Shown: positions 1 to 64,000 of the stretch, one piece after another
Layout: every line of letters begins with the position of its first letter
How positions within the stretch are numbered: position 1 is the stretch's first letter
Position numbers and translations under genes: made by a program
Notes under the pieces: generated by a model
What the model was told of the DNA's origin: nothing
The model's database searches: none
The model's input: the letters and a program-made list of their open reading frames with translations, nothing else
Assembly: GCA_963666985.2 (NCBI GenBank)
Contig: CAXXIA010000002.1
Coordinates: 2,464,001 to 2,528,000 of the forward strand
DNA: 64,000 bases
From: Spirochaetia bacterium
GTDB taxonomy: Bacteria > Spirochaetota > Spirochaetia > DSM-2461
Direction of reading: 5' to 3'

Positions 1-1706
1 GCCTTTTGGCAAGGCGAATGGACGTTTTGGAGGCATATCAGACCAATGACATTAATTCTCTTGAATCAACCTCTCTTAAGTCAATCAGTCAACGTGCATT
101 CGATTCTTTGGATAATCCCTATGAGGTTTTCTTTACCGATAGTCGCGGAAACATTCTGACCGGATATCCGAATACGCGGGATGTCGGATCCAATGTTTCC
201 GATTTCATCTTTTGGAAACCCATATCGTCACAGAATGTCCAGGAGTTTATAGAGCCTTATCCTCGGCCTTCCGATAAGAGTCGTTTCATTAATTTTTTCG
301 CATCACCGATTATTATTCATGAGCAGTTCGTAGGGGCTATGGTTGTTTCTTTGGATATGCAAAGCTTTGCCGAACAGTATGTTCTTCCTATGAAATACGG
401 AGAGTCCGGATATGTTTTTATTTGTGATGATAAGGGCACTGTTTTAGCACATCCGGATGAGGCGACGGTTGGGAAGGATTTAAGTGATTATTTCTTTATC
501 AGTGAAATGATTAATTCTCCTGATGATTCCGGTATGCAGTATTATGAGTGGGAAGGCGTTATGAAATACCTGTTTTATCAGGATTCCACGATGCAGCCTT
601 GGATTATAGCTTCCAGCATCAGTGAAGATGATCTGCTGAGCCTTTCCATCCAAATGCGGAATCAGATTATTATTATCAGCATGACTTCTTTGCTGGTTCT
701 GGTATTTATTCTGATTCTTTCCATTATGCTTTTGGTGGGCCGGCCGATATCGAGAATAACCAACGACCTTTCTTCAGGGTCAAGCAATCTGGAATCCGCA
801 TCTTATCAGATATCCTCATCAAGTCAGGAGCTTTCCAGCGGATCTTCCGAGCTGGCTTCGAGCATTGAAGAAATCACCTCGTCCCTTGAAGAGCTTCAGT
901 CCGTGGTGGAAATGAACACCAAAAATATCAATCAAAGCGAATTGATGATGAAGGAAACCACGGAAGGAACGGAAAAAGTGACTCAGCGTATGGGGGAATT
1001 GAAATCCGCCGTAAATGAGATAGGGGAGAACAGCAAGAAGATCGTAAAGATCATCAAAGTGATTGAAGACATTGCCTTCCAGACGAATATTCTGGCGCTG
1101 AATGCGGCGGTGGAAGCGGCACGGGCCGGCGATGCCGGTCGGGGCTTCGCCGTTGTGGCCGATCAGGTAAAGGAGTTGGCTCATAAGAGTTCCGAGGCGG
1201 CAAAAGAAACAGCGGTATTGATCGAGAAGGCTTTGGAAAGCGCCGATAAGGGGGAGAGTCTCGGCGGCGAGGTGATGGATGTTCAGTCGAATACCGGGGA
1301 AATGGCCTCGAAGGTCGGGGTTCTTCTCGATGAGGTGAATCGGGCTTCCAAGGAGCAGATGAAAGGAATCAATCAGATTACCCAGGCCATTACCCAGACC
1401 AATTCGATTGTGCAGCAGACGGCCGCCAGTGCCGAGGAAACGGCGGCTGCCAGCGAAGAGCTGTTGAGCCAGGCCGAAACTCTTAACGATGTTGTGAATA
1501 GGCTGAATGTTATCGTAAAAGGTCGTGAAGAGCAAGCCGAATCAGCGGTACGGCGATCGGCGGCGGAAGATTCCAAAGGCAAATCATCGGAAACGAAGGA
1601 AGAAAAAAAGGGTAAGAATCCGAAGCAAGATTATCATGAATCGGGAATCAGTTTGGCTTCTGCGGAAGAGCAGATTCCGCTTGAAGAAGAATTCAGCGAA
1701 TTCTAG
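1..1706 (+). CDS. Methyl-accepting chemotaxis protein (dCache sensor), 5'-truncated by window edge
   Basis: Cache-like region, TM helix, MCP hairpin '[33 protein letters not shown]', C-terminal pentapeptide EFSEF; frame is open to the window start. Confidence 0.93.
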
Positions 1707-1717
1707 GAATAATCATT

Positions 1718-2179
1718 ATGTCGGAAATTGATAAATATTTGATTTTTTCCATCCTTTCGGAATATTACGGAATCCCGATTATTAAGGTTCAGGAAATCAT
1801 CCGGCATGAGAAAATCACACCGGTAAGAAAAACCTTGGACTATATTAAGGGTGTGATTAATCTTCGGGGAAAAATCATCCCCGTGCTGGATTTGCGCAGT
1901 AAGTTCGGACTCCCGGAAGTGGAATACGACGACAAGACGGTTTTCATTATTGTGGATGTGAGCGGAAAGATGGGGCTCTACAATTTGGGGCTGGCCGTCG
2001 ATGCGGTTCACGAAGTGGTGGATATCGCGAAGGACAATCTTGAGGATACTCCTCGGCTGGGCTTAAAGATGAAGTCTCATTATTTGTTGGGCATCGCTCG
2101 AATGAAAGATGAAATGACGATGATTTTGAATCTGGATACGATTATTTCCGCCGATGAGATAATCAGTCTGACTGAGTAG
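1718..2179 (+). CDS. cheW: Chemotaxis coupling protein CheW
   Basis: 'YGIPIIKVQEII...GVINLRGKIIPVLDLR...LAVDAV' CheW motifs. Confidence 0.95.
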   Translation: MSEIDKYLIFSILSEYYGIPIIKVQEIIRHEKITPVRKTLDYIKGVINLRGKIIPVLDLRSKFGLPEVEYDDKTVFIIVDVSGKMGLYNLGLAVDAVHEVVDIAKDNLEDTPRLGLKMKSHYLLGIARMKDEMTMILNLDTIISADEIISLTE

Positions 2180-2184
2180 GGTCT

Positions 2185-3261
2185 ATGAGAAGTGTTCGAG
2201 TATTGATTGTTGATGATTCTGCCATTGTACGGAGTGTTCTTGAAGAAGAGTTAAGCAAGTATCCCGATATCGAGGTATTGGGAACGGCCCCGGACCCTTT
2301 TGTCGCCCGAAACAAGATATTGAAGCTGAAACCGGATGTTCTCACGCTGGATATCGAAATGCCGAGGATGGACGGTCTGACGTTCTTGAAGAAACTGATG
2401 ACCTATTATCCATTGCCCATAATCATCGTGAGTTCGGTAACGGCGGATGATGCCAAGGCCTCGATTCGTGCGTTGGAACTCGGCGCGTTCGATGTTGTAA
2501 ATAAACCGTCGGGAGCCATATCGATAAAGGATTCGATAGACGAGATTCATGAGAAGCTCTTGAGCGCCTGGCAGGTAAAAGATACCTATCTGAGCAGACG
2601 GAGTGCGGTTCTCAGTAAGCTTCAGCCGAATAAAGTTACGGTGAAGGAGGAGTATCTCCAGCAGCTGAAAACCACCGATACGGTAATTGGGATTGGCTCT
2701 TCCACGGGAGGTACCGTTGCGCTGGAGCATATTTTCACCTCTCTTCCGGCGAACCTTCCCCCGATACTTGTGGTTCAGCATATGCCTCCCGGATATACGG
2801 ATTCGTTTGCCAAAAGACTGAACGAGCTTTCGGCCTTGACCATTAAGGAATCGGAAGACGGAGAGCTGGTACAAAAAGGGACGGTGTATATTGGGAAAGG
2901 CGGATATCATATCAAAGTCCGCCGCCGCGGTGCCGCGCTGTACATTGTTCATACCGAAGAGGAAAAGGTTCAGTATCAGAGGCCGTCCGCCGATGTTTTA
3001 TTTTTCTCCATGGCGGAGGTTATCGGCCGGAATGCCGCCGGTTTCATCCTTACGGGAATGGGGAGGGATGGAGCGGAAGGATTGCTGAAGATGAAGCGCT
3101 CCGGTGCCTGGACCGTGGCTCAGGATGAAGAGAGCAGCATTGTATGGGGAATGCCTCGAGCCGCGGTGGAAATTGATGCCTCGCAGGCGGTTGTATCGCT
3201 GAACGATATCCCTCGTTCCATCGTCGATTTCTCCACCGGAGCTGCCGGATCTCTGAATTAA
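2185..3261 (+). CDS. cheB: Chemotaxis response regulator methylesterase CheB
   Basis: REC domain (VDDS, LDIEMP) plus GSSTGG, VQHMP, LTGMGRDGA, WGMP. Confidence 0.96.
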   Translation: MRSVRVLIVDDSAIVRSVLEEELSKYPDIEVLGTAPDPFVARNKILKLKPDVLTLDIEMPRMDGLTFLKKLMTYYPLPIIIVSSVTADDAKASIRALELGAFDVVNKPSGAISIKDSIDEIHEKLLSAWQVKDTYLSRRSAVLSKLQPNKVTVKEEYLQQLKTTDTVIGIGSSTGGTVALEHIFTSLPANLPPILVVQHMPPGYTDSFAKRLNELSALTIKESEDGELVQKGTVYIGKGGYHIKVRRRGAALYIVHTEEEKVQYQRPSADVLFFSMAEVIGRNAAGFILTGMGRDGAEGLLKMKRSGAWTVAQDEESSIVWGMPRAAVEIDASQAVVSLNDIPRSIVDFSTGAAGSLN

Positions 3262-4073
3262 AGCCTGTATATACTGTTTTGAATATGCTTGAACGGCTGC
3301 CGAAGTCCAACGAGCGATTCCGACATGCTGATTATCAGATAGCCGTCTTTATTTAAATAGTGAGCCAGGTTGGAAAGTATTTGTTCCTTTTTTTCCTGAT
3401 CAAAATAGATAAGTACGTTTCTGAGAAAAATGATATCGAAAGAATCTCGAAAAGGATACGGTTCCATTAAATTAATCTTCTGGAAGGATATCAACTTTTT
3501 TACTTCGTGTTTTACGCCGTAGTATTGGTCTTTTTCAGTTACTTCAAAGTATTTGATCAATGTCGAATCATTAATGTTCTTAATCAGGCTTTCTCGTTTA
3601 TATATTCCATTCGTAGCTTGCAGAAGCATTTTTTGCGATATATCACTTGCATGGATATGAACGTCCCTCTTAAGAAATTCCGGAAAGAACTCATGAAGAA
3701 TAAGGGCAATGCTGTAAGGTTCTTCCCCTGAAGAACACGCGGCGCTCCATATTCTGATTCGTGTTTTATCATCGGCTTTATGAGTGAAAAAGTACTTGAG
3801 AAAACGGAAATGAACCGGATCTCTAAAGAAATAGCTGTAATTTGTTGTTAATGCGTCGACGAATTGTGCAATAAGTTCCTTATCGCGGCCTTCGGCGATG
3901 ATACGTGAAAGGTCGGAAAAGCTATGAATATTGTTTTCCGCTTTAATGAGTTTCTGAAGTCTGTTGGTTATTAGGTATTTTTTTTCCGGTGTCAGTTTAA
4001 TACCGCTTCTTCGATAGAACTGCCGGGAGAAGTCTTCGTATTCTTTGTCGGTGATATTATCAAATGCCGTCAT
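3258..4073 (-). CDS. cheR: Chemotaxis methyltransferase CheR
   Basis: 'TTNYSYFFRD', 'IWSAACSSGEEPYS', 'RNVLIYF'. Confidence 0.95.
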   Translation of the reverse strand: MTAFDNITDKEYEDFSRQFYRRSGIKLTPEKKYLITNRLQKLIKAENNIHSFSDLSRIIAEGRDKELIAQFVDALTTNYSYFFRDPVHFRFLKYFFTHKADDKTRIRIWSAACSSGEEPYSIALILHEFFPEFLKRDVHIHASDISQKMLLQATNGIYKRESLIKNINDSTLIKYFEVTEKDQYYGVKHEVKKLISFQKINLMEPYPFRDSFDIIFLRNVLIYFDQEKKEQILSNLAHYLNKDGYLIISMSESLVGLRQPFKHIQNSIYRL

Positions 4074-4077
4074 ATTC

Positions 4078-5685
4078 TTAGAATAATATAGTTTTCTCGT
4101 CGAGGTTGGTGCTTCCGGTTAATTCCGAATCATCTTCGATTTCTTTTATTCCTAATTCGGAGAGCAGTTCATTGATAATATCCCGTTCTCTGCCTGTCGT
4201 GATAAGAGACTTTACTTTATCGAAAATCTCCATCTGAACGTTACGGATGCTTTCATCGTTCAATTTTTCGGATGAGATTGTTTTCCCTGCGAAATCATCG
4301 CAGGTTGATTTCATTTGCTCCAGAATCTCAATAATATGGACGGCCTCTTGATTTGTAATGTCGTGGTATTGCATGTCTCCGACCGTCTGCTTCATCTTGT
4401 TCAGGATATTCACGGAAATCTCGTTGAGATTTTTAATAACACTGTCCATTTGAATATAACTTTGTTCGATAATACCTTTATACGGAGCCATTCCCTCGGC
4501 AACGATTTCTATTCCTTCACGGACTTGATTCAAATTTTCCAGTAATTGGTTTCTTAACGGCTGGATATTGATAATCGTCTGTTCTACCTCGGTAATTGTA
4601 CTATTGGAGAACTTCGATGATTGTTCCGCGAAAGTCGTAATCTCTTGTCCGAGCACTTGGAAACCGCTGTGACGTCCGGATTCCCGTGCCGCTTCAATAC
4701 GAACATTGATGGAAATGATTTTAATTTTTTCAGCCATTTCCTCGATGCCGTTTATTGTTTCACGAATTTTGGAAAGTCCTTCGATGGACGAATCAAGAAA
4801 AGCATGTGCGTTCTTCTCAAGTTCTTCTATATTATGCGATAGGGTCTCAAACATTTCCGAGACTTCATTATTTTTTTCGGCGATATAAGCAAGTCCATGT
4901 TCGTTTTCTCCTCCGCCTCTGGAGAAAAAGTGCAAGGTTTGTTCACTGTCTCCGACAAGTGTTTTGCTGTATTCCCAAATTTCTTCGAATTTTACGAAGA
5001 TGTTTCTGATAATCTCCGCTTCATAATCTTCCGTTGCCAAAATAATCCGTTTAATGAGCGGAAGGGTTGTCTCGATGGCGAGATTCATCAGTTTCATTGA
5101 TTCGGTCAGTTTATCCTTCTCAGAATAATACTGCTGAACGGTATTTATTGTTTGGAATCCCAGTTCTCCCATTTTCCGTAGGAGTGTCGGAATGAATTGA
5201 GGATTCGGTATCGTGCCGTCACCGAATAATCCTTTAGTGCTTTTTCCTTCTTTCCGGGCTTCATTGATGCTTTTCATAAAGGCGACAAGATCTTTTGATA
5301 TGTCATTTTGGATTTTCGATATTTCCGAGGAATGAGCACTTTTATTTGGTTCCCGAATATCGATAAGGGATAAGTAATTACGCTGAATATCCTCCAAAAT
5401 GTTTACTAATTGATCGAATTCTATTTCACAGGTGAAGAAATCGGCGGGATTCTTTCTTTTTACTCTTCTTGCAATCAAATTGATAAAGGTAAGTAAAAAA
5501 AACAGGCAGAGAGCGCCAACTCCTCCCGTGAGAAGAAAATGTCGTATAGTGAGAGAACCTCCCCTTTGGAAATAAAGAAATCCTAAAAGTGCTTGCGGTA
5601 TGGAAAAAAGTATTACAGCTAAGCAGATTTTAATTATGTAAATTGTTGATTCTCTTCTTTTTACAGATGCGAATTCGCGACTCAT
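4078..5685 (-). CDS. Atypical MCP-like chemoreceptor (2 adjacent TM helices, divergent signalling hairpin, C-terminal DxxxQ motif)
   Basis: 'KIKIISINVRIEAARESGRHSGFQVLGQEI' is a degenerate MCP tip; 'MQYHDITNQ' near the C-terminus. Confidence 0.75.
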   Translation of the reverse strand: MSREFASVKRRESTIYIIKICLAVILFSIPQALLGFLYFQRGGSLTIRHFLLTGGVGALCLFFLLTFINLIARRVKRKNPADFFTCEIEFDQLVNILEDIQRNYLSLIDIREPNKSAHSSEISKIQNDISKDLVAFMKSINEARKEGKSTKGLFGDGTIPNPQFIPTLLRKMGELGFQTINTVQQYYSEKDKLTESMKLMNLAIETTLPLIKRIILATEDYEAEIIRNIFVKFEEIWEYSKTLVGDSEQTLHFFSRGGGENEHGLAYIAEKNNEVSEMFETLSHNIEELEKNAHAFLDSSIEGLSKIRETINGIEEMAEKIKIISINVRIEAARESGRHSGFQVLGQEITTFAEQSSKFSNSTITEVEQTIINIQPLRNQLLENLNQVREGIEIVAEGMAPYKGIIEQSYIQMDSVIKNLNEISVNILNKMKQTVGDMQYHDITNQEAVHIIEILEQMKSTCDDFAGKTISSEKLNDESIRNVQMEIFDKVKSLITTGRERDIINELLSELGIKEIEDDSELTGSTNLDEKTILF

Positions 5686-5842
5686 ACAAGTAACCCATTT
5701 TAACTAGACTGATTTTAAGTATATAAGATTTCTTCCTTATGTAATTGTTTTTTTTTATTATTCAATGTAAACATAAGGAAGTTTTTCAAAACACCGCCGT
5801 AATTACATTTTTATACTTTTGAATTACATAATAAACAAGGCT

Positions 5843-6376
5843 ATGAGAAAATATTTTGATCATCGATTGGGTAAAAATGTCATTACGATCGATATCGGTG
5901 AAAAAGCTGTTTCGGGTGAAAATGTTTATATCGGCACCGTGCTCGGTTCCTGTGTTTCCGTCGTTCTCTATGACCCTGATATCATGATCGGCGGAATGAA
6001 TCATTTTCAGAGAGCATATCCTTTGGATTCGAATCATTCCGGGGATCGGGCGGGTTACTATGGATGTTATGCGATACCTCTTTTACTTAATGATATGAAA
6101 GCTCATGGCTGTGAACGAAAGCGATTGAAAGCAAAGATCTTCGGAGGCTCTTGTAAACATTCGTGCGGTGAGAACCCCGGCATTATGAATGTCGGAGCCG
6201 GTAATGTGTCGTTTGCATTAGATTTTCTTGAAAAATCCGGAATCCCCATTCTGACCAAGGATGTCGGCGGGAGCAGCGGCCGGCGTATCTATTTTGATGT
6301 TAAGAAATTCTCTGTGCTTGTAAAAAAGCTTGATGGGAGAAGTGATTTATTCCTTGATAGGCGAAAGGTTGATTAG
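5843..6376 (+). CDS. cheD: Chemoreceptor glutamine deamidase CheD
   Basis: 'TVLGSCVSV', 'GGMNHF', 'KAKIFGG', 'DVGGSSGRRIYF'; start could be TTG at 5819. Confidence 0.92.
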   Translation: MRKYFDHRLGKNVITIDIGEKAVSGENVYIGTVLGSCVSVVLYDPDIMIGGMNHFQRAYPLDSNHSGDRAGYYGCYAIPLLLNDMKAHGCERKRLKAKIFGGSCKHSCGENPGIMNVGAGNVSFALDFLEKSGIPILTKDVGGSSGRRIYFDVKKFSVLVKKLDGRSDLFLDRRKVD

Positions 6377-6645
6377 TCACAGCTGTGTGAATCGAGTGCC
6401 ACCGCCTTCCCAAGGAGCAGGTTGCGTTTGGTCGGACACGATAGCAGCGGCATGATGAATCCGCATCGAATTGGAAGACTTCCGAATCTTGTTTTCCGGC
6501 GGCGGTGAAAAATCGACATTCTCAAATAGAAAAGAACAAACTCCGCCGGAGAAACTTCGCCGCGATTATGAGGATATAGAAGCTGTTCCTATCTCGGCCG
6601 TATCCAAAAACCGTTGAATTCTTATTGATCGGCGGTTTCGATCGT

Positions 6646-7518
6646 TCAAGATTCCTCGGAAAACTCCAAGGATTCCCAGAACCGTTTTCGTGCTTTCAGC
6701 CGAAGAAGAACACCGAAGGGAAACCAGGGCGGGGTGGCTTTTCTCCACTCGGCGTAGCGGGAATACTTCCCGGCCGTTATGCCTTCGGCCATGTTTGTGC
6801 TTCCGATAAACAGAAGAATCAGTACCAAAGCGGCAATACCCCAGGGGAACCAGGACAAACCGGCGGCCAGAGGGTAGAGAGATACAACGACCCATTGGCT
6901 CATCTCACAGATATAGTTCGGATGCCGGCTGAAGCGCCAGAGTCCGAATGTGTTGAATCCGAGACCGATTCGGGGATCGGAGGAGTTCCCTCTGCGGGCG
7001 TAATATCTTAATTGCTGCTCATCGGCGATTGTTTCCATAACCAGGAAAAACGCATGGGCTGTGAAAAGGAGAATGTCCCAGGGGCCCAATCCTGTATTTG
7101 AGGCTCCCGCGATGAAGAGCGGTAAGGTGAAAAAGTAGATTAGGCAGAGTTGGAACGTTGAGATGAAGAAGAAGTTGAAGATTTCAAAGGCGATTCTGTT
7201 CGGGATTCTTTCTTTCAGTACCGGCCAGCGGTAGTCTTCCTCCGTAAAACGGCCGTTCTTCCTCTTGTAGCCTCCCTTGACGGCAAAGTTTCTCGTCAGC
7301 CGAACGGACCAAGCCAATATAATCAGGCCCGCGATGAGATAACGCGGACTGGAAAAAAGCCACGGCAGACCGATTAGAACGTAGATTCCCGGCAGTATCG
7401 ACCAGAGTCGGTCCACGGTCGAGTAATTCCGCGTGAATAGACCGATGAAAAAAGCCCAAATAATCGCCGCTGCGGTGAGTGCGGCACTGACGAGAATGTA
7501 AGGGGGAAGGCTGTACAT
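6646..7518 (-). CDS. DUF1295 / steroid 5-alpha-reductase-like membrane protein
   Basis: 'VDRLWS', 'EDYRW', 'ETIADEQ', 'GLWRFSRHPNY'; ATG at 7518 follows AGGAG. Confidence 0.88.
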   Translation of the reverse strand: MYSLPPYILVSAALTAAAIIWAFFIGLFTRNYSTVDRLWSILPGIYVLIGLPWLFSSPRYLIAGLIILAWSVRLTRNFAVKGGYKRKNGRFTEEDYRWPVLKERIPNRIAFEIFNFFFISTFQLCLIYFFTLPLFIAGASNTGLGPWDILLFTAHAFFLVMETIADEQQLRYYARRGNSSDPRIGLGFNTFGLWRFSRHPNYICEMSQWVVVSLYPLAAGLSWFPWGIAALVLILLFIGSTNMAEGITAGKYSRYAEWRKATPPWFPFGVLLRLKARKRFWESLEFSEES

Positions 7519-7858
7519 AGGGGGGCTCCTTGTAGAGTAACCTATAAGTTCTTTTAGAATAGGGGAAGCTTTTCCTTCTTGCAAGAATGCCGCCCGGCCG
7601 TGAGTACGGTATATCACTCGGAAGTGACGCTGAAAACTCTTAGTTAGGGATTATTTACAACAGAATCATGATAAACAATGATTCTTTTTCCAGCGCTTAA
7701 TAATGTCCAATAATTTATTGAAATCTTTTTTAAATTTAACTGCTTAAATTTGTGAGATTAAAATCCTCGGTAATCAACGTGTTGAAAATATCTCATGATA
7801 TTTTTTTTTGGTTTCTTTGACTGTTCACAAAGGTTAAAATAGCGCTAAGTTTTACTTA

Positions 7859-10348
7859 ATGCAGAGAATTTTAGGCGATTTCCGAATGGTAAGAAAAAGA
7901 TCTGTAAAACCGCATACACTCCGTCGGAGTTATTTGGCCGCATTGTTGCCGTATTTCCTGGGGCTTCTTGTTCTGACAATGGCCGGAATGATGATTAACT
8001 CCATCCAAGATCTTTCCCAGGACGAGAAGCGACTTCGGCTGTTAATAAATGAATATGTCGGTGTTAATCTCGATATAATTCAGGATGCGAACGGAATATA
8101 TGATTATTTCTTCGGGAATGATATTGAGAATAAGCTGAGGATTTTTCAGAAAACTTTTTCCGAAATCGGAAATGATCCGATGATGATTGATCTCGAAACG
8201 CTGAAACTGGCATGGGGGGAAAACTGGGATCTTTATATTATCGATTCGGAGGGGATTATCGTCGCAACGACGTATCCCCCCGACCAGGGAATGGATTTTC
8301 GCGTGTTTGCCGAACCCTTCGTTCGAAATCTTGCACACATTCGGGAATCGGGGGAACCCGCAATCGATAAGATTACCCTTGAGAGTTCAGGTAACGGCTA
8401 CCGTAAATACGGGTATTTGTCCAGTGAAGATCGCCGTTACGTCCTGGAATTGGGGCTTCGGATTCCCATCGACGAGCCGCTTTTTCTTCCGGTTAATCCT
8501 TCTCATATAGAAACCCTCTTTTCGTTCATGAAGAAGGAAAACATCACCATCGAGATTGTTCAAATGACCGGACCGCCGAATGAATCCAAGGAGAAGTACG
8601 CCGCTATCCGCAGGGATATGAGAGCGAGCGGCGTGAGTTTCCTGGAAGAGAGGAACTGGGCCAAAGGCACGGTAACAACCTATTCCGATTATAAAACACA
8701 ATGTGAAACTTGCTACCCGACGATTGAAGATTACTTTGTCGTTTCAACCTTCTCAATGAACACGCTAAAGTCCGAATTGATGCACATCATCGTTCTGCAA
8801 TTGCTGCAGATTCTGTGCATCTTCTTTGTCGGTCTGATTTCGTTGCGTTTCATTGTACGTTCACTTGCCGGTCCGATCCGAAACATGATCGACGACATCA
8901 GCCGTATAGCGGAAGGAGAATGGGACCATCCGATCGCCGCACAAAAAAATCGGGAATATATAACGCTGAAAGACTCGGTGGAAAACCTTGTCGCATCCCT
9001 GAAAATTGAGAAAGAGGTAACGCAGGGCAGACAGGCCATAATCGAAAAGCTGGCTTATACCCACAGAATCTCAGGATTGCCGAATCTGCAGTCTTATTAC
9101 GACAGGCGTATTCAAGGAAAGGGTGCGCCGACGGCAGTGGTCTTGCTGAATCTAGATGATTTTTCAAGGGTAAACACCGCATTCGGACATGAGGTCGGGA
9201 ACGAAGTTATCCGGGATTTCGGCCGTAAAATCAGCGAAGCTTTGGTTCGGAATGCAGGGAAAGCGGGTTGGGAACTTTTTCATATCAATACCGACGGTCT
9301 GCTTCTGGTTAGCGTGGAAAAAAACCGGGCTGTGGTCGACATCGGCATCAGAGCCCTTTTCAGCGGGTTGAGTACCGGATTGTTTCTGGACGCAGGACGT
9401 GAATTCTTTTTTACGGTTTCCTTGGGTGCCGTGATTTGCGCCGAAGGATCGGAAGAATCGGAGCAGGAAATGCTTCGAAAGGCCGACATCGCGGTAGATA
9501 AGGCCAAGGAACGCGGGAAGAACGTTCTTGTGTACTTCGAAGACGAATTTGCGATAGATCATCGAAATACCTATGCCTTGGTTCACGATATATGGGACGG
9601 TATCCGCAGTGAATCCCTGCATCTCGTGTACCAGCCCATCGTCGATATCGGGAATACGCATTCCGTAGGATTCGAAGCTTTGCTTCGAACCAGCCCCGAT
9701 ATCGCCATTTCACCGCTCGAAACCATTCAGGCGGCGGAAGACTCAGGATTAATTCACCCGCTGGGGAATTGGATTCTCCGTGAAGCAATCAGTCAGGCGC
9801 GAACGTTCATTAATTCCGGAGTTGATTTCCGATATATCAGTATTAATATTTCTCCGCTCCAGTTTAGGGAACAGGAACTTCCTGCGCGTATTGCCGATAT
9901 GTGTCGGGAAATGGGTGTTTCTCCAAACCGGATTCAGCTTGAAATTACCGAAACGGCCATGATGAAGTTCGAAATGCGCATGATTTCCGTCATTCAAGAG
10001 CTCAAAGAACTGGGATTCCGGATTGCCATGGATGATTTCGGTACCGGCTATTCCTCTCTCGCCTATCTGGCAAGGCTTCCGATCGACGTTATTAAGATTG
10101 AAAAATACATGACGAATGAAGCCTTTAAGGACGCCAAAGTCCGAAGCGTTGTAATACTCATTATGGAAATTGCCAAGGAGCTGAGTCTGGAAGTCATCGC
10201 CGAAGGTATAGAAAGCGATGAACAAGCACTTTGGATGGCGCAGCAGGACTGTTTGCATCATCAGGGGTACCTTTACAGCAGACCGCTCGGCGCCGATCAG
10301 ATCGTTCCATGGCTGACCGATTTCGGGAAGGGAAAACGTACCGGCTGA
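7859..10348 (+). CDS. Membrane sensor-HAMP-degenerate GGDEF-EAL c-di-GMP phosphodiesterase
   Basis: 2 TM helices, HAMP, GGDEF site degenerate (NTDGL); EAL intact (FEALLR, EITET, DDFGTGYSS, EGIE, QGY). Confidence 0.9.
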   Translation: MQRILGDFRMVRKRSVKPHTLRRSYLAALLPYFLGLLVLTMAGMMINSIQDLSQDEKRLRLLINEYVGVNLDIIQDANGIYDYFFGNDIENKLRIFQKTFSEIGNDPMMIDLETLKLAWGENWDLYIIDSEGIIVATTYPPDQGMDFRVFAEPFVRNLAHIRESGEPAIDKITLESSGNGYRKYGYLSSEDRRYVLELGLRIPIDEPLFLPVNPSHIETLFSFMKKENITIEIVQMTGPPNESKEKYAAIRRDMRASGVSFLEERNWAKGTVTTYSDYKTQCETCYPTIEDYFVVSTFSMNTLKSELMHIIVLQLLQILCIFFVGLISLRFIVRSLAGPIRNMIDDISRIAEGEWDHPIAAQKNREYITLKDSVENLVASLKIEKEVTQGRQAIIEKLAYTHRISGLPNLQSYYDRRIQGKGAPTAVVLLNLDDFSRVNTAFGHEVGNEVIRDFGRKISEALVRNAGKAGWELFHINTDGLLLVSVEKNRAVVDIGIRALFSGLSTGLFLDAGREFFFTVSLGAVICAEGSEESEQEMLRKADIAVDKAKERGKNVLVYFEDEFAIDHRNTYALVHDIWDGIRSESLHLVYQPIVDIGNTHSVGFEALLRTSPDIAISPLETIQAAEDSGLIHPLGNWILREAISQARTFINSGVDFRYISINISPLQFREQELPARIADMCREMGVSPNRIQLEITETAMMKFEMRMISVIQELKELGFRIAMDDFGTGYSSLAYLARLPIDVIKIEKYMTNEAFKDAKVRSVVILIMEIAKELSLEVIAEGIESDEQALWMAQQDCLHHQGYLYSRPLGADQIVPWLTDFGKGKRTG

Positions 10349-10450
10349 TTGTTATCCGGTGTCTCCTCTTTATCGGAAGGACAGAGCTCTTCGATCGCGG
10401 CCGGCCGGGAGCCGCAGTGTTTTTTCACCGTTCTTCCATATCGCGGAATT

Positions 10451-10957
10451 TCAGGGCCGCGGAAGATTGATAACCTCGACGGAAGGACTCTCCGTACCTG
10501 TTACCTTGAGTCGGACCGAAGAATCCCGGCCGTCTCCGTCGGTACACCGGCATTCAATCGAGATTCGAACAAATCCCGCCTCTTCATCAAGCCTTTTCCG
10601 AATTAACGATTCGGCGGCCTCGAAAAGTTCGAATCGCCGTATTTCCCGGGAATCGTCCTCGGCTCGAATGCCGAATCCGAATCGCTCTCCGTAGCGCATT
10701 TCGAGGATATGGAAATAATGTTTGATAAAGCAAAGCTCTTCTTTGAGCGGGACAAACTCCGAAGAACCCGAAAGATAGGGAAAAAGTCTGCCGAAATGAA
10801 TGAGTGCTTCATCGAGCCGTTCCCGTTCTTCCGCATGGTTTAATCCAACCAGCGACGCCATGACATTCCCGATAAACGGGGGCGATGTTATCGCCGAGAG
10901 CGCTTTCAGGCGGGATTCGCCGAACAACCCGCATTCCATGGTCTCCATGAAAAGCAT
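10451..10957 (-). CDS. Stand-alone degenerate LytS/YesM-type histidine kinase module
   Basis: 'LKALSAITSPPFIGN...VPLKEELCFIKHYFHILEMRYGERF' matches the pattern 'LKALQAQINPHFLFN...VTLEEEL..Y..IQK.RFGDR', but the His is absent. Confidence 0.65.
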   Translation of the reverse strand: MLFMETMECGLFGESRLKALSAITSPPFIGNVMASLVGLNHAEERERLDEALIHFGRLFPYLSGSSEFVPLKEELCFIKHYFHILEMRYGERFGFGIRAEDDSREIRRFELFEAAESLIRKRLDEEAGFVRISIECRCTDGDGRDSSVRLKVTGTESPSVEVINLPRP

Positions 10958-11018
10958 TTTATGCCGTCACTTCCTTTCCGACCTTGTCCGGAAGGACAAA
11001 CTCCGGGACAATAGAGCC

Positions 11019-11891
11019 ATGAGGATGGATGTTCCCCCGGCTTCGGCTTACCGGGGAGTCGATTTCTTCGTCGATCCCCAAATTCCCCTCCGGGTGATTC
11101 ATGTCGAAAACGCCCCGTCCTTTCCGGATCATACGCATGATTTCCACGAGCTGGTGCTTGTCTGCGGAGGAAGCGGAATCCACCGTACGAACGGCGCTGA
11201 GTATAAGGTAAAACGCGCCGACGTTTTTCTACTTCCGCGGGGAGCAACCCACGGATATACCGGCACGGATCAATTCGATTATGTTAATGTCGTTTTCGAC
11301 GCTTCCGTTCTTTTCGCGAAAGGCGCACCCGCCGGAACCCCGGGTTCCTTCGATTCCTCTTTTCCCTCAATGGACGGACGCCACAGGAAACTTTCGGCAT
11401 TCGGCTTCCGTGAAATCCTTAATCTGGTCAACAGAATGGATCAGGAACTTCTGCAGAGAAAAATCGGTTATGGCGGAATGATTCGCGCTCTCTTCGAAGA
11501 GGTGTGGTGCCTGCTTGTCAGGGAATGCTCGCGGGAGTATGAAGGACGGAGCGGGAATCCCCATGAGCGTGTGGAGTGGGTTATCCGGTATCTCGAAAAA
11601 GAAGGCGGGCCGGATGTTTCGGTTGCCGACATGGCGTCGGAATCGGGAATGAGTGTTCGTAATTTCCATCGTGTTTTTCGGACTATCGCGGGAATGCCGC
11701 CTTCGGCGTATATCAACGGGCTTCGGATTGAGAGGGCGCGCTCCCTTCTTGAGGAAACCGAATTGACCGTAACGCAGATCGCCGGTTTGGTCGGTTTCGA
11801 CGACAGCAACTACTTCACGAAGATTTTCAAGAGCACCGTGGGCGTTTCTCCGAGACGCTATCGAAATCATGAGTATTTGATTAACGAGTGA
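11019..11891 (+). CDS. AraC-family (RhaR/RhaS-like, cupin) transcriptional regulator
   Basis: 'HTHDFHELV' cupin; C-terminal 'IAGLVGFDDSNYFTKIFKSTVGVSPRRYR'. Confidence 0.92.
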   Translation: MRMDVPPASAYRGVDFFVDPQIPLRVIHVENAPSFPDHTHDFHELVLVCGGSGIHRTNGAEYKVKRADVFLLPRGATHGYTGTDQFDYVNVVFDASVLFAKGAPAGTPGSFDSSFPSMDGRHRKLSAFGFREILNLVNRMDQELLQRKIGYGGMIRALFEEVWCLLVRECSREYEGRSGNPHERVEWVIRYLEKEGGPDVSVADMASESGMSVRNFHRVFRTIAGMPPSAYINGLRIERARSLLEETELTVTQIAGLVGFDDSNYFTKIFKSTVGVSPRRYRNHEYLINE

Positions 11892-12008
11892 CCCCCCAAA
11901 GCCCGCCCGCCGATTTCTTTATGAGCACGGAACAGGCCCGCTTCGCCGATTCCATATTCGGAGCGCATGACCGGCCGGCATGAAAAGCGCCTTTCAGGCC
12001 GCCGAATA

Positions 12009-13061
12009 TTATTCAATCAGCAGAGGAACATCCTTCCCGCCGCGCTTTTCAACCCGGCCAATCACAGCCGCCCCGGGGCAGCATTGTTCCAAATCGGCCA
12101 TCAGAGCCTCCGCGTTTTCAGGCCGGCAGCTCATTAAGAGGCCGCCCGAGGTTTGGGCATCCGCCAGGAGCATCTTACGCTCGTAAGCGGCGGCATCGGA
12201 CACTTTTACATCGGCCTCAACCTGCTTGAAGTTCCGGAAGCAGGCCCCGGGGATGCATCCCAGTTCCAAGAGATCCAACACCCCGCTCAGGGCCGGGACA
12301 TCTTCCGAGCCGATAACCAGCCGAACATCCGAAGCAAGGGCCATCTCCCGCCCATGTCCCAGAAGGGAAAAACCGGTAACATCGGTGGCGCAGACCACTC
12401 CGTGACGGAGCATCGCTTCGGAAGCGTCCCTGTTAAGCCTCTTCATGCTCGCCACCGCCGTCTGATAATCATTTTCCGAAACCTCGCCGATGCGTCTGCC
12501 CGCGACGATAATACCTGTTCCCAGCGGTTTGGTCAGAATCAGCACGTCACCTGGAAGGGCCCCTCCGTTGGTAACGATTTTCTCCGGATGCACCGTTCCC
12601 GTTACCGCCAAACCGTATTTCGGCGGATCATCGTCGATGGTATGCCCGCCGCAGAGAACGGCGCCGGCTTCCATCACCGCGTCCGCGCCGCCGCGGAGAA
12701 TCTTCCGAAGAATCTCCATATCCAGTTTCGCAGAGGGAAACATCACCAGGTTCAGAGCCGTAATGGGCTTCCCTCCCATCGCATAAATGTCGCTCAGGGC
12801 GTTGGTGGCCGCAACCCGGCCGAAATCGTACGGATCCGAGCAGACCGGGGGGAAAAAATCCGTGGTGGAAACCAAAGCCGTATCCGCGTTGATTCGGTAA
12901 ACGGCCGCGTCGTCCCGGGTATCGTTTCCCACCAGTAAATTGGCATCGTTCAAAGAAGGAAGTCCCTTAAGGACGGCGTCCAGAGCCGCGGCCGGAAGCT
13001 TGGCGGAACAGCCGCCCGATTCAACCGTCGTTAAAAGATCAATTTCGTTTTCTTTTTTCAT
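12009..13061 (-). CDS. selD: Selenide, water dikinase (selenophosphate synthetase), Cys form
   Basis: 'GGCSAK', 'DDAAVY', 'TTDFF', 'NALSDIYAMGG', 'GGHT', 'TDVTGF', 'DAQTSGGLL'. Confidence 0.93.
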   Translation of the reverse strand: MKKENEIDLLTTVESGGCSAKLPAAALDAVLKGLPSLNDANLLVGNDTRDDAAVYRINADTALVSTTDFFPPVCSDPYDFGRVAATNALSDIYAMGGKPITALNLVMFPSAKLDMEILRKILRGGADAVMEAGAVLCGGHTIDDDPPKYGLAVTGTVHPEKIVTNGGALPGDVLILTKPLGTGIIVAGRRIGEVSENDYQTAVASMKRLNRDASEAMLRHGVVCATDVTGFSLLGHGREMALASDVRLVIGSEDVPALSGVLDLLELGCIPGACFRNFKQVEADVKVSDAAAYERKMLLADAQTSGGLLMSCRPENAEALMADLEQCCPGAAVIGRVEKRGGKDVPLLIE

Positions 13062-13168
13062 AGTTCACCGACCCTCGGCGCCCGGCGGTTTATTCCGCAC
13101 CCGGGCTCCTTCACTTTTTTATGCGGAAAGAGCGGCGATGTCGTCCGCTCATCATCAATCCTTTTTCC

Positions 13169-13393
13169 TTACAAAGTCACATCCCGCCTGTCGACGGTTC
13201 CGGCTTCAATCCCCGCTTGTTGAAGAACCCGAGCGACTTTCAGTTCGCAGTCTTCTTCAACCTCCAGCGCCATGCCGCACTTCGGAGAAATGGAACGGGG
13301 AACGGGAATCACCCGGACTTTCAGGTTCGCATCCCGGCAGATCTTCTCAGCTTTGATAACGGAGCGCGTTGAATCGAAGATGTAGATTGTCAC
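13169..13393 (-). CDS. DUF3343 putative Se/S carrier protein
   Basis: GTG start after GGAGG; 'FDSTRSVIKAEK...IPVPRSISPKCGMAL'. Confidence 0.8.
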   Translation of the reverse strand: MTIYIFDSTRSVIKAEKICRDANLKVRVIPVPRSISPKCGMALEVEEDCELKVARVLQQAGIEAGTVDRRDVTL

Positions 13394-13565
13394 GGAGATA
13401 CCTCCGGCGGGATAATGGGTTTTCGGATTTTTTTCAGACTGTGTTTTAACGGAGACTGCCTCGTCAACGTGCGGCAATCGCCGCCGACGCATCGGCTGAA
13501 GCTTTCGGGCGCTTGTGAGTATCGGCGGCGTTCAAATCCCCTCCATTTTCCCTTTCCTTCGACAA

Positions 13566-14687
13566 TCACGCCGCCGCATCCTCCAGAGCTTTCAGAAGAT
13601 CTTCCAAATCCTGAACCGTATGATAAGGCCCCGGCGCGATTCGGACCGTTCCATCGGGAAACGTTCCCAAAGTGCGATGCGCCAGCGGTGCGCAGTGAAG
13701 CCCTATTCGGGTTTCCACGCCGTGCCGTTCAAATAGCATCATCCCCAGCTGGGAAGGATCCGCTTTTTCGGAAGTTATCGAGAAGAGTTCTCCCTGGTAT
13801 GCGTTCTCGGCGGCCGCGTGGACACGGAGGCCCGGAATCTCGGCGGCCGCGGCAAGGAGATTCAGGAACTCCTCTTTCGTATGGGCCGGCCGGGGCGGCT
13901 CGGAGAGCGAACCGAGCAGACCGAAAAGCCCGGCCACGTTGGGTGTTCCGGCTTCGAAGCGGTCCGGCAGGAATTCGGGCGTTTCCCAGCTTTCCGAACG
14001 GCTGCCCGTACCTCCGTTCACCAGAGGATTCAGATCCAAACCATCGCGAATGAAGAACCCGCCTGTTCCCGTCGGTCCCAGCAGTCCTTTGTGTCCGGTG
14101 AAGGCCAGAAAATCGATGCCCCACTCATCCGCGGTAATCGGCTCGTGACCGGCCGATTGAGAGGCGTCCACCAATAAAGGAATTTTCCCAAGGATTGCTT
14201 TCAGTTCCCCGATGGGCTGGATAACGCCGTTTACGTTTCCCATGTGATTTACCGCGGCCAGAAGGCAGCCGGAGAAATCCATCTCGGCGGCGGCGGCCAT
14301 ATCTACCCGGCCGTCCTTTAAAGACGGCAGAATCCGAATCTCCAGATTCCGGGATACTCGGAGTGCTTCCAGCGGCCGCATCACCGCGTTGTGTTCCAAG
14401 GGACCCGCCAGAATATAACCGTCCTTAAGATTTAAGCCCTTGATTATCGTGTTGATCGCCGAAGTCGCTCCGGAGGTGAACAGGATTCTTTCGGGATTCT
14501 CTGCGCCCAGAAGAGAGGCGGTCATGTCGCGGGCCTCTTCAACCGTCCGGGAAGCTTCCAGCGCCCGGCCGTAGGCGCTGCGTCCGTAAGGACCGCCGAC
14601 TTCATTCAGGTAACGGCTGATTTCCCGGGCACAGGCCTTAGGCTTTGGGAAAGAGGTAGCCGCATTGTCGAAATATCCGTTTGTCAC
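13566..14687 (-). CDS. Cysteine desulfurase / selenocysteine lyase family (class V PLP enzyme)
   Basis: 'YFDNAATSFPKP', 'EHNAV', 'FTGHKGLLGP', 'RIGLHCAP'; GTG start overlaps the yedF stop (GTGA). Confidence 0.9.
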   Translation of the reverse strand: MTNGYFDNAATSFPKPKACAREISRYLNEVGGPYGRSAYGRALEASRTVEEARDMTASLLGAENPERILFTSGATSAINTIIKGLNLKDGYILAGPLEHNAVMRPLEALRVSRNLEIRILPSLKDGRVDMAAAAEMDFSGCLLAAVNHMGNVNGVIQPIGELKAILGKIPLLVDASQSAGHEPITADEWGIDFLAFTGHKGLLGPTGTGGFFIRDGLDLNPLVNGGTGSRSESWETPEFLPDRFEAGTPNVAGLFGLLGSLSEPPRPAHTKEEFLNLLAAAAEIPGLRVHAAAENAYQGELFSITSEKADPSQLGMMLFERHGVETRIGLHCAPLAHRTLGTFPDGTVRIAPGPYHTVQDLEDLLKALEDAAA

Positions 14688-15310
14688 GGGGAAACTACGT
14701 GTGAGGCACCCGAAAGGCATTCCAGGATGTCGTACATATTGGAAACAATCCCCGCTCCCACTTTTTCCTTCGCCTTGAAATAGTCCGCGCAGGTTCCGCA
14801 AACCAGGATGCGGACTCCGGATTTCTCCAGGTTTTTCAGACTCTCAAGGACCGGAGATCCTTCCAAGGCCAGATTGATTCCCGAATTATAGAAAACCAAA
14901 GCCGAGGGAAGGGGATCGAGCTCTCCAAGCGTATTGCAGCAGGCCTGAATAAGGATACGCCCCAATTCATCGGAACCTTCCCCCATCTTATCGGTTCGAA
15001 AGCAGAACACCGTTCCGGAACCGCCGGCCGAGGTTTTTTCATTCGGCGCGGGCATCGGACAGTAATCTTCCGCCGCGGAGTGCTTGAACTCTTTCACCGT
15101 CCCGGTAACACGGATGGTGAACGTTTGACCGTTTTCGTCCGTTTCGAAAGGAACGTGATTATCGGTGAGAAACCGCATGACGTTTTCGTATGCCGTTTTA
15201 TTGTCCAGAATAACCTGAAAGTTCTCCAATCCCTCTTTCAGAGCCTTCTTCGTCATAATGAGCGGTTTGGGACAAAGCAGGCCTTGGGCATCGATGATGT
15301 GTTCCGACAT
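14684..15310 (-). CDS. yedF: Selenium metabolism protein YedF (TusA-like + DsrE-like)
   Basis: 'IDAQGLLCPKPLIMTKKAL' TusA motif; 'MGEGSDELGRIL...FYNSGI...CGTC...SNMYDI'. Confidence 0.88.
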   Translation of the reverse strand: MSEHIIDAQGLLCPKPLIMTKKALKEGLENFQVILDNKTAYENVMRFLTDNHVPFETDENGQTFTIRVTGTVKEFKHSAAEDYCPMPAPNEKTSAGGSGTVFCFRTDKMGEGSDELGRILIQACCNTLGELDPLPSALVFYNSGINLALEGSPVLESLKNLEKSGVRILVCGTCADYFKAKEKVGAGIVSNMYDILECLSGASHVVSP

Positions 15311-15512
15311 TGTATTACCCTCCTGGCTCATATTATCACAACCGAGGTGAGTTCAAAAATCAGCGATTGTGAAACAAGGCCCTTCCATGGCGAATCCGAA
15401 GAGCTTTCGGCCGTCGGATATAAGCTGTTTCATGAAATGAATCTCAACAAATGGAGCTTCGATCCGGAATGTTTTTTTCTTTTTGAAGGATCTTGGAGAA
15501 TTTGCTTCCCGA

Positions 15513-16676
15513 TTAGCCCAATGCCGTTTTTTTCCGCGTTTTATCGGCGTACATCGCGTCATCAACGCATTTTTGGAGTTCGTCTATGTTCTGATGTTCC
15601 GATGGTGAAAAAATCGTATAACCGTAACTGAATTTTAATTGGTATTCTTTTGTCGTCCGAGAATTGACTTCTTGGACCTTTTCTTGAATACGGTCGATGA
15701 TCTGCTCCACCTTCTTCGGATCGTCTTCTTCCATCAGAATGAGGAATTCATCTCCGCCGAATCTTCCCACGCCGTCAATATTGCGGACCGAAACATTAAG
15801 AATGTTGGCCATGGTAATGAGAGCCCGGTCTCCTTCCTTATGGCCGAAACGGTCGTTGATTTCCTTAAATCCGTCCATGTCTATCATCAGCAGCGCGAAT
15901 CCTCCGCGCCGTTTGTATTCAGTAATCCGAGATTGGACAAGATCGTCGATATGCTGCCGATTATAAAGACCGGTCAGATAGTCCCGCACCCCCCTGTGCC
16001 CTTCCAGGTAGAGATAGACGAATATGGTTGCGAGGGCTACCGTGGGCCAGAGAAACGATGTCTGGTACATGAGAATCTGAATAATGCTTCCCACTATGGG
16101 AATGACTTCGAATATAACGATGATCGACAAAGCCCGGAGTCCTACGTCTTTTCTTCTGCGCAGAACCAAGATCATCGACGAGAAGAGGACCGCCGCGTTG
16201 ATTGCCAGGATAAGAGGAATCCCGGGACCCCGATGGTAAATCCCGTTCGCATCCACGGAAAAAATAAAACCGCTGGGAACGGAAGCGATGAGAATCAGCA
16301 AAACCAACAGGAACGGCTGCATGTAATACCAGTGTTTCTTGAGCCGCTCCCGGGAATGGAAAATGAAGTAATCGAGATAGCACAGCCAGAGAATCAGCGG
16401 AATAGTCTCCGCAAGATAATAAAGGTTGTAAGTGAAAAGCGTTATGCCGACAGGCAAGACGGTTTTTCCGTTGAGAAGCCAGAGAATCCCGTCGTACTGC
16501 AGCAAAAAGAGAATGGAAAAGATCATCCTTCGGAACAGTCTGGATTGGAAGGAGCGAATTCTCTTACGTCTGAGCAGGAAGAGAATCATCACCAGAATGA
16601 GACTGAGGAAGAAGCTGAGATCGAATATTTCATAAATGCTTGATAAAGCGATCTTTTTCAGTATCTCGTCAGCCAC
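15513..16676 (-). CDS. Multi-TM diguanylate cyclase
   Basis: About 7 hydrophobic helices; 'DYLTGLYNR', 'DMDGFKEINDRFGH', intact GGDEF. Confidence 0.92.
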   Translation of the reverse strand: MADEILKKIALSSIYEIFDLSFFLSLILVMILFLLRRKRIRSFQSRLFRRMIFSILFLLQYDGILWLLNGKTVLPVGITLFTYNLYYLAETIPLILWLCYLDYFIFHSRERLKKHWYYMQPFLLVLLILIASVPSGFIFSVDANGIYHRGPGIPLILAINAAVLFSSMILVLRRRKDVGLRALSIIVIFEVIPIVGSIIQILMYQTSFLWPTVALATIFVYLYLEGHRGVRDYLTGLYNRQHIDDLVQSRITEYKRRGGFALLMIDMDGFKEINDRFGHKEGDRALITMANILNVSVRNIDGVGRFGGDEFLILMEEDDPKKVEQIIDRIQEKVQEVNSRTTKEYQLKFSYGYTIFSPSEHQNIDELQKCVDDAMYADKTRKKTALG

Positions 16677-16784
16677 CGGGGGTGCAGCCTCTTGTTAGGG
16701 ATTATTTTGTAATAATAGTATATTAATACGAAGAAACACCAGTGTCGAAATGCGCATATCCGTATTTCGTTCGCGGGAATGTAT

Positions 16785-16811
16785 AAAAAACCGCCGGGGG
16801 AAACCCGGCGG
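16785..16811 (-). terminator. Rho-independent terminator of the ato operon
   Basis: ccgccggg/cccggcgg stem followed by a U6 tract on the minus strand. Confidence 0.75.
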
Positions 16812-16838
16812 CAAATATCAATCACTCCGGATGCACAA

Positions 16839-18170
16839 TCAAAAGAGGAAAAGCATAAAGAGTGAAATTACTATTCCGGTATACAACAGTATGACGGTTG
16901 TATAGCCCATAATGTCCCTTATTCCCAGTTTGGCCACACCCAGCAAAGGCAAAGCCCAGAAAGGCTGAATCATGTTCGTCCAGGCATCACCCCAGGCAAC
17001 GGCCATGGCGGTAGTTGAATAGGGAACATTCAATGCCGTGGCCGCGGGAATCATGATGGGGCCCTGTACTCCCCATTGACCGCCGCCGGAAGGAACGAAG
17101 AAGTTGACGATTCCTGCCGAAAGGAAGGTGAAGAAGGGGTATGTCGTTTGATTCGATATGTTCACGAATCCCTGACTGAAGGTTTTGGCCAGACCGGAAT
17201 TGATCATCATGCCCATGATTCCCGCGTAGAAGGGGAACTGCAGGATAACGCCGCCGACGCCTTTAACGGCTTCACCGACGGCATTGACATAGCGGATGGG
17301 CGTCCAATGAAGCAGAATCCCCACGAAAAGGAAGATGAAGTTGACAATGTTCAGGCCGATTGTTCCGCCCTTTACGAAGTAATACACGATGTAGATAAGA
17401 CCGATGCCGCCGATGATAACCGAGATAATCCATGAATTCTCCAGCTTTTCGGCGGGAGTCATTTCGGATTTGGGCTTCGGAGCCTCTTCATCCTCATCTT
17501 CAAAGACTCTTGGGTCGACTTCAAAAATCTCTTCTTTATTTTTCGGAATCATCAGAGCGTTGATTATGGGCATCGTAAACAGCAGCAGGATGCACAAAAC
17601 AATGTTTTGCCAGCAGAAGATGGTTTCGGAAGCCGGGACGATGGCGCCGCCCGCGAATTTTTCCATAATACTGTCGGCACCGGCGATTTTTAGAGGAATG
17701 GAAGCCGAAAGACCTGCGTGCCAGATAACGAAGCCGCTGTAAGCGGAGGCCACAAGCAGAGGATAATGGACTCCCTTAACGCTTTTCGCCACTTCTTTAG
17801 CCAAAAGAGCTCCGACGATCAGTCCGAATCCCCAGTTCAGCCAGCAGCAGACGGCGCTGACGAAACTCACCATCAAAAGAGCTTGCGTGGGAGTTTTTAC
17901 GGCACCGGCCAGTCCCTTCAAAAAGCCTTTTACAGGCTTCGAATTGGCCAGGGCGCTTCCTGTTACGATGATAAGGGCCATCTGCATTGAAAATGTCAGG
18001 AAGGCCCACATCCCGCCGCCGAAGAAACCGACCATGTCCATGAAGCCCTGTCCTTCGACAGCCAATCCCAGCACGAAGACAATCAATGCCAGGATAACGG
18101 CGAAAAGGAACGCGTCAGGGAGCAGCCGCTTTGCGATGTTGGAAAAAACCTTTCCAAGAATCCGAATCAT
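16839..18170 (-). CDS. atoE: Short-chain fatty acid transporter
   Basis: 'LPDAFLFA', 'FSMQMALI', 'NWGFGL', 'FVPSGGGQW', 'GDAWTNMIQPFWALP'. Confidence 0.93.
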   Translation of the reverse strand: MIRILGKVFSNIAKRLLPDAFLFAVILALIVFVLGLAVEGQGFMDMVGFFGGGMWAFLTFSMQMALIIVTGSALANSKPVKGFLKGLAGAVKTPTQALLMVSFVSAVCCWLNWGFGLIVGALLAKEVAKSVKGVHYPLLVASAYSGFVIWHAGLSASIPLKIAGADSIMEKFAGGAIVPASETIFCWQNIVLCILLLFTMPIINALMIPKNKEEIFEVDPRVFEDEDEEAPKPKSEMTPAEKLENSWIISVIIGGIGLIYIVYYFVKGGTIGLNIVNFIFLFVGILLHWTPIRYVNAVGEAVKGVGGVILQFPFYAGIMGMMINSGLAKTFSQGFVNISNQTTYPFFTFLSAGIVNFFVPSGGGQWGVQGPIMIPAATALNVPYSTTAMAVAWGDAWTNMIQPFWALPLLGVAKLGIRDIMGYTTVILLYTGIVISLFMLFLF

Positions 18171-18260
18171 GAAACACCTCCACGTATGGTTTTCCGTTTG
18201 GTAAAGGAGCCGTTGTTCGGTGCAGCAAAGCGGGGCGGCGTTATTCGCCGCCCCGGAAGA

Positions 18261-18929
18261 TCAATCTCCGAAGTCGTATTCTTTGCAGTCGTCGGCGACG
18301 ACAAAATCAGCTTTTGTATGTTCGATGATGTATTCGGGTGTCGCCGGAGCGAAATACTCTTTAATAATAAATGCATTGTCTCCGATTTCGAAAAGTCCGA
18401 GATCGGTAACGATGTAATCCACCTCACCCTTGGCCGTCAGCGGAAGACTGCATTTTTTCACCATTTTTGTCGAACCGTCTTTATCAAAATGGACGGTCGC
18501 CGCAATAACGTTTTTGGCGCCGACGAGAAGATCCATGGCGCCGCCCATGCCCGGAACCATCTTCCCGGGAATCATGTAGTTGGCCAAGTCTCCTTTCTGA
18601 TCGGCTTCGAGAACGCCCAGAACCGTATAGTCGAGATGACCGCCGCGAATGATTCCGAAGGAAGTCGCGGAATCGAAGAATGCGCCTCCCGGAAGAATCG
18701 TTACGGGAGCTCCTCCGGCGTTTACGATGTTCGGGTTCGCCTCGCCTTCTCCGGGCTCGGGGCCCAGGCCCGTAAAGCCGTTTTCCGATTGCAGTACGAT
18801 ACTGACGCCTTCGGGAACGTAGTTGCCCACCAGGGTCGGGAGGCCGATGCCGAGGTTGACCACGTCGCCGTCTTTAAACATTCGGGCGATGCGTTTGGCG
18901 ATTTTTATTTTATCCGGTTTGTAGTCCAT
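18261..18929 (-). CDS. atoA: Acetoacetate/butyrate CoA-transferase beta subunit
   Basis: 'VNLGIGLPT', 'QSENG' (catalytic Glu), 'GMGGAMDL'. Confidence 0.9.
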   Translation of the reverse strand: MDYKPDKIKIAKRIARMFKDGDVVNLGIGLPTLVGNYVPEGVSIVLQSENGFTGLGPEPGEGEANPNIVNAGGAPVTILPGGAFFDSATSFGIIRGGHLDYTVLGVLEADQKGDLANYMIPGKMVPGMGGAMDLLVGAKNVIAATVHFDKDGSTKMVKKCSLPLTAKGEVDYIVTDLGLFEIGDNAFIIKEYFAPATPEYIIEHTKADFVVADDCKEYDFGD

Positions 18930-19606
18930 TAATTCCCCCCCAGCACAAGGTAATCCACGAAGATTCCCGGCGTAACGATGGTTTCGGGATCCAGTTCGCC
19001 GATTTCGACGATTTCATCGACTTCGGCGATCACAGTTTCACCGGCGGTGGCCATCATCGGGCAGAAATTCCGGGCCGAAGCGGCGTATGTAAGGTTGCCC
19101 GCTTTATCCGCTTTGGCGGCTTTTATGAGCGTTACATCTCCCTTAAGGGCTTTTTCCAGGAGAAACTCACGGCCGTCCATCGTGATTTTTTCTTTACCTT
19201 TTTCAACCTCGGTGCCCACGCCCGTGGGAGTGAGGATGCCGCCCAATCCGGCGCCGGCGGCACGAATCCGCTCGGCGAAGGTGCCTTGAGGCACCAGCTC
19301 CACTTCGGCTTCGCCGGAGATCATCTGCCTCTGGGTTTCTTTATTCAGGCCGATGTGACTGGCGATGAACTTGCGAAACTGCTTTGCCAGGACATTAAGG
19401 GCCACGCCGGTCGCCTTGGACTCATCACCCTGGTAGAGGGCGTTGTCGCTGCAGGCGAGAACCATGTCTTTACGTCCGGATTCCAGCAGAGCTTTCATCA
19501 GAAGCGGCGGAGTTCCGACGCCCATGAATCCGCCGACCAGCAGCGTATCACCGTCTTTAACGTGCGAAATCGCTTCCGCGGCACTTACAACGGGTTTCTC
19601 TTTCAT
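18929..19606 (-). CDS. atoD: Acetoacetate/butyrate CoA-transferase alpha subunit
   Basis: 'DGDTLLVGGF', 'PQGTFAERIRAAGAG', 'TPGIFVD'; ATG at 19606 overlaps the thiolase stop. Confidence 0.9.
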   Translation of the reverse strand: MKEKPVVSAAEAISHVKDGDTLLVGGFMGVGTPPLLMKALLESGRKDMVLACSDNALYQGDESKATGVALNVLAKQFRKFIASHIGLNKETQRQMISGEAEVELVPQGTFAERIRAAGAGLGGILTPTGVGTEVEKGKEKITMDGREFLLEKALKGDVTLIKAAKADKAGNLTYAASARNFCPMMATAGETVIAEVDEIVEIGELDPETIVTPGIFVDYLVLGGN

Positions 19607-20790
19607 CAGTTTTCTTCTCTCTCGATACAGACGGCACTGCCCATGCCTCCGCCGATGCACAATGTGGCCAGTCCGCGCCTCGCGCCTCGGGCCTTCATTG
19701 CGTAAATCAGAGTCGTCAGGATACGGGCGCCGGAGCATCCGATGGGATGACCCAGGGCAATGGCGCCGCCGTTGACATTCACGATGGCCGGATCCAGTCC
19801 CAAGTCGCGAACAACGGCCAAGGACTGACTGGCGAAAGCTTCGTTGGCTTCAACAAGATCCAAGTCGCCGACATTCCAGCCGGCCATTTCCAAAGCTTTC
19901 TTTGATGAGGGTACCGGTCCGTATCCCATGATGGACGGATCCACGCCCGCCGAACCGTAACCTTTAATGGAAGCCACGATGGGGACTCCAGCCTTTTCGG
20001 CCGCTTCGCGGCTCATCAGGACCAGGGCGCAGGCTCCGTCGTTGATGCCCGAAGCGTTTCCGGCCGTTACGGTACCGTCTTTTTTGAAGGCCGGCCGAAG
20101 AGAGGCCATTTTTTCAAGAGTTGTCTGACGGGGATGCTCGTCGGTGTCGAAAATAATCGGATCACCTTTTCTCTGAGGAATTTTTACCGGAACGATTTCG
20201 TTTTTAAACGCGCCTTCGGCGATGGCCCTGGCGGCTCTGTTCTGGCTCTCGAACGCGAATGCATCCTGCTCTTCTCGGGTCAGTTTCCACTGTTCGGCGA
20301 TATTCTCCGCGGTAATGCCCATATGGTATTCGTTGAAGATATCGTACAGGCCGTCATGGACCATGTAATCCATCATTGCGGAATCACCCATTCTGGCGCC
20401 CCAGCGTGCCGCGGGAACAAGGTAGGGAGCCGCGCTCATGTTTTCCGTTCCGCCGGCGACGATGCAGGAAGCGTCTCCCGCTTTGATAATCTGGCTTGCA
20501 AGCGAGACCGCCCTCAGACCCGAACCGCACACTTTGTTTATCGTCATGGAAGGAGTTTCTTTCGGGATACCCGCCCCCATGGATACTTGCCTTGCGACGT
20601 TTTGGCCGAGCCCCGCGCCCAGGACGTTGCCCAAAATAACTTCATCCACTTTATCCGGGGTGATTCCCGCCCGTTCCATGGCCGTTTTTACGGCCAAATT
20701 ACCCAACTCAACAGCGGAGACGTCTTTTAGCGATCCTCCGAAAGTACCGATCGGTGTTCGAACCGCAGATGCAATAACTGTTTCACTCAT
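19606..20790 (-). CDS. atoB: Acetyl-CoA C-acetyltransferase (thiolase)
   Basis: 'NKVCGSG', 'NEAF', 'GHPIG', 'LCIGGGMG'. Confidence 0.95.
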
Positions 20791-20819
20791 AGCTTACTCT
20801 CCTGTTTTGTCCTTATATA

Positions 20820-20836
20820 TGCAAAATGTGTGCCTG
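20820..20836 (-). promoter_or_regulatory. sigma54 (-24/-12) promoter of the ato operon
   Basis: Minus strand CAGGCAC-ACATT-TTGCA about 30 nt upstream of atoB; divergent bEBP gene adjacent. Confidence 0.75.
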
Positions 20837-20892
20837 AATGAAATAATGTGTTTAGGAGCGATTAGAGAAAGAAATATCGATATTGCCGTGAA

Positions 20893-20952
20893 TAAATATG
20901 GCGATTTTGCTATAAATATGGCAGTATTGCGATATCGATAATGCCATATTTA
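20893..20952. promoter_or_regulatory. Probable enhancer (UAS) sites for the adjacent bEBP
   Basis: TAAATATGGC at 20893 and 20913, inverted copy GCCATATTTA at 20943. Confidence 0.6.
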
Positions 20953-20965
20953 AAGGAACAGATCG

Positions 20966-22489
20966 ATGGATAATCCGGTTCACGGAGCTGAAAAATCAAG
21001 TCCTTCCGTACGGCTGCCCGAGGAAATCGTTAAGAAGCTGGCGGATCAGGAATTCGAAATATACTCCTTCAGGGAAATGATGAACCGCCTCCAGGAAGGG
21101 ATTTATATCACCGACAACCGCGGCATCACATTATATGTAAACAGTGCGTTCGTCCATCTTTCGGGGCTCAGCCGGGAAGATCTAATCGGTAAACGGGTTA
21201 ACGATATGAGGGATGACGGCATTCTGCCGAATTCCTGCTGTGCCAAGGTTATCGAAACCCGCCGTCCGGTTATGACGATCAACAATTACTATCACGGTCA
21301 GAAATGTCTGGTCTCCGGTTCTCCGGTTTTTGATCCCGAAGGAAATCTGATACGCACCATTGCCGTTGTCAGAGACGTTTCGGAACTGGACGCGATGGTG
21401 GAGAGTCTCACCCGAAGCGACGGCGGCTGGATGCCGGAAAAACCTCATTATCTGGATGACGAGGGACCGCTGCAGCGGGCTTCTTCCGCGGATACTCCCG
21501 CTCTTCTTCAGTCCGAAGAACCGTTGATGCAGGATATTTATATAAAAGCGTCCCGAATGGCCGATTTGGACAGTACCATGCTGATTGTCGGCGAAACCGG
21601 AACGGGAAAGGACTATTTGGCGGCGGCCATTCATGAAATACGGAAAAAAAGCAAGTCCGGAGAACTGATCAGGATTAACTGCGGCGCCATCCCGGAACAT
21701 CTGATTGAATCGGAACTGTTCGGATATGAAAAGGGGGCTTTTACGGGCGCCGCGCCCGAAGGGCGAAAAGGACTTTTGGAAGCGGCCGGCGAGGGAACAA
21801 TCCTCCTTGATGAGATTGGCGAAATGCCGTATGTGCTTCAGGTGAAACTTCTGAATGTGCTGAACGACAGACAGTTCTATCGCGTCGGCGGCCATCGGAT
21901 GATCGATTTCAAGGCCAGAGTCATCGCCACAACCAATGCGAATTTAGGCGAACAGGTGAAACTGAAAAAATTCAGAGCGGACTTGTTTTACCGTTTGAAT
22001 GTTTTTCGGATCAGTATGCCTCCCCTAAGGCTTCGTCAGGCCGATATCCTGCCGCTTTTAAATCGGTTCCTTAACGATTTTAATCGGGCGTACCGCAAGA
22101 GTCATTCTTTTTCATCCGAATCCCTTCTTATGCTTAAGGACTACCGATGGCCGGGAAATATCCGTGAAATGAAAAATTTCGTGGAAAAAGCCGTTGTTTT
22201 TACAACCGGAGAACCGATGAGACCGGATGATGTAACGGCCGTCCTCACGTCCGATATCGATTTATCGGCCTTGGATGAAAATCGTGAAACCGATATCAAG
22301 CGCCCATTCGGTACGGGGGGAATTGTTGAAAAACAGAACCTGAAGGAAGCTATGGATGCGTATGAAGAGCGTCTTTTGAAGAGGACTATCGCCGATTCAA
22401 AAACGCTCAGGGACGCGGCCGATTCTCTCGGTATAGATTTTTCGACTCTGATGCGCAAGAAGAGAAAGTATGGACTGAGCCGGCAATAA
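20966..22489 (+). CDS. PAS-domain sigma54-dependent transcriptional activator
   Basis: PAS domain; 'GETGTGKD', '[15 protein letters not shown]', 'WPGNIRE', Fis-type HTH. Confidence 0.93.
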
Positions 22490-22616
22490 CTGCTGCCGCG
22501 GAAGTCATCGCTGATCCGTATGCCTTTTCGGCTGGAAACGGGATTCCCCTTTCCCGGAGCATCCGCGGACGTCGCCGTCGGATGTTTTATTCATTATGAT
22601 GAACATGGAGGATTAT

Positions 22617-23396
22617 ATGACCGGTCACGATATCGACTACGAAGTCATAGGCGAGGGTGTGCAGTTCGCGGAAATAACTCTCGATCCCGGTGAAACCGTT
22701 ATTGCCGAAGCCGGAGCCATGGTTTACATGGAAGAGGGAATTTCCTGGGAAGCGAAAATGGGGGACGGTTCGAATCCCGACCAAGGGATTATGGGTAAAC
22801 TGTTCTCGGCCGGAAAGCGCATGCTGGCGGGTGAAAGTCTTTTTCTAACCCATTTTACGAATAACGCATCGTCACGGAAAGCGGTCGGTTTCGCGGGGAA
22901 CATTCCGGGGAGCGTCGTCGGCATTGATCTTTCCAAGATCGGCGGCGCCATTACGTGCCAGCGCGATGCTTTTCTCTGTGCGGCGAAAGGTACGAAGATC
23001 ACCGTTACCTTCACGAAAAGATTGGGAGCGGGTTTTTTCGGCGGTGAGGGCTTCATTCTTGAGAGGGCCGTCGGCGACGGGAAATTCGTCGTGCATGCCG
23101 GGGGGAAGGTTATCAAGAAGCAGCTCCAGGGTGAGACGCTCCGAGTGGATACCGGGTGTTTGGTCGCCTTTACCGACGGGATTGATTACGATATCGCCCC
23201 CGCCGGGAATGTCGGTTCCATGCTTTTCGGAGGAGAAGGATTGTTTGTTACGACCTTAAGCGGATCGGGAACGGTGCTGCTCCAGAGCACGCCGGCCTCG
23301 AGGATGTCGCAGTCTCTGATGAAAAATCTGCCTTCTCAAGGCGGAACAGGCAACAAACCGCTTGGCAATCTGGGGGACATTATCAACAGACTCTAG
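22617..23396 (+). CDS. AIM24 / TIGR00266 family protein
   Basis: '[14 protein letters not shown]', 'GESLF', 'GFFGGEGF', 'FGGEGLF'. Confidence 0.9.
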
Positions 23397-23420
23397 GCGG
23401 TTCGTGATGAAATCCGCCTT

Positions 23421-23459
23421 TCCCGCATCCGGGCGTTCGAACCGCCGGATGCGGGATTT
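23421..23459. terminator. Stem-loop between convergent genes
   Basis: tcccgcatccgg...ccggatgcggga 12-bp stem followed by ttt. Confidence 0.6.
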
Positions 23460-23514
23460 ATGGATCGCCGAATCGGCATTGTCCCATTCGGCCTTATCTT
23501 AACGGTGTCCGCGC

Positions 23515-24525
23515 CTATTCGAAGTATTCGAAGGCGTCGATGATGTCGAGATAGACTCCGTCGAATCCCGCATCAACGATATACCCCAGAATGCTCTCGT
23601 CGCTTCCGAAGATAATGGCCCGCCACTCTTCATCCCAATAACGCACCTTGTAGTTCCCCGGCCAGTCGGGATTCTCTTTGGCGAGCCATGAGGGAGGATT
23701 CACATTCCATGTGGAATCCCAATACGAGCGGTAGTCCTCGGCCTCGCCGATACTCATATAAGCGATAACCAGACGGCTTCCGTCTGTCGCTTTGGTTTTT
23801 AAACCCGAGATTTGCTCCGAAGTGTATTCTTCGGTTCCGTTCCAATAGGCATCGATAAGAACAATGTCGTGTTCCGTAGCCTCCAAAGCCGCAAGAAACT
23901 CATCTTTCGAGGCGTATGTTTCGGGATTGATAAGGTAGAGAAAATTGGCGGCTTCGGCGAGGCCGGTGATGTCCTCTGTTGATTCTCCGGTAAGAGGGTT
24001 CGGGTAGGCCGGAATAACTTCCAGCTCCCGGGAAGGAGCCGGAAAAGAGATGTAGCCTCGGGCCGATGCTTTACTTATGGCATCATCGGCTTTTGCCTCA
24101 TCAGTGGAATCCGTAAAGGCTCCGTCGGCCACATAATCGATAACGAGAGCTTCTACGCCGTTCTCTTCCGCCAAGTCCAGGAATTCTTCAAGCCATTGAG
24201 TTTCTTCGGCCGGAGTGGCCTCTCCGTCTTCGTTCCATCCGTAGTAAAGATCTTCCCTGCCGGTTCCGTCGATGGCCGCAATGTAGGATTCGGCGAGCGT
24301 TCCCTCCGGTTCGCCCTCAAAGGTGAAGAGTTCCTGGCCGTTTTGGGGAATTATAAGAAATCCCGGCTCCCTGGTTTTGGCCCATGCTGAAATATCGATG
24401 ACGAAATCGCGCATTTCGGCCCGATAATCACGGTCGTCGGAGGTAAGAGCGCAGGAGAAAAAAATCAGAAGGCTTCCGGGAATCATGGCTAAAAGCCGGA
24501 ACGGTACAGTTCTCTTATTATTCAT
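23515..24525 (-). CDS. Lipoprotein, MJ1477/TM1410 (endo-alpha-1,4-polygalactosaminidase-like) glycoside hydrolase
   Basis: Lipobox 'FFSC'; 'IIPQNG', 'AYMSIGEAEDYRSYW', 'GFDGVYLD'. Confidence 0.82.
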   Translation of the reverse strand: MNNKRTVPFRLLAMIPGSLLIFFSCALTSDDRDYRAEMRDFVIDISAWAKTREPGFLIIPQNGQELFTFEGEPEGTLAESYIAAIDGTGREDLYYGWNEDGEATPAEETQWLEEFLDLAEENGVEALVIDYVADGAFTDSTDEAKADDAISKASARGYISFPAPSRELEVIPAYPNPLTGESTEDITGLAEAANFLYLINPETYASKDEFLAALEATEHDIVLIDAYWNGTEEYTSEQISGLKTKATDGSRLVIAYMSIGEAEDYRSYWDSTWNVNPPSWLAKENPDWPGNYKVRYWDEEWRAIIFGSDESILGYIVDAGFDGVYLDIIDAFEYFE

Positions 24526-24689
24526 GGCAAGGGGAATTCTATACCGTCTCTCGCCGGGATTCCATTTTTTCGCGCATCATCGGTTTGCCCCAAAATCCCT
24601 GATGGGACAATAACCTCTCTGAAAAACCGGAGAGGTGTCGGAACGCTTCACCAGTGACATTTCTTTATGTTCTTACTTATATTGAGAAG

Positions 24690-25655
24690 ATGCTGAGTTG
24701 TTCCAAAGTCAAACTTAACCGCAGTGATATCGAAAGGATTATGCGGAAAGTCTTTGGTTCAAAAACCCGGGTTGTGTCCGTAAAGGAAAACAATGAGGGT
24801 TGGTTCAATGCTTTGTATGCCGTTTCTCTTCAAGGCTTGCCGGATGTTTTTCTAAAAGTCGCGCCGCCTCCGGAACTCCCCGTTCTTCGGTATGAAAAAG
24901 GACTACTGGCGACGGAGGTGGAGGTTCTGAAGATCTTTGAAAAGAATCCGGAGATTCCTTCGCCATCCGTTTTTTTTGCCGATTTTGGAAAAGAACTCAT
25001 CAATACGGATTATTTCGTCATGGAAAAGCTGGAGGGGGAATCACTTTTCAAAATCAAAGATTCTATTGATGCTGAAGTGCTCAAAAGAATTAATATCCAT
25101 AAGGGGCAAATCAATCAGGCTATTAACTCCATACATGGTGAACAATTTGGTATTTTCGGTTCCGAACATGAAAAATTCGGGAACTGGCAATCGGCTTTTT
25201 TGGGAATGGTGGATGATATTCTTGCCGATGCCGAGGATTTCGGCGTTGAAATGCCTTTTTCTTTAAGCCGAATAAGAAGCTTCTTTTCCGAATTCGCCGA
25301 TGATCTTGATTTCGTTACAAGACCGTGTTTGGTCCATTGGGATCTGCATGACGGTAATATTCTTATAAAAGACAAGAACAGTATTGCGGGAATCATCGAT
25401 TGTGACCGTGCGCTCTGGGGCGATCCCGCTATCGAGTATTACTTTTCAAGAATGTTTCCTTCTCCCGAAGAATTTTTTCAGGGATATGGATTGGCTGTTT
25501 GGGAAGAAGATTCGTTTGTCTCAAGGAGAAACATGTACGATTTATATCTCACATTAATTTTCGTAACCGAGTGCCGATCCCGAGACATAAAGGATTCGGA
25601 ACATATTAAATGGGCGCACGGTATGCTGAACTCTCAGATTAAGAAGTTCTTATGA
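24690..25655 (+). CDS. Aminoglycoside phosphotransferase / kinase-like family protein
   Basis: 'GWFNALY', 'LKVAPP', 'HWDLHDGNI', 'IIDCDRALWGDP'. Confidence 0.85.
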   Translation: MLSCSKVKLNRSDIERIMRKVFGSKTRVVSVKENNEGWFNALYAVSLQGLPDVFLKVAPPPELPVLRYEKGLLATEVEVLKIFEKNPEIPSPSVFFADFGKELINTDYFVMEKLEGESLFKIKDSIDAEVLKRINIHKGQINQAINSIHGEQFGIFGSEHEKFGNWQSAFLGMVDDILADAEDFGVEMPFSLSRIRSFFSEFADDLDFVTRPCLVHWDLHDGNILIKDKNSIAGIIDCDRALWGDPAIEYYFSRMFPSPEEFFQGYGLAVWEEDSFVSRRNMYDLYLTLIFVTECRSRDIKDSEHIKWAHGMLNSQIKKFL

Positions 25656-26190
25656 ACGGAGAAACCACACAGAAGAGCATTGTTTTGCCGTGTGCCTCGT
25701 ATAATCCGAATACCGGGATTCTTGAGTTATGATTGATTTCAAGCGTAACAGCGTTTTTCCCGCCATTGAGTTCAAAAAAGGGGCGGAAGATCTTGCCATA
25801 CAGCCCCATGTTCATAAAATGCAGTCGATTTTCTATTCGAGAAATTGGCGAAGCTGCTCCTCATCGGCCGGAAACGGGAAAAAGTGCAATCTTGTGAGGA
25901 GCTTTTTCGTCCCGGATTAATCCGTTTGGTGATTCCGCTTTTCAGCTGCTTGCTGCAGCAGCCTGTATCGGCAACGCCGTCACAGGCGGTTAGCGGCGAA
26001 GAGACGGACGTGCCTGATGAAATGAGAAAACCGGCAAACTTCATGGAGTTCGGATTGGAATATGCTGTTAATGCGGATGTACTAACGCATGCCGGATGAC
26101 TAGAAAACCGTACTAGTCCTTTTATACCTCTGCAACTGTTTTCTAACACATGGCATACTTTTGTCATTATCTTCGTGCGAGGTTGTTCTG

Positions 26191-27876
26191 ATGAAGTTGA
26201 ATACGAAACCCTGGAAATTTCTTGATGAGTATCGAGGTACTTTTTTTACCGGTGAATGGCCCACCTTGCCGGAGATGCTGAAGATTACAGTTGATCGTTA
26301 TCCCGAGAGGAGGGCGTTTACCGCTTTTTCTCCGGCGCTCTTGGAGTTCACTTATTCCGAAGTACTGACCGAGGTGAAAAAAATCGGAGCCTACTTAACT
26401 TCCCTTGGAATTAAAAAGGGAGACAAGGTTGGGGTTACGGGAAAAAACTCACCGGAATGGTCTTTGGCCTATCTGGGAATCCTTTTCGCGGGGGGGATCG
26501 TTATCCCTTTGGATTACGGCTTAAAAAATAAAGAAATCGCCGGACTCATGAAGATCGCCGGAGTCGATGTTCTTTTCTGTGATGAAGAAAAGCATGAGTT
26601 CTTTTCCGATATGGAATTGAAAGAGCTTATTTCCCTGGCTGCGGGGACGGGCCGGTATCTTTTGGATTTGAGGATCGACGCCGCGGCCGAAAAGGAAAAT
26701 GCGGCGGAAATGCCGTCGGAAGACGATTTGGCGGCCATCCTGTTTACCTCGGGTACTACGGGCGTGGCCAAGGGCGTCATGCTGACTCATAAGAATCTGG
26801 TAAGCGACTGCTATCAGGCCCAGGCCAATATGAACATTTTCCATACGGATGTGTTTTACGCCCTTTTGCCGCTGCATCATTCTTACTCCATGCTTGCCGT
26901 TTTTATTGAAGCCGTATCCGTGGGAGCGGAGATTGTCTTCGCGAAGGCTTTGGCCGTCGGGCAGATTCTCAAAGACCTGAAGCAGGGCAAGGTCACCATG
27001 TTCCTGGGCATCCCCATGCTGTTCAATAAGCTGATTAAAGGGCTGATGAAGGGAATCAGGGAGAAAGGCATCCTCGTTTACGGGCTGATTCGCTTCCTGA
27101 TGGGCGTCAGCGGGATCATCAAGAAATATTTCCATGTAAATCCCGGAAAGAAGATGTTCAACGGACTTCTGGCAAAGCTGTCTCTGGACACCAACCGCAT
27201 CTGTATCTGCGGCGGAGGCCCCCTCCCGGCGTCCACGTTTAAGATGTTCAACCAGCTGGGCATCGATTTCGTTCAGGGGTACGGCTTAACCGAGACGTCT
27301 CCCATCGTCGCTTTGAATCCCAAGGAAGCCTATAAGGAAGATTCGGTGGGCAAGATGATTCCGGGAACCGAAACCCGCATTCTCGATCCGGACGAAGAAG
27401 GCTGCGGCGAGATCGCCATTCGGGGTTCGATGGTGATGCGGGGGTATTACAAGAATGAGGCGGCTACGAAAGAGAGCATTACCGAGGACGGATTTCTGAA
27501 GACAGGCGACGTGGGTTACCTGGATGAAGAGAATTACCTCTATCTGACCGGCAGAGCCAAGTCCCTCATCGTTACAGAGGGCGGCAAGAATGTTTTCCCC
27601 GAAGAAATTGAAGACAAATTCCAGCTTTATGACGAGGTTGAGCAGATTCTGGTTCGCGGCTATATGCTGGATGCGAAGATGAAGAGTGAGGGAATAGAGG
27701 CCTTGATTTATCCCGGAGAGAACGCCGGGGACATTCCAAAATCCCGGTTTCAGGCCATCATTGATGCGGTAAATCTTGAATTGAAGCCTTATCAGAAGAT
27801 TATGCGGTTTTCCGTATTGGATGAACCCATGGCGATGACCACCACCAAGAAGATTAAGCGGTTCGCGGTGGAGTAG
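26191..27876 (+). CDS. fadD: Long-chain fatty acid-CoA ligase
   Basis: 'FTSGTTGVAKG', 'QGYGLTETSP', 'TGDVG', 'GKNVFPEEIE'. Confidence 0.88.
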   Translation: MKLNTKPWKFLDEYRGTFFTGEWPTLPEMLKITVDRYPERRAFTAFSPALLEFTYSEVLTEVKKIGAYLTSLGIKKGDKVGVTGKNSPEWSLAYLGILFAGGIVIPLDYGLKNKEIAGLMKIAGVDVLFCDEEKHEFFSDMELKELISLAAGTGRYLLDLRIDAAAEKENAAEMPSEDDLAAILFTSGTTGVAKGVMLTHKNLVSDCYQAQANMNIFHTDVFYALLPLHHSYSMLAVFIEAVSVGAEIVFAKALAVGQILKDLKQGKVTMFLGIPMLFNKLIKGLMKGIREKGILVYGLIRFLMGVSGIIKKYFHVNPGKKMFNGLLAKLSLDTNRICICGGGPLPASTFKMFNQLGIDFVQGYGLTETSPIVALNPKEAYKEDSVGKMIPGTETRILDPDEEGCGEIAIRGSMVMRGYYKNEAATKESITEDGFLKTGDVGYLDEENYLYLTGRAKSLIVTEGGKNVFPEEIEDKFQLYDEVEQILVRGYMLDAKMKSEGIEALIYPGENAGDIPKSRFQAIIDAVNLELKPYQKIMRFSVLDEPMAMTTTKKIKRFAVE

Positions 27877-28075
27877 TGGCGGCGCGGTAACGAAAAAGTC
27901 TTGGCGCCGCACAGCTGTGCTAACCGCGATTGAGGGCGGACGGCAGGCGGGGAATCCTGCTTCATGAAAGGCACCGCACGGCGGTTTGCTCCGCCGGGGC
28001 GCCGGGGGGGGAAAGAATCGGGAGAGTTTGTGAAGAGGGGCCGGAGCCGCCGTGAGAAGCGGTTCCCGATTCTTC

Positions 28076-29413
28076 TTAAAATCCCATTTTTTTCAATTCC
28101 GCCACGATCGCTACATATTCTTCGGCAATATCAAAACCGCTGTAATCTTTCCGCATAAGATCAATCTGATCGGCGTGGGAAATCCCTCTTTTTTCGGCAC
28201 TCTTGAAGGTTCCCTTAAAAACACCCCATTTTGCCGATTCCTCCGTAACCAGTCCGTCGTTGTTTCCCGCCTTCAACTTCATGACGGCGAAAGGGATGCT
28301 GAGTAAGGCATGACTTGTCGGTTTTTTCATTACCGCGGCATAGCTCTGGTAATAGACCTCCGGACGATCCGGATTTTCTTTATTGAAGGTTTCCATGGAG
28401 GTAGGAGAGAGCTGACGGCTTGCCGAATATGCATCGGGATTCTTATCACCAAGTTTTCTAAAGTTGTTATTGATGGCTTCACAAAGCTTTTTGTACCTGG
28501 ATTCCTTCATTTTGAACAAAGTGTTCATAAGCTCGGAGCCCCTGTGTGGTGTTGAAATGGTGGTTGGGGATGCGACTTTCCCCGCCATATTCAGGGAACT
28601 GATCATGTATCGGGCGTCCAGACCTCCCTTGGAATGGGCGATGATATTGACTTTTTTACTTCCCGTTTTTTCCAGGAACGCAAGGAGCTGATCCTTTATT
28701 TCCATTCCGCAGTTTTCAATGGTGCCCCATGCCTGCTGTCGGCCGTATTCGATAACGGCGCCGTTTTTAATCAGTAATGTCGGGATTCTTCCCCAATAAT
28801 TTATATATTCGTAGTCTCTGAATCCGATACCATGCAGCAGGAGAAGCGGATACCTTGTCGCGCAAATTTGAGATTGTGCGCGAGCATTTTGACGTTCCGT
28901 CTTCAGGATTTCATAGGTGTATTCTTTCTTCACAATTCTGCAGCCATAGAGTCCTAGAGCGATGTTTACGATCGGTATCCAAGAGAAAACGATGAACGGA
29001 ACTCTGTAGGTAAGTCCTAATCTTCCGGATGTGAGGAATATCCGAATCGCCCCATTCAATAAAAATAAAAGTGTAACGGCTGATGTCGTTACGATGTCGG
29101 CAAGGAATAATTCTCGGGAGATTTGGAAAGATTCCCGATATTTCCCGCCGAGTATTACAAGCGGAATTTGGAGAAACAAAGCACATAAAGAGGCGATGAA
29201 AATTCGGCGGCCGCCCATCATGATTCGGAAGCGAAGATTGATTTCTACGGGAGGTTTTGGAGTATGGAGCGCAAAACGGATAAGGAAGAAAAGGGAAACG
29301 ACCGAAATGATGATTTTCGCCGGAATGACTCCGGAAGCGGGTAACGTATCGATTATTCGAAACAGATACAGGATATGAGGAGAAACAGCCAGCAGAATTA
29401 TTCTCGGTATCAT
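28076..29413 (-). CDS. Membrane-anchored alpha/beta-hydrolase (triacylglycerol lipase-like)
   Basis: N-terminal TM helices; 'YPLLLLHG', 'AHSKGG', 'TPHRGS', 'NDGLV', 'ISHAD'. Confidence 0.85.
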   Translation of the reverse strand: MIPRIILLAVSPHILYLFRIIDTLPASGVIPAKIIISVVSLFFLIRFALHTPKPPVEINLRFRIMMGGRRIFIASLCALFLQIPLVILGGKYRESFQISRELFLADIVTTSAVTLLFLLNGAIRIFLTSGRLGLTYRVPFIVFSWIPIVNIALGLYGCRIVKKEYTYEILKTERQNARAQSQICATRYPLLLLHGIGFRDYEYINYWGRIPTLLIKNGAVIEYGRQQAWGTIENCGMEIKDQLLAFLEKTGSKKVNIIAHSKGGLDARYMISSLNMAGKVASPTTISTPHRGSELMNTLFKMKESRYKKLCEAINNNFRKLGDKNPDAYSASRQLSPTSMETFNKENPDRPEVYYQSYAAVMKKPTSHALLSIPFAVMKLKAGNNDGLVTEESAKWGVFKGTFKSAEKRGISHADQIDLMRKDYSGFDIAEEYVAIVAELKKMGF

Positions 29414-29636
29414 ATAAAACAGATTATAACTTCATAGACCATAAGAATCCGGTTAATTCATTCGACTGATCCTGAACCGATAGTTGCCCGATCGAAGAAG
29501 GAACGCCGATAACACACTCCATGGAGAGAAGATGATAAGCAGTTAATGATGATGTTCAATCATCAAAGAGTGATTGAACCGGGTAATCAAAGTAACGGAG
29601 TTATTCAGGTTCTGTTTCTTCTTAAAGGAGTTTGTA

Positions 29637-29674
29637 TTGGCATAATATACTATATGTATGTATAGTATATTATG
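29637..29674 (+). promoter_or_regulatory. Probable leaderless promoter overlapped by a perfect 14-bp inverted repeat
   Basis: TTGGCA-18-TATAGT ends 5 nt before the ATG; CATAATATACTATA-N6-TATAGTATATTATG at 29641-29674. Confidence 0.6.
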
Positions 29675-31912
29675 GACCTTCTTGAGAAGCTCGGCATCCT
29701 CGCGGATTCGGCCAAATATGATGTGTCCTGCGCTTCAAGCGGCAGCAGTCGAACCGGGGGGAATGGATTCGGTACCACCCGATCTTGGGGTGTGTGTCAT
29801 ACCTGGTCCGCTGACGGCCGCTGTGTTTCACTGCTGAAGCTGCTTTTTTCCAATGTCTGCATTTACGATTGCGCGTACTGCATCAATCGTCGGAGCAATG
29901 ATATCCTCCGCACGTCTTTCACCGTGGATGAGCTGGTCGACCTGACGGTGAATTTCTACAAGCGGAACTACATTGAGGGTTTGTTCCTCAGTTCCGGTGT
30001 TTTCGGCGATCCCGACTATACCATGGACAAGCTGATCCGCGTTGCCCGCCGTCTGCGAAAGGACGAGGGGTTTCGGGGATATATTCACCTAAAGATTATC
30101 CCCGGAACAACACGCCGTTTTGTTGAAGAGGCAGGCCGATACGCGGACCGATTAAGCGTGAATATTGAACTCCCCTCCGAATCCAGTCTTCGTCGGCTGG
30201 CTCCTCAGAAAAGTAAAGGGTCCATTGTCGGTGTTATGAATCATCTGACCGAAAAAATGGAGGAAAACCGGGAAGAGGGCACACGGTATTCCCGGCCATC
30301 GCCGTCTTTTGCTCCGGCGGGTCAGTCCACCCAGCTTATCGTCGGAGCCAGTCCCGAGACCGATCGAACCATTATGAATCTTTCTTCTTATTTTTATCGC
30401 AGGCTGAAATTACGCCGGGTTTATTACTCCGCCTTCGTTCCGGTGAATACCGACGGTCCGCTTTCCCATGTCGCCGGTGCTCCCATGCATCGGGAGCACC
30501 GGCTGTATCAGGCTGACTGGCTTATCCGTCTTTATAAGTTCGATGTCTCCGAATTATTTGAAGATGATGATGAGAGTATCGATGGTAATCTTGATCCCAA
30601 AACGCAGTGGGCGCTGCGGCATTATCATCTGTTTCCCGTCGAAGTGGTCGGGGCGGATTATGAAACACTGCTTCGAACTCCCGGCATCGGATTTCGTTCG
30701 GCGGAGAGAATCGTCCGCTATCGGAGAAATACCCGGCTTGATTTCGCCATGCTTAAAAAGTTCGGCGTTGTTCTCAAAAGGGCTCGATACTTTATTACCT
30801 GTCATGGGGTGCATCTGGAGCCGCGTGAGCTTGCCGTGGAGAGTCTGCGCGATCTTCTCGCGGATTCTTCTTGTCCGCCGGCCGCCGTTGGGGGAAAAGC
30901 GAGTAGCGATCCATACGGAAAGGCGTCCGGAGAGGCTTTATCGACAAAGCAGCTTCTTCTTTTCGGAGGAGAAGCGGAACCGTATGTGAAATGCGGGAAG
31001 AGCGGCCGATATTCAGCCGGAGAGGATGACGCGAAAGAACAGCCGGTACACGGAGCAAAGGGTACCCGAGTGGCGGAAACGTCGGGTGCCGCAGCGGACA
31101 ACTCCTCCGGAATCCGTGAGGTATTCTTCCGATACGATGGAACCTTTACCGGTTTGCTCTCCCTTCTTGAAAAGCTTCGGAACAATCCCGAACTTGTTCC
31201 CGTGAAAATTGAACGTTCCTCAAATTCGGAATTATCTCCGCGAAACGAAGATTTCTTTCGCGATACGGTTTGCATCATCAACGATCGGTCGGCGGCGGAT
31301 CGCTTCATCGAGCGCTTCGTAAAGAAAGAATCCCTTCAATCCCTGGAACTTGTGCATTCCGCGTTTTTATCGGAAAAACCCGATATAGAGATGGCGATTG
31401 TCGATTTTTGCCGAGGTTCGGTTTCACGGAACCTCATCGGGCGAGAAGATTCCTCCGATTCCAAAGGAGCTTCTTTTGTTCTTTTGGAAAACGCGGAGCG
31501 GCGATTCTTCAGAGAGATTGAACGGTTTTTGGGATTCTTGCGTTTTCACAGAAATAAGGACGGTTTGTTCGTGGCGGAAATGGAACCGGAATGTAATATT
31601 CTCTCCGATCTTGCGCCCTTGATGGTTGAGAGAATGTCTTCCCAAAAGTGGTGCATCATAGATCGAAAAAGAAATCGAGCGGCGTTCCACTCCCAAGGCC
31701 GTCTTGCGTTTCATGCCGTCTCTTCCGGTGACGTTCTCCGAATCGACTGTTCGGAGGCCGAAGAGGAAGATGAAAACATTGCTCTCTGGCGTCATTATAT
31801 TGAACGCATCGCCGTGAAGGAGCGAATTAATACCGCCCTTCAGCGGCATTTTCTTCCCCAAAAGTATCATCGTTATCTGACGGAAATGAACAAATCCCGT
31901 ACGGCGCGATAA
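29672..31912 (+). CDS. Putative DNA modification/repair radical SAM protein (TIGR03916-type, HhH) fused to a DUF4130/TIGR03915 domain
   Basis: 'ADSAKYDVSCASSG', CxxxCxxC (CIYDCAYC), 'REHRLYQADWL', HhH 'PGIG'; C-terminal 'YDGTFTGLL...GFLRF...PECNIL...LWRHY...FLPQKY'. Confidence 0.88.
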   Translation: MDLLEKLGILADSAKYDVSCASSGSSRTGGNGFGTTRSWGVCHTWSADGRCVSLLKLLFSNVCIYDCAYCINRRSNDILRTSFTVDELVDLTVNFYKRNYIEGLFLSSGVFGDPDYTMDKLIRVARRLRKDEGFRGYIHLKIIPGTTRRFVEEAGRYADRLSVNIELPSESSLRRLAPQKSKGSIVGVMNHLTEKMEENREEGTRYSRPSPSFAPAGQSTQLIVGASPETDRTIMNLSSYFYRRLKLRRVYYSAFVPVNTDGPLSHVAGAPMHREHRLYQADWLIRLYKFDVSELFEDDDESIDGNLDPKTQWALRHYHLFPVEVVGADYETLLRTPGIGFRSAERIVRYRRNTRLDFAMLKKFGVVLKRARYFITCHGVHLEPRELAVESLRDLLADSSCPPAAVGGKASSDPYGKASGEALSTKQLLLFGGEAEPYVKCGKSGRYSAGEDDAKEQPVHGAKGTRVAETSGAAADNSSGIREVFFRYDGTFTGLLSLLEKLRNNPELVPVKIERSSNSELSPRNEDFFRDTVCIINDRSAADRFIERFVKKESLQSLELVHSAFLSEKPDIEMAIVDFCRGSVSRNLIGREDSSDSKGASFVLLENAERRFFREIERFLGFLRFHRNKDGLFVAEMEPECNILSDLAPLMVERMSSQKWCIIDRKRNRAAFHSQGRLAFHAVSSGDVLRIDCSEAEEEDENIALWRHYIERIAVKERINTALQRHFLPQKYHRYLTEMNKSRTAR

Positions 31913-31927
31913 ACGGAGGTTTTTCCG

Positions 31928-32797
31928 TTACAGGGCCCGCCGGCGTTCGTCTCTCAATGGAAATTCTCCGTTAAGCGCCTGATTTAAGATATCCAGAATC
32001 CGCCCTTTATCTTCGGGTAGCGTGCCGCCGATGGGCAGATAGTTGGAGGCGTGGTTGCTTCGAAAAATGCAATGATTGAGTTCAAGAGCACCGACGAACA
32101 AGCGGAATTCTTCAAGAGTATTCTGAGGTGAAAGCGGCTCGAAGGAACCTTCCGATAAATCACGGTGGAGGGGTGTTCCGGGCACCACCATCAGGGTGAG
32201 GAGGCTTAAATAATCCGGCTGAACGGCATTCATTAAAGACGCCGAATCGGCGGCATGTTCCTTCCAAAGTTCTTTTCCGCCCAAACCTGAAATAAGTGTT
32301 ATTGAAAGCCCGATTCCCGCATCGCCGATCATCCGGCAGCTTCGGATAATCTCGTCTCTTGACGCGCCCTTCCGGACATTCGTCAGAATAGTCTCACTTC
32401 CCGATTCGGCGCCGAGATAGATTAAATCCAATCCCGCGTTCTTTAAAAGCTGAAGCTCTTCCGGTTTTTTTCGGAGAAGATCCTGCGGCGATGCGTAGAG
32501 CGACAGTCTTTGAAGATGAGGAAAACGGTCTCTGATTTGTTCAATAAGGATCAGCAGCCGGGCGGCCGGAAGGCAAAGAACATTGCCGTCCGCCAGAAAT
32601 ATCCGGCTCGCGTTCGGTAAGAAGGCGGCGGCCGACTCGATGTGCCGATTGACTTCCTCTTCGGTACGGATTCTGAACGTTTTCTCTTTATACATTCCGC
32701 AGAAAGTACAGCGATTGTACGAACAGCCTACGGTAATCTGAAGGATAAGGCTCTTCGCTTCACTGGGCGGTCTGTAGAGCGGATCTTCGTAGATCAT
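31928..32797 (-). CDS. Radical SAM protein of unknown function
   Basis: 'RPPSEAKSLILQITVGCSYNRCTFC', 'FRSNHASNYL'. Confidence 0.88.
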   Translation of the reverse strand: MIYEDPLYRPPSEAKSLILQITVGCSYNRCTFCGMYKEKTFRIRTEEEVNRHIESAAAFLPNASRIFLADGNVLCLPAARLLILIEQIRDRFPHLQRLSLYASPQDLLRKKPEELQLLKNAGLDLIYLGAESGSETILTNVRKGASRDEIIRSCRMIGDAGIGLSITLISGLGGKELWKEHAADSASLMNAVQPDYLSLLTLMVVPGTPLHRDLSEGSFEPLSPQNTLEEFRLFVGALELNHCIFRSNHASNYLPIGGTLPEDKGRILDILNQALNGEFPLRDERRRAL

Positions 32798-32802
32798 GAA
32801 TG

Positions 32803-33189
32803 TTAAGCCAGACGCTCGGCCCCGCAGTAGACTTCGTCCACTTTAAGATAGAAGGCGGCTTTTGGGGTCATTTGGGGGTGGTTGATATGAACCCAATCCA
32901 CCACTTTGTTGTAGCGGTCTCCATCGGTGACGCATTCGGAGCGGCATTTAATTTGGTACGCTTTCTTGGTATCGGGATCGAGAACCACCACACTTAACCG
33001 GGGATTTTCGTCGAGATTTTTTCTGGTTTTCTCAAATTTATTATCGGCAACTACAAGTGTCTCGTTATCAACCGCTTTGATATAGGTAACGTAGACAATG
33101 TTGGGGATTCCATCGGAACTGGCGCTGGCGATACAGGTGGGCATTGTTTTTTCAACGGCCTTCAAAACTTCGTCGGTTAATTTCGGCAT
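32803..33189 (-). CDS. Pyridoxamine 5'-phosphate oxidase-like FMN-binding protein
   Basis: 'ASASSDGIPN', 'DNKFEKTRKNLDENP'. Confidence 0.82.
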   Translation of the reverse strand: MPKLTDEVLKAVEKTMPTCIASASSDGIPNIVYVTYIKAVDNETLVVADNKFEKTRKNLDENPRLSVVVLDPDTKKAYQIKCRSECVTDGDRYNKVVDWVHINHPQMTPKAAFYLKVDEVYCGAERLA

Positions 33190-33355
33190 ATTGGGATCTT
33201 CCTTGGAATAATGATGAAATACATCTTTTAAGAAAAATCACTTTCTTTCAATGGGAGGGATAAGGGAGCGGCGGACTTCCTTATCCTCAGAAGCGGATAG
33301 ACGTTTTTCGCGCGAACGATTGGATTCCGATAGAACTATTCGAGCGGACTCCGCA

Positions 33356-33886
33356 TTACCTGAGCAGATAAACGTCTTCCGCGCGGAAAATGGTGACGTG
33401 CTTTCCTTGACGGCCTCGGAGCACATCTTTCAGTTCCAGCATCCGTTTCCGGTTTTCCAGCGAACCCTGGATAACCGTTCTTTTTGTTCCGTCCAGGTAT
33501 TCCCGAATCTCCATTGTAAAATCGAAATGCCGTTCCTTGAGGGTTTCGATGAGCTCGCTCCGATCGATATCGTCTTCAAGGGAAATGCGTGCGAAGAACT
33601 TGCGCTGTCCTTCCAGCCGGTCGTCAAGCTTTCGTTTAACCGCGGAACTGATGAGGCCTCCGAGTATGGAACCGAAACCGTAAATAAGAACGTAAATCGA
33701 GCTTCGGTCCATAAGATCGAGGATGATTTTTATAACGGTAATACCGTACATCGCTTCGAGGAAATTGATGGCCATCGAGTAGTATTTATTGTCCCGGTTG
33801 AACGCGTCGATTTTAGCCAGGAACAAACTGTCCTGTCCGATGCGCAGTACAAGGATGGCCAAGCCGATGAGCAGGATGGATATCAT
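33356..33886 (-). CDS. DUF5698/DUF2179-like membrane protein
   Basis: 3 TM helices with 'INFLE' and 'YGFG..LG', then a small soluble domain; GGAGG before ATG 33886. Confidence 0.55.
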   Translation of the reverse strand: MISILLIGLAILVLRIGQDSLFLAKIDAFNRDNKYYSMAINFLEAMYGITVIKIILDLMDRSSIYVLIYGFGSILGGLISSAVKRKLDDRLEGQRKFFARISLEDDIDRSELIETLKERHFDFTMEIREYLDGTKRTVIQGSLENRKRMLELKDVLRGRQGKHVTIFRAEDVYLLR

Positions 33887-34122
33887 GTGCGGTGCCTCCA
33901 TTTTGTATTTTCCTCATATCTTCGCGAGTGACCAGCGGGGGGCGGGTGTTCTTCGGATTAATTCATCCTCAGGATGCGATTGAATCGATCAAGGTTTGGA
34001 GTTCTTCCGTTCACGAAGTGATGAGGCGGGAATAAAACGATAAGAATCCAAGTCTAACAGAGTCCTAACATTAGGGAGATACATTATTAGGAAACGATTG
34101 AATCGATCATAAGGAAAAGATT

Positions 34123-35747
34123 ATGAATCGCTTTCTGAACCGAATAATTTCCGCCGTATTCTCAACCGCCGTACTTTCGGCAGCCGTTCTTTCGGCGGTA
34201 CTTTTCTCTCTTGCCGTACTGAGTTCCTGCGGAGAGGATTCATCCAAAAACTTGAGGTTGTCTCCGGTTCGGAAAATGAAACCTTGGAACCCCTTATTCA
34301 GGAATTCGCACGAAAGAACGGATGCAGAATCAATGTTCACTACAAAGGTTCGGTGGACATGATGCTGGAAATGGGAAGTGAGGACTTTCCCTATGATGCG
34401 GTATGGCCGGCGAACAGCCTTTGGATTTCCCTGGGCGACAATCTTCGGCGGGTAAAATACACGAAATCAATCATGACCTCACCGGTTGTTTTCGGAATAC
34501 GGGAATCCAAAGCCCAAGAATTGGGTTTTGTCGGCACCGATGTTTACGTGCGGGACATTCTCGATGCCATTCGTTCCGGCAAGCTGTCCTTTATGATGAC
34601 TTCGGCAACGCAGTCCAACTCCGGCGCCAGCGCCTATCTCGGATTCCTCTACGCGCTTTCCGGATCGGAAGATGTGATTACTCCGGATACTCTGGCCGAT
34701 CCCGATGTGCGGCGGGATATTCGGGATCTTCTGGCCGGAATCAACCGTTCCAGCGGCAGCTCGGGCTGGCTCAAGGAACTCTTTCTGGAATCCGACTACG
34801 ACGCGATGGTGAACTACGAAGCCGTGATGATCGAGACCAATCAGGAACTGACATCCCGGGGGCTGGAGCCGCTTTACATTATTTATCCCGTGGACGGCAT
34901 CGTTATCGCCGACAGCCCCCTGGGTTACGTGAATAAAGGACAGGAAGAAAAGGAGACCCTTTTTCTTGAACTTCAGGAATATCTTCTCTCCAAAGAAGTT
35001 CAGGACCAAATCAGCGGTTTCGGACGGCGGACCGGATTGGGCGGTATCACCGGCAAGCTTGATCCGACGATTTTTCGTTCGGAGTGGGGAATTGACGTAC
35101 AGCGGCCCCTGGCTCCCATCCGCATGCCGGGTGCCGAAGTTATCCGCGAGGCATTAAGGCTGTATCAGACCGAGTTCCGGAAACCGAGTTATACCGTTTT
35201 TGCATTGGATTACTCGGGTTCCATGGCCGGTTCGAATGAAAAGCAAATGAAGGCGGCCATGAGGACTCTTCTGGATTCTCAAATCGCCGCTCAGTATATG
35301 ATTGAAGCGGGAGAGAACGATGTTATTAAGGTTCTTCCTTTTTCGTCGGATGTCCTGCTTTCTTCTCCGTGGGCAATCTATGGGAACAATCAAGCGGATT
35401 TGATGTCCCTCGATTCCGCCATAGAGAACCTTTCTCCCGGAGGCGGAACCGATATCTATCTTCCCATTATCCATGCATTGAGTGTTTTACAGAGCGAGCC
35501 GGATCTGGATCAATACATTCCCGCGATTATTCTGCTGACCGACGGAGAGCATACGGAGGAGACCACATTCCATCAGTTCCAATCCGTCTATGATAAAATC
35601 GGACTCGATATTCCGGTTTTTTCCATTGTTTTCGGAGGAGCCTCGGAATCTGAATTGGAAGAGATCAGCGCGTATACCCGGGGACGGGTATTTGACGGAC
35701 GGAAAGATCTTATCGCGGCGTTCCGGAAAGTGAAGGGCTACAATTAG
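34123..35747 (+). pseudogene. Lipoprotein solute-binding/vWA-domain protein, frameshifted at an A5 run (34246-34250)
   Basis: Signal peptide + lipobox (LSSC) in one frame; 'KLEVVSGSENETLEP...DYSGSM (MIDAS)...GGTD...LTDG' in another; one extra A joins them. Confidence 0.75.
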
Positions 35748-36370
35748 TGGCCGATCGTTCCAACAATTCCTGGATTGGGGCCGGTATTCTCGGCGGACTT
35801 ATATTCGCCGGCCTTCTCTTCCTTTTCGGCCTTTCGTTTTGGACTTTTCTCGGCGGAATAGCCGGTTTTGTCGCAGGATTTTTAATTTTTCAGCCGAAAG
35901 CACCGGATAAGCATGATTTCGCCATGCTGGGAATCAGCAAGGAAGATTTGAATGCCGCTCTCGCCGAAGGGGCTTCGAAACTGGGCATAATCCGCAGTGA
36001 AGGAAAAACCATCGAAAATCCCTCCGTCCGGAAGAAAGTTGACGATGTTACGGAAGTTATCGAGCGCATCCTTCACGATATTGAAAACGACCCCAAAGAC
36101 CTGCGGCGTGCCCGTCAGTTTTTTTCTTACTATCTTGATGCGACGATTAATATCGTCAAACGCTATGCCGACTTAAGCCGCCGGGGAAGTCAAAGCGCGG
36201 CCTTGAATCAGTCTCTGGAAAGAACCGAATCTACCCTCGATACGCTGAAAAAAGCCTATGACAAACAGCTGACACTCCTTTTGGAAGACGACGTGATGGA
36301 TTTGGATGCGGAACTCGAACTTTTGGAAAGAACGATAAAGATGGAAGGACTCGCGGACGATGAAAGGTAA
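35747..36370 (+). CDS. XpaC-like (5-bromo-4-chloroindolyl phosphate hydrolysis family) protein
   Basis: 2 TM helices; 'ARQFFSYYLDATINIVKRY...DVMDLDAELELL'; in an operon with telA. Confidence 0.8.
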   Translation: MADRSNNSWIGAGILGGLIFAGLLFLFGLSFWTFLGGIAGFVAGFLIFQPKAPDKHDFAMLGISKEDLNAALAEGASKLGIIRSEGKTIENPSVRKKVDDVTEVIERILHDIENDPKDLRRARQFFSYYLDATINIVKRYADLSRRGSQSAALNQSLERTESTLDTLKKAYDKQLTLLLEDDVMDLDAELELLERTIKMEGLADDER

Positions 36371-37442
36371 AACCATCGGGATATTGATTCTCCTTGTTAT
36401 AGTCGGGGCCGCGCTGCTCTATCAATTCGTCTTGAGAGACGGTGCCGAAAAGAGCAAAGGCGGATTGCTTAACAGGGAAACCGTTACGATTACCGGTTAT
36501 ATCGGCAGTGAAAAAAGCGGATTCCTTGATGATGAAGAGGTGAAGAACCTGCTGAAATCACGGTATGGAATCGTGGTTGATTATCATAAAGCCGGATCCA
36601 TCGAAATGATCGATCTTCCCAAAGAGGGAATGGATTTTCTTTGGCCTTCCAGCCAGGTGGCGCTGGAGCTCTACAAGCTTCGAGGCGGTCAGTCTCTGAA
36701 AAGCGAGACCATTTTCTCCTCTCCCATCGTGCTTTACAGCTGGCAGGAAGTGGTGGACGCCTTTGAATCGGAAGGATTGGTGACGATTCGGGGGCAAGGT
36801 CAGGCGGAAATTGATGCCGGAATCCTCATTGAGAAAGTTCTGGCGGGCGAAACATGGAAATCGGTAGGTCTCTCCAGTCTTTACGGAGACATCATCATTA
36901 CATCCACCGACCCGACTCGGTCGAATTCCGGAAATATGTGGGCCGGTTTGGTGGCGAATCTTCTCTACGGTGAAGTGGTGGACGAGGTTTCTTTGCCGAG
37001 TGTCCTGGATGATGTGAAGCGGGTTTTTACAATCCAGGGTTTCATGGAGCATTCCACCGGTACGTTGTTTGAACAGTACATCACCAAAGGTATCGGTCCT
37101 TATCCGATAATCGTCGGATATGAAAATCAAATGGTGGAATTCGCTCTTCAGAATCCGGAGATCTGGAATGCCGTGAAGGATTACATGCGGGTGATTTATC
37201 CCATGCCGACTGTGTATTCCGAGCACCCGCTGATTGCCTTGGATGAAAACGGCAAACGTCTTCTCGGGGCCCTTCAGGATTCGGATATTAAAGACTTGGC
37301 CTGGCGCCGTCACGGTTTTCGAACCGGTATTGAGAACGATCCCGCGGAACTCGGCATTGAGAATATTCCCCGCCGGGTAACGCAAATCATCCGAATGCCG
37401 GTTCCGGCGGTGATGGATGAAATTATAAGCGAACTTCAGTAA
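36360..37442 (+). CDS. Membrane-anchored solute-binding-protein-like protein
   Basis: N-terminal TM helix; 'GSEK', 'FLWPSS', 'SPIVLYSW', 'TDPTRSNSG', 'GYENQ', 'GFRTG'. Confidence 0.72.
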   Translation: MKGKTIGILILLVIVGAALLYQFVLRDGAEKSKGGLLNRETVTITGYIGSEKSGFLDDEEVKNLLKSRYGIVVDYHKAGSIEMIDLPKEGMDFLWPSSQVALELYKLRGGQSLKSETIFSSPIVLYSWQEVVDAFESEGLVTIRGQGQAEIDAGILIEKVLAGETWKSVGLSSLYGDIIITSTDPTRSNSGNMWAGLVANLLYGEVVDEVSLPSVLDDVKRVFTIQGFMEHSTGTLFEQYITKGIGPYPIIVGYENQMVEFALQNPEIWNAVKDYMRVIYPMPTVYSEHPLIALDENGKRLLGALQDSDIKDLAWRRHGFRTGIENDPAELGIENIPRRVTQIIRMPVPAVMDEIISELQ

Positions 37443-37463
37443 ATCAGATAAAAAGGAGAATCT

Positions 37464-38540
37464 ATGAGCGATTTGGTACCGGCCCGGCAGAAAACCGTCG
37501 ACATCATGAAGATGTCTGTTGAGAATCAGGAAAAAGCCCGGCGGATGGCCGAAGGAATCGACATCAGCGATTCGAATGCCATCATTCAATACGGGGTGGG
37601 AGCTCAGAGTAAAATCTCCGGCTTCGCCGACAGTATCCTGACGGAAATCCGATCCAAGGATTCCGGTTATGTGGGAGATACTCTCTCCGAACTGGTTGTA
37701 ACCGTGAAGAACGTGGATGTCGACGGCCTTACCGGCAGCGGCAGTGGGCTGTCGAAGATGCTTGGAGGATTGAAGCGCAAGGTTCAGAAATTCATGACGC
37801 GCTATCAAAAACTCTCCACCCAGATTGACACCATTGTAAATCAGCTCGACAAAGCGCGGATGACGCTGCTTAAAGACATTACGATGCTCGACACTCTGTA
37901 CCAAAAGAACGTGGAATACCTCGGTGAATTGGACCTTATCATCGCGGCCGGCCAGGTAAAAGTAGAGCAGATAAAAACCGAGGTGATTCCCCGAATGGAA
38001 GAGGCGGCTCAATCCTCCGGCGATCCCATGGATGCCCAAAAGCTTCAGGATATGAATCAGCTTTTGAATCGGTTTGAGAAAAAACTGCACGATTTGCTTT
38101 TAAGCCGGATGATCAGCATTCAAACCGCCCCTCAGATTCGGCTGATCCAGGGAAACGATCAGACTTTGGTGGAAAAGATTCAGAGTTCGATTCTCAATAC
38201 CATTCCTCTCTGGAAAAATCAGATTGTCATCGCCATCGGTCTTTATCGGCAGAAAGAAGCTTTGGAACTTCAGAAGAAAGTTACCGAAACCACCAACGAT
38301 CTTTTAGCCAAAAACTCGGAGATGCTGAAACAGGGGTCCATCGAGGTTGCCAGGGAAAGCGAGCGGGGTATTGTGGAAATCGAGACATTGAAGAAGGTTA
38401 ACAACGATCTGATTTCCACCATCGAAGAGACCCTGCGCATCCAGCGGGAAGGTAAACAAAAGCGCGCCGCGGCGGAAGCCGAACTGGTTCAGATGGAAGG
38501 GGATTTGAAGAAGCGTTTATCGACGGTCGGTACGTCTTAA
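37464..38540 (+). CDS. telA: Toxic anion resistance protein TelA/KlaA
   Basis: 'IQYGVGAQ', 'QTAPQIRLIQ', 'NTIPLWKNQ', 'TNDLLAKNSEMLK'. Confidence 0.9.
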   Translation: MSDLVPARQKTVDIMKMSVENQEKARRMAEGIDISDSNAIIQYGVGAQSKISGFADSILTEIRSKDSGYVGDTLSELVVTVKNVDVDGLTGSGSGLSKMLGGLKRKVQKFMTRYQKLSTQIDTIVNQLDKARMTLLKDITMLDTLYQKNVEYLGELDLIIAAGQVKVEQIKTEVIPRMEEAAQSSGDPMDAQKLQDMNQLLNRFEKKLHDLLLSRMISIQTAPQIRLIQGNDQTLVEKIQSSILNTIPLWKNQIVIAIGLYRQKEALELQKKVTETTNDLLAKNSEMLKQGSIEVARESERGIVEIETLKKVNNDLISTIEETLRIQREGKQKRAAAEAELVQMEGDLKKRLSTVGTS

Positions 38541-38688
38541 TCGAAGTCCAAGATAAGTTGAGTGCATGCCTGCGGTATTGAGATCCCGGACATGCACTCC
38601 TTATAGGGGAAATTAGAGCAATTTTACCACCCGATGGGCCGGCTTCGCAGATTGGAATCAATGAAGCATAGCCGGAGCGGGAGGCAAA

Positions 38689-39618
38689 TCAGTCCCAAGC
38701 TTTCAGGAACCGAAGCAGAACTTCCGCCGCGTTGTTCGCGGCCAATCCGAAGAACGTGCCGATCTCGTTTTCTCCCTCGCCGCCTCCGGCCAGGTCGGAT
38801 AAAGAACGGAAAGCCAGATAGGGAACATCGGCGATATAAGCGACGTGGGCTACCGCCGCTGATTCCATATCGAGACAGTCGGCCTGGAAGTTCTCATAAG
38901 CCCAATCCCGGTAAGCCGCATTATCGACAAAGGCCATTCCCGAGACACCGTTTCCTCCCACGACGAGTTTGGGAACATGTGTCAGTTCCGCTTTATCCGT
39001 CTTGGATTCGAGCTGGACATCACTGATTTCCCGGGCAACCGCCAGAAGATTCTCGTCGACATTGAACCAAAATTTGTTTTCCACCGCATCCGCTTTTTCC
39101 AGCCTTCCGTGAGTAACGCCCACTTCCTGGGGATACATCATACCGAAACCGGGATAAATCTCATGATGGTATCCCAAATCATATCCGTCTTCGGTTTCAC
39201 GTGCGAAAAGCGATTCCTGGTACTGAGCCCATTTGGCGGGAATGGTAACATCGCCGATATTCAGATCCGGATTGACTCCGCCCGCGATTCCGCTGAACAG
39301 GATGGCTTCGATGTTGAAGTTGTCCAGGGCGAGCTGAGTGGTCATGGCCGCGTTGACCATACTGATGCCGGAAAGAAACAGAACAGCCTTGTGACCTTCA
39401 ATTTCGCACAGAGTAAAACTTCTGCCGTTGATGACGATTTCTTCTTCGATATCCGCAACGGCTTTGAGCTTTACAATCTCGGGACCGAAGGCCGAGATAA
39501 TGGCGATTCTTCCTTCCTGAGAGGGAGAAATCGGCTCCTGGACTCCCTCGGCAAAGAGTGCCGCGCTTAACGTACACAGCACGATGAGAAGAGAGGCGAT
39601 TTTCAGCAGTTTCTTCAT
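38689..39618 (-). CDS. mtnN: Exported 5'-methylthioadenosine/S-adenosylhomocysteine nucleosidase
   Basis: Signal peptide; 'SGISMVNAA', 'SGIAGG', 'DMESAAVAHVA', 'RSLSDLAG'. Confidence 0.85.
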   Translation of the reverse strand: MKKLLKIASLLIVLCTLSAALFAEGVQEPISPSQEGRIAIISAFGPEIVKLKAVADIEEEIVINGRSFTLCEIEGHKAVLFLSGISMVNAAMTTQLALDNFNIEAILFSGIAGGVNPDLNIGDVTIPAKWAQYQESLFARETEDGYDLGYHHEIYPGFGMMYPQEVGVTHGRLEKADAVENKFWFNVDENLLAVAREISDVQLESKTDKAELTHVPKLVVGGNGVSGMAFVDNAAYRDWAYENFQADCLDMESAAVAHVAYIADVPYLAFRSLSDLAGGGEGENEIGTFFGLAANNAAEVLLRFLKAWD

Positions 39619-39820
39619 TTTCAAAATCTCCTAAAGATCCTTTTTACGGATGGTAGATTTCAATAGATAAGAGAGTCCATATCTCGGCATGAATAACCGA
39701 GGCGAATACCTCAGGAAAACAATAAAAGTCAAAAATCATACCGAAGCGTAGGTTTTAAACGGCGGCGTAATCATCTGGAAATTACGATAAAAATCTTTGA
39801 ATCCTTCTATATAATAAGTT

Positions 39821-41308
39821 ATGCCCCGGAAGTCGGATTCTTCTTCTTTTCAATTGAGTCTTTTCATAATCACTCCTTTCATTTTCCTCCTTGTTTCATG
39901 CCGTTCTTCCGAAGTTCCGGTTCTCCGGGCCGAAGACGGTTGTCTGGACCTGCGGAAGGTTGATATCGCCGAGAAACCTTTGCCGCTCGACGGAGAGTGG
40001 AAATTCGTCTGGAAAGAATACCTTAGCCCTGATTCCGAGGAATGGAATAATCCGGAGATTACAACGGCGGTGATTCCGGGAACCTGGAACGACGTGAGCA
40101 TCAACGGGACCACTCTTCCCGATACCGGCTACTGTTCCATGCGGCTTCGCATTCTCCTGCCGCCGGGAATCGGGGGGATGGGGATTAAAATCAACAACAT
40201 CAGTACGGCCTATAGGCTGTATATCGATGATGAACTCTTCATTGAAAACGGAACGGCCGGGACCTGCCGCGAGGCATCCGAAGGGCGCTATCAGCCGAGA
40301 ACTGTCTACTTCGAGCCTGAAAAGAATGAAATCACCGTCACCATGCATATTTCCAACTTCCATGATCGTCTTGGAGGCGCTTGGACGCGGATGTACATCG
40401 GGTCCGCCGAAGGAATCTCCGTTAAACATTACTGGGACGGCAGTTTTGATATGCTGCTCTTCGGCATGTTCTTCATTATCAGCACTTATTACTTAATCAG
40501 TTGGTATTTCGGCGCGAGGAAAAAAGCCTTTTTATGTTTCGGTCTGGCTTCGCTGATGATTGCCGTTCGAACCCTGAGTGCGGGCGAGATTTATTTAATG
40601 ACGATATTCCCGCGGATGGGGTTTGAACTCAACCATAAAATTCAGTTGGGCAGTCAGCCGGCATTAGTCGCCTTCTTTCTTCTTTCGCTGAAGAATGTTT
40701 TCCCCCGGGAAATCTCATCCTCGGCGGTTAAAATTATTCTTCCCATTTTGGCTCTCTATGAATTAATCGTTGCGGCTTTTCCGCTTATGATCCATTCGTA
40801 TCTTCTTTTCCCCTTCCATGTTGTTGTCATGATTCTCGGGGTTTATTTGGCAGCCGCGATTTTTATCGCCGCCCGCAGCAATAGGCCGGGAGCGAAGATG
40901 CTTTTTCTCGGTTTCCTTGTTCTGTTCATCACGACTCTGAATGATATCCTCTACAGTATTTCGATTATCTATACCGGATATCTTGTAGTATTCGGAATCA
41001 TCTTCTTTTCCATTTCTTATATCATTACCTTAACAATGCATAAGGCGGATTCGGGCGCTGTTCCTCACGATGTTACCGATGAACGAATCCTGCCTTTGTT
41101 GATGGAAAAAGGTATTTCGAACCGGGAAGGGGAAGTCCTGATTCAATTGCTTCAGGGACTATCCTACGGTGATATTGCCGAGAAACTTTTTATTTCAAAA
41201 TCCACGGTTACCAAACACGTCCACAGCATCTACAAAAAATTGGGAACAAAAAACAGAGTCGGTCTTTACGACTCAATTGGAAGCATGCTCCGGAATCTCG
41301 AAAAATAA
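39821..41308 (+). CDS. 7TM-DISM-type membrane sensor fused to a LuxR HTH
   Basis: Extracellular 'LDGEWKF...PGTWN...GYCSMRL' domain, about 7 TM helices, 'ISNREGEVL...IAEKLFISKSTVTKHVHSIYKKL'. Confidence 0.85.
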   Translation: MPRKSDSSSFQLSLFIITPFIFLLVSCRSSEVPVLRAEDGCLDLRKVDIAEKPLPLDGEWKFVWKEYLSPDSEEWNNPEITTAVIPGTWNDVSINGTTLPDTGYCSMRLRILLPPGIGGMGIKINNISTAYRLYIDDELFIENGTAGTCREASEGRYQPRTVYFEPEKNEITVTMHISNFHDRLGGAWTRMYIGSAEGISVKHYWDGSFDMLLFGMFFIISTYYLISWYFGARKKAFLCFGLASLMIAVRTLSAGEIYLMTIFPRMGFELNHKIQLGSQPALVAFFLLSLKNVFPREISSSAVKIILPILALYELIVAAFPLMIHSYLLFPFHVVVMILGVYLAAAIFIAARSNRPGAKMLFLGFLVLFITTLNDILYSISIIYTGYLVVFGIIFFSISYIITLTMHKADSGAVPHDVTDERILPLLMEKGISNREGEVLIQLLQGLSYGDIAEKLFISKSTVTKHVHSIYKKLGTKNRVGLYDSIGSMLRNLEK

Positions 41309-41330
41309 AAATGGTACGAAAATTCCATTG
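41309..41330 (+). promoter_or_regulatory. 22-bp regulatory motif, copy 1
   Basis: AAATGGTACGAAAATTCCATTG; identical copy at 44885-44906 on the minus strand. Confidence 0.65.
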
Positions 41331-41385
41331 CCGACCGGTGTGATTCGGGACTGAATGAGACATCCAAAGTTCTTAAGGAGCATGT

Positions 41386-42135
41386 ATGGGGTCTTTGAAA
41401 CTTTCCGGGAATATTCTATCGGTTAGGGGCGGCGGCGGCCGATCTCGACAATTTACCGTTGACGGGCTTCGTCTGGCTTTTATGGTTACAACCGCAAAGG
41501 TGAGATTTTTCGCCATCACCGGAGGTGACGATTTACTGGTGCTTGATTTGGATGATGAGAATCAGAGTGAAGGGATTGATCTTCTTCATAAGATGTTCTT
41601 GGACTCCAAACCGGGTCCGCTTTCGGGATTTGATATTTGTCTGGCCGATTATGAAGGCAATATGGCCGTTCTTACGCTGAAGAGCTTTAAAAAAGAAGGA
41701 ATCGATATTATCGATCTCTTGGGCAAAACACGGGAACGGCGTGTGGAAAAACGGAAGAGTTGGCTTGCCTGCGATCCCACGGTAACGCTTAAAGGAAGAT
41801 TCGGTACGGCGAAATTGAATCGGCAGGGATATTTCTTATCCTCGAATAAATCACTGAGATGGGATGAGGTCGGTCAAATCCAGATTAATAAACAGGAATC
41901 GCTGATTACCACCACCCATTTGCTTGTTATTCCCCAAGGTGTCGGCGGCGGAGTTTTCAGTATGAAGAAATATAAATACGCCCTTAAAGGCATTCCTAAT
42001 AAGCTGGCGAATTTATATCTCTCCGAGTGTTCTTTCTGGCGGAATCAAACATTTGAGAAGAATGAGAAAAAAATTGAAGAGGAGGCCATGCGGGAGCTTG
42101 TTCGCGACGGTATCGTCTCAGGAAGTTCCAAATGA
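41386..42135 (+). CDS. Hypothetical protein
   Basis: 249-aa ORF with AAGGAG RBS; stop overlaps the next start. Confidence 0.7.
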   Translation: MGSLKLSGNILSVRGGGGRSRQFTVDGLRLAFMVTTAKVRFFAITGGDDLLVLDLDDENQSEGIDLLHKMFLDSKPGPLSGFDICLADYEGNMAVLTLKSFKKEGIDIIDLLGKTRERRVEKRKSWLACDPTVTLKGRFGTAKLNRQGYFLSSNKSLRWDEVGQIQINKQESLITTTHLLVIPQGVGGGVFSMKKYKYALKGIPNKLANLYLSECSFWRNQTFEKNEKKIEEEAMRELVRDGIVSGSSK

Positions 42136-42701
42136 AAACAGGATATGTCGGATTTCTGATGCGGCTGGCAGGCGGGATTATCGATGCCGTTTGTCTGGGA
42201 ATTATCAGCGGTATTCCGATTGCCCTGATTCTCATTTTTGAGAGATCGTCCGGACATCGTTTCGCCAATGTTCTTTTCGTTCAAATGAATCTTGTTGCAT
42301 TTATGGGCTGGCTGTATTTTGCGATTTTGGAAAGCTCGAAGCTTCAAGGTTCCGTAGGCAAGGTGTTCTTGGGAATTGTCGTTGTTGATCTGAACAATGA
42401 AAGGATTAGTTTCGGTCGGGCTACCGGGCGATATCTGGGTATTGTAATTTCCGTAATGACATACGGCATCGGATTTCTTTTTCCTTTATGGACCAAACAG
42501 AAAAGGGCGCTTCCGGATTTTATAGCGGGGACAATGCTTGTTTATCGGGGAACGAAGAATGAAAATATCGGTGTTGATGCTTCTGTTGAAGTGGAAAGTG
42601 CATTGTCCGATGCGAAGCTCAAAATTCTTGCACGGATGCGGGAATCCGGAGAATTGAGCGAAAATGAGTATCAAATCGCGCTGGATAAACTGCGTCGATA
42701 G
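42132..42701 (+). CDS. RDD family protein with SHOCT-like tail
   Basis: 'GFLMRLAGGIID', 'GSVGK', 'RATGRY', 'ALPDFIAGT'; C-terminal 'LARMRESGELSENEY'. Confidence 0.85.
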   Translation: MKTGYVGFLMRLAGGIIDAVCLGIISGIPIALILIFERSSGHRFANVLFVQMNLVAFMGWLYFAILESSKLQGSVGKVFLGIVVVDLNNERISFGRATGRYLGIVISVMTYGIGFLFPLWTKQKRALPDFIAGTMLVYRGTKNENIGVDASVEVESALSDAKLKILARMRESGELSENEYQIALDKLRR

Positions 42702-42787
42702 TTTGCTGTGATTTTGGCAGGTAGCGTCTTCTGATTTTCCTATGGCGATTCTTTGTCGGAACTCTCCATCTATGGTATTCATAGGAT

Positions 42788-43507
42788 ATGCGGAATCATT
42801 TTATAAAGGATTATATCGGTCCGCCTTTTGATTGGTTCGGACCGATTCATCTTATCCTTCTCGGCATTACTCTGGTTTTAAGCCTTCTGATTCTATTATG
42901 GAAACCTGCGTGCCGAGGTCGGGTTCTTTTCCGTTACAGTGTTGCCGCATTGCTGGTTGTCAATTCGATTGCCTGGCACTGGTGGAAGGCCTCCGTCGGT
43001 GAATGGACCATTCAGGAGATGCTGCCCCTGCATCTTTCCGGGATTCTGGTATGGCTGGTTCCGGTCATGCTGATAATCCGAAGTCGATCTTTATTCGTTT
43101 TCGCTTTTTATGCGGGAATTCCGGGAACTCTGTTGGCTCTTCTTTTTCCTCAGCTCGGTATCTATAACTTCCCGCATTTTCGGGTTCTTTCTTTTTTCAT
43201 CGCCCATATTCTGCTGTTGATTGCGCCGCTTTATATGATTCGTACCGAGGGGATGCGGCCGGTTTGGAAAGAGGTTTGGGCGGTCTTTGGAATAATGGTT
43301 GCGTATACGGCGCTAATGATGGTGATGAATCCTCTTTTAGGCAGCAATTATCTGTTTGTGAACAGTTATCCGGAGGTTTCCGAAACGCCTTTTCTCTGGA
43401 GATGGCCCTGGTATGTGATAATGGAGGCTTTCGGCGCATTGGGTTCCATGATTCTGCTTTATCTGCCGTTTGGCTTTCGCGATTTGATTCGGTTGAAGCA
43501 CGTTTAG
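42788..43507 (+). CDS. YwaF/TIGR02206 (TMEM164-like) membrane protein
   Basis: 'FGPIH', 'LPLHLS', 'FFIAH', 'SNYLFV', 'WPWY'. Confidence 0.78.
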   Translation: MRNHFIKDYIGPPFDWFGPIHLILLGITLVLSLLILLWKPACRGRVLFRYSVAALLVVNSIAWHWWKASVGEWTIQEMLPLHLSGILVWLVPVMLIIRSRSLFVFAFYAGIPGTLLALLFPQLGIYNFPHFRVLSFFIAHILLLIAPLYMIRTEGMRPVWKEVWAVFGIMVAYTALMMVMNPLLGSNYLFVNSYPEVSETPFLWRWPWYVIMEAFGALGSMILLYLPFGFRDLIRLKHV

Positions 43508-43595
43508 CCGAATCTCTCACGGTCCGCATCGCGAATAGACCGCGGCGTATATGGCTCCGCGGCGCTCGGCGGCTGCGGCTTAAAAAAAACACCGA

Positions 43596-44831
43596 TTAAT
43601 CATCGCCGCTGATTATGTACAGTCTGTTCGGGTAATTCTCTATCAAATAACGGTAAGAGCCGGATACGGCAATCGTGCCTGTCGCATTGGTCGGGCAGTA
43701 ATATGATTTCAAACAATCCCCGCCTGTATCCAGAATCCGGTATTCGCACCATACATCTCCGGGTGCGTAATATGTCGTATGGTAACCGCCGGCCGTTCGT
43801 TCCAATTTGGTTGTTCTGACCAGATCAGGCAGAGACGAATCGAATGAATCGCCTGATAATATCGATGTAACCGCGCCTGTTGAGGTATTGATTTCGCCGA
43901 TTGCCGAAGAGAGAATCGATCCGTTATGACAATAGAGGATTCCCTCGTGCCAGGAAATGCTGTCGGCGGCCGACAATTCAGCATTCGGAATCGGATATCC
44001 CTCTTCAGCGATGCTTAAATCCGTTCCTCTGTATTTATAGAGACTCAATCCGGAGCCGGTGCTTTGATTCCCGACCACCCATGTATTGGTTCCATCAAAT
44101 GTAACGGCAAAGGGTTCCGCGCATGAAATACCGATTTCACCGACCGAACCGTTCGAGATATCGATACCGATGATTTTATACTCGGAATCGTCGAGAATGG
44201 CGGCGTAGAGTTCCCTACCGGAGCTTCCCACATAGCTTATGTCCAGAAATTCCACGGTGCTGTTCGTATCAAGGGTAAGGGCGGAGGCGACTTCGAGGCC
44301 TCCTTCTCCGAGAAGGGTAATCCCGCCGCCCGGGTTTGTATGCCAGGAACCGCTTTCACCGTCGAGCGTGAATGAACTCATCTCCCAGGTTCCATTATTG
44401 ATTTCCGCCGCCGTTTCGTAGTGAATATGCGCGGAAAGCGCCAGCCGGCTGTCCGCGGACTCAATGGTGAATTCAAAAAGATCGTGAGGGACGTTCCCGC
44501 TTGTCGAACGGTTGTTCTCCCATGTTCCCGCGAGTGAGGAGGCGACAATGGTTGAACCGTCAAATCCTTTCCAGTCGATTGTTCCGGAAACGCTTCCCTC
44601 GCCGCCGTAAAAGTCCATATTCTCACCCTCAAGAGTCATGGTTATCGTGAATGTTCCGTAGAATTCGGTATTATTCTCCCATGCGCCTGTCCACGTTAGG
44701 GTATTCGGAGTATTACCGCCTCCCGATTCCATTCGGCAGCCGAGAAGAATTGACAGAACGAACAAGACAGCCGCCGTACGAATAATTCTTGTTTTCCGGT
44801 TGATGGGATTAACTGGGGAATTGGTGCCCAT
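43596..44831 (-). CDS. Hypothetical lipoprotein (C-terminal beta-propeller-like)
   Basis: Lipobox 'LLGC'; beta-rich acidic sequence; AGGAG RBS. Confidence 0.7.
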   Translation of the reverse strand: MGTNSPVNPINRKTRIIRTAAVLFVLSILLGCRMESGGGNTPNTLTWTGAWENNTEFYGTFTITMTLEGENMDFYGGEGSVSGTIDWKGFDGSTIVASSLAGTWENNRSTSGNVPHDLFEFTIESADSRLALSAHIHYETAAEINNGTWEMSSFTLDGESGSWHTNPGGGITLLGEGGLEVASALTLDTNSTVEFLDISYVGSSGRELYAAILDDSEYKIIGIDISNGSVGEIGISCAEPFAVTFDGTNTWVVGNQSTGSGLSLYKYRGTDLSIAEEGYPIPNAELSAADSISWHEGILYCHNGSILSSAIGEINTSTGAVTSILSGDSFDSSLPDLVRTTKLERTAGGYHTTYYAPGDVWCEYRILDTGGDCLKSYYCPTNATGTIAVSGSYRYLIENYPNRLYIISGDD

Positions 44832-44884
44832 TGCGTGCTCCTGAAGTCTATTTCCTTCATAACGCGCTGAAAGGGCAAATCCAT

Positions 44885-44906
44885 CAATGGAATTTTCGTA
44901 CCATTT
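44885..44906 (-). promoter_or_regulatory. 22-bp regulatory motif, copy 2
   Basis: Reverse complement is identical to 41309-41330; lies upstream of the lipoprotein gene. Confidence 0.65.
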
Positions 44907-44948
44907 GCATTTTTGTCGGCGGTACGTTCAAGATGTTCTTCTAACGAA

Positions 44949-45926
44949 TTAAACGCCGCTTGCGGCAGACCGACGCTTTTCCAGCCGCTCTTTCCTGTAT
45001 TCTTCAACCAAAGCGGTAATTTCTTCTCTTCCCATGTATTTCTCATTGGGATTGTTTATGGAAACTTCAAGAGTTCCGGCTGCCGGATTTAATTCAACGA
45101 TATGGATATTATCTTTTTTCCCGTTACCGTCTCCCGTCGATCCGGTTTCAAAGACTCTTATGGTTTGATTGAGCGTATCTTCCGCCCAGACATGACCATG
45201 GCCGGTAAAGACTGCTTTTATCGAAGAGGCATACCTGGAAGCAATATCGTAGAATCGGTCTCCTTTTCGGATCTGATAGAGTTCTCCGGCACCCGACCAC
45301 ATCGTTTGAAAATTATTGTCGGTGATGGGAGGATGGTGGAAAAACAGAAGACTCGGAGTGCCCATCCGCAGCTCATTTTCCAGCCAGTCCATCTGCTTAT
45401 CGTCAAAACTGCCCGTACAAAAGGATTCTTTTCGGCAGTTCAGACAAACGGCATCTCTGGCGCTGCCCCTGTTGCTGTTGAGAAAGACGAACCTATATCC
45501 TTTGAAAAGAAATGAATAATAAGGATTTATTCCCAGGACTTTCTTCCAGACCTCTTCGATTTTTTTAGGATTCTCGGTCATGATTCCTTCATGGAAATTC
45601 GTGTTATATCCTTTTTGATAATCATGATTTCCGAGAAGGGCATAGTAGGGGATGGTTAATTCATCCATGACGGCTTTAAATCTTTCGGGCGGATTATCCT
45701 CTCCGATGCAATAATCATTCGGATTCTCTGAAAAAAGGCACCCGACCAAATCTCCGGTAACAACGGCAAAGGAAGCAAATGATAATTCGCTGTTTATTCT
45801 CTTAATGGAAAACCGGAGGTTCTCCAAATTCATATCATTGTCATAGTCCTGATTGTCGGGATTACCCGGAAGTCTGACGTGTGTATCCGAAAGAACAAGG
45901 AATGAAAAGGTTTCTTGAGATTTCAT
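44949..45926 (-). CDS. Calcineurin-like metallophosphoesterase
   Basis: DTH, GD, GNHD, HHP, GHGH motifs. Confidence 0.88.
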   Translation of the reverse strand: MKSQETFSFLVLSDTHVRLPGNPDNQDYDNDMNLENLRFSIKRINSELSFASFAVVTGDLVGCLFSENPNDYCIGEDNPPERFKAVMDELTIPYYALLGNHDYQKGYNTNFHEGIMTENPKKIEEVWKKVLGINPYYSFLFKGYRFVFLNSNRGSARDAVCLNCRKESFCTGSFDDKQMDWLENELRMGTPSLLFFHHPPITDNNFQTMWSGAGELYQIRKGDRFYDIASRYASSIKAVFTGHGHVWAEDTLNQTIRVFETGSTGDGNGKKDNIHIVELNPAAGTLEVSINNPNEKYMGREEITALVEEYRKERLEKRRSAASGV

Positions 45927-46068
45927 GTTGGAGAGATTAGGAATATGTGTTTTAGGTTGCGGTTAGAAAAGGCCGATTTTGCGGTTAATAAACAACAGTC
46001 CGTTTGGGAACTTGTCTGCGGGCCGGAATCCGCGTAGCGGACCGTAATCTTACAATAGGTTAATTTCG

Positions 46069-47037
46069 ATGAATTCCCGGCGGGGAATGCGTATCTTTAT
46101 TATTGTGGATAAGAAGCGTAAAAAAAGAGATTTTGCGATAGCCTTCGGCGGCGGCGGAGCCCGGGGCATTGCGCATGTCGGGGTTTTGGAAGTCCTGGAA
46201 AGAGAAAAGCGTTTACTGCCGGGGATTGTCAGCGGTACGTCCGTGGGAGCCATTATCGCCGCCTGTTATGCTTCTCAGACCGATTCTCAATCGATTCATG
46301 AAGTGATCGACGGTTTTGATTGGTTTGAGAATGTGGTGAATCTGAACGAAACCCTGCGGTATCGATTACGGAATCATGGTCTTGTGTCCAACGATAAGCT
46401 GAAAGATACCATGGAGGAGTTGATCGGGAAGGTCGGATTTGAAGATTTGCCGATTGATTTGGCCGTTGTCGCCGCGGATTTGGAGAAGAAAGTCCGGATT
46501 GTTTTCACTTCTCCGAGAATCGCGTCCGGAATGGAGAGGGCCGTAATGGAAAAATTTCTTCCTTCTCCTCGGGAAGGACTCCCCGGGTGCAAAACGGAAA
46601 TTATCAGTGATTGTGAAGTGGCTCAAGCGGTACAGGCCAGCTGTGCCGTTCCGGCTTTTTTTTATCCGGTAAAAGCCTTTGGATACAAGATTCTGGACGG
46701 CGGTGTTCTGAATCAGATTCCCGTTGATGTTGCGAAAGCCATGGGTGCCGACATTACCATGGGTGTGAGTTTGGGACTTCCGTTCTATCCTCAGAGAATT
46801 AGGGGCGCCGCTTCCATAATGGGCGCCAGGATAGGTTTGGAAGGAGTTCATCAGCAGAGAAAGAGTCTGGATATGGCCGATTTGGGTTTTCAGATTGAAG
46901 GTATCGAAGAAACCAGCTTTCTTAGAACCGATAAAGAACGTCTTATCGGGCTTGGCGAGACGGCAATGGAAAAACGGCTGGAGATTTTAAAGAAACTGCT
47001 GTCCGAAAAGAAGCCGCGCCGGTCGCTCCTTAATTGA
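46069..47037 (+). CDS. Patatin-like phospholipase (start uncertain)
   Basis: 'GGGGARG', 'GTSVG', 'DGG'. Confidence 0.88.
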   Translation: MNSRRGMRIFIIVDKKRKKRDFAIAFGGGGARGIAHVGVLEVLEREKRLLPGIVSGTSVGAIIAACYASQTDSQSIHEVIDGFDWFENVVNLNETLRYRLRNHGLVSNDKLKDTMEELIGKVGFEDLPIDLAVVAADLEKKVRIVFTSPRIASGMERAVMEKFLPSPREGLPGCKTEIISDCEVAQAVQASCAVPAFFYPVKAFGYKILDGGVLNQIPVDVAKAMGADITMGVSLGLPFYPQRIRGAASIMGARIGLEGVHQQRKSLDMADLGFQIEGIEETSFLRTDKERLIGLGETAMEKRLEILKKLLSEKKPRRSLLN

Positions 47038-47038
47038 C

Positions 47039-47084
47039 GGGGATTTATTTCCCCATAAGGTTGCTAAAGGGGATTTATTTCCCC
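47039..47084. promoter_or_regulatory. Tandem palindromic enhancer (UAS) sites
   Basis: GGGGATTTATTTCCCC twice (47039 and 47069), 30-bp period, about 170 bp upstream of a sigma54 promoter. Confidence 0.7.
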
Positions 47085-47253
47085 TTTATTCATCAAACAT
47101 AAATCCGGGGAATTCAAATGACAATAAAAAATCTCGTTCCCGGCGAATGATGCAGCCATTGGTTTAAATATATAATGCGAATAACTTTATGAATCCAAAA
47201 TTAAGAAAAAACATGTGTCCGATTCAGAATCTGTATATTCCTTTGAACTGTTG

Positions 47254-47269
47254 TGGCACGAGATTTGCA
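47254..47269 (+). promoter_or_regulatory. sigma54 (-24/-12) promoter
   Basis: TGGCAC-GAGAT-TTGCA, consensus match. Confidence 0.85.
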
Positions 47270-47298
47270 TTTATATGAGAAATCAAGGAGGACGTTTT

Positions 47299-48264
47299 AT
47301 GAAACGACTTGTATCGGTTCTTTGTTCCGTTGTTCTTTTGTTGGCTCTCGGAATGCCTTTATCGGCTTCCGGTCAGGATGAGAAAGGTGACGGCCAGAAG
47401 ACTTTGGCTGTCTGCCTTCCCGGAAGTGTTGAGTTCTTTTCCGTTCAAAAAAAAGGAATGGATAAAGCCGCCGCTCAATACGGATTGAAACTGATATATT
47501 CCGATGCCGAATGGGATGCCGCCAAACAGTTAAGTCAGGTTGAGAACTTCGTAGCACGAGGCGTTGATGCCGTTATGTTGTGTTCCGCCGATAATCAGGC
47601 ACTTATGCCGGCTGTAAAACTGTGTAATGATTCCGGGATTCCCCTTTTTACATTTACGAATACCTTAGGTGCCGATCCTAACGGACAGGTTGACGGTACG
47701 GTAACGTTCATCGGTATAAATGAAATTTCTCTCGGGCATATGATGGGTAAAATGGCCGAATCCGTATTGGGAAATGAGGCGGCGAATATTGTCTTGATTG
47801 AAGGAAATCCGGGCACGGCTCCGCAAAGAATGAGAACCGAAGGTTTTATGGAAATCGTAGGTAAACATGACAAATGGAATGTCGTTTATCAGCAAGCCAT
47901 TCCCGGCTGGACTAAGGAAGGCGCACTCGCCGCCGTTGAGGCGGCTCTTCAATCCGGAGAAACCATTAATCTGATCAGCTGCCAATGGTATAACGGTGCC
48001 ACAGCCGCGGCACAGGCGATTGAGGAATCCGGACGAACCGAAAAAATCTATGTAACCGGTTTGGAATTCTCCAAAGAACTGATTCCCATGATTCAGGACG
48101 GCAAAGTTGATATGACGTCGAATTATTCCATTGAAGATTCGGGATTCACGGTTATTGAAACCGCCTATAAATACTTTCAGGGTGAAAAAATCCCTTCATT
48201 TATTCCTTTGGAGGCATACATTGTCGATAAAGGGAATGTCGACGGTATAACACCGGAACTTTAG
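47299..48264 (+). CDS. Sugar ABC transporter (CUT2) substrate-binding protein
   Basis: AGGAGG RBS, signal peptide; 'DAEWDAAKQLSQVENFVARGVDA' Peripla_BP fold. Confidence 0.9.
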   Translation: MKRLVSVLCSVVLLLALGMPLSASGQDEKGDGQKTLAVCLPGSVEFFSVQKKGMDKAAAQYGLKLIYSDAEWDAAKQLSQVENFVARGVDAVMLCSADNQALMPAVKLCNDSGIPLFTFTNTLGADPNGQVDGTVTFIGINEISLGHMMGKMAESVLGNEAANIVLIEGNPGTAPQRMRTEGFMEIVGKHDKWNVVYQQAIPGWTKEGALAAVEAALQSGETINLISCQWYNGATAAAQAIEESGRTEKIYVTGLEFSKELIPMIQDGKVDMTSNYSIEDSGFTVIETAYKYFQGEKIPSFIPLEAYIVDKGNVDGITPEL

Positions 48265-48274
48265 AGATTGCTTT

Positions 48275-49471
48275 ATGAACTGGGGAACTCAGCTCTTTTT
48301 AAGCAAAGTTGAAAAAGAAACATATCCCGTAAGGAAGCTGGAATGGAAGCTCTCAAGGATTTTGGGAAAATCCAATATTGGGAAACTGATATTCTGGAAT
48401 ACTCGGGAAGATGAATATACCGATTCCGTTTTAAGACTTTGCCGGGAATTTGATGTTGAGTGTTGGCTGTGGTTCCCCGTTCTGGCGGATTCCGTCGTCC
48501 CGTCTGAGAATGCCCGTCCTGCGGTGAATCATAGGGGTGAGTATGGAATTCGTCCGCCCGGATCCATTAATAAGCCGGAAAAGGGAGAAGAGAATTTTAC
48601 TTTCTTTTGTCCTTCGGATGAGTCGTTTGAAGAACTGACAATAAAGACTCTTTCGGATTTAGTGGATCGATACGAATATACGGGAGTCTTCCTGGATCGT
48701 ATTCGTTATCCCTCTTTCGCAAACGGTCTGCCGCTGCAATATTCTTGTGTCTGCCCCGCGTGCTGCCGGAAGATGGGAATTGATTCGGAGGCGCTTTATT
48801 CCGAATTGGATTTCATAAAAGGGAAGGATTTCCTCAATCTGTTCCGTATGGGTGCGGAGTGTGAAAAAAGTTCGAACCGATTTCCTGAAGTGAAACGATT
48901 TTTTCGGCACCGGATGGGGCTGATTACCGAGAAAGTGAGGAGATTGAGGGAACCTGTAAAAGCCGTAGGAATGGGGCTTGCGCTTGATCTTTTTACACCG
49001 GCTCTGGCATTTTCGGTCGGCCAGGATTATTCGGCATTAAGCGGGATTGCCGATTGGATAAAGCCGATGACTTACGGCTTGGCCTGGGGACCCGCGGGAA
49101 TCCCGTTGGAACTGGACTGTCTTTATCGGGGTTTGACGCAGAGCTTTCCCGAATTACACAAAGAAGAAGTCATGGCGGCGATTGAGAAACTGATGAATTA
49201 TAAAATCACGCCGTATTGGGAAGGAAGATCGGATACGGGTTTCCCGACTTCCCTGGTTTATAACGAATGGAACACAGCTAGGCAATTCTCCGATAAATGT
49301 CTCTTTTTTCCCGGAATAGAAATGGTTCATAGCGAACTGTTTCGAACGAAGGTTCCGGAATATCGTGTGAAAGAGGCTATCGAACTCTTTGGAAACAGAA
49401 CGGATATTATCGCCTGCTGGAATTGCCTTGATATACCTGAATCTTATTTTGCTTTATTGGATAAGAGCTGA
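48275..49471 (+). CDS. Hypothetical cytoplasmic protein, possibly glycoside-hydrolase-like TIM barrel
   Basis: 'FFCPS', 'GVFLDRIRYP', 'CVCPAC', 'VGQDY...DWIKPMTY'. Confidence 0.55.
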   Translation: MNWGTQLFLSKVEKETYPVRKLEWKLSRILGKSNIGKLIFWNTREDEYTDSVLRLCREFDVECWLWFPVLADSVVPSENARPAVNHRGEYGIRPPGSINKPEKGEENFTFFCPSDESFEELTIKTLSDLVDRYEYTGVFLDRIRYPSFANGLPLQYSCVCPACCRKMGIDSEALYSELDFIKGKDFLNLFRMGAECEKSSNRFPEVKRFFRHRMGLITEKVRRLREPVKAVGMGLALDLFTPALAFSVGQDYSALSGIADWIKPMTYGLAWGPAGIPLELDCLYRGLTQSFPELHKEEVMAAIEKLMNYKITPYWEGRSDTGFPTSLVYNEWNTARQFSDKCLFFPGIEMVHSELFRTKVPEYRVKEAIELFGNRTDIIACWNCLDIPESYFALLDKS

Positions 49472-49474
49472 TCT

Positions 49475-50965
49475 ATGCCTCAAATACTGCTGTCTCTGGA
49501 CGGAATTAACAAAAGTTTTTCGAATGTTTCTGTTTTGCGGAATATTGATTGGGATGTTCATTATGGGAAGGTTCACGCCCTCTTGGGGGAAAACGGAGCC
49601 GGGAAGTCGACTTTAATTAAGATTATTTCCGGCGTCTATACCGCAAGTTCCGGAACGGTTTCCCTCGAAGGTCGGCAATTGGATTTCACATCTCCTCAAG
49701 ATGCGGTCAAAGCCGGAATCAATGTGATTTATCAGGAAACGAGTCTGATTCCTACATTAAGTGTTCTGGAAAATGTTTTTCTTGGAATTGAACCTAAAAA
49801 ACATAACGTCATCGATTCGGTCGCAATGAGAAAAAAATATGCCGAGGTAAACGCACAGATTGGAATTGATATAAACCCCGAGCAAAAGATTTCGCTTCTC
49901 GGTATCGCCGAGAAAAAAATCGTTGAGATTATGAAGGCTCTTGCAAGAGAAAGCCGGTTGATCATTATGGATGAACCGACAGATTCCCTGTCGGGGAAAG
50001 AAGTCTCTCTCCTTTTTAACGTCATATCGGATTTAAAAAAGCGGGGAATTACCATCATCTATATTACGCATTTCCTTGATGAGGTTTTTCGGATTTCCGA
50101 TAGAATCACCATCCTTAAGGACGGCCGGCTGGTTTCGGATGCCGATGCCGATGAAATGTCGGTTGAACTTATCGTCAAATCCATGGTCGGCGATGTAATG
50201 AAATTGGAAAAAGCTCCGGATTATCCCTCCAAATCATCCGAACCGCGATTATCGGTTAAGAACTTGGTTCCCGATGATGATGTTCCGTCAAGCAGTTTCT
50301 GTCTCTATCCGGGAGAAGTGCTTGGAATCACCGGTGTGGTCGGCGCGGGGAAATCGGAATTGGGGAGAGCCTTGTTCGGGGCGGCAAAAAAGAAATCCGG
50401 GGAAATAATCTTGGACGGAAAAATCTGTCGGATCAATTCTCCCAAGGATGCGGTGAGAGCCGGTATCGGAATGACGACCGAGGATCGAAAAGATACGGGA
50501 TTGCTCCTGGATGATTCTATTCTCCATAACCTTACCTTAGCGTCCCTGCAAAAACATATGCGGAAAGGTTTTATTTCAACGGGACTGGAATTGAAGCTCT
50601 ATAAAGGGACAAAAGAAAAATTGGGAATAAAGTGCACCGATTCCGATCAGCATCTGCGTTTCCTCAGCGGCGGGAATCAGCAAAAGGTCGTTATCGGAAA
50701 GTGGCTGGCGGCCGATCCGGATATCCTGATTATGGATGAGCCGACCAGAGGAATCGATATCGGCGCGAAGCAAGCGGTTTATCAAATTATCAGAGCGTTG
50801 GCCGCGGCCGGGAAGTCGGTAATTTTCATATCATCCGAGGTTCCCGGGGTTCATGCTCTTTGTCATCGGATTCTGGTGATGGGCAGAGGTTCTATCCGGA
50901 AGGAATTCTTTCCTGAAGATCCCATTGAAGCCGTTATGAAAGCTATGCTGGAAGGAGAAGTTTAA
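49475..50965 (+). CDS. Sugar ABC transporter ATPase (RbsA/MglA-like, two NBDs)
   Basis: 'GENGAGKST', 'LSGGNQQKV', 'DEPTRGIDIGAK'. Confidence 0.93.
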   Translation: MPQILLSLDGINKSFSNVSVLRNIDWDVHYGKVHALLGENGAGKSTLIKIISGVYTASSGTVSLEGRQLDFTSPQDAVKAGINVIYQETSLIPTLSVLENVFLGIEPKKHNVIDSVAMRKKYAEVNAQIGIDINPEQKISLLGIAEKKIVEIMKALARESRLIIMDEPTDSLSGKEVSLLFNVISDLKKRGITIIYITHFLDEVFRISDRITILKDGRLVSDADADEMSVELIVKSMVGDVMKLEKAPDYPSKSSEPRLSVKNLVPDDDVPSSSFCLYPGEVLGITGVVGAGKSELGRALFGAAKKKSGEIILDGKICRINSPKDAVRAGIGMTTEDRKDTGLLLDDSILHNLTLASLQKHMRKGFISTGLELKLYKGTKEKLGIKCTDSDQHLRFLSGGNQQKVVIGKWLAADPDILIMDEPTRGIDIGAKQAVYQIIRALAAAGKSVIFISSEVPGVHALCHRILVMGRGSIRKEFFPEDPIEAVMKAMLEGEV

Positions 50966-50968
50966 CGG

Positions 50969-51928
50969 ATGAATCTTACGGATAAATTTAATCAAAAGAA
51001 CGTGAGGCAAATAACTCAGAAATACGGAATTATGATTCTTTTTTCTATATTAAGCATCATTATTTCGATAGTTACTCCCAATTTCCTTAATGCTCAGAAC
51101 ATCATAAACATCCTTCGGCAAAGTTCGATAATCGGCGTTATGGCTATAGGAACCACCTTCGTTATTATCGGCGGAGGCTTTGATATTTCCGTCGGCAGCG
51201 TGTTGGCGCTTTCGGCCGCCATGGCGCTGGGATTGCAGGCTCAGATGCATTGGCTGGCAAGTACGGTTATTGTTCTTCTTGTCGGTATCGGCATTGGGTT
51301 GGCCAACGGTTTTTTATCCGCGAAGATCGGCATCGTACCGATTATCGCCACGCTGGGAACTCAGACCGTTGTCCGCGGTCTTACCTATATGTATACCGGC
51401 GGATATCCTGTTACCGGCGATTCGCAGAGTTTTCAGTTTATCGGTTCCGGATATATCGGGAAGATTCCCTTCCCGATCATTCTTTTCCTGACCATGGTCG
51501 CCCTTTGGCAGTTTGTTTTAAGTAAAACTCCCCTCGGACGTTACAGCTGTGCAATCGGAGGGAATAAAGAATCCACGAGACTCTCCGGTGTTAATGTCGA
51601 TTTTTACCAGATTATGACTTTTGTTATCGGCGGAGGGATGGCGGCTCTTTCGGGAATTATCTATGCGGCCAGACTCAGTTCCGCCACGCCTTTGGCCGGT
51701 CAGGGATATGATCTAGATGCTATTGCCTCAACGGTTATCGGCGGAACAAGTGTATCAGGAGGGCAGGGAAGCATCGTCGGCACGCTGATCGGTGTGCTTC
51801 TTATGACTATTCTAAACAATATGTTTAATCTTATGGGTGTTCAAGTGTATGTTCAGTATTTGGTAAAGGGTATGATTATTCTTCTTGTTGTGGGAATTGA
51901 TTCTTATTCGAAGAAGCAGAAAAACTAG
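50969..51928 (+). CDS. Sugar ABC transporter permease (RbsC-like)
   Basis: 'GFDISVGS', 'AIGGN', 'DAIASTVIGGTSVSGG'. Confidence 0.93.
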   Translation: MNLTDKFNQKNVRQITQKYGIMILFSILSIIISIVTPNFLNAQNIINILRQSSIIGVMAIGTTFVIIGGGFDISVGSVLALSAAMALGLQAQMHWLASTVIVLLVGIGIGLANGFLSAKIGIVPIIATLGTQTVVRGLTYMYTGGYPVTGDSQSFQFIGSGYIGKIPFPIILFLTMVALWQFVLSKTPLGRYSCAIGGNKESTRLSGVNVDFYQIMTFVIGGGMAALSGIIYAARLSSATPLAGQGYDLDAIASTVIGGTSVSGGQGSIVGTLIGVLLMTILNNMFNLMGVQVYVQYLVKGMIILLVVGIDSYSKKQKN

Positions 51929-51979
51929 ATTTTCATAACCCGTTGGAAACCGGATGTTTAGCTTTAAAAAGAAAATAGA

Positions 51980-53299
51980 ATGGGCCGAAGCAGAATCCTG
52001 ATTATTGATGATGAATTGGAATTCTGCCTCTCAATGAAGGATTTGTTTGAGGATTCAGGCTATTCCTGCATCTACTCGACCGATCCTGAGAAGGCGGCCG
52101 ATCTTCTGCGAAAAGAAAAAATCGATCTGGTTCTTCTTGATTACAAGATGCCTCGTGTAAATGGGATTGAACTTCTCAGCTGTATCAGAGAAGAGAATTC
52201 CGAACTGCCGATAATTCTCGTCTCCGGATATATCGATATTGAGACAACGGTTCAAGCCATGCGGATTGGGGCTCTGAACGTCTTAAGGAAACCGGTGCGC
52301 TTTGCTCAGCTGGAAGAAGAAATCGCGCGAATCCTAAATACGTCCGGTGGCGCCTTCAGATCGGATTCTTCGATTATCAGCGGCGATAAAAAGGTCCTTG
52401 AGATTTTTGGTTCCATAAAGAAGGTTGCGGAAACAAACGCTCCGGTGTTAATTACCGGAGAGAGCGGAACCGGGAAAGAATTGATCGCCGAGGAAATCCA
52501 TCGGCTGAGCGGTCGTACTCAGCATCCTTTTGTTAAACTCAATTGTGCGGCTTTGCCCGAGTCTTTATTGGAAAGTGAGCTTTTTGGTCATAAGAAAGGC
52601 GCGTTTACCGGTGCCCTGGAAAATCGTTCCGGCCGCTTCATCGCCGCACATCAAGGGAGCCTCTTTCTTGATGAAATTGGTGATATGAACCTGCTGACTC
52701 AGGCAAAACTATTAAGAGTTTTACAAGATGGAAAAGTTACGGTTCTCGGATCTGATAAGCCTCAAAATGTTGATGTTCGAATTATTGCCGCTACCAATAA
52801 AAATCTTTTTTCCATGATGAAGGAAGGTCTCTTTCGAGAAGATTTATTTTATAGGCTTTCGGTTGTCCATTATGATCTCCCCCCTTTACGTGAAAGATCC
52901 GGAGATATTCTTCTTTTAAGCAGTTTTTTTCTAGAAATGGCTTGTTATGAATACGGTCGGAAAATAAATGGTTTTGATGCCGAGGTGGAAAAGATCCTCC
53001 TTTTTCATCCTTGGCCCGGGAATATTAGGGAATTAAAAAACTGTATTCAGCGCGCGGTGATTTTCTGTGAGAATACCCTGATTTCCGCTGGAGATCTTCC
53101 CGAACAATATAAGAGGGTTGGAAAACCGGGCTGGACGGACGGATACGAAAAAGCGATTGACAATATTAATAGAGAGTTGATTGAAGAGGCTTTAAGAAAA
53201 AGCGGCGGGAAGAAAGCTCTTGCCGCTCAATTGCTGAAAATTGACAGGAAGACTCTCTATAACAAAATAAAAAAGTTAAACATTCAGGGATTTGAGTGA
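51980..53299 (+). CDS. NtrC/AtoC-type sigma54 response regulator
   Basis: REC ('IDDE', 'LDYKMP'), 'GESGTGKE', 'GAFTGA', Fis HTH. Confidence 0.93.
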   Translation: MGRSRILIIDDELEFCLSMKDLFEDSGYSCIYSTDPEKAADLLRKEKIDLVLLDYKMPRVNGIELLSCIREENSELPIILVSGYIDIETTVQAMRIGALNVLRKPVRFAQLEEEIARILNTSGGAFRSDSSIISGDKKVLEIFGSIKKVAETNAPVLITGESGTGKELIAEEIHRLSGRTQHPFVKLNCAALPESLLESELFGHKKGAFTGALENRSGRFIAAHQGSLFLDEIGDMNLLTQAKLLRVLQDGKVTVLGSDKPQNVDVRIIAATNKNLFSMMKEGLFREDLFYRLSVVHYDLPPLRERSGDILLLSSFFLEMACYEYGRKINGFDAEVEKILLFHPWPGNIRELKNCIQRAVIFCENTLISAGDLPEQYKRVGKPGWTDGYEKAIDNINRELIEEALRKSGGKKALAAQLLKIDRKTLYNKIKKLNIQGFE

Positions 53300-55122
53300 A
53301 CAGCCGGAGATTGCTTCAAGTCAAAGGCGTCTCCTATTCGTACGGGATAAAACAGGCCCTTTTTGGAGTTGGTTTTGATCTGCTTCCGGGCGAAATCCAT
53401 GCCTTGGTAGGCGATCATCGAGCGGGAAAATCCACTTTAATCCGGATTATTTGCGGAGCGCTTCGATGCCGCAAAGGGGAAATTATCCTTCCAGAGGGCA
53501 AATTCGCCGGGCTGTCTCCACGGAAAGCACGCCAACTGGGAATTGGTGCGGTGTTCCAGGAGGAGATGCTTGTTCCTTCATTAAGTACAATTGATAACGT
53601 TTTCTCCGGCCGTTTCGCGGTCTATCCCGGCGGAATTATCCGATGGCGTCGGCATATAGATGAATTTACTCGTTTTTGCCGAAAGTTGGATTTGGATTTT
53701 GATTTTACGAAACCCGTTGGTCAATTGGACAAAGTTAATCAGCATCTTGTTGAGTTTTTAAGGGCGATTTATTTCGATCCTTCCATACTCATTCTGGATG
53801 AAATATCCACTCGATTTACTCCGAGAGAAATGGATTTCATTTATCGGATTATTTTGGATATGAAGAAAAAGGGAAAAGGCATTATTTATATTTCCCATGA
53901 TATGGATGAAGTCATGGAATTTGCAGATAGGGTGACCATCCTGAGAAACGGCCGTTGCAGAAAGACTGAAAATATCCGCAATCTGGATAAAATGCAGCTT
54001 TATTATATGACCTATTCCCATGAGTTATCCAGAAAGGAACTTCGTCAGGCAAATTATGAACTCTACAATTTTAAACGATACAATGAAGCCATTATCCGGA
54101 ACATCCCGGTTGGTGTTGTTATTCTGGATAAGGACAATGGAATCTATCAGGTAAACCAAGCCGCTGAAAATTTGCTGTCTCCTTTTTCCGCCGATGAGCT
54201 TACTCTTGAAAAAATTTTCTCACGAATCGATAAAAGTTCGGTTCATAAAATTCTTTTGGCGATCCGGTCAAAGAAGCGAATGCATTTGGAAAATCTCCCC
54301 TTCGGCGATGAACATATTATTGATTTTTTTTGTTCTCCATTTACGGGTGACGCTGGGGAACTCAGCGGAACAATTTTACTGATTAACAATAAAACGGAAG
54401 AGCATAACGCAAAGGAATATATGAGAAGAACGGAACAGATTTCCTCTATTGCGGAACTGGCCGCCGGCGTGGCGCATGAAATTAATAACCCTCTTAATAT
54501 CATTTTGAATTACATGGATCTGATTACCCTTGAAACCCAGAAGGAATCATCCATTATTCGGCTGAAGAAGATTGAAAAGGAAATCCAGAGAATCTCGGAA
54601 ATTACCGGGAGTCTGCTTTCGTTCTCCAAAGTGAATAATGTGGAATTAGTCGAGTGTGATTTAAGGCAGGCACTTAAAGAAGCGGTACTTCTCCTGAAAT
54701 ATCGTATAGAGAAGAAAAAAGTTGTTTTCTCAATGGAGATTCCGGATGAACCTGTTGTTATCACAGGGAATTTAAATAAACTCGAGCAAGTATTTATCAA
54801 CTTGCTCATAAACAGTCTGGATGCTCTTGAAGCTGGCGGAAAGATTCGGGCCTGTATCCGTTATGAAAATAACAATGTATATGCGGCTGTGTCCGACAAT
54901 GGACCGGGGATTGAACATTCTATTGTCTCAAAAATTTTTGATCCCTTTTTCACTACTAAAATTGAAGATAAGAATTCCGGCCTCGGCTTAACCGTCTCGA
55001 TGCACATCATTATGGAACATAATGGGCTTCTTGAATGCCATAGTGAAGGCGGATGGACGACATTCGGAATTCGGCTTGCCGCCTGTTCTTCGAAAACGTA
55101 TCGAAAAGAAATTATCGATTGA
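53296..55122 (+). CDS. ABC-ATPase-PAS-histidine kinase fusion protein
   Basis: N-terminal NBD ('GDHRAGKST', Q-loop 'VFQE', 'ILILDE', 'YISH'); PAS-like 'NIPVGVVILD...VNQAAE'; 'AHEINNPL', 'NLLINSLDA', 'DNGPG', 'FDPFFTTK', 'GLGL'; no TM helix. Confidence 0.9.
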   Translation: MNSRRLLQVKGVSYSYGIKQALFGVGFDLLPGEIHALVGDHRAGKSTLIRIICGALRCRKGEIILPEGKFAGLSPRKARQLGIGAVFQEEMLVPSLSTIDNVFSGRFAVYPGGIIRWRRHIDEFTRFCRKLDLDFDFTKPVGQLDKVNQHLVEFLRAIYFDPSILILDEISTRFTPREMDFIYRIILDMKKKGKGIIYISHDMDEVMEFADRVTILRNGRCRKTENIRNLDKMQLYYMTYSHELSRKELRQANYELYNFKRYNEAIIRNIPVGVVILDKDNGIYQVNQAAENLLSPFSADELTLEKIFSRIDKSSVHKILLAIRSKKRMHLENLPFGDEHIIDFFCSPFTGDAGELSGTILLINNKTEEHNAKEYMRRTEQISSIAELAAGVAHEINNPLNIILNYMDLITLETQKESSIIRLKKIEKEIQRISEITGSLLSFSKVNNVELVECDLRQALKEAVLLLKYRIEKKKVVFSMEIPDEPVVITGNLNKLEQVFINLLINSLDALEAGGKIRACIRYENNNVYAAVSDNGPGIEHSIVSKIFDPFFTTKIEDKNSGLGLTVSMHIIMEHNGLLECHSEGGWTTFGIRLAACSSKTYRKEIID

Positions 55123-55238
55123 TGAGGTCTTGGGGTGTCGGTGAGTATTTCTCGAAATCCGGCGGTTTTTCTCCTCGGCCGTCGGCATAAACTGTCTCCG
55201 GTGAGATGTTTTCCCCGTAATTCTCTTTCCGAATAAAA

Positions 55239-56961
55239 GGGGCTGTCTCATAAGAGGCGGCCCTTTTTCATGTCTGGAAGAATTCCCTTCTGAATTCAAG
55301 GGTGGTAGAATTCTTCATGGACACTAAAAAGAAGGCTACATTCAAAGATTACGAAATCAGCCAACAGATGCTCCTGCCTCCAAGTCTCGATGAACTGCTT
55401 CCCGCAAACCATATATCCCGCACAATCAACAACTTCATCGACACGATGGATACCAGTGAGCTCTTCAACGCCTATCCGGGAGGCGGTGCCAGCAGCTACC
55501 ACCCGGTGATGATGCTGAAGGTTCTGGTGTTGGCCTACTCGAAACAGCTGTATTCCTGTCGTCAAATCGCAGACGCTCTTCGTGAGCAGATATGCTTCAT
55601 GTGGATCAGTGGTAATAACCGTCCTGATTTCCACACGATAAACAGATTTCGTAACGGTCCATTGAAGAAGAGCATCGAGAAAATCTTTGCCTCAATGGCC
55701 AACAGCCTCATCGAGAGCGGACATGTCCAGATGGAGAACTACTTTCTCGACGGCACAAAAATCGAATCAGCAGCTAACAAATACACATGGGTATGGGGCC
55801 GGGCGACAGACAAGTTCCAGAAGCGCCTGGCCGGCAATATGGATGAGCTTTTCGAATACATCGACCGCATCAATGAAGAAGAGGATGAGAAGTACGGCGA
55901 CCATGACCTTCCCCATGTGGATCCTCAAGGCAGGCCGATGTCGGAGATTCTCGAAGATGCGGTATCCAAGCTCAATGAAGAGCTGCGCAAGGATCGGGAG
56001 GAGCGAGAAAAGAAGGAGATTCAACGGAGATTGAATACCGCTAGCAAGGACTATCTCCCTCGTGCCAAAAAGTATGAGCAGCAGAAGAGAATCCTCGGCG
56101 ACCGAAATAGTTACTCGAAAACAGACTATGATGCGACTTTCATGCGGATGAAAGAAGACTATATGAAAAATGGTCAGCTCAAGCCCGGGTACAACATCCA
56201 AATGGGTACTGAGAACCAGTTCATCCTCGGATATAGCATCCACCAGAGTCCCGGTGACTCCCTGACATTGCCGCTACATATGGAGAAACTGAAAAAGAAT
56301 CTGAAACGCTATCCGAAAAGAATCATTGCTGATTCAGGATATGGTAGTGAAGAGAACTACCAGTGGTGTGAGGATCATGGTGTCGAGAAGTACATCAAGT
56401 TCAGCTACTTCCACAGGGAGCGGAAACGGAAGTTCAAGAAGCAGATTCATATGAAAGAGAACTGGGACTATCGTGCCTCTGATGATACATACCGGTGCCC
56501 CAAGGGTCGCCGATTCAAACACGAGGAGACCAGAATCTCGAAAACAGGTTCAGGATTTCCGACCACTGAAAAAAGGTATACAGGCCCTGGATGCCAAAGG
56601 TGTTCTCTCCGAATCCGGTGCTGCAAATACGGAGGCAAAGAGCGCATCCTGACGGTTCGTCCAAACCTGGAACGGCATAAGTCTGAAGTGCGCAAGTTGC
56701 TGACTTCAGAGGAAGGACTGAGAATGCGCTCTCTCAGGCCGATTGAAGTCGAATCTGTATTCGGAGATATCAAGACGAATATGGGATTTCGGAGATTCCG
56801 AACCAGGGGATTGAAGATGGTCAGTACTGAATGGGGACTGTTGAGTATGGCTCATAACATGAGGAAGCTACAGAAACGATAAGGGGATGGGAGGGAACCT
56901 CCCGTCTTCGGAGGTCAACCAAATTTTAAAAGGGGCTGTCTCAAACTAATGAGACAGCCCC
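55239..56961 (+). mobile_element. IS1182-family insertion sequence
   Basis: Inverted ends GGGGCTGTCTCATAA ... TAATGAGACAGCCCC around a transposase; exact ends ambiguous. Confidence 0.85.
55317..56882 (+). CDS. IS1182-family transposase
   Basis: 'YHPVMMLK', 'PDFHTINRFR', 'DGTKIES', 'SKTDYDATFMRMK', 'ADSGYGSE', 'VESVFGDIK'. Confidence 0.93.
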   Translation: MDTKKKATFKDYEISQQMLLPPSLDELLPANHISRTINNFIDTMDTSELFNAYPGGGASSYHPVMMLKVLVLAYSKQLYSCRQIADALREQICFMWISGNNRPDFHTINRFRNGPLKKSIEKIFASMANSLIESGHVQMENYFLDGTKIESAANKYTWVWGRATDKFQKRLAGNMDELFEYIDRINEEEDEKYGDHDLPHVDPQGRPMSEILEDAVSKLNEELRKDREEREKKEIQRRLNTASKDYLPRAKKYEQQKRILGDRNSYSKTDYDATFMRMKEDYMKNGQLKPGYNIQMGTENQFILGYSIHQSPGDSLTLPLHMEKLKKNLKRYPKRIIADSGYGSEENYQWCEDHGVEKYIKFSYFHRERKRKFKKQIHMKENWDYRASDDTYRCPKGRRFKHEETRISKTGSGFPTTEKRYTGPGCQRCSLRIRCCKYGGKERILTVRPNLERHKSEVRKLLTSEEGLRMRSLRPIEVESVFGDIKTNMGFRRFRTRGLKMVSTEWGLLSMAHNMRKLQKR

Positions 56962-56985
56962 CAAAGAATCAAGAAAAGAAAAAAA

Positions 56986-59403
56986 TCAGTTCTTCACTTC
57001 GAATTCCATCCGTGCGATGACATCATTCTGGAGTTCCCGATTCAGGGGTGTAAAGAACGCGCTGTATCCGGCGATTCGAACCATGAGGTCCCGGTATTCT
57101 TCCGGTTTCTCTTGAGCCTTTCGAAGAATCTCATCACCCAGAACGTTGAACTGAATATGGTATTGGTTGTTCCTAAAATGAGTTTTTACCAGGGATAGAG
57201 CACGATTTCGTCCCGCTTCCGTAGACAGGGAATCGGATGTGAGTCTCATGTTGAAGAGGGAACCTTTCTGGAACCAGATGGCCGGCAGTTTCCCTTCGGA
57301 GTTGATCAGCGCCGTTGGACCGTTTTGCTCCATGCCGTTGGAAGGTGAAACACCGTTGTTCATCGCTTCTCCGGCCTTGCGGCCGTTCGGGAGGGCGCCG
57401 ACGGATTTCCCGAAGGCGATATTGCCCGTTACCGAGCTCTGACTGAGCGCGAATGTTCCGGGGATGGGGCCTTTGCCGTAACGGGAACTTTTAAACTCCT
57501 TGAAATAGGTCGATCCCAAATAGTCGTCGATGGCGACGGTCCATCGATCCGCGTAATCGTCGTCGTTCCCGAATTTGGGAACTTTGTTGATCAGAGTTTG
57601 CCGGATTTCAAATCCCGTGGGAGAGGTCTCCTGATCTTCAAAGTTCGTTTTAAGCGCATGCATGAGCTGCCGCGGGGTGAAGATTTTTTTATCAAAGAGA
57701 ACATAATCTATTGCGGCGATGGAGTCTCCCGCGGTAACCGCTCCGGCTGTGGGACCTCCGTCGGCGGTGTAGCGTGCGCCGCCTTCAACCAGTGATTTAC
57801 CCCGTTCGATGCAGTCGTGTACCAGGGAAGAACGGAAAGCGTTTTGGTCGTGCAGGATGTGCATTTCATCACTGATATGCTCCACAATAACCTGCAGCTC
57901 CATATAGAAGTGCAGCTGTTTTTTATAAGCCGCCAGAATTGCATCCGCGCTTTTAAAAGTTTCCAGAGTTCCGTCTCCGGGTAGCAGTGTTTGTCCGGTG
58001 GCCGGATCGGTACCGTTGTTCAGCGTGATTTCGAACACTTTTCCAAGGTTCAGCCAGGAGCCTTTGGCCGCGAAGTCCCATTTCCCGGGTACCGAAGCTT
58101 CTATGCATCCTACGGGCGCCCAAGTGTAGAGGTCTTCGTCGGCGACTCCCATGTTTTTCAGAATGCGCATTACTCCCGCATCATTGTAAAGGGCGGGCTG
58201 ACCGCCTTTATGCGCCTGTATCGTCCGAAGCACCTCGTCCATGAACGCATCGTCGGTTCCTTCAAACCACTTCATTGAAACCGAAGGTTTGGTAAGGCCC
58301 ATCTGTGCGGTGGCGTCCAGAATGATTCGCGTCAAATCGTTCACCGCGTTTTTTCCGTCCGCGGTTTGGCCTCCGACGGCCAGATTCTCCGCAAGGTGAT
58401 AACCCGGAAAAAACTCGCTGTCGGACCATGAGCGAAGCTTGTTGATTTCATTGCACTTGATGAAAAACGATTCCACCAGTTCCAGGGCGAATTCCCGCGT
58501 TATGGCGCCGGAAGCAAGGTCGGCTTCCAAAAAGGGCCACAAGTATTGGTCGAATCGTCCCAGAGAAACAGCATGACCGTTGGTTTCAATTTGGATGGCC
58601 AAATGAACAAACCAGACGGTTTGAATCGCTTCCCAGAAGTTCCGGGCCGGTTCCGCCGGAACCCTGCGGCAGTTTTCGGCCATTTTTTTCAGTTCCGCCT
58701 TACGGGCCGGATCCGCGGCTTTTTCGGATTCTTCGACGAGTTTTTCGGCGAAACGCCCGGCGAAGTTGATAACCGCTTCATTGGAGCGAATAACCGCTTC
58801 AAGAAACCAGGATTGATTGATGGCTCCCGGTTCGGTCATATCGAGGTTCTTCAGGCGTTCTTTCGCTTGAGCGATAACGCCGTTCAGTCCTGCGCGGAGT
58901 ACCATTTCGTGGTCCGGCAGAACATTGCCCAATCCGGCGGCCGCGCACCAGGTATCGTCGATGGCGTTCAGTTCCCAGGCTTTTCGCGCCGCTTCCGGCA
59001 ATTGATCCCACACGCAGCTGATAAGAGATTTGTTTTCCCAATATGCGATGGTTTTTAGAACACGTGACTTGGTTTCTTCCGTATAGCTGAATTGATCACA
59101 GGGCCTTTCATGAAAATGGTAGGGATTTCCTTCGAATTCCTCAACGATCCACCGGGTTGAGTATTCCGGAAATACGGGTGCCGCATGAACGGAACTTGCC
59201 TGATTCCCTACCAGCAGTTCTCCGTCCCTGACAAGAATGGACATCCTGTCGAGAACATCATAAAAGGCGTCGGCCCGTCTTTTAACAATGGGGCGGCCTT
59301 CACTTTTTTTCATTGATTCGGTAAAGATTTCTGCCCGTTCCGGACATATCGCCGGAAAACTCTCGAATAGTCCGTTACGTAATTTTTGGATTCGATCGGT
59401 CAT
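56986..59403 (-). CDS. Glycyl radical enzyme, non-PFL (eliminase-type), substrate unknown
   Basis: 'SLGRFDQYL', single-Cys loop 'VGCIE', Gly loop 'HIQFN...VRIAGYS'; AGGAG RBS before ATG 59403. Confidence 0.92.
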   Translation of the reverse strand: MTDRIQKLRNGLFESFPAICPERAEIFTESMKKSEGRPIVKRRADAFYDVLDRMSILVRDGELLVGNQASSVHAAPVFPEYSTRWIVEEFEGNPYHFHERPCDQFSYTEETKSRVLKTIAYWENKSLISCVWDQLPEAARKAWELNAIDDTWCAAAGLGNVLPDHEMVLRAGLNGVIAQAKERLKNLDMTEPGAINQSWFLEAVIRSNEAVINFAGRFAEKLVEESEKAADPARKAELKKMAENCRRVPAEPARNFWEAIQTVWFVHLAIQIETNGHAVSLGRFDQYLWPFLEADLASGAITREFALELVESFFIKCNEINKLRSWSDSEFFPGYHLAENLAVGGQTADGKNAVNDLTRIILDATAQMGLTKPSVSMKWFEGTDDAFMDEVLRTIQAHKGGQPALYNDAGVMRILKNMGVADEDLYTWAPVGCIEASVPGKWDFAAKGSWLNLGKVFEITLNNGTDPATGQTLLPGDGTLETFKSADAILAAYKKQLHFYMELQVIVEHISDEMHILHDQNAFRSSLVHDCIERGKSLVEGGARYTADGGPTAGAVTAGDSIAAIDYVLFDKKIFTPRQLMHALKTNFEDQETSPTGFEIRQTLINKVPKFGNDDDYADRWTVAIDDYLGSTYFKEFKSSRYGKGPIPGTFALSQSSVTGNIAFGKSVGALPNGRKAGEAMNNGVSPSNGMEQNGPTALINSEGKLPAIWFQKGSLFNMRLTSDSLSTEAGRNRALSLVKTHFRNNQYHIQFNVLGDEILRKAQEKPEEYRDLMVRIAGYSAFFTPLNRELQNDVIARMEFEVKN

Positions 59404-59429
59404 ATGTTTGTTCTCCTCAAGAGAATGAG

Positions 59430-59443
59430 TGAAAACGCTTTCA
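59430..59443. promoter_or_regulatory. LacI-type operator 1 (GRE gene)
   Basis: TGAAAACGCTTTCA. Confidence 0.75.
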
Positions 59444-59561
59444 CTATGTTCATAACATAACATGCTTTTCTAAATATCGCAAATTGAATATTTCCGGCTT
59501 TCCGGCGATGAAAAAGACTCATCGAAGTGTTTTTACGGAAATAGGAAGAAACGGTCCCGAA

Positions 59562-59612
59562 TTGACAGGTGTTCTTCGGGCCTTTACTATGAATAAATTG
59601 AAATCGGTTTCA
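59562..59612 (+). promoter_or_regulatory. sigma70 promoter plus LacI-type operator 2 (regulator/activase operon)
   Basis: TTGACA-17-TACTAT, then TGAAATCGGTTTCA at 59599-59612. Confidence 0.75.
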
Positions 59613-59625
59613 CCAAAAGGTCTGC

Positions 59626-60639
59626 ATGGGGCGCTATACCATTAATGAAATTGCTGAAATCTGCCATACCTCACCGGCTACGGTGTCGCGGGTTCTTAAC
59701 AATCCTCATCTGGTTGCCGAGCCCTTAAGAAAAAGAATCCGGAAAACGATGGAAGAGGTTGGGTACAGGCCGAATCCGTTCGCTTCACGCTTAAGCTCCC
59801 GCTCCGGCTGGGGATTGGCCCTTTTCGTCTTCGATATTCTGAATCCCTTTTTCGCTCTTATCGTGAGGAAGATCGGCCATTTGGCCATGGAACAGGGGAT
59901 TCCCCTGACCATCTGCGATACCGAGAATAACGAGGAAAAGGAAAAGATGTTCCTCGATTACCTTCTGGATAATCAGATAGGCGGCATTATTTTCGGTGAA
60001 GGTATTTCCGCGGGAACCATTGAACGGGCCATGGATTCCACCGAGACGGTTCTGATCGACAGGCATTTAAAGGAAGGTTTGGTTTCCGAAGTCACCAGCG
60101 ACAACTATCGCGGCGCCTGCCAGGCGGTTGAATATCTCTATCAATTGAGTCATCGCCGAATCGGTTTTATCGGCGGGCCCGAGAGCTGGGCTTCGGTTGA
60201 GGAGCGGTTTCGCGGGTATCGGGACACTCTGGAACGCAACGGAATACCCTACAATCCCGCCCTTATGTTCCGGGGAGATCTCCGTTTTGAGTCGGGGATC
60301 GGGGCGCTGGAGTATTTTCTGACCCTTCCCGAATGGCCGACGGCAATCTTCAGCGCCAACGATCAGATGGCGTTCGGCGTTCTTACCAAGGCTAAGGCCA
60401 TGGGGATTGATGTTCCCGGCGATATATCGCTGATCGGTTTCGACGATATTCCTCTCTACAGCTTGTATTCGACGAGGCTTACGGCGATACAGCAGGACAT
60501 CGACGCTCTCTGCGAGAATGCTTTTCGAATTATGATGGAAAAATTGAACGGAACGCCGGAAGAGGGCCCTAAGGATAGAGTCGTCGTACCGACGCGTTTA
60601 AAAACGGGCGAAACCTGCGGGAAATGCTCCCGACCGTGA
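59626..60639 (+). CDS. LacI-family transcriptional regulator
   Basis: 'TINEIAEICHTSPATVSRVLN', 'YRPNPFA', 'NDQMAFG', 'SLIGFDDI'. Confidence 0.93.
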   Translation: MGRYTINEIAEICHTSPATVSRVLNNPHLVAEPLRKRIRKTMEEVGYRPNPFASRLSSRSGWGLALFVFDILNPFFALIVRKIGHLAMEQGIPLTICDTENNEEKEKMFLDYLLDNQIGGIIFGEGISAGTIERAMDSTETVLIDRHLKEGLVSEVTSDNYRGACQAVEYLYQLSHRRIGFIGGPESWASVEERFRGYRDTLERNGIPYNPALMFRGDLRFESGIGALEYFLTLPEWPTAIFSANDQMAFGVLTKAKAMGIDVPGDISLIGFDDIPLYSLYSTRLTAIQQDIDALCENAFRIMMEKLNGTPEEGPKDRVVVPTRLKTGETCGKCSRP

Positions 60640-61556
60640 ATATTAATGCAATTCTTTTTGATATAGAACGTTATGCCCTTGAAGACGGTCCGGGTATCAG
60701 AAGCGTCGTGTTCTTTAAAGGGTGTAATCTGCGCTGTCTTTGGTGTCAGAATCCTGAATCGCAAGACGGGAATCCTCAAATACTGTATTCACGGAACGAA
60801 TGCATCGCCTGCGGCCGATGTGCCGAAATATGTCCTGTTGATGCAATCCGGGATGTTCCGGATTTCGGCTATGTTACGGATCATTCGGTTTGTACTGTCT
60901 GCGGCAAATGCGTGGATGCCTGCTATACGGGAGCAAGGAAAATCGTCGGTCGAAGCATGGATATCGATTCGATCATGGAAGAAATACTTAAAGACAGGGA
61001 TTTCTACAGGGAATCCGGCGGCGGAGTCACTTTTTCCGGCGGCGAGCCCCTTTTGCAGGATGCGGTTGTATCCGCGCTGGCCCTGCGGTGCCGGGAACAA
61101 GGAATTCATACGGCGCTTGAAACCGCCGGTTTCGTTTCGCGTTCCGTTTTGGATAAGATTGTGCCCTTAATAGATCTTATTTATTTCGATTTGAAGCACA
61201 TCGACTCCGGTGAACACCGGAAATTTACCGGCGTTCCCATAGAGCCGATCCTCGAAAACTTGAAAGCGGTCTCGGCTTCGGCGGCCCGCCTTATCGTTCG
61301 GATTCCTCTTATTCCGCATGTGAATGATGATAATAAAACAATAAGCCGGATGTTTGAATTTCTGAAGAAGGAATGCGCGGGGCCCGAAGTGGAAATCCTG
61401 CCTTTCCATCGCCTCGGTTTGGGGAAGTACGAAGGATTGGGGCGGAGTTATTCAATGGCCGCAACCTTGAATCTGGGAAAGGCCGATTGTGAACCGTTTG
61501 CGGAGCTGGGAAGAGCGATGGGACTCGTGGTTCGAACCGGAGCCGGCGGGGTTTGA
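60636..61556 (+). CDS. Glycyl-radical enzyme activating enzyme with ferredoxin-like insert
   Basis: 'DGPGIR...KGCNLRCLWCQNPE', two CxxCxxCxxxC motifs, 'SGGEP'; GTG start overlaps the LacI stop. Confidence 0.93.
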   Translation: MNINAILFDIERYALEDGPGIRSVVFFKGCNLRCLWCQNPESQDGNPQILYSRNECIACGRCAEICPVDAIRDVPDFGYVTDHSVCTVCGKCVDACYTGARKIVGRSMDIDSIMEEILKDRDFYRESGGGVTFSGGEPLLQDAVVSALALRCREQGIHTALETAGFVSRSVLDKIVPLIDLIYFDLKHIDSGEHRKFTGVPIEPILENLKAVSASAARLIVRIPLIPHVNDDNKTISRMFEFLKKECAGPEVEILPFHRLGLGKYEGLGRSYSMAATLNLGKADCEPFAELGRAMGLVVRTGAGGV

Positions 61557-61710
61557 ACGGCCCCGATGATATCCGGATGAAAGAGTGTTTCTCGGGCTCC
61601 GTCCGTATCACAAGACCGGGAAACGAACCGCCTTCATGACCCAAAATTGTTATCAATTAACGATTAGATGTGAACAAACGAACATTTTGCAATGAAACAT
61701 AACATTTTTC

Positions 61711-61764
61711 TTGACATCCGCCCGGGAGTCGTTACAATTTTATCAAACTGAAAGCGGTTTCAGT
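61711..61764 (+). promoter_or_regulatory. sigma70 promoter plus LacI-type operator 3 (ABC operon)
   Basis: TTGACA-16-TACAAT, then ACTGAAAGCGGTTTCAGT at 61747-61764. Confidence 0.75.
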
Positions 61765-61814
61765 GACAATCAGCACATTGCTGTCACTGAAGACACAAAC
61801 CGTAAGGAGGATTT

Positions 61815-62765
61815 ATGTTGAAAAAGATTCTCGTCATCGCCTTGATCCTGATGGTTCCCGCCGGTTTTCTTTTCGCCAACGGCGGGGGAGAGAAATCGGC
61901 GTCCAATCTGATGGTGATTATTACTCCGGATAAGGACAATACGTTCTTTACCGCCGAGGCCGATGCCGCGAAAGCCATGGCCGAATCTCTCGGTTATCAG
62001 ACGCTTCTTGTTGTTCATGGCGACGATCCCAACAAAGAGAGTGAGATTATCGACACCGCGATCTCGCAGAAAGCCGCCGCGATTATCATCGACATCGCCA
62101 ATGCCGATGCCTCTCCCAACAACTTGCGCCGGGCCGATGAAGCGGGTATCCCCGTATTCTGCATGGATCGTGAAATCAATGCGGCCGGCATCGCCAAGGC
62201 TCAGCTGATCTCCGACAACTTCCAGGGCGCTCAGCTCGGCGGCGAGTATTTCGTCGAACTGATGGGCGAAAAGGGCGACTGGGTTGAGCTCGTCGGTAAA
62301 GAATCCGATACCAATGCCGGTGTTCGTTCCAAGGGATTCCACTCCATTATCGATCAGTATCCCGATATGGTGATGGTTGCCCGGGAAACCGCCAACTGGA
62401 GCCAGACCGAAGCTTATTCCGATGTTGAGTCCATTCTTCAGGCCAACCCCACGGTGAAGGGCATCATTTGCGGCAACGACACAATGGCTCTTGGTGCGAT
62501 GGCCGCCGCCGAAGCCGCGGGCCGCGGTGACATCGTCGTTATGGGATTCGACGGAAACGACAATGTTCTGGATTCCATCATGCAGGGAAAGATCAAAGGC
62601 ACCGTTATGCAGCCGAACGCCCTGAACGCCGAGATGGCCGTACAGCTGGCCGATAAGTACATCAAATCCGGTTCCACGGGTATGGATCAGGAAAAGATTC
62701 TTAACGGATGTTTCCTTATTACGAGTAAAGAAGCCAAACAATGGCGAGGATTCAAGAAGCTGTAA
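61815..62765 (+). CDS. Sugar/polyol ABC substrate-binding protein (D-apiose/erythritol/ribose-type)
   Basis: 'IITP..DN.FF.AEA', 'DREINA.G.A.AQ', 'ELVGKESDTNAG.RS.G', 'ANWSQTEA', 'GNDTMA', recalled as typical of apiose/EryG-type SBPs. Confidence 0.85.
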   Translation: MLKKILVIALILMVPAGFLFANGGGEKSASNLMVIITPDKDNTFFTAEADAAKAMAESLGYQTLLVVHGDDPNKESEIIDTAISQKAAAIIIDIANADASPNNLRRADEAGIPVFCMDREINAAGIAKAQLISDNFQGAQLGGEYFVELMGEKGDWVELVGKESDTNAGVRSKGFHSIIDQYPDMVMVARETANWSQTEAYSDVESILQANPTVKGIICGNDTMALGAMAAAEAAGRGDIVVMGFDGNDNVLDSIMQGKIKGTVMQPNALNAEMAVQLADKYIKSGSTGMDQEKILNGCFLITSKEAKQWRGFKKL

Positions 62766-62799
62766 GGCGCTGCTGAGAAAAGCATCGTTATGATCATTG

Positions 62800-62833
62800 A
62801 GGGAGCTCCGCCTCCTCGGGGCGGGCTCCCTTT
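62800..62833 (+). terminator. Intercistronic GC-rich hairpin after the SBP gene
   Basis: agggagctccgcc...ggcgggctccct followed by tt. Confidence 0.5.
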
Positions 62834-62863
62834 CCATACCCGGGAAATCCCCGGAGGACAATA

Positions 62864-63550
62864 ATGCGAGAAAACAAAAATTCACCGATTCTGCTGACGG
62901 CGTTAATATTCTGCGTTGCACTGATTTCTTCGTGCACTGTCGTCAAGATCGAAGATAAGGAATCAGGCGAAGGGGACGAATACTCCACATGGACCAAGAC
63001 GGGGACGGGTTTCGTCGCGGTTGATTATGTCGAGTCGGTCTGGGAAGAGAAAATGATCCCGATTTTCGAGGAAGAAGCCGTGGACTACGAAATGCTCATG
63101 AGCGCTCTTGCCGAAGATCGTCAGGGTAAATCGAAAGAGTACGGACTTCTCCGGCAGACCGGAGAACCTTTTTATGTGTTTAAAGTCCGAGGCAAAGCGA
63201 AGGTTCTGGAGTTCGACGACAGTTCCCGAAACGGCGTAATCAGGGTGGATCATGAGCCTGAGGACGGTATCGCGGATGCCGTTATTCAGGTCGGACCGGT
63301 TCTGAAGGGATCGGCATTAAGGGATTCGGTGGAGTTCATTCGGTTTACCGATGTGGGTAATCAGCTCCAGTTTGCCGATCTGGCGAAAGAGATGAACATG
63401 CGGATGAAGGCCGATTCTCTTGATCCTCTCGATTTGACCGCCCTTAAAGGAAAAACAATCGAGTATCTGGGAGCTTTCCGTCTGGAAACGGAATCACCGC
63501 TGGAAGATGTGGTTATAACACCGCTGGTTTTGAACGTGGTGGAAGACTGA
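62864..63550 (+). CDS. DUF2291 family lipoprotein (EryH-like)
   Basis: Lipobox 'ISSC' followed by 'TVVKI'; 'IQVGPVLKGSALRDS...FTDVGNQLQFA'. Confidence 0.82.
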   Translation: MRENKNSPILLTALIFCVALISSCTVVKIEDKESGEGDEYSTWTKTGTGFVAVDYVESVWEEKMIPIFEEEAVDYEMLMSALAEDRQGKSKEYGLLRQTGEPFYVFKVRGKAKVLEFDDSSRNGVIRVDHEPEDGIADAVIQVGPVLKGSALRDSVEFIRFTDVGNQLQFADLAKEMNMRMKADSLDPLDLTALKGKTIEYLGAFRLETESPLEDVVITPLVLNVVED

Positions 63551-63559
63551 GGATGCGAT

Positions 63560-64000
63560 ATGACTGAAAATGAAAAACCCTTGGTTCTGGAAGCCGAGGG
63601 CATCCGAAAGGTCTATCCCGGTACCGTTGCTCTCAGCGGCGTGGATTTTAGAGTATACGGCGGCTGCGTCAATGCGCTTGTCGGTGAAAACGGCGCGGGA
63701 AAATCCACTCTGATGAAGATTCTCGCCGGTATAGAACAGCAGAACGGCGGTACGATCACTCTCTATAAAGAAAACGGCGACGGGGAGCAGGTGAACTTCG
63801 CTTCTACCCGGGAGGCCGTCGCAAAAGGCATAGGAATTGTTCATCAGGAACTGAACCTGTTTGCCGACTTGAGCGTTGCCGAGAACATCTTCATGAATAA
63901 AGAGAAGGTGAAATATCGGAAGCTCTTCATCGATCATTCCATTCAAGAAAATCTGGCGGCCGACGTACTGAAGAAACTCGGTCAGGATATTGATCCGAGA
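63560..64000 (+). CDS. Sugar ABC transporter ATPase, 3'-truncated by window edge
   Basis: 'MTENEKPLVLEAEGIRKVYPGTVALSGVDF...ALVGENGAGKSTLMK...HQELNL'; not in the ORF track because it has no stop. Confidence 0.9.
   Translation, partial: MTENEKPLVLEAEGIRKVYPGTVALSGVDFRVYGGCVNALVGENGAGKSTLMKILAGIEQQNGGTITLYKENGDGEQVNFASTREAVAKGIGIVHQELNLFADLSVAENIFMNKEKVKYRKLFIDHSIQENLAADVLKKLGQDIDPR

Follow-up and report, generated by a model that had tools for sequence, protein, structure and literature searches.

The window, by which we mean the whole 64,000-nucleotide stretch of the Spirochaetia bacterium genome that was analyzed, carries six forward-strand genes that begin with a sugar-binding protein and end with a histidine kinase. 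The first encodes an RbsB-like protein (47299..48264; Peripla_BP_4, 5.5e-50) whose ATG follows AGGAGG; a longer ORF with a GTG start begins upstream of the promoter described below. It is followed by a 398-aa putative glycoside hydrolase-like enzyme (48275..49471), an intact RbsA-type two-domain transport ATPase (49475..50965) with GENGAGKST and, in its C-half, LSGGNQQK, and an RbsC-type permease (50969..51928; BPD_transp_2) with an EAA-like loop, GGNKESTRLSG, at residues 197-207. An NtrC-type regulator (51980..53299) with a receiver (D54), a sigma54 AAA+ domain containing GAFTGA, and a Fis HTH precedes the kinase (53296..55122). An earlier note on this DNA listed the second gene as an enzyme; the gene is present, but it has no Pfam or NCBIfam match, and only a look-alike in the Atlas, GHL10 (glycoside hydrolase-like 10; score 0.98), hints at its function. 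The same enzyme gene also occurs in 5 related loci. Neither a PhoU adaptor nor a phosphate importer was found among the six genes by Pfam or NCBIfam.

Upstream of the operon, a sigma54 -24/-12 consensus (TGGCAC-N5-TTGCA) lies on the forward strand at 47254..47269; nothing else in the window matches it (0.03 expected), the whole genome has 8 strict matches including this one, and an RpoN gene is present. Two identical palindromes, GGGGA-N6-TCCCC, stand at 47039..47054 and, 30 bp downstream, at 47069..47084 (0.23 expected), and a genome scan found the exact 16-mer nowhere else; they are likely upstream activator sites. A scan for sigma70 promoters and terminators did no better than chance and placed no terminator in the 51 bp ahead of the regulator. 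These observations bear out the earlier description of a consensus sigma54 promoter with two putative activator palindromes and of a kinase that closes a CUT2 importer operon, its GTG start overlapping the stop codon of the regulator as GTGA.

The kinase is a single open frame of 608 aa in which an ABC nucleotide-binding domain (NBD; 53308..54024) leads through a linker helix of fixed length into a PAS-like domain (54025..54411) and then into HisKA (H394) and HATPase_c with N, G1, F, and G2 boxes (54451..55077). Pfam recovers ABC_tran at residues 24-170 (58.6 bits, cut-off 25) and both HisKA (386-447) and HATPase_c (493-594) over their cut-offs, while PAS (264-358; E 1.9e-4) falls slightly below its own (21.8 versus 22.6 bits). 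An AlphaFold model (mean pLDDT 82.9) places ABC, PAS, DHp, and CA in separate modules, and its Foldseek matches are ABC ATPases and LOV/PAS kinases. A hydropathy scan found no membrane segment in the protein, in agreement with the model. The architecture proposed earlier, one frame of ABC ATPase, PAS-like domain, and intact kinase core lacking a transmembrane part, is thus borne out, and the motifs lie where they had been read: GDHRAGKST at residues 39-47 (Walker A, 53410-53436), Q88 in the Q-loop, LDKVNQ at 144-149, ILILDE at 164-169 (Walker B, 53785-53802), and YISH at 198-201, with the H-loop histidine at 201. A contig from the same sample, which is not independent, spans 52526-55262 with zero differences. 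An IS element follows the kinase gene.

This protein belongs to a conserved family. Searches returned 119 full-length homologues at 40-65% identity, the family exceeds 130 clusters at 50% identity, and we distinguished 109 loci, 77 of them well flanked. A DNA pattern scan contributed 57 true family loci among 80 fetched with flanks (20 further loci with short DNA were left unscored), and a metagenome scan with a generic H-box pattern gave 4 family members among 80 loci; the other 76, of which 38 span at least 8 kb, served as a control. Databases often give the members, from spirochaetes, planctomycetes, and other groups, the name AtoS, or else "ATP-binding cassette domain-containing protein," although the present kinase does not reach the NCBIfam AtoS equivalog cut-off (220 versus 646 bits, over residues 255-596 only). 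Phylogenetic analysis recovers the family as one clade, which indicates an old group of single origin. Across about residues 5-250, the nearest relatives of the kinase NBD are the N-halves of CUT2 ATPases (E 1e-49 to 1e-39), which are also its nearest clade in the tree, and by sequence descent the domain derives from an RbsA N-half. We found no plasmid copy (0 of 2,086 matching records covered 80% of the query), no longer fused form among 28 candidates in a weak search, and, among 61 searched genomes, no counterpart of an Actinomycetota form seen in the Atlas, the scoring being limited to either 4 or at most 26 candidates in each genome. No paper on the family was found in the literature.

The NBD is under as much constraint as the kinase core, with column conservation of 0.68 against 0.70 and 0.59 for the core and 0.55 for PAS, and a mean distance of 0.96 against 0.92 for the core and 1.81 for PAS. 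H394, N502/N506, G536, F551, and G562/G564 are invariant in 120/120 near members. The linker measures 22 residues in 114 of 137 deep representatives, and because two forms join the NBD directly to DHp, PAS is dispensable in some members. Among the 120 near members, positions matching the RbsA N-half are kept almost throughout (K/R50 in 118, Q88 in 120, N101 in 111, G105 in 119, and K/R156 in 119), as are the Walker B glutamate (120) and the H-loop histidine (119). The Q-loop region is described as contacting the coupling helix of ABC transporters (PMC3971661). In the deep set, K45, S/T46, and D168 are jointly kept in 128/137; K/R50 survives in only 70, many representatives have lost the H-loop histidine, and distant members lose Q-loop, Walker B glutamate, or H-loop residues. 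MalK Arg47 contacts the EAA loop. That contact was not found in PMC3150292.

Other changes are peculiar to the family. The P-loop asparagine (N41) of RbsA N-halves (84/84) remains in 5/137 members and the D-loop proline (P170; 81/84) in 4/137, while H41 and K/R173, found in 96 and 103 of the 137, occur in 0/84 N-halves; all of them map to the surface where two NBDs come together. An SGG signature is present in 0/137 representatives. The earlier note had rightly called the signature degenerate, but this state is inherited, since RbsA N-halves carry one too (PMC11466899). With N-half homology, the Walker A lysine, Q-loop, and Walker B, the domain resembles a CUT2 ATPase, but it is a single NBD with no intact LSGGQ to complete a site. 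The domain keeps the residues for ATP binding and, in the near family, those likely to face the permease, with family-specific alteration of the P-loop and D-loop.

The genomic setting ties the family to one transporter class. A CUT2 permease and ATPase accompany the kinase in 73/77 well-flanked loci, and an NtrC-type regulator is adjacent in all 77. Two outcomes that the earlier note had named as fatal to its reading, a lack of full-length homologues and a lack of linkage to ABC operons, were thus looked for and not observed. By comparison, a CUT2 permease is close to 3/42 other kinases of this genome and to 0/38 metagenome control loci. A second phylum shows the same link (13/15). Four gene orders occur among the importers, whose ATPases are either of the two-domain RbsA type or single-domain. 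Set against 35 unlinked permeases, the 114 linked ones form 30 separate groups (median identity 32%), so the linkage is to a transporter class and not to one operon. One genome has six kinase copies, each beside its own importer, which argues against a general gauge of ATP or energy. One of the exceptions adjoins a LIV importer, whose permeases belong to the same Pfam family; at the locus L280 nothing but genes for binding proteins turned up, roughly 6 kb off; and no importer was found within the stretch at L133 or L270. Among the exception loci whose genes were listed, none shows a type I permease as the partner, although in this genome type I permeases outnumber BPD_transp_2 (116 versus 65 matches). 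A transport ATPase accompanies every linked permease (73/73), and a binding protein and permease lacking one occur in 0/77 well-flanked loci. We rejected the idea that the NBD supplies the missing half of a split ATPase; on inspection, the neighboring ATPases examined lacked nothing, some having both domains complete and others being intact with a single domain.

A sigma54-like site precedes a transporter gene in 42/77 relatives, and paired palindromes of the same geometry occur in 7/50 upstream regions, against 0.18 in shuffles. This conservation supports the predicted control of the adjacent importer operon by the kinase-regulator pair. Kinase and receiver also covary in their distances (partial r 0.41), which, with the regulator adjacent in all 77 loci, speaks indirectly for a putative phosphotransfer between the two. 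The suggestion that the system autoinduces its operon probably stands for the importer genes, with their predicted promoters and palindromes; only 4/73 loci have the regulator and kinase behind the importer and in its orientation, and their own autoinduction is, judging from gene order, not general.

We consider it about an even bet (probability roughly 0.5) that the kinase, acting as a dimer, docks on the permease to read the substrate-loaded binding protein. In such a presumed dimer, the two NBDs could occupy the two coupling helices of the RbsC dimer, replacing RbsA; alternatively, one kinase NBD would sit beside one transporter NBD. The sugar-loaded binding protein would shift the permease, and the NBD pair would open or close around bound ATP, presumably with little or no hydrolysis, since the LSGGQ signature is absent. 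The C-terminal NBD helix and fixed-length linker could then pass this motion on to the kinase core by way of PAS, and the phosphorylated regulator would bind the paired palindromes and switch on the importer operon. A resting permease may keep the kinase inactive, in the way that idle MalFGK2 restrains MalT. In favor of docking are the linkage to an importer class, the likely permease-facing residues of the near family, and the constraint on the NBD. Somewhat more tentative is a fuller picture, a new class of receptor in which binding protein, permease, and NBD-kinase make up a non-transporting ABC assembly beside the working importer: the kinase dimer would take the place of the motor ATPase on the permease dimer, the power stroke would drive histidine phosphorylation and not transport, and the module would have been moved among many different importers.

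Several observations weigh against docking. In a mirror-tree analysis of 44 loci, NBD and permease correlated at r 0.27 against 0.35 for kinase core and permease (partial r -0.15), and there was no NBD-specific signal with the permease or the binding protein. The kinase NBD resembled its cognate RbsA N-half across genomes (p 0.0003, 16 groups), but the likeness was gone within genomes (rank 25/32; 102/120 permutations) and reflects a composition or lineage effect. The reading in the earlier note is upheld in part, for the conserved architecture and its tie to CUT2 importers; to docking on RbsC the two coevolution tests gave no support. The absence of importers from the stretches at L133 and L270, the presence of binding-protein genes alone near L280, the loss of K/R50 in the deep family, and the lack of loci free of a transport ATPase also count against it. 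This genome holds 36 CUT2-like permeases, so docking leaves specificity without explanation, and a sigma54-dependent permease would need basal expression to act as a sensor. The earlier proposal that transport flux controls the kinase is doubtful in the Bce sense, given the missing LSGGQ signature in 137/137 representatives and the loss of the H-loop histidine in many.

The strongest competitor, though distinctly less probable than docking, is a soluble sensor in which the NBD pocket with its P-loop His/Arg and D-loop Lys/Arg, or the NBD together with PAS, binds a cytoplasmic ligand, either the sugar that was imported or a sugar phosphate or nucleotide, and the importer only delivers the inducer. 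It accommodates the missing NBD-permease coevolution, the basic residues near the phosphate site that are peculiar to the family (H41 and K/R173), and members that have no nearby importer, one of which adjoins arabinose catabolic genes, and it needs no competition with RbsA. However, it leaves without explanation the repeated re-pairing with BPD_transp_2 importers and not the commoner type I, PAS does not covary with the binding protein (partial r -0.08), and the importer-less L133 copy has lost the Walker B glutamate and H-loop histidine, which fits decay after loss of a partner.

We regard it as unlikely that the NBD instead binds the transport ATPase, pairing with the RbsA C-half (LSGGNQQ) or a single-domain ATPase and reading its nucleotide cycle as a flux sensor or a MalK-MalT-like tether. 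Such an ATPase is at hand beside every linked permease, and its intact signature could complete a site in near members, which keep the Walker B glutamate and H-loop histidine; yet the P-loop asparagine and D-loop proline, near-invariant in RbsA N-halves, are lost in the family, no likeness to the cognate C-half persists after de-replication (p 0.27-0.41), and K, S/T, D, E, and H are all kept in only 78/137 deep representatives. Still less probable is a structural relic that serves in dimerization or membrane tethering while PAS or another protein carries the signal. The residue losses in distant members would fit this, as would a PAS that is the most variable part, like many ligand sensors, but the joint retention of K45, S/T46, and D168, conservation of the NBD as strong as that of the kinase core, and the PAS-less forms speak against it. 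A one-off fusion, frameshift, or misassembly, to which the neighboring IS element might have pointed, is refuted to within the slimmest doubt by the 119 full-length homologues from 109 distinct loci in one clade.

The closest known parallels are transporter co-sensors. In the flux-sensing BceAB-BceS-BceR modules, the kinase, which has no extracellular sensor of its own, regulates the ABC transporter operon next to it and is believed to sense the state of that transporter; BceS is described as a membrane kinase with two helices, its contact with BceB being made within the membrane by helices (PMC8534201, PMC10314905). The present kinase is instead soluble, contains an NBD, and acts through a sigma54 activator; in place of a Bce-type resistance transporter its partner in the putative complex is a binding-protein-dependent BPD_transp_2 sugar importer. 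In PstSCAB-PhoU-PhoR/PhoB, an ABC importer likely controls a PAS kinase from the cytoplasmic side (PMC13577022, PMC4423584), with PhoU as a separate adaptor between Pst and PhoR; here the putative bridge is the NBD itself. MalK, a working motor, couples the transport state of a sugar importer to transcription of importer genes by binding the one-component STAND-type activator MalT (PMC10427625), whereas the family described here joins a remodelled NBD, distinct from the transport ATPase that the importer retains, to a kinase whose regulator is of the NtrC type. KsAmt5 (PMC8534201) and SLC5-STAC kinases such as CrbS (PMC5715377) likewise reuse a transporter part as kinase input, but they fuse a membrane domain, and this family a cytoplasmic ATPase domain with no membrane segment. 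The closest relatives by descent, the CUT2 ATPase N-halves (RbsA, YtfR, LsrA, XylG, AraG, and MglA), share the degenerate signature; the kinase NBD differs from those proteins in being a single domain, in a P-loop of G[EAD]HRAGK or GEHGAGK instead of GENGAGK, in a D-loop with Lys/Arg and no proline, and in a TYS/YTQ helix leading to PAS where they have a C-terminal MVGR motif. With NtrB/AtoS kinases and their NtrC/AtoC regulators the family shares the PAS-DHp-CA core, the HEINNPL H-box, and the sigma54 activator partner.

In the transporter co-sensors compared here, contact with the kinase runs through membrane helices or an adaptor, or the kinase is fused to a membrane domain. With an ABC ATPase domain as its input, a kinase would link the conformational cycle of ABC proteins straight to a phosphorelay, and the importer would double as a receptor. 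Other ABC-kinase fusions, in which the middle domain is GAF or is missing, suggest that the design extends further. Proteins now labelled AtoS or as ATP-binding cassette proteins would be re-annotated as one family. A PDB search found no relative of the CUT2 permease, and the kinase would offer a handle on CUT2 importers as well as a compact system, open to reconstitution, in which to ask how the state of a transporter is turned into a signal. Even under the soluble-sensor alternative, an ABC domain would have been turned into a ligand sensor.

The 608-aa kinase is read in a single frame from the ORF at 53296 to 55122 (+) and has Pfam matches to ABC_tran, HisKA, and HATPase_c, with a PAS match slightly below cut-off. 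Translation and Pfam bear out the earlier note's description of an ABC ATPase domain (NBD) fused to a PAS-like domain and a HisKA/HATPase core, with every named motif present, and its claim that the kinase has no transmembrane helices agrees with a hydropathy scan in which no membrane segment was seen. An AlphaFold model was confident for the individual domains (pLDDT, 82.9) and not for their arrangement (pTM, 0.44). The operon also has the composition claimed for it, in which genes for an RbsB-like binding protein, a 398-aa protein, an intact RbsA, RbsC, and an NtrC-type regulator precede the kinase, with intergenic gaps of 10, 3, 3, and 51 bp and then a 4-bp overlap. The 398-aa protein (48275 to 49471) has no Pfam matches, and its sole look-alike by ESM Atlas features is glycoside hydrolase-like; it is retained within the importer operon at 5 related loci and may hint at the importer substrate, probably a sugar or a small glycoside. 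Directly 3' of the kinase is a transposase with DUF772 and DDE_Tnp_1_6 domains (55302 to 56882), where contig depth of ~10 times that of the flanks indicates a multicopy insertion sequence. Farther on (56986 to 61556), the genes for a LacI regulator and a radical SAM activating enzyme diverge from that for a PFL-like glycyl radical enzyme, and a further sugar-binding protein gene comes next.

An architecture search for ABC_tran, HisKA, and HATPase_c found a conserved full-length family; all of the 120 best matches carry the three domains, and the 119 homologues among them have 40 to 65% identity and 96 to 100% coverage. Searching 50%-identity representatives with a profile gave at least 150 matches, 136 of those listed being 560 to 700 aa long. 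Source labels are mostly Spirochaetota, with Ca. Moduliflexus, Vecturithrix, Gynuella, deltaproteobacteria, and Planctomycetota also represented, and the family is present in 21 of 41 close genomes and in at least 14 of 401 across the phylum (three candidates scored per genome). A tree of 358 NBDs placed the 72 from the kinases together in one clade (support, 0.994), which takes in one further single-domain sequence and sits beside the N-halves of CUT2 ATPases (support, 0.933); the fusion thus has a single origin, from an RbsA N-half. Two shorter proteins (P0329 and P0336; 471 to 473 aa) join the NBD directly to DHp/HisKA without a PAS domain and lack the Q-loop Gln, Walker B Glu, and H-loop His. 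Further ABC_tran plus HisKA clusters in the ESM Atlas (scores of 0.84; leads only) are possibly more fusions of the same design; they comprise a PAS-less 515-aa form, mainly from Spirochaetota, and two longer forms. GAF is present in at least one of the longer forms (ABC_tran, GAF_2, and HisKA; about 850 aa; mainly from Actinomycetota).

After de-duplication, and with the window excluded, 109 loci of relatives were available, 77 of which had at least 6 kb of upstream and 5 kb of downstream sequence; these 77 are related rather than independent draws. The regulator adjoins the kinase in all 77, and a CUT2 permease with a separate ATPase lies within 7 kb in 73 (with a binding protein too in 72), a co-occurrence with CUT2 operons that the earlier note had raised. 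By comparison, a CUT2 permease was near 3 of 42 other kinases in the window's genome and near none of 38 kinase loci from metagenomes, the latter a weaker control from other taxa. Gene order among linked loci varies: 46 are divergent, 21 downstream, 4 as in the window, and 2 convergent. The linked permeases are spread over 30 groups across CUT2 diversity, and kinase distances track those of the regulator (r, 0.82 to 0.87) whereas either correlates with permease distances at an r of only 0.24 to 0.38. The kinase-regulator pair was therefore re-coupled many times, almost always to the same permease class, even though type I permeases outnumber that class in the window's genome (116 versus 65). 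One genome (G403) holds six copies, five beside CUT2 importers and one beside a LIV importer.

Four loci lack the CUT2 link. In L028 (8324 to 19529), a LIV-type importer takes the place of the sugar importer and, with a branched-chain aminotransferase, is divergent from the kinase; the LIV permease belongs to the same Pfam family as CUT2 permeases. No close-by importer was detected for the other three among the 77 (L133, L270, and L280); in L133 (7987 to 9804), the kinase has LacI, araB, araD, and araA-like genes as neighbors; the stretch holds no importer, and the kinase NBD has decayed, with the Walker B Glu and H-loop His gone. Two loci (L094, 6299 to 8267; L042, 2590 to 4528) carry a second binding protein and permease pair that lacks an ATPase of its own. 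The two copies are conserved (46 to 51% identical to each other), and the one in L094 lies directly 3' of the kinase; the pair is a candidate dedicated sensing pair or shares RbsA. In L066 (9893 to 17921) and L139, NBD-kinase systems from two different subfamilies flank a single CUT2 importer, and the second system has an importer of its own further out. Two sigma54 two-component systems with two-helix membrane kinases adjoin CUT2 importers in the window's genome (G000:C2:1036781-1043978 and C2:2581739-2587382), the conventional solution in the same genome as the fused one.

The sigma54 promoter and two identical palindromes reported for the operon are both above chance, and the genome encodes RpoN. 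The stop codon of a patatin-like gene (46069 to 47037) ends 1 bp ahead of the first palindrome. A sigma54-like site precedes a transporter gene in 42 of the 77 loci and the regulator in 0 of 73 (an earlier locus set, three of them duplicates). Palindromes of 16 bp with the same geometry recur upstream of relatives' promoters, with paired GGG-type palindromes in 7 of 50 upstream regions versus 0.18 in shuffles and GTG-N10-CAC palindromes in 14 versus 1.9.

We consider docking of the kinase NBD on the importer permease about an even bet (probability, roughly 0.5), favored by the re-coupling to one permease class, the several copies per genome, and the PAS-less forms. The near family matches RbsA around the Q-loop and ENI helix and at basic residues 50 and 156; residue 50, which we take from the MalK assignment to be an EAA contact, is K/R in 70 of 137 deep-family representatives. 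The points against docking are real: two co-evolution tests gave no support for a cognate NBD-importer interface, three relatives lack a detected close importer, and no linked permease comes without an ATPase of its own, with which a docked kinase would compete. A kinase acting as a soluble ligand sensor is a less likely though serious alternative, and an NBD that instead partners the transport ATPase present at each linked permease is improbable.

That the NBD is a relic is very unlikely; the domain and the kinase core are equally constrained across the family. The Walker A Lys and Ser/Thr and the Walker B Asp are jointly present in 128 of 137 deep representatives, falling to 116 with the catalytic Glu and 78 with the H-loop His as well, and the SGG signature is present in 0 of 137. 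In ABC dimers, as described in PMC3971661, each site is completed by the signature of the opposite NBD, the two D-loops lie next to each other, and the coupling helix fits into the Q-loop region. The family-specific changes fall on the NBD-NBD face: the P-loop Asn (84 of 84 RbsA N-halves) is His in 96 of 137, the D-loop Pro is lost, and a D-loop Lys/Arg is found in 103 of 137 kinase NBDs versus 0 of 84 RbsA N-halves. Linker length is fixed from NBD to PAS in 114 of 137 and from PAS to H-box in 123, as expected of signaling helices. We infer that the kinase NBDs would form an ATP-binding dimer, with hydrolysis likely slow, whose position is relayed to the kinase.

The NBD-kinase probably acts in the manner of Bce, Pst-PhoU-PhoR, or MalK-MalT, although it lacks the defining features of the Bce module (PMC8534201, PMC10314905), of Pst-PhoU-PhoR (PMC13577022, PMC4423584), and of MalK-MalT (PMC10427625), and lacks the membrane domain of transporter-fused kinases (PMC8534201, PMC5715377), as far as the excerpts of these sources describe them. 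The earlier note knew of no characterized kinase of this kind, and a full-text literature search, judged by titles and abstract openings, likewise found no published description; no solved ABC-kinase fusion was among the PDB matches listed. The NBD-kinase is a real and conserved architecture that is apparently uncharacterized. The docking mechanism is unproven but plausible, the genomic support for control of the neighboring importer by the kinase system is strong, and the family belongs within transporter-coupled two-component signaling.
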